Shown here one piece after another: positions 1-14,372 of a stretch of 14,372 nucleotides of DNA. Position numbers and translations under genes: made by a program. The DNA comes from Fibrobacteria bacterium. Its GTDB lineage: Bacteria; Fibrobacterota; Fibrobacteria; UBA11236. Under the pieces are notes generated by a model. That model had not been told where the DNA came from and made no database searches. It saw nothing but the letters and a program-made list of their open reading frames with translations. The DNA lies in NCBI GenBank assembly GCA_043745805.1, contig JAYTSD010000007.1:1-14372 (forward strand), given 5' to 3'. Within the stretch, counting starts at the first letter, position 1; the number at the start of each line of letters is the position of its first letter.

Positions 1-43
1 CACCTGATCCGCGACGACAATGTTTTAAAATTTCCTCTATCAT
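1..43 (-). CDS. 5' end of a gene running off the left edge of the window (MIEEILKHCRRGSG...), product unknown
   Basis: Minus strand reads AAAAAAGGAGAACTG-ATG ATA GAG GAA ATT TTA AAA CAT TGT CGT CGC GGA TCA GGT: AAGGAG Shine-Dalgarno (49-54) 5 nt before the ATG at 43, open to the window edge, same orientation as all other genes. Only 14 codons are visible. Confidence 0.55.
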   Translation of the reverse strand, partial: MIEEILKHCRRGSG

Positions 44-101
44 CAGTTCTCCTTTTTTAAGTTTGAACTGGTTCGAAAATTCACTCAAATAAGATCAAAA
101 T

Positions 102-1832
102 TTAATGACTCATCCCTTGATAAAAGTTTACAACTAGTGGATCGACCATTACATCTTCCCGACGAATTGGTCTTTCCAAAGTTAAACCTTGAAGAGTGGT
201 ACACCTACTCAATGCAACATATAGTTGGCCAGCTTCAAATGTATTTCCAAGATTCAAGTGTACTTTATCGAATGTCTGTCCTTGACTTTTATGGATTGTT
301 AATGCCCATGCAAGTCGTAATGGAAATTGAATAAAAGAGCCCACCACTTGGCGTTTCAACAAACCATCAATTGATACGTAGGCTATTTTTTCGAATTTAT
401 CTCTTCCAACCAATACACATTTTTTTCTACCACTTATCTCTATTTCTATTTCGTCATGGTAAAGTTTTTTGACTTTTCCAAGTGTTCCATTTACCCATCT
501 TCTTTCTGGATCGTTGCGAACAAACATGACCTGCGCACCAACTTTCAGCTTTAATACGATCTCCACTCGGAGATCAATTTCATAAATTTTACCTTCTCGA
601 ATACCTTCATAAGATCGTTCTGGATCCGGTAAATGCTCCAGTTTTCGGGAATTAATGGAATCTACTATTCGATTGTGTGTTGAAAGTGTTAAGAGTGATT
701 CTCGTTGTTCCTCTTGGCTAGGGTAAACTCGATGGTTCAATGCTTCTATTAAGTTGTCGTCTATATTTCCTACTCGAATTTTATTCAACATTGAAAGAAA
801 ATCTGGATCTGATTGACGGTAAACTTTAGTCAACTCTATTCTTTTAAAGTCCCCATTTAAAAAAGCCTTTGAATCAAAGAAATAACGGCTGGAATATACT
901 ACGGAGTGATGAGGTTCTTCATCTTCGTTAAGCACAGGAGGAAGTTGAAATAAATCCCCCACACAAATAATTCTAACCCCACCAAATGGCAAATTTTGAT
1001 TCGGACCCCATTTTCTAAGATACCTGTCTATTGCATCAAAAACGTCGGCACGAACCATTGATATCTCATCAATTACCAATACTTTTATATTAAAATGAAG
1101 ATCACTACCATTTCGCTCGCGAGCAATCCCAGGTAAAAGAAGTCCGGTTTGAAATCCAAAAAATGAATGTATAGTTTGCCCGCTAACATTGGTTGCTGCA
1201 ATACCAGTTGGCGCTAAGATGGCAATATTTTTCTCATATTGTTTTACGAAATATTTTATTAGGGTAGTTTTTCCTGTACCAGCTTTTCCGGTTAAAAAAA
1301 GATTATCCTCACCAGAATGAAGTTCATTTAAAACTCCTAAAGACTCATCTGTAAATTCTGGATCTTGGGTTTTATCAGTAACCTTCGGCTCAATAATTAT
1401 TTTTCGATCAATTTTAATTTTGGTATTAAAACTTTTTGCCGTTCTTTCATTATTAGCAATACTATTCTCATTTTGGGATTGATATTTTTCCAACTTCCGA
1501 ATATTCAACGGAGATATTTCGTCTTTTGAAACGGGGAGTTTCCATTGCCTGAACAAAGATTCGATTTCAATTAGAATGGATTTGAGTGATTTAATAACCG
1601 CCTCCGGTCTAATTTCGATATAATATTTGATACCTCGATAATTTGTTACGACTGTTACATCCCGAGAAATCCTATGATCTGCATTCAGAAGATGAATAGC
1701 TATTTTTTCTTGGTGACACCAAAAATCCAAATCTATATCAACAGTCCTAGAATTTCGTCGAAACTTTATTCCCATTTTTTTACTGCGTAAATGTTCCCAA
1801 AGTTTTTCTGAAGCTGAATACTTCAAATCCAT
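102..1832 (-). CDS. Pif1-family (SF1B, RecD-like) ATP-dependent DNA helicase with an N-terminal degenerate DUF559/Vsr-like domain
   Basis: Helicase motifs: I LTGKAGTGKT, Ia APTGIAA, Ib TIHSFF, II VIDEISM, Pif1-type segment ending NLPFGG, III GDLFQLPPV, IV VYRQ, LKVGAQVMFVRN...WVNG, V QFPLRLAWALTIHKSQGQT, VI GQLYVALSR. N-terminus SEKLWEHLRSKKMGIKFRR...DFWCHQEKIAI resembles DUF559. Confidence 0.9.
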   Translation of the reverse strand: MDLKYSASEKLWEHLRSKKMGIKFRRNSRTVDIDLDFWCHQEKIAIHLLNADHRISRDVTVVTNYRGIKYYIEIRPEAVIKSLKSILIEIESLFRQWKLPVSKDEISPLNIRKLEKYQSQNENSIANNERTAKSFNTKIKIDRKIIIEPKVTDKTQDPEFTDESLGVLNELHSGEDNLFLTGKAGTGKTTLIKYFVKQYEKNIAILAPTGIAATNVSGQTIHSFFGFQTGLLLPGIARERNGSDLHFNIKVLVIDEISMVRADVFDAIDRYLRKWGPNQNLPFGGVRIICVGDLFQLPPVLNEDEEPHHSVVYSSRYFFDSKAFLNGDFKRIELTKVYRQSDPDFLSMLNKIRVGNIDDNLIEALNHRVYPSQEEQRESLLTLSTHNRIVDSINSRKLEHLPDPERSYEGIREGKIYEIDLRVEIVLKLKVGAQVMFVRNDPERRWVNGTLGKVKKLYHDEIEIEISGRKKCVLVGRDKFEKIAYVSIDGLLKRQVVGSFIQFPLRLAWALTIHKSQGQTFDKVHLNLGNTFEAGQLYVALSRCTTLQGLTLERPIRREDVMVDPLVVNFYQGMSH

Positions 1833-1838
1833 TTTGAA

Positions 1839-2546
1839 TTATGGCTCCACGCAAGTATTCGAAATTTTATTTCTGCAAATGAAAAACATCATAACAAATC
1901 CAATCGAAATCATTATTGCCGAAGAGGGTTCTGGAACAGCAGGTGCATTATAAGTTTCAATTGAGGAAAGAATCAAAGTGCCCCCGATACTTGCGTTTGT
2001 TTCAATAAAATATGGGTTCCCTGTGTTTTCACGCATAACTAAACTGTCACCGATTTGCATTTCATTAAAGTAAGAGTTGTAGGATGTTAGTGTAAGAGCT
2101 CCATATGGACTAGGATTTGAAAAAAGTCTTGACTTTATCGGCCCATTAAAATTTGCCACTACATTTAACCCAACATTTCTAATAAGTTCGTGAGGTGGCG
2201 AATAACTCTCTTCAAGCGTTGGCCGATAATGATTCCCATTAATCAAATCGACAAATGGAGTTCCACTTAAATATTTGGAAAAATAAAGATCGTAAATATT
2301 TCCATAGTCTGCTTCATTGTAATATTGCAAACTTCCATCTGAACCAACAAATTCTCCATTTCTTTCAAAATCAACGAGCATTTTATACTCTAGGCTTTCC
2401 CCACTTTGAATATTATTTGCTCGTAGCAAACCGCTTGCATCATAATCAGTGTTTGAGGTAATAACTCCACTGAAAGTATAAACCAAGGGTACAGCAAAAG
2501 AAATATTTATTCCGACAACAATTATTAAGAGTAATAGATTTTTCAA
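1839..2546 (-). CDS. PEP-CTERM sorting-domain secreted/surface protein (exosortase substrate)
   Basis: Signal-peptide-like N-terminus MKNLLLLIIVVGINISFA; C-terminal VPEP (nt 1926-1937) followed by hydrophobic SSAIMISIGFVMMFFIC and basic RNK. TTG start at 2546 with GAGGA 10 nt upstream. Confidence 0.88.
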   Translation of the reverse strand: MKNLLLLIIVVGINISFAVPLVYTFSGVITSNTDYDASGLLRANNIQSGESLEYKMLVDFERNGEFVGSDGSLQYYNEADYGNIYDLYFSKYLSGTPFVDLINGNHYRPTLEESYSPPHELIRNVGLNVVANFNGPIKSRLFSNPSPYGALTLTSYNSYFNEMQIGDSLVMRENTGNPYFIETNASIGGTLILSSIETYNAPAVPEPSSAIMISIGFVMMFFICRNKISNTCVEP

Positions 2547-2618
2547 ATTGTTAACATCCTCAATTAAATGGGTTTTGTTTCAGTATTCATGTTCAAATTT
2601 GTGCAACCCATAATTCTC

Positions 2619-5297
2619 TTACTTCGCCCCAAAATGCTGCTTCAATCCCATCAAAGTCATGTTCTCCGCAATTGCATCATGCGGAATTAATAGATAGATC
2701 CACTGCTTTCCATTACAAGTCTGCGCATGTTCACTAGCCAACTTGCACCATTTCACCGCAGCAGCTTGCTTCGCTAATACTTCTCCATCCATCATTTGAT
2801 TACTGGCTTTAGGTTCGAGCATATAAATACACTCCGAAGTTTCCGCTACAAAGTCAGGCTGGTATTCATGATGGTCTACCCCCCATTTATAAGTAATTTG
2901 AAATTGGCCTTTTGCTGGTTTGAACCATTTTATAGACTCTCTTTCCAGTATCACCGACATTTTACGTTCTGCATCCGAATGAAACTTTTGCATTGGATAT
3001 AGGCAATGCTTAAAGCCTCCGAATAAATACTTCGCCATATTGCTTTTGTCGCTAGGTGAAATATGATAATCGAGAATAGCCTCATTAACCGACTTGGTAT
3101 AAGCACACTCTTTTAATTCTGAAAAGCCTTTAGAAATATGCGTTTCATAATCTACGGCCTCTTCCCAATAATGATTCTGCATTTGGGAATGAATAAAGCG
3201 GGCAATATCCTTTTGATAAACGCGTAAAACTTTCCTCATTTCATCTTCTGGCAAGTAATTTTTGAAATGGGTAACCGTTTGTGAAGCCAAATCGAAAAGC
3301 AAATCAGCATGATCATCATAGGCTATATCATTAAAATCCACTAGGCCGCTCACGATATAATCTTCTAATCTTTTTTCCTCAACTCCACCGCGACCAACAC
3401 CTAATATTTCTAATTGATTCGTGCGCAGATGTTGTATCCATAAATCTTCCGAAGGAGCAGAGTAAGTCAGCGACCTCAAATCAAGTTTAAAAGATTTAAA
3501 GCCAGATTTAACTTGGGTTTTCGGCACCACTATAATGCGCGGTATATTTATGGTTTGCTGCACGGCGTATTCAATGGTTTTTTGAACAACATTTGCAATG
3601 TCTATGCTAGGCCTTAATCCCTCAAGTTCGGTTTGAAAAGGCTGATATTCTTCCGTAACCAACTGTATTATTTCTTTTTGTAAGTTTGCTGCATATAAAG
3701 AATCAATAGAAGGTGCTTTCTGCGGTTGATTTTCCAATTGCTTGATCGCTTCGAAAGTGATTTGAGAAATTTTTAAGTCTTCTTTATTGGTAAATAAACT
3801 TTGATGACTCGATTCTGTTGGCAATTGACTTGTAGGAGTTGATTGTGAAGGTAAACCCAAATTTTTAGCCAAATTTGATTGAGAAATAACCGTTTCGGTT
3901 TTTTCTTGCAATTGATCGCCATTCAATACCACTTGTTGCAAATGAATAGCCGAGCCGGGCTTATTGGCTTCTTCGATAATTTCTTGAAATTTATCATGGG
4001 CGATAATATTTAATCTATCTACTGAAGTCACACCCGTGCGCTTTCCATAAGGAAGACGCAAACCACGGCCTATGGACTGCTCAATGAGAGTCCGTGCATT
4101 CGCGGCCCGCAAAGGAATAATGGTATAAAGATTGGTGACATCCCAACCTTCCTTTAACATATTCACATGGATCACAATTTCCGTTGGTTCATCGGTACGT
4201 TCTACTTTGAGTAAACGTTCCACCATCTCATCTTCTTCCGCACCCGATTTACTCGAATCCACCTGAATAATTTTGGTTTTATAACGACCTTCAAAAAAAG
4301 CATCGGACTGTATGAGCTGCATAAGTTGCGAAGCATGAGTTGTTTCTCTGGCGATAATCAATACAAATGGTTTGATAATGGGTAATCCCATTTCACGCGC
4401 ATAAGTTTCCAACTCCACCTTCACACTTTCATGCAAGCGCACGCCATCTTCCAGCTTAAGCCTTTCTATTTCTTCTACAGACATTTTTGCAGGATTAAAA
4501 TCTTTGCGTGTTACTACTGCGGGTTCTTTCACAAAACCATCGGCCATCGCTACACCCAATGGATAATCATAAATAACATTTTTAAATGGGATAGCCCCTT
4601 TAGATGTTTCTATAAGAGGAGTTGCCGTCAGCTCCAAACCGATCACTGGTTTTAATTCATTGATAGCCTTCACACCCGCAGAAGCGCGATAACGATGGGA
4701 TTCATCCATGATTAAAGCCAAGTCTGATAAACTTGCTAGGTAATCAAAATAACTTTGCCCTATATATTCGGAGAGACGCTTGATACGCGGCATTTTTCCA
4801 CCACGCACTTCTGAATTAATTTTCGATATATTAAAAATATTTATGCGGACGCCACCAAAAAGAGTATCATGCGCTTGGTCATAATTATCACCATTAATTA
4901 AGTTTGGCGGATTAACCGCAAATTCGGCTATACCTTTGAAAACATATTTGGAAGTGTTTGGAGTAAAATCGGTAATGAGTTTATTATAAATCGTTAGATT
5001 CGGTGCTAATACAAAAAAATTTTGAATACCATGCGCTAAATGTAAATAGCTGATAAATGCTCCCATCAAGCGAGTTTTACCTACACCCGTGGCTAAAGCA
5101 AAACAAAGCGAAGGAAATTCTCGTTCGAAATCAAGCACAGAAGGAAATTCACTTTTAATAATCGCAAGTGCATTTTCTAAGTCCACATTTTTTTGTGGAG
5201 GAACGATTTCCGCTATGCGTGCTAATATTTCTAATGATCGACGTTGTGGAGGTCTAAGGCTTAAACGGCCTGATATGGAGTTGATATGCTTATTCAT
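2619..5297 (-). CDS. res: Type III restriction-modification restriction subunit Res (SF2 helicase-like ATPase plus C-terminal PD-(D/E)xK nuclease)
   Basis: LRPPQ (Q motif), FALATGVGKT (Walker A), IMDESH (Walker B), LTATP, VNMLKEGWD, EQSIGRGLR (motif VI); C-terminal YQPDFVAET...MLEPK nuclease motif; downstream of a beta-class adenine MTase; ATGA overlap with the upstream yhcG stop (5294-5297). Confidence 0.9.
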   Translation of the reverse strand: MNKHINSISGRLSLRPPQRRSLEILARIAEIVPPQKNVDLENALAIIKSEFPSVLDFEREFPSLCFALATGVGKTRLMGAFISYLHLAHGIQNFFVLAPNLTIYNKLITDFTPNTSKYVFKGIAEFAVNPPNLINGDNYDQAHDTLFGGVRINIFNISKINSEVRGGKMPRIKRLSEYIGQSYFDYLASLSDLALIMDESHRYRASAGVKAINELKPVIGLELTATPLIETSKGAIPFKNVIYDYPLGVAMADGFVKEPAVVTRKDFNPAKMSVEEIERLKLEDGVRLHESVKVELETYAREMGLPIIKPFVLIIARETTHASQLMQLIQSDAFFEGRYKTKIIQVDSSKSGAEEDEMVERLLKVERTDEPTEIVIHVNMLKEGWDVTNLYTIIPLRAANARTLIEQSIGRGLRLPYGKRTGVTSVDRLNIIAHDKFQEIIEEANKPGSAIHLQQVVLNGDQLQEKTETVISQSNLAKNLGLPSQSTPTSQLPTESSHQSLFTNKEDLKISQITFEAIKQLENQPQKAPSIDSLYAANLQKEIIQLVTEEYQPFQTELEGLRPSIDIANVVQKTIEYAVQQTINIPRIIVVPKTQVKSGFKSFKLDLRSLTYSAPSEDLWIQHLRTNQLEILGVGRGGVEEKRLEDYIVSGLVDFNDIAYDDHADLLFDLASQTVTHFKNYLPEDEMRKVLRVYQKDIARFIHSQMQNHYWEEAVDYETHISKGFSELKECAYTKSVNEAILDYHISPSDKSNMAKYLFGGFKHCLYPMQKFHSDAERKMSVILERESIKWFKPAKGQFQITYKWGVDHHEYQPDFVAETSECIYMLEPKASNQMMDGEVLAKQAAAVKWCKLASEHAQTCNGKQWIYLLIPHDAIAENMTLMGLKQHFGAK

Positions 5298-6484
5298 TTT
5301 GGGGTGCGTTTCTTTTTATGAATAGTTTTTGCAGCTGTATGCAATGAAATAGATTCCATTTCGCGACGTAATTCACGTTGTAAAGTATCTACAGTTGGAA
5401 GAGCATATTGGTATTTGCTAGTGAATATCTGCCTTTGCTTCTCATCCAACACATACTTTACCACCGCATCATTTTTACTTGTGCAAAGAATTAATCCTAT
5501 AGTGGGATTTTCATTTTTTGCTTTTATCTCACGGTCATAATAATGCACATACATTTGCATCTGCCCCAAATCGCCATGACTTAGTTTTTTTGTCTTTAGA
5601 TCAATAATGACATAGCATTTTAGCTTAATATGATAGAATACAAGATCAGGATAAAAATGATCACCTTCTAAGGTCAGTCTTTTCTGTCTGCCCACATAAG
5701 CAAAACCACTCCCCAATTCCAATAAAAAATCTTTGAGCTTAGAAATAAGTGCCTTTTCAACTTTTGTTTCGACAAGCCGATGTGATTCTGGCAAATCAAG
5801 AAATTCAAGAATAAAAGGATCTTTGATAATATCAATAGGTTTGGAAATTTCCTGCCCCTTATTTGCTAGAGCAAGTAAGCCTTTTTTATCTCGACTTTTT
5901 AGTAAGCGTTCAAACAAAAGAGAGTTAATCTGTCGTTCTAATTGCCTCCCACTCCAATTATTGTGAATGGTTTCGATTTCATAAAAATTTCGAGCATCAA
6001 TTCTATCTACCTTCGATAAGGTACGATAATGTCTAGAGCTTAGAGATGTATGTAATTGCCCAGGAGTCCAATTGGCTAATGTCAATTCGTCACCCAGTGG
6101 GTGATGAATTGGAGATAATCGAGATTCGTCATCCACTGGGTGACGAATTGCCTTCAGCAGATTTGGATATGCCTGATAAAAAATGCGCATGTATTTCAAA
6201 GAGCTAATAGAAAATCCTGCTCCATACTCCTTAGAAAGATTTTCTGAAAGGTAGCTGAACAATTGTTCGCCATACCCTGCTCGCTTTTTTCCGCGTTGCA
6301 GCGCTTCCACAATTTGACGACCGATTAACCAACTCGCTTTAACATGGGCGGTATCAACCGACCGTGCAACCTGTGATCGAGATGCTTCCCAAATACTACG
6401 GATTTCGGATAGCAGATTAGCCGGTGGTTTATCGGATGATACCGTAACGGATTTTTTCTTCGATGTAGATGATTTTTCTTTCAT
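5294..6484 (-). CDS. yhcG: YhcG / DUF1016 family PD-(D/E)xK nuclease-domain protein
   Basis: N-terminal WLIGRQIVE...RAGYG...LSKEYGAGFS..SLKYMRIFY; central ARNFYEIE...NNWSGRQLERQINSLLFER and IIKDPFILEFL; C-terminal FLLELGSGFAYVGRQKR, FYPDLVFYH...YVIIDLK, DLGQMQMYV, ENPTIGLILC. ATGA overlaps with both mod (6481-6484) and res (5294-5297). Confidence 0.9.
   Translation of the reverse strand: MKEKSSTSKKKSVTVSSDKPPANLLSEIRSIWEASRSQVARSVDTAHVKASWLIGRQIVEALQRGKKRAGYGEQLFSYLSENLSKEYGAGFSISSLKYMRIFYQAYPNLLKAIRHPVDDESRLSPIHHPLGDELTLANWTPGQLHTSLSSRHYRTLSKVDRIDARNFYEIETIHNNWSGRQLERQINSLLFERLLKSRDKKGLLALANKGQEISKPIDIIKDPFILEFLDLPESHRLVETKVEKALISKLKDFLLELGSGFAYVGRQKRLTLEGDHFYPDLVFYHIKLKCYVIIDLKTKKLSHGDLGQMQMYVHYYDREIKAKNENPTIGLILCTSKNDAVVKYVLDEKQRQIFTSKYQYALPTVDTLQRELRREMESISLHTAAKTIHKKKRTPK
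6083..6150. repeat. Two 29-bp imperfect palindromes (6083-6111 and 6122-6150) at a 39-bp period inside yhcG
   Basis: Plus strand: CAATTCGTCACCC-AGT-GGGTGATGAATTG and AGATTCGTCATCC-ACT-GGGTGACGAATTG. They encode the 13-aa repeat IRHPVDDESRLSP / IHHPLGDELTLAN. Confidence 0.85.
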
Positions 6485-8145
6485 TCACCCTCACTATCAA
6501 AAAGATTGGGCTGCCCCGAACTAGTTTTTTTTGTGATAATAGCGGAGTTATCATAACTAATAGGCGCTTTGGGAAGATTTTCCACATTTAAGCTGTAATC
6601 ATCATGTCCCCATTCGCAACGGGATAAGACTTGCTTAGGGATTTTTTTTACTGTTAAGTTTTGAAAATGCTCACCGTTTCCACGAAAAGCAGAGCATAAT
6701 ACCAACAAAGATCTATCCGGGCCTACCTCATCGCTTAGCAATTGCAATTGCTCTGGACTTAAATTTTGTGTGGTGACATAAATAAAATCGGTTTCGGTAG
6801 AATGGCCATGTTGCCAATACAAACTATCACTAGGTGCGTAAGTAAACCCTTCCAGCTTACAAATGGCTTCGGCTAGCATGGCGGCATTGAATTCTTTACT
6901 CACAACCCAATTGTCCCATTTGTCTTTTTCAAGCAATGATGGCGCAAGTTTGTAATAGCGAAATCCACCTCCACCTTTCCAATTCATAGCTTCGGTGATA
7001 CCACCTTTGTCTTCGTCGTCGATTACTTTTTTAAGACGTGGAATAATGTGGGTATGGCAATGCTCGCCTAATTCGATCATAATCCAACGCCTGCCCATTT
7101 TATGTGCTACTGCACCTGTGGTGCCAGAGCCTGCGAAGGAATCGAGAACGAGATCGCCGGGGTTGGTTGCGATTTGTAAGATGCGATTAATTAATCGTTC
7201 CGGTTTTGGCGTGTCAAAAGGAACAACATCGCGAAACAGCGCCTGAATTTCGCGTTTAGCTTCTTGTGAATGCCCAACTTCTGTGTGAGGCCACCAGCTA
7301 CGAGGAACGAGGCCAGATTGAACCTCATTAAGAAATAATTTGATTGCTGGAACGTTGTCGCCGTCCTGTCCAAATACAATTCGCCCCTCATTGACCAACA
7401 TCCAAAAATCAGACTCAATCATTCGCCAGTGACTACCTTTCGGTGGCGCAATTTTTCGGCCAGACGGAGTCGTAATTGAGTACATCAACCCTTCATGACG
7501 CTCCTCAGCCGCAAAGATGGGACCATGACGCCACGGCCCCCGAGGATCGTTATCAGGATTGTTGTATTTGCTTGTGCTTTTCTCATCACGAGGTAGCAAA
7601 CGTCTAACCTGTTTCCAATTCGCGCCCATTTTTGAATAGACGAGAATATGATTGTGACATGGTGAAATAGCCGCCGCGTTACTGCGCCCATAGAAGTTTT
7701 CCCATACCAATGCCGAAACAAAATTCTTTCGACCAAATACTTCATCGCACAATACTTTGAGGTAATGTGCTTCATTATCGTCGATAGTGATCCACAACGA
7801 ACCTTCGTTCGAGAGCAACTTATGAATGATCTCCAACCGATCTCTTATCAGTGATAACCAAAGTGAATGTTCGATACCGTCGTCATAATGTTCAAATGCA
7901 GAGCCAGTATTATAAGGTGGATCAATAAATACACATTTCACTTTACCTGCGAATTCTTGCTCCAATGCTTTAAGTGCGAGTAGGTTATCTCCGAAAATTA
8001 ATCGGTTATCGAAAATATCGCTTTCAGTAACACGATGTTTTGCGTGATGAGATTGAAGCGGATCTTCTAATAGAATTCGCGGTTCTAATTTTGGGCGAAC
8101 ATCTTTGCCAATCCAGGTGAGTTCAAGTTTGGTTTTTATGGCCAT
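6481..8145 (-). CDS. mod: Type III restriction-modification methyltransferase Mod (beta-class amino-MTase, probably m6A)
   Basis: N-terminal KLELTWIGK, LIFGDNLLALK, catalytic FIDPPYN, WITIDDNE, FDTPKPE, SAM-binding VLDSFAGSGTT, RRWIMIE, WKGGGGFRYY; motif order IV-TRD-I (beta class); paired with res. Confidence 0.92.
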   Translation of the reverse strand: MAIKTKLELTWIGKDVRPKLEPRILLEDPLQSHHAKHRVTESDIFDNRLIFGDNLLALKALEQEFAGKVKCVFIDPPYNTGSAFEHYDDGIEHSLWLSLIRDRLEIIHKLLSNEGSLWITIDDNEAHYLKVLCDEVFGRKNFVSALVWENFYGRSNAAAISPCHNHILVYSKMGANWKQVRRLLPRDEKSTSKYNNPDNDPRGPWRHGPIFAAEERHEGLMYSITTPSGRKIAPPKGSHWRMIESDFWMLVNEGRIVFGQDGDNVPAIKLFLNEVQSGLVPRSWWPHTEVGHSQEAKREIQALFRDVVPFDTPKPERLINRILQIATNPGDLVLDSFAGSGTTGAVAHKMGRRWIMIELGEHCHTHIIPRLKKVIDDEDKGGITEAMNWKGGGGFRYYKLAPSLLEKDKWDNWVVSKEFNAAMLAEAICKLEGFTYAPSDSLYWQHGHSTETDFIYVTTQNLSPEQLQLLSDEVGPDRSLLVLCSAFRGNGEHFQNLTVKKIPKQVLSRCEWGHDDYSLNVENLPKAPISYDNSAIITKKTSSGQPNLFDSEGE

Positions 8146-8146
8146 T

Positions 8147-10012
8147 TTATTTGCTGTTCTTTAAAATTTGAAATCCCTCGACAATTGATTTTATCGTTTT
8201 AATATTTCCGTGTTCAGAATCAATTTCTTTCAGCAATCGTTTTCGATATGTTAAAAAATCGCTTGCTTCTGCAACATCTATTTCTGTTTTTAACCATTCT
8301 TGTAAAGCCTTTTTAGCATTCATACCCGATTCAACATCACTTGTCCAAGTAGGTTTTCCTGGAAATTTAGAAGCAAGGATTATAGTTTCTTCGGGTATAT
8401 TTCCCGGTAAGAAGCGAAAGAAGTCGTTTAAATATTGCAGGTAATTCTTTTTCTCATTATTCAGTTGACTTATTTTATCAGAGCCACTATTAGCAGCAAA
8501 CTGTAATTCTGAAATATTAATACCGGTACAGGAAGTTATTTCATCATTAAGTTGAGATTCACCAATTTGTCCGATATCAATAGGTAATTTTCGTTTTTCA
8601 TCTCCATCTAAAATAAAGAATAGATTTTTTTCTTTCACTCGCGAAAGCGCAACCGCTTCTTTAAAAATATCTTTCGCTCCACCAAGATGAAAATCCACTT
8701 CATACAAATCAGACCAATGTTCATTAAGTGAAATTACCTTATTCACCAATTGTTTTGCAGCTTCATCTTCAACAATGATTCTGATTTTATTGGTAATTGT
8801 GTGTCCAATATGAGAGAATGCCAAAGATGGAAGTGTTTTTGGATATACTTTGAAGTAACCTTCCGGTGTCGGTGAAAATAATTTTATAGCTACTTCAGGT
8901 AAAGTTTCTATTAAGGTGGGACTATGAGTACATAAAATAATTTGGTGTTTTTTTTTGTAAATTTCATCCAATAAAAATTTCAACATTCTTTTTTGGGCAC
9001 CTGGATGTAAAGAAACTTCTGGTTCATCAAGAAGAATCAAAGAGTTTGGAGGTGCATTAATAACTTGATGCACAAGAATTACTATGGAAATTTCACCACT
9101 ACCAGCATACGCTTCGGTATAATTTAATTCGCTAGAATCCGTGCGTTTCGACTCAAAACGTACGGATAATCCATTTTGTTTATATAGTGAATGACGGACG
9201 ATTTTAGCACTATCATATTTTTTTCCGGTGATATTACAAATTGCATCAATTTCGGGCTTTGATAAAAGATCGCAAGGATCATTCAAAGAACGTTTTCGTC
9301 CATTACCATTTCTAATTTTACGGAAATGAGATTTAACACTTCCGTCGAATAATTGCTGTAGCTTTGCAGAATAATGACGCAAATAATCTTGTTTACTCTT
9401 AAATCTTGGTGAATTGGGTTCATCTTCAAAGTAAAAATATTTGTCGAATGCACTTAATTCAGATCTAAAATCTAAATAAAGCACATCCTTCTTTAGTATC
9501 TCCCACCTTGTGGCTTCCCGACCGGGAGCACTTATACCTTTAGGAAGCTCCTCGAAAGCATCCATTCCATATTTATCGCCAGGACGAGCAGGCTCCCAGT
9601 AATCAGGATTAATTTTAAAAGTCCCATCAGATTGTTTTTTTCTAAACTGACTACGATACTTCAAAATCTGAACGTCTCTATTTGCCGCAGGGTTAAAATA
9701 TTCATACCAATAACTGTTTCTCACATCATTTTTTTCTTCGACAATTGGATCGGTATGGGTATTAAACCAATAGTCCCCTGTCGATTTGCCTGATGGACAT
9801 CCAAACAAAGCTTGAAGCGCAGAGCTTTTTCCGCACCCATTTTGCCCGACGAAGACAGTTAGGGGGAAATCAAATTTAATTTCAGTTTTAGCCTCTAAAT
9901 TTTTATAGAAAGGAAAATGAATTTTCTTAATGTAGCTTGGAAAGTTCTCATTGAATGTATTGACATTTGCAAGACCTTGCAGTTTTCTAATTACTGTTTG
10001 CAATTCATTCAT
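8147..10012 (-). CDS. ABC-type (AAA_21-like) ATPase fused to a C-terminal TOPRIM-like domain; OLD-family-like ATP-dependent nuclease
   Basis: Walker A FVGQNGCGKS, degenerate ABC signature YAGSGE, Walker B/D-loop LILLDEPEVSLHP, H-loop IILCTHSP; C-terminal IRIIVEDEAAK...FHLGGA...FFILDGD matches the TOPRIM conserved Glu, glycine loop and DxD. The ATPase call is firmer than the TOPRIM call. Confidence 0.82.
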   Translation of the reverse strand: MNELQTVIRKLQGLANVNTFNENFPSYIKKIHFPFYKNLEAKTEIKFDFPLTVFVGQNGCGKSSALQALFGCPSGKSTGDYWFNTHTDPIVEEKNDVRNSYWYEYFNPAANRDVQILKYRSQFRKKQSDGTFKINPDYWEPARPGDKYGMDAFEELPKGISAPGREATRWEILKKDVLYLDFRSELSAFDKYFYFEDEPNSPRFKSKQDYLRHYSAKLQQLFDGSVKSHFRKIRNGNGRKRSLNDPCDLLSKPEIDAICNITGKKYDSAKIVRHSLYKQNGLSVRFESKRTDSSELNYTEAYAGSGEISIVILVHQVINAPPNSLILLDEPEVSLHPGAQKRMLKFLLDEIYKKKHQIILCTHSPTLIETLPEVAIKLFSPTPEGYFKVYPKTLPSLAFSHIGHTITNKIRIIVEDEAAKQLVNKVISLNEHWSDLYEVDFHLGGAKDIFKEAVALSRVKEKNLFFILDGDEKRKLPIDIGQIGESQLNDEITSCTGINISELQFAANSGSDKISQLNNEKKNYLQYLNDFFRFLPGNIPEETIILASKFPGKPTWTSDVESGMNAKKALQEWLKTEIDVAEASDFLTYRKRLLKEIDSEHGNIKTIKSIVEGFQILKNSK

Positions 10013-11051
10013 TCAGACTTCCTCTAACAATGGATTTACCAATCGCATAAGCTAATTTGGGCGGAACGGCATTTCCTATTAATCGTGCTGCGTGTAAAAT
10101 ACTTGTCGTAACAATTTTGAATTGCTTAGGAAAACTTTGAAGACAAGCTCCTTCTCTTATTGAAAGTGCACGATTTTCTTCAGGGTGACCAAAACGACCA
10201 TTAGAAAGGCTCGTGAATCGAGTAGTAATAGTGGGTGCAGGCTTATCCCAAAACAACCTACCATATACATCACTAAATTGATTGTCTTTACCTTTGTATG
10301 CAGGAAGCTGTAATTTTTTATTCCTTTTCCATGCGGCACGAGTACCTCCATTGATAGGAGTCATTGAAATTCGTTTCAAATTCTGTTCTGAAAGAGCCGC
10401 TGCCACATGCCAACTAATACTTTTACATTTACTTCCAGCTTCAAGTGCTGGAAAGTGATTATGCTTTCCAATAACATCTCGTACACATATGCTTTTCGCG
10501 TTAGAAGGTGCTGGAATTTGAATGACTGCAACACGACTAGCAATTAGAACATATCTGTGACGATTCTGAGGTACACCATAATCATTCGCATTCACTACTT
10601 GTTCGGATATTTGGTATCCCCATTTTTGGATTGCAAGCTTAAAGTCAAGTAATGGGCTATCGGCTTTTTTTGCGATGCCCGGTACATTTTCAATAACTAA
10701 ATATCCAGGTCTAAAATGATCAATAAATTTTTGGAAATGCTCCAATAAAAATGCAGTCTTTTTTGATTTTGTTTTGTCTGATTTAATCAAACTCCAGTAT
10801 TGACAGGGACTGCAACCAATAAAAATTAATTGATCGTCGTATTTTTTAATTCCCGTTTCATTTATTAACTGAGCAGGAGAATATTTAGCTATGTCTACCT
10901 GAATGAACTTGGACTTCGAATGATTAGCTTCATAGGTGTCTTTACATAAGGGATCAATGTCAAGACCAGCTATCACATCCACGCCAGCTTGAGTAAATCC
11001 AAGTGACATTCCTCCACCACCGCAAAAAAAATCAATTGCTCTTATTGTCAT
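10005..11051 (-). CDS. DNA (cytosine-5)-methyltransferase, ~348 aa; probable start is the ATG at 11051 (MTIRAIDFFCGGGG), not 11159
   Basis: Motif I IDFFCGGGG, IV GCSPCQ (catalytic PC), VI IENVPG, VIII YGVPQNRHR, IX LSIREGACLQSFP, X IGNAVPP. The 36-aa extension in the ORF track overlaps the dinD remnant and lies ahead of motif I, which is normally at the extreme N-terminus. The stop overlaps the ATPase start by 8 nt (ATGAATGA). Confidence 0.93.
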   Translation of the reverse strand: MTIRAIDFFCGGGGMSLGFTQAGVDVIAGLDIDPLCKDTYEANHSKSKFIQVDIAKYSPAQLINETGIKKYDDQLIFIGCSPCQYWSLIKSDKTKSKKTAFLLEHFQKFIDHFRPGYLVIENVPGIAKKADSPLLDFKLAIQKWGYQISEQVVNANDYGVPQNRHRYVLIASRVAVIQIPAPSNAKSICVRDVIGKHNHFPALEAGSKCKSISWHVAAALSEQNLKRISMTPINGGTRAAWKRNKKLQLPAYKGKDNQFSDVYGRLFWDKPAPTITTRFTSLSNGRFGHPEENRALSIREGACLQSFPKQFKIVTTSILHAARLIGNAVPPKLAYAIGKSIVRGSLNE

Positions 11052-11109
11052 GATAGAAAGATAAAATTTAAGGTGAGTTGTGTAATAAGCATTTCCAGCT
11101 TTTGAATAA

Positions 11110-11406
11110 TTACCATGCAAAGCGAGAAAGTTGAAAATCAGAAACATCTCGTTTGCCACCTTTTCCTAATTCGATCATTTTGCCAGCATTGGCAAAATGA
11201 TGCTTAGGATCATTTCCCGATTGAACACACGATTCTTTAGCCCTTTGAATAGCCTGTTCAAAGCGCCTCCATTGGATGTATCCTAAAAGGGGTTGTAAAT
11301 CGCGAGCATCCCAATATTCAGCCCCGTGCTCATTGGTCTGTCTTAAACTTTCGAAAACAAAATTACCCATGGGTGGATTGATTAATTTCTCATGATCCTT
11401 TGTCAT
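11110..11406 (-). pseudogene. dinD: Truncated DinD-like (DNA damage-inducible protein D, Bro-N-like N-terminal domain) gene, 98 aa
   Basis: FESLRQTNEHGAEYWDARDLQPLLGYIQWRRFEQAIQRAKESC..SG....HHF....KMIELGKGGKRDVSDFQLSRFA matches the DinD N-terminus. It stops (TGG TAA) where DinD proteins continue CYLI.QNGDP.K; full-length DinD is about 270-280 aa. ATG at 11406 with AAAGGA RBS upstream, just after the SNF2 stop. Confidence 0.78.
11174..11201. repeat. Perfect 12-bp inverted repeat with 4-nt spacer inside the dinD remnant
   Basis: ATCATTTTGCCA-GCAT-TGGCAAAATGAT; falls in the codons for HHFANAGKMI. Confidence 0.85.
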
Positions 11407-11423
11407 TTTTGTTAGTCCTTTCT

Positions 11424-14288
11424 TCAAACCAGCACCCATCGGAAACAAAATAGTGTTGATAAATTTGCCCTCTGCAGCAGCTTCGCTTCAATATCCGTAA
11501 TCAGCTTATCCCTTTTTGCATCAATATCATCATGCGCCACAAATATTGCTTTTCGTTTCGTATTACGTTGAAGCTCCAAAGCCTTTGTAAGTTTTTGTCC
11601 CGCTAACTTTTCTTGAAGAGTAGTTCTCGTTTTCGAAGCTCGATTAGCTTCGCGAATTTGCCTATCCATTTCTTTAATTTCTCGTTCTAAACCGGATTTT
11701 AAATCTTCAGCCCATCCATCTAGCTTGTCTGCTTCAGTGTCGAAAATAATCGCATTGCGCTCGAAAATAGTTTGTTGAATCGTTACTTGCTTTTCAGAAG
11801 CTGAAAGTTGTAGCTTTTTGTAAATATCCGCTTCTATAGAAATGGGGTTCTTTAATGTGCCAGGGATAGTTAGAAATCTACGCGCTGTTTCTTCATCAAG
11901 TATCTCTCCATTATCGGTTAAAGCTGTGAAAATTAAATGGTCTTCGCCTTCATCAAATGATTCAACTGTAAGTAGATTAAGAACTAGCCAACCAGAATTA
12001 TTTCGCAAAGATTCTAAAGCGCTAATTTTGCCTTCATGTTCTTCATAACGAAAAACAATTTCAACCGATGGTAATTCACGACTTTTTGCTTGTTCAAGAA
12101 CTTTTTCAGCAAGAGGATGATTGAGTCGATAAAGATTAGCATCATCAGTTCGTCTTGGAAGTTCATAAAGACCTAGTGGAATATTCTTATCAGTTTCAAA
12201 AGGAGAAGATTTTAATTGAAAAGAACCATCGCTTAAAATTTCAACATGATTATTCAATTCATGTTGAGTAAGTTGCATCAGTAATTTGTCAAAACGACTA
12301 AGACTTGCTCTGGAAGCTTGATCTCGCATCTTAAGTTTTTCGCGAACTTCATCATCGAAGTTTTCCAGCAAGCGTTGCTGAGTATTCGACATGGATTGGT
12401 TGATTTCTCCATCCATTTCTTTTTGTAACTCATCAAAGGCAGCTTGAATTTCCGAATGTTGGCGATATTGTTGATAAATATTGCCTATACGCTTCTCGAA
12501 ATCAACACCTGACTCAATAATGCCAAGCACTTCATCGCTGGCCCCAAACATACCTTCAAACAATTTGAATTTTTGAGAGAGCAATTGGAAAACTCTTTGG
12601 TCTGCCGCGTTTTTGCTATTCAAAAAATTAACGACCACAACATCGTGCTTTTGTCCATAACGATGACAACGCCCAATGCGCTGTTCTATACGTTGCGGAT
12701 TCCAAGGTAAGTCATAGTTTACCACTAAGGAACAAAATTGAAGGTTAATGCCTTCAGCTCCTGCTTCCGTGGCGATCATAATTTTGCCTTCTTCGCGGAA
12801 ATAATCCACTAATGCAGAACGCATATCCGCTGTTTTTGAACCCGTAACACGATCGCTACCTTGATGAAGCTCCAACCAAGCTTTATAAATATTTTTAGAA
12901 CTCTCATCGACATTCGTACCATTAAAAAGCACGATTCCCTCTGCAAAATTGCTATCTGCCAATAAACGCAGTAAATAACTTTGAGTACGACGAGACTCTG
13001 TAAAAATAATAGCCTTAGGAGCAGCACCAATCTCAAGCGCTTTAGCAAACGCGATCTGTAAAGCTTTTAATAAGGCCTTTCCTTTTGAATTTTGCTCTAT
13101 CGAAGTGGCTAATTTGGAAAATGATTCCAAGTCAGCAATTTCTTCTGCAATGGCTATTCTATCCATATTGGATAAAGGTTCAGCAACGGGATCTTCCGGC
13201 CATTCTTCGGCGGTTTCCTCCAGACTTTCATAATCCTTCAAATCATCTTCATTCAATTCTAGGGATGGCTTTACATCGAGTTTAGCCTTAAGGCGTTCAG
13301 CCATAGTGGTGAGAGCACTAGCAATGGCAAATGTAGAAGAAGCAAGAAGTTTGCGCAAAACTAAGGTGATAAGGGTACGTTGACCGGCTGGCAAAGCAAA
13401 AATATTCGGACGGCTCAAATAATTAGAAACTAAATTGTAAAGGCGATTTTCATTTTCGTCTGGAGAAAATTCCTCTACTATCGAAATACGTTTAGTGTAA
13501 GGAACATAAGCCATAACTTGTCTACGTAGGGTGCGATGACAAATAGGTTTTAAGCGATTTTTAAGAATATGAAATGTCTGTTCTCGATCTAAATTTGAAA
13601 ACTGCTCCTTAAAACTTTTTAAATCTCCAAAAATATGATCGTCGATGAAACTGATTAAACCATAAAGTTCTAGTAAAGAGTTTTGCAAAGGGGTTGCAGT
13701 GAGAAGTAACTTAAACTTTTCTCCCAAAGCTAGTTTCAAAGTATTAGCCATGACATTGGATGTTTTATAAACATTCCTTAATCTATGGGCTTCATCCAGC
13801 ACCACCAAATCCCACGGGATGTTTTGAATTTCAGCCGCTTTACTGCGGGCGAATTGATAGGAACAAATTATTACCGAATCTTTTACTAAAAAAGGCTGAA
13901 TATTTTTTTGTTTAATGGCTTCTTTATAAGAACGCGTTTCTAAAATGACACTTTGAAGAAAAAACTTTTCACTTAACTCTTGATGCCATTGCTTACGAAG
14001 GTTTGAGGGGGTAACAATCAGAATACGTCTTTTTCTCTCAGCCCATTTTTGCGAAATGACCAAACCCGCTTCAATGGTTTTGCCTAACCCCACTTCATCT
14101 GCTAATATTGCACCTTTCGATAAGGGGGATTGAAATGCGAAAAGCGCAGCATCCACTTGATGTGGATTCAGATCAACCTTAGCACTCGCTACGGTTCCTG
14201 CAAGTTTGTCTATGGAATTCGTAGAATAACGTTTGGTTAATTCAAACGCAAAATATTTAGCATGATAATCGGTTTGTAATCCCCCCAT
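11424..14288 (-). CDS. SNF2-family (RapA/HepA-like) helicase/translocase associated with the type III R-M locus
   Basis: DLNPHQ, ILADEVGLGKTIEAG (Walker A), VVLDEAHRL (Walker B), LLLTATPLQN, IIFTESRRTQ, ATEAGAEGINLQ, NYDLPWNPQRIEQRIGRCHRYGQ (motifs V/VI); long helical, coiled-coil-like C-terminus. Confidence 0.9.
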   Translation of the reverse strand: MGGLQTDYHAKYFAFELTKRYSTNSIDKLAGTVASAKVDLNPHQVDAALFAFQSPLSKGAILADEVGLGKTIEAGLVISQKWAERKRRILIVTPSNLRKQWHQELSEKFFLQSVILETRSYKEAIKQKNIQPFLVKDSVIICSYQFARSKAAEIQNIPWDLVVLDEAHRLRNVYKTSNVMANTLKLALGEKFKLLLTATPLQNSLLELYGLISFIDDHIFGDLKSFKEQFSNLDREQTFHILKNRLKPICHRTLRRQVMAYVPYTKRISIVEEFSPDENENRLYNLVSNYLSRPNIFALPAGQRTLITLVLRKLLASSTFAIASALTTMAERLKAKLDVKPSLELNEDDLKDYESLEETAEEWPEDPVAEPLSNMDRIAIAEEIADLESFSKLATSIEQNSKGKALLKALQIAFAKALEIGAAPKAIIFTESRRTQSYLLRLLADSNFAEGIVLFNGTNVDESSKNIYKAWLELHQGSDRVTGSKTADMRSALVDYFREEGKIMIATEAGAEGINLQFCSLVVNYDLPWNPQRIEQRIGRCHRYGQKHDVVVVNFLNSKNAADQRVFQLLSQKFKLFEGMFGASDEVLGIIESGVDFEKRIGNIYQQYRQHSEIQAAFDELQKEMDGEINQSMSNTQQRLLENFDDEVREKLKMRDQASRASLSRFDKLLMQLTQHELNNHVEILSDGSFQLKSSPFETDKNIPLGLYELPRRTDDANLYRLNHPLAEKVLEQAKSRELPSVEIVFRYEEHEGKISALESLRNNSGWLVLNLLTVESFDEGEDHLIFTALTDNGEILDEETARRFLTIPGTLKNPISIEADIYKKLQLSASEKQVTIQQTIFERNAIIFDTEADKLDGWAEDLKSGLEREIKEMDRQIREANRASKTRTTLQEKLAGQKLTKALELQRNTKRKAIFVAHDDIDAKRDKLITDIEAKLLQRANLSTLFCFRWVLV

Positions 14289-14372
14289 TTAGGGCTGTTG
14301 ATTTAAGTAGAGGTTAATTGGCCATCAACATTTTTCTGGGTGGAATTCCTCCAATAGCCATATTTGGTCTTT

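Follow-up and report, generated by a model that had tools for sequence, protein, structure and literature searches.

Two overlapping genes on the minus strand of a 14,372-nucleotide stretch of DNA from a Fibrobacteria bacterium (contig JAYTSD010000007.1; the whole stretch is called the window below) probably constitute an undescribed restriction-like phage defence module, since relatives of the nuclease encoded by one of them almost always adjoin a gene for a C5 cytosine DNA methyltransferase (MTase). One gene, at positions 10005-11051, codes for such an MTase of 348 aa, the candidate modification subunit; the other, at 8147-10012 with an ATG start, codes for an OLD-like protein of 621 aa combining an ABC-type ATPase with a putative TOPRIM nuclease, the candidate restriction or effector subunit. 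In the reading we favour, held with somewhat better than even confidence, the pair is a restriction-modification-like (R-M-like) phage defence module with the OLD-like ATPase-TOPRIM protein in the restriction slot. The MTase would put a 5-methylcytosine mark on the host's own DNA, and the OLD-family protein would be an ATP-dependent restriction subunit attacking, or switched on by, DNA without the mark; it would fill a slot held elsewhere by GHKL ATPase, McrB-like, UvrD-type or SNF2-type partners. We infer all three parts of this scheme, i.e., protection by methylation, TOPRIM cutting of unmethylated DNA, and ATP hydrolysis driving or licensing the cut.

The MTase is recognized by Pfam PF00145 (2.4e-53) and PADLOC MTase_II (2.8e-87), also matches the PADLOC models DrmMII and DruM, and carries the motifs FxGxGG, PCQ, ENVPG, QxRxR, and GNAVPP, with core residues that do not vary among 41 linked MTases. 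Judged from its domain and catalytic motifs, it is predicted to be an active DNA methyltransferase of the kind found in type II R-M systems. Its ORF extends over 10005-11159 from a GTG codon, and the ATG at 11051 (M37 of that ORF) is the start supported by homology, since relatives start 3-10 residues ahead of the DFFxGxGG motif. The sequence-only reading had described an intact C5 MTase gene overlapping the ATPase gene by 8 nt, and direct inspection of 9980-10040 bears this out exactly: the MTase stop TGA (10007-10005) and the ATPase start ATG (10012-10010) lie in the minus-strand overlap ATGAATGA (10005-10012), just upstream of which a Shine-Dalgarno-like stretch, AGAGGAAG, can be found. As also remarked there, no conventional type II REase or vsr gene adjoins the pair in the window, and Vsr has no match anywhere in the window's genome, which is 99% complete. 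Prediction of an ATPase-MTase complex, with both proteins entered as alignments, returned a score of 0.00, which is no verdict and counts neither way.

The 621-aa protein is matched in Pfam by AAA_15 (1.4e-20), AAA_21 (1.2e-19), and also SMC_N, and bears generic names only in the ESM Atlas, e.g., 'ATP-dependent nuclease' or 'AAA family ATPase'. It has about 2000 homologues, the best 120 of which are 578-629 aa long with 38-58% identity. Its ABC ATPase head (residues ~26-409; 8786-9937, minus strand), with family-specific inserts at residues ~66-300, aligns with the heads of SMC, Rad50, and PtuA at Z 17-18.7 over model residues 22-409 (VIA-align). In the Walker A motif GQNGCGKSS (9821-9847, minus strand), G56, N58, G59, G61, K62, and S64 are invariant in 27/27 sequences. 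Equally invariant in 27 full-length homologues are the signature GSGE (residues 304-307, E307 included), H363, and the Walker B motif LLDEPE (residues 327-332) save L327 and E332, each at least 90% conserved; the ABC-ATPase motifs, called complete from the window alone, are in fact invariant or nearly so in these homologues.

The C-terminal part (residues 410-621; 8150-8785, minus strand) comprises a TOPRIM-like nuclease domain and a helical region, with E415, GG444-445, and DGD469-471. E415, G445, and D469-G470-D471 are invariant in 40/40 sequences, in which G444 is at least 90% conserved; in the 27 full-length homologues all of these residues, G444 included, are invariant. The full-length model (pLDDT 86.5) has TsOLD (6p74) as its top Foldseek match (E 3.5e-13). 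Folded alone (pLDDT 91.7) and compared with 48,161 chains by a structure comparison independent of Foldseek, the C-terminal domain has as its top three BpOLD (Z 8.2; 171 aligned, rmsd 4.7), AriB (Z 7.7), and TsOLD (Z 7.5). In Foldseek the five best matches of this domain alone are again OLD C-terminal regions, at E 4e-3 to 1.4e-2 only and with nothing at E<=1e-3. The C-terminal 243 residues match no PADLOC family at E<=1, Pfam yields chance-level rows only (at E<=5) for the C-terminal domain alone and for the insert (residues 66-300), and none of the Pfam OLD/TOPRIM models matches the 621-aa protein. Since no Pfam or PADLOC model matches the C-terminal domain alone, the TOPRIM call rests on motifs and predicted structure; the domain appears TOPRIM-like with moderate structural support. 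The sequence-only proposal of a TOPRIM-like C-terminus is strengthened to that extent, the nearest solved folds being OLD-family TOPRIM domains and the E and DxD being invariant. No methyl-reading or sequence-recognition domain is recognisable by Pfam in the 621-aa protein, its insert and C-terminal domain included.

The sequence-only reading had proposed a survey of gene neighbourhoods, and ATPase homologues do usually adjoin a C5 MTase gene: one lies within 5 kb in 56/64 loci from many phyla, vs. 0/16 in a control set of other ABC ATPases. In 40 of the 64 loci the MTase gene is the immediate neighbour (26 downstream, 12 upstream, 2 convergent), and adjacent pairs often overlap by 1-11 nt in changing surroundings. 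The linkage is restricted to C5 methylases, mostly of one subfamily. When ORFs flanking 65 loci are clustered by BLAST, one MTase cluster is present in 55 loci, and the next are Vsr (11), GHKL (8 and 6), and a Z1-containing cluster (5; the Z1 domain is Pfam-confirmed for two members); no other recurrent nuclease or helicase cluster can be found among them. The gene arrangement switches at least 19 times on the ATPase tree, which indicates that what selection maintains, as in R-M pairs, is the linkage and no particular operon layout. ATPase and MTase identities, compared pairwise over 50 pairs, correlate with r = 0.615, a value reached by 0/2000 permutations. These observations bear on whether the two genes are coupled at all, or whether they are independent defence genes merely co-travelling in defence islands. 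Defence genes are indeed described as clustering and embedding in one another in the available part of a preprint (bioRxiv 10.1101/2024.01.29.577857), and the window is such an island, but the direct adjacency with short overlaps across phyla and changing surroundings, the co-varying identities, and the lack of a methylase beside other ABC ATPases leave the uncoupled reading very improbable, the least credible of those considered. A C5 MTase is missing from the 7 kb around three actinobacterial loci (L041, L050, and L058), whose proteins nevertheless keep the catalytic E and D. Pfam scans of neighbours show a UvrD-type gene next to one family locus, L041.

A Vsr gene is present in 15/64 loci, from which it can be predicted that the linked MTases methylate DNA, and a GHKL ATPase is present in 14/64 (union of three GHKL seeds). 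In a set of loci where the GHKL gene lies between methylase and ATPase, the order is C5MT - GHKL - ATPase - Vsr. The module had been presented as a two-gene one; the pair itself is linked as proposed, but the GHKL and Vsr genes mean that there are not always two genes. MutS itself is an ABC-type ATPase, and together with the Vsr-containing loci and the above gene order this suits a role as a repair accessory, in which the ATPase-TOPRIM protein would help to process T:G mismatches arising from 5-methylcytosine deamination, together with Vsr and MutL-like GHKL ATPases, and would thereby make a mobile methylase less costly in mutations. A 5'-3' exonuclease activity is reported for OLD proteins in the accessible text of PMC10568477. 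Such a role is nevertheless improbable: all characterised OLD-family members act in defence, as far as the available sources describe them; Vsr is lacking in 49/64 loci and in the window's genome; and the pair is patchy, compositionally foreign, and placed inside a defence operon.

The operon in question is type III-like. Its first gene codes for an SNF2 helicase (11424-14288, minus strand; 954 aa, SNF2-rel_dom and Helicase_C), and it also includes, on the same strand, type III Mod, an N6/N4 methyltransferase (6481-8145; PF01555 8.1e-45, PADLOC MTase_III 1.7e-220), and type III Res (2619-5297; ResIII 7.4e-22, PADLOC REase_III 7.8e-195). Homologues of the SNF2 helicase adjoin or nearly adjoin Mod and Res in other genomes, and the order SNF2 - C5MT - ATPase recurs in one genome (G046), a different ABC ATPase filling that slot in another (G032). 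The AT-richness of the ATPase gene, first noticed by hand counting, is reproduced exactly, with 16/60 GC at 8161-8220 and 17/60 at 8881-8940, vs. 28/60 at 12661-12720 in the SNF2 gene. Over its whole length the ATPase gene has a GC fraction of 0.343 against a genome mean of 0.400, and a fraction this low is found in only 0.9% of 2090 genome windows of the same size; GC3 in the pair (0.246 and 0.241) is below that of Mod (0.384), Res (0.333), and SNF2 (0.290). Among the genomes of 40 relatives an orthologue can be found in only one, hence the patchiness of the pair. Only one of 72,556 plasmid records matches at E<=1e-30, and phages give no match at E<=1e-20; around two distant plasmid relatives (L115 and L116), the 6 kb inspected, limited by the record ends, contains no C5 MTase gene. 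The pair is a horizontally acquired low-GC cassette between the SNF2 helicase and mod genes. A truncated DinD/Bro-N-like gene fragment (11110-11448, minus strand; 112 aa), matching only positions 12-92 of the 288-position DinD model NF008573 and of the 281 positions of PDC-S13 (PADLOC), is a probable scar at the cassette edge. The mod gene begins 1 nt past the ATPase stop, and the cassette is probably co-transcribed with the type III-like operon. A scan of 7900-11600 gives 14 promoter-like sites, no better than the 12.8 expected from shuffles, and no minus-strand terminator.

In a survey of 296 genomes of the phylum, in which the presence of the ATPase and of the MTase subfamily was compared, 7/8 ATPase-bearing genomes carry the linked MTase subfamily, the eighth ATPase copy being cut by a contig end, and the ATPase is present in only 7/21 genomes bearing the MTase subfamily. 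By analogy, this one-sided dependence resembles that of a toxic R subunit on a protective M. In the 14 MTase-only genomes, the neighbour of the MTase is a GHKL ATPase (12 genomes), a UvrD-PD-(D/E)XK fusion (1), or an SNF2-like helicase (1), and AAA_5 + RE_LlaJI proteins and helicase + MZB (DUF1998-type) proteins also occur in MTase-only clusters. In this survey one methylase subfamily acts as a hub for swappable partners of OLD-like, GHKL, McrB/LlaJI-like, UvrD-nuclease, and SNF2 types, a compact natural experiment in effector swapping.

The one-sided dependence suits an antitoxin-like methylase equally well. In this main rival, a guard or abortive module, a latent suicidal OLD-like effector with a DNA or tRNA target would be restrained by the methylase protein or by ongoing methylation, and released by a phage block of methylation or restriction, e.g., a SAM hydrolase, a methylase inhibitor, or a DNA mimic; PrrC-EcoprrI and PARIS can be named as working in this manner. 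The family precedent is on its side, as in PARIS and P2 Old an ABC ATPase sensor is combined with a TOPRIM tRNase. OLD-family members characterised so far cut non-specifically or act as tRNases, triggered by phage cues, as is the case for PARIS and P2 Old (10.64898/2026.07.10.737580), and BREX and R-M-like systems are described as recruiting OLD-ABC + TOPRIM modules as a suicidal back-up (PMC12839542). The best PADLOC match, HEC-04, defends alone, and the ATPase gene of the window lies inside a type III operon. In three loci (L034, L039, and L042) the ATPase gene is found together with an HpaII-type REase gene, which in the first two sits between an HpaII-like MTase and the ATPase; in these loci the ATPase looks like an add-on and not like the sole R subunit. 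However, the methylase of most loci lacks a further nuclease as partner, which leaves a guard without a restriction system to watch over; only C5 methylases, mostly of one subfamily, are linked, whereas PARIS links to R-M systems in general; and the same subfamily is associated elsewhere with other ATPase or helicase partners, some of restriction type. We therefore regard a guard function as possible and no more than a minority expectation. The sequence-only reading had offered an R-M-like system and a guard or toxin-antitoxin arrangement side by side; the choice between them is narrowed, the former being the more likely. None of the conditions which that reading had set for its own refutation came true in the analysis.

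Counted for the R-M-like module are conserved linkage, one-sided dependence, co-divergence, swapped partners, Vsr, the MADS precedent (see below), and the cassette. On the other side stand the OLD-family precedent, HEC-04 acting alone, the lack of a recognition domain, the three loci with an HpaII-type REase, the three actinobacterial loci, and the moderate support for TOPRIM.

An R-M-like module of this kind would be a restriction-type system with a TOPRIM nuclease; to our knowledge, the restriction enzymes known so far use catalytic folds other than TOPRIM. The methylase would moreover offer an easy handle on how OLD proteins in general tell self from non-self. A bolder reading, which we hold to be unlikely, is that of a methylation-gated sentinel, in which the 5-methylcytosine pattern written by the partner would silence a DNA-scanning ABC ATPase, and unmarked foreign DNA would open the TOPRIM site, so that cutting of tRNA or other nucleic acid aborts the infection. 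If true, it would be the first case of an epigenetic self-mark licensing an OLD-type abortive effector, joining R-M and abortive-infection logic, and OLD proteins would gain a fifth class, coupled to a methylase. OLD nucleases are now sorted by partner (none, UvrD helicase, retron, or split PARIS pair), and a widespread class with a fixed C5 methylase would be the fifth.

With regard to known systems, the pair matches none of those that could be compared: it can be assigned neither to OLD classes 1, 2, and 4 nor, as far as protein domains go, to class 3, is not Hma, and is not clearly HEC-04. The sequence-only reading likewise knew of no characterised system with a C5 MTase as the partner. The 621-aa protein has both the ABC-type ATPase and the C-terminal TOPRIM-like domain with Glu and DxD that characterize the OLD family, and it resembles classes 1-4 (P2 Old/TsOLD; Gabija GajA; retron Eco8; PARIS AriA/AriB) in full-length and TOPRIM-domain structural matches, but its family has inserts of its own. 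Class 1 has no conserved partner gene, unlike the present family with its C5 MTase (56/64 loci). In class 2 (Gabija) the UvrD/PcrA/Rep-like helicase GajB adjoins, and none can be found in the window. The partner in class 3 is a reverse transcriptase with msr/msd RNA; no RT domain is present among window ORFs of at least 100 aa (Pfam, which covers protein domains only, msr/msd RNA being outside its scope). In class 4 (PARIS) AriA and AriB are separate proteins, whereas here there is one polypeptide, of which only the ATPase part is matched by the AriA model (79.8 bits). A 2023 review of OLD classes 1-4 never mentions a methylase.

HEC-04 is the best PADLOC match of the ATPase (1.4e-31), with only 107.7 bits over profile positions 160-381 of 494, a model for which PADLOC sets no cut-off. 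HEC-04/IbfA likewise has a fused ABC ATPase-TOPRIM architecture and the Walker A lysine at residue 62, but the 621-aa protein is about 130 residues longer. In the available text of the preprint by Payne et al. (2024), HEC-04 is a validated defence gene embedded in other systems, and HEC-04 and IbfA are single-gene defences without a methylase partner; the conserved MTase partner departs from that single-gene definition. In MADS, as far as the accessible part of PMC13662399 goes, DNA methylation, which appears adenine-dependent, separates self from phage, and the OLD-like ATPase-TOPRIM module MAD3-MAD4 is required. MADS has eight genes with ATPase and nuclease as separate proteins, in contrast to two genes and a fused protein here, and the MAD3 equivalog NF047739 scores 24.9 bits against a cut-off of 420 bits. 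Hma, known from partially available sources as a host of embedded defence genes, looks superficially the same, with genes for an SNF2 helicase, a methylase, and an ATPase all on one strand; its domains are SNF2 + DUF3883 (HmaA), DUF1156 (HmaB), and a DUF499 ATPase (HmaC) (PMC11232893), and Hma was rejected since the window's proteins are PF00145 and AAA_15/AAA_21, not DUF1156 and DUF499. A literature search, with Krishnan et al. (2020), REBASE, and DefenseFinder outside its coverage, found no description of a system in which a C5 methylase has an OLD-like ATPase-TOPRIM protein as its partner; Krishnan et al. (2020) may describe such neighbourhoods.

Among methylase-containing systems, type II R-M relies on an ATP-free sequence-specific endonuclease; the pair's only nuclease candidate is the ATPase fusion. 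The DISARM core domains of DrmA, DrmB (DUF1998), and DrmC (PLD) have no Pfam match in the window, and the SNF2 helicase scores 687.6 bits on DrmD_b, below the 950-bit cut-off. MORC neighbourhoods contain cytosine methylases and Vsr, and TOPRIM is named for topoisomerases only, in the available portion of PMC2292703. The GHKL/MORC-type (Iyer et al., 2008), LlaJI-type, and DISARM class 2 systems centre on C5 methylases with other large partners; GHKL ATPases, AAA_5 + RE_LlaJI proteins, and helicase + MZB proteins adjoin the methylase subfamily of the pair in other genomes, but in the window an ABC ATPase fused to a putative TOPRIM nuclease takes that place.

The C5 cytosine methyltransferase (MTase; PF00145, 2.4e-53) at 10005-11051 and the 621-aa ATPase (Pfam AAA_15 and AAA_21) at 8147-10012, both on the minus strand, form a real, conserved and horizontally mobile module. 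The sequence-only reading had suggested that the two are coupled, an idea that would fail if homologues of the ATPase usually lacked an adjacent C5 MTase; it is supported by 80 loci obtained by scanning a single genome for each species. The family consists of 64 loci with an ATPase above 100 bits against the window protein, the controls of 16 loci with unrelated ABC ATPases below 50 bits. When a profile made from strong MTase matches was run against all ORFs of these loci, and a C5 MTase counted at 40 bits or more, 56/64 family loci were positive vs 0/16 controls. The MTase is directly adjacent in 40/64, i.e., downstream on the same strand in 26, upstream on the same strand in 12 and convergent in 2, while it lies at 0.5-4.6 kb in a further 16. 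Regarding the eight family loci where none was found, L009 comprises a contig of 2.6 kb and an IS21 element interrupts L057, both loci retaining GHKL genes that are elsewhere located between MTase and ATPase; the greatest divergence within the family is seen in L061, L063, and L064; and L041, L050, and L058 are actinobacterial, with GmrSD, UvrD or Z1-domain genes as neighbours. At L057, from a Flavobacteriaceae genome, the IS21-type element (istA- and istB-like genes, 4533-6849) stands directly upstream of the ATPase gene, whose product is shortened to 463 aa; the element has probably disrupted this gene.

When all flanking ORFs of the window and the 64 family loci were clustered by BLAST, one MTase cluster was present in 55 of these 65 loci. 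Next in frequency are Vsr (11), GHKL ATPases in two clusters (8 and 6) and a cluster that contains the Z1 domain (5, the domain being shown by Pfam for two members); no other recurrent nuclease was found among these ORFs. By phmmer, which is more sensitive than BLAST clustering, Vsr is present in 15/64 loci. Co-evolution was assessed on 59 ATPases, including that of the window, of at least 200 bits and at least 560 aa, for 50 of which a subfamily MTase scored above 300 bits. Over these 50 pairs, the pairwise identities of ATPase and MTase are correlated (r = 0.615, reached by 0/2000 permutations). A quick maximum-likelihood tree built from the 59 ATPases has arrangement labels that cluster yet need at least 19 changes. 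Both measures can be inflated by common ancestry of the hosts. So many changes indicate that order and orientation flipped repeatedly while linkage was kept.

In the window, the 8-nt overlap described earlier is confirmed by direct reading of 9980-10040: ATGAATGA at 10005-10012 contains the stop codon of the MTase gene as well as the start codon of the ATPase gene, and a Shine-Dalgarno-like AGAGGAAG lies immediately upstream of it. The MTase start consistent with relatives is the ATG at 11051. The hand counts of GC behind the claim of an AT-rich ATPase gene were exact on recount; the gene has a GC of 0.343 vs 0.400 for the genome, and of 2090 windows of equal size no more than 0.9% reach so low a value. 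GC3 is 0.246 and 0.241 for the pair vs 0.384 for the type III Mod gene, 0.333 for Res and 0.290 for the SNF2 helicase gene.

The same reading had credited the ATPase with complete ABC-ATPase motifs and a C-terminal TOPRIM-like signature. Across 27 aligned sequences from the best 120 ATPase homologues listed, Walker A, the GSGE signature, most of Walker B and the H-loop His are invariant, as are the TOPRIM-like E415, GG444-445 and D469-G-D471; the exceptions are L327 and E332 in Walker B, conserved in at least 90%. The top Foldseek match of the full-length model (pLDDT 86.5) is OLD from Thermus scotoductus (E 3.5e-13), ahead of PtuA-type ATPases of retrons, retron Eco8 and GajA of Gabija. Since this match is dominated by the ATPase head (Z 17-18.7 to SMC, Rad50 and PtuA over residues 22-409), residues 395-621 were folded separately, from an alignment of the window protein with 39 of the 57 available relatives, giving a model with a pLDDT of 91.7. 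Its top five Foldseek matches are Xanthomonas and Burkholderia OLD C-terminal regions, though with E values no better than 4e-3 (to 1.4e-2). A Foldseek-independent search of 48,161 chains ranks BpOLD first (Z 8.2, 171 aligned, rmsd 4.7), AriB second (Z 7.7, 152 aligned) and TsOLD third (Z 7.5, 125 aligned), with retron Eco2, GajA, the T7 primase TOPRIM and a small TOPRIM protein farther down. The first ranks of OLD-type domains and the invariant E and DxD thus support a predicted TOPRIM nuclease; this support is moderate, as no Pfam or PADLOC model matches the C-terminal domain alone.

The dependence between the two genes appears one-sided. Among 296 genomes of the phylum, searched with an MTase profile of 41 sequences (E<=1e-90) and for the ATPase at E<=1e-60, the linked MTase subfamily occurs in 21, the ATPase in 8 and both in 7. 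They adjoin each other in G000 (the window's genome), G033, G046, G155, G187, and G190, and are on separate contigs in the fragmented G264; in the eighth ATPase genome, G048, a contig end cuts the gene. In the 14 genomes with MTase but no ATPase, one MTase locus being taken from each, the MTase neighbour is a GHKL ATPase (12), a UvrD-PD-(D/E)XK fusion (1) or an SNF2-like helicase (1), and further cluster members are AAA_5 (McrB-like) plus RE_LlaJI, a NERD-helicase, and a helicase plus MZB (DUF1998-type). With these counts and swapped partners, the nuclease nearly always needs the methylase but not vice versa, and the methylase subfamily may, judging from gene neighbourhoods, be the modification partner of several alternative ATPase/helicase machines.

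This asymmetry is what one would expect if a restriction subunit is dangerous and its methylase protects, and it is the main reason for placing an R-M-like reading first. On a modest balance of probability, the pair is an R-M-like system in which the OLD-type ATPase-TOPRIM protein would be the restriction subunit and the C5 MTase its protective modification partner. The main rival, in which the OLD-like protein would be an abortive effector restrained by the methylase, is rather unlikely; it is kept alive by a 2026 survey that assigns OLD-ABC plus TOPRIM modules a role as suicidal back-up effectors in BREX-like systems (PMC12839542), and by a 2026 preprint in which P2 Old is reported to be a tRNase set off by DNA structures (10.64898/2026.07.10.737580).

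Several other observations concern methylases. Within loci L117-L129, from genomes of the phylum that lack the OLD-like ATPase, a second C5 methylase and an AAA_5 protein are found near the subfamily MTase at L118, L121, and L127, and an AAA_5-like protein with an RE_LlaJI protein at L120 and L128. The best solved-structure sequence matches of the linked MTase subfamily (alignment A3) are eukaryotic DNMT1 catalytic domains (E 4e-59), with M.HaeIII and M.HhaI ranking behind. On another contig (C9, locus L084), the window's genome encodes, within 586-3489 of the plus strand, a second C5 methylase (369 aa) and then two proteins of the types GmrSD_N/DUF262 (354 aa) and HEPN_MAE_28990 (240 aa); together they make up the methylase-ParB-HEPN trio of a 2013 HEPN survey (PMC3710099).

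The window is one complete 14.4-kb contig whose nine ORFs of at least 100 aa are all on the minus strand. Upstream of the pair are an SNF2 helicase (11424-14288; DrmD_b 687.6 bits, below its 950-bit cut-off) and a 112-aa ORF (11110-11448; PDC-S13) that overlaps the end of the SNF2 gene by 25 nt and matches only positions 12-92 of 288 in DinD model NF008573. The match takes in just the N-terminal third of a DinD/Bro-N-type protein, and the ORF is probably what truncation has left of a gene embedded there before. Downstream are type III Mod (6481-8145; PADLOC MTase_III, 1.7e-220), a YhcG/DUF1016 PD-(D/E)XK nuclease (5294-6484; PADLOC PDC-S02, 1.3e-132) and type III Res (2619-5297; PADLOC REase_III, 7.8e-195). 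The YhcG/DUF1016 gene overlaps mod and res by 4 nt at each side, and a homologous Mod-YhcG-Res order is found in G194 (L106). From SNF2 to Res, genes overlap or are separated by 1 to 58 nt, and a consensus scan of 7900-11600 gave no promoter or terminator signal over chance, which makes a single long operon plausible. Beyond Res lie a PEP-CTERM protein (1839-2546; weak Pfam match) and a PIF1-type helicase (102-1832; Pfam PIF1). Residues 7-56 of the latter weakly match DUF559 (2.7e-05), a Vsr-like endonuclease fold.

The ATPase is single-copy in the window's genome, and among 40 genomes of relatives just one carries an orthologue, which is 45% identical and not in the same family. Homologues of the SNF2 helicase occur in 9/208 genomes of the class, from which six loci were fetched. 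In G087, G156, and G088, the gene directly after SNF2 is long and Mod-like, with another large gene downstream; in G087 these two bear N6_N4_Mtase and ResIII domains. In G032, a 1032-aa SMC_N/AAA_21 protein with a weak Ppl C-terminal match stands between SNF2 and Mod. G046 has SNF2, C5 MTase and ATPase in the order of the window, the ATPase N-terminus being 56% identical up to the contig end. The slot after SNF2 is thus empty in three genomes and holds the pair in the window and G046. At L022, from a Patescibacteria genome, C5 MTase, GHKL and ATPase genes lie immediately upstream of a homologous SNF2-Mod-Res unit. SNF2 helicase, Mod and Res seem to make up one conserved unit of three genes, in which the slot behind SNF2 is variable (L102-L107). 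These loci, the DinD-like edge fragment and the pair's own composition argue that the pair is a cassette in this slot of a type III-like operon.

Among OLD proteins, PARIS forms a fourth class. The other three, i.e., single genes, UvrD partners and retrons, are given in an OLD-class review that credits the scheme to Dot et al. 2023, and whose text has zero occurrences of "methyltransferase" or "methylase" (PMC10568477). Hma, the first suspect, is excluded by the HmaA/B/C domains (PMC8565338, PMC11232893). The top PADLOC match to the ATPase is HEC-04, but at 107.7 bits over only part of the model; in Payne et al., HEC-04 is a validated single-gene ATPase-TOPRIM defence, and the window pair fits the "embedding" pattern set out there (bioRxiv 10.1101/2024.01.29.577857). 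Another study reports IbfA to be homologous to HEC-04 (PMC12111858). Iyer et al. (2008) report cytosine methylases and Vsr in the company of GHKL/MORC genes, TOPRIM appearing only in a topoisomerase context in the term-matched text (PMC2292703). A pair of C5 MTase and OLD-like ATPase-TOPRIM was not found described in the literature searched. MADS offers a precedent for an OLD-like module within a methylation-based system (PMC13662399). The pair is a variant within established types (OLD nucleases; R-M-like defence) and is not a new category.
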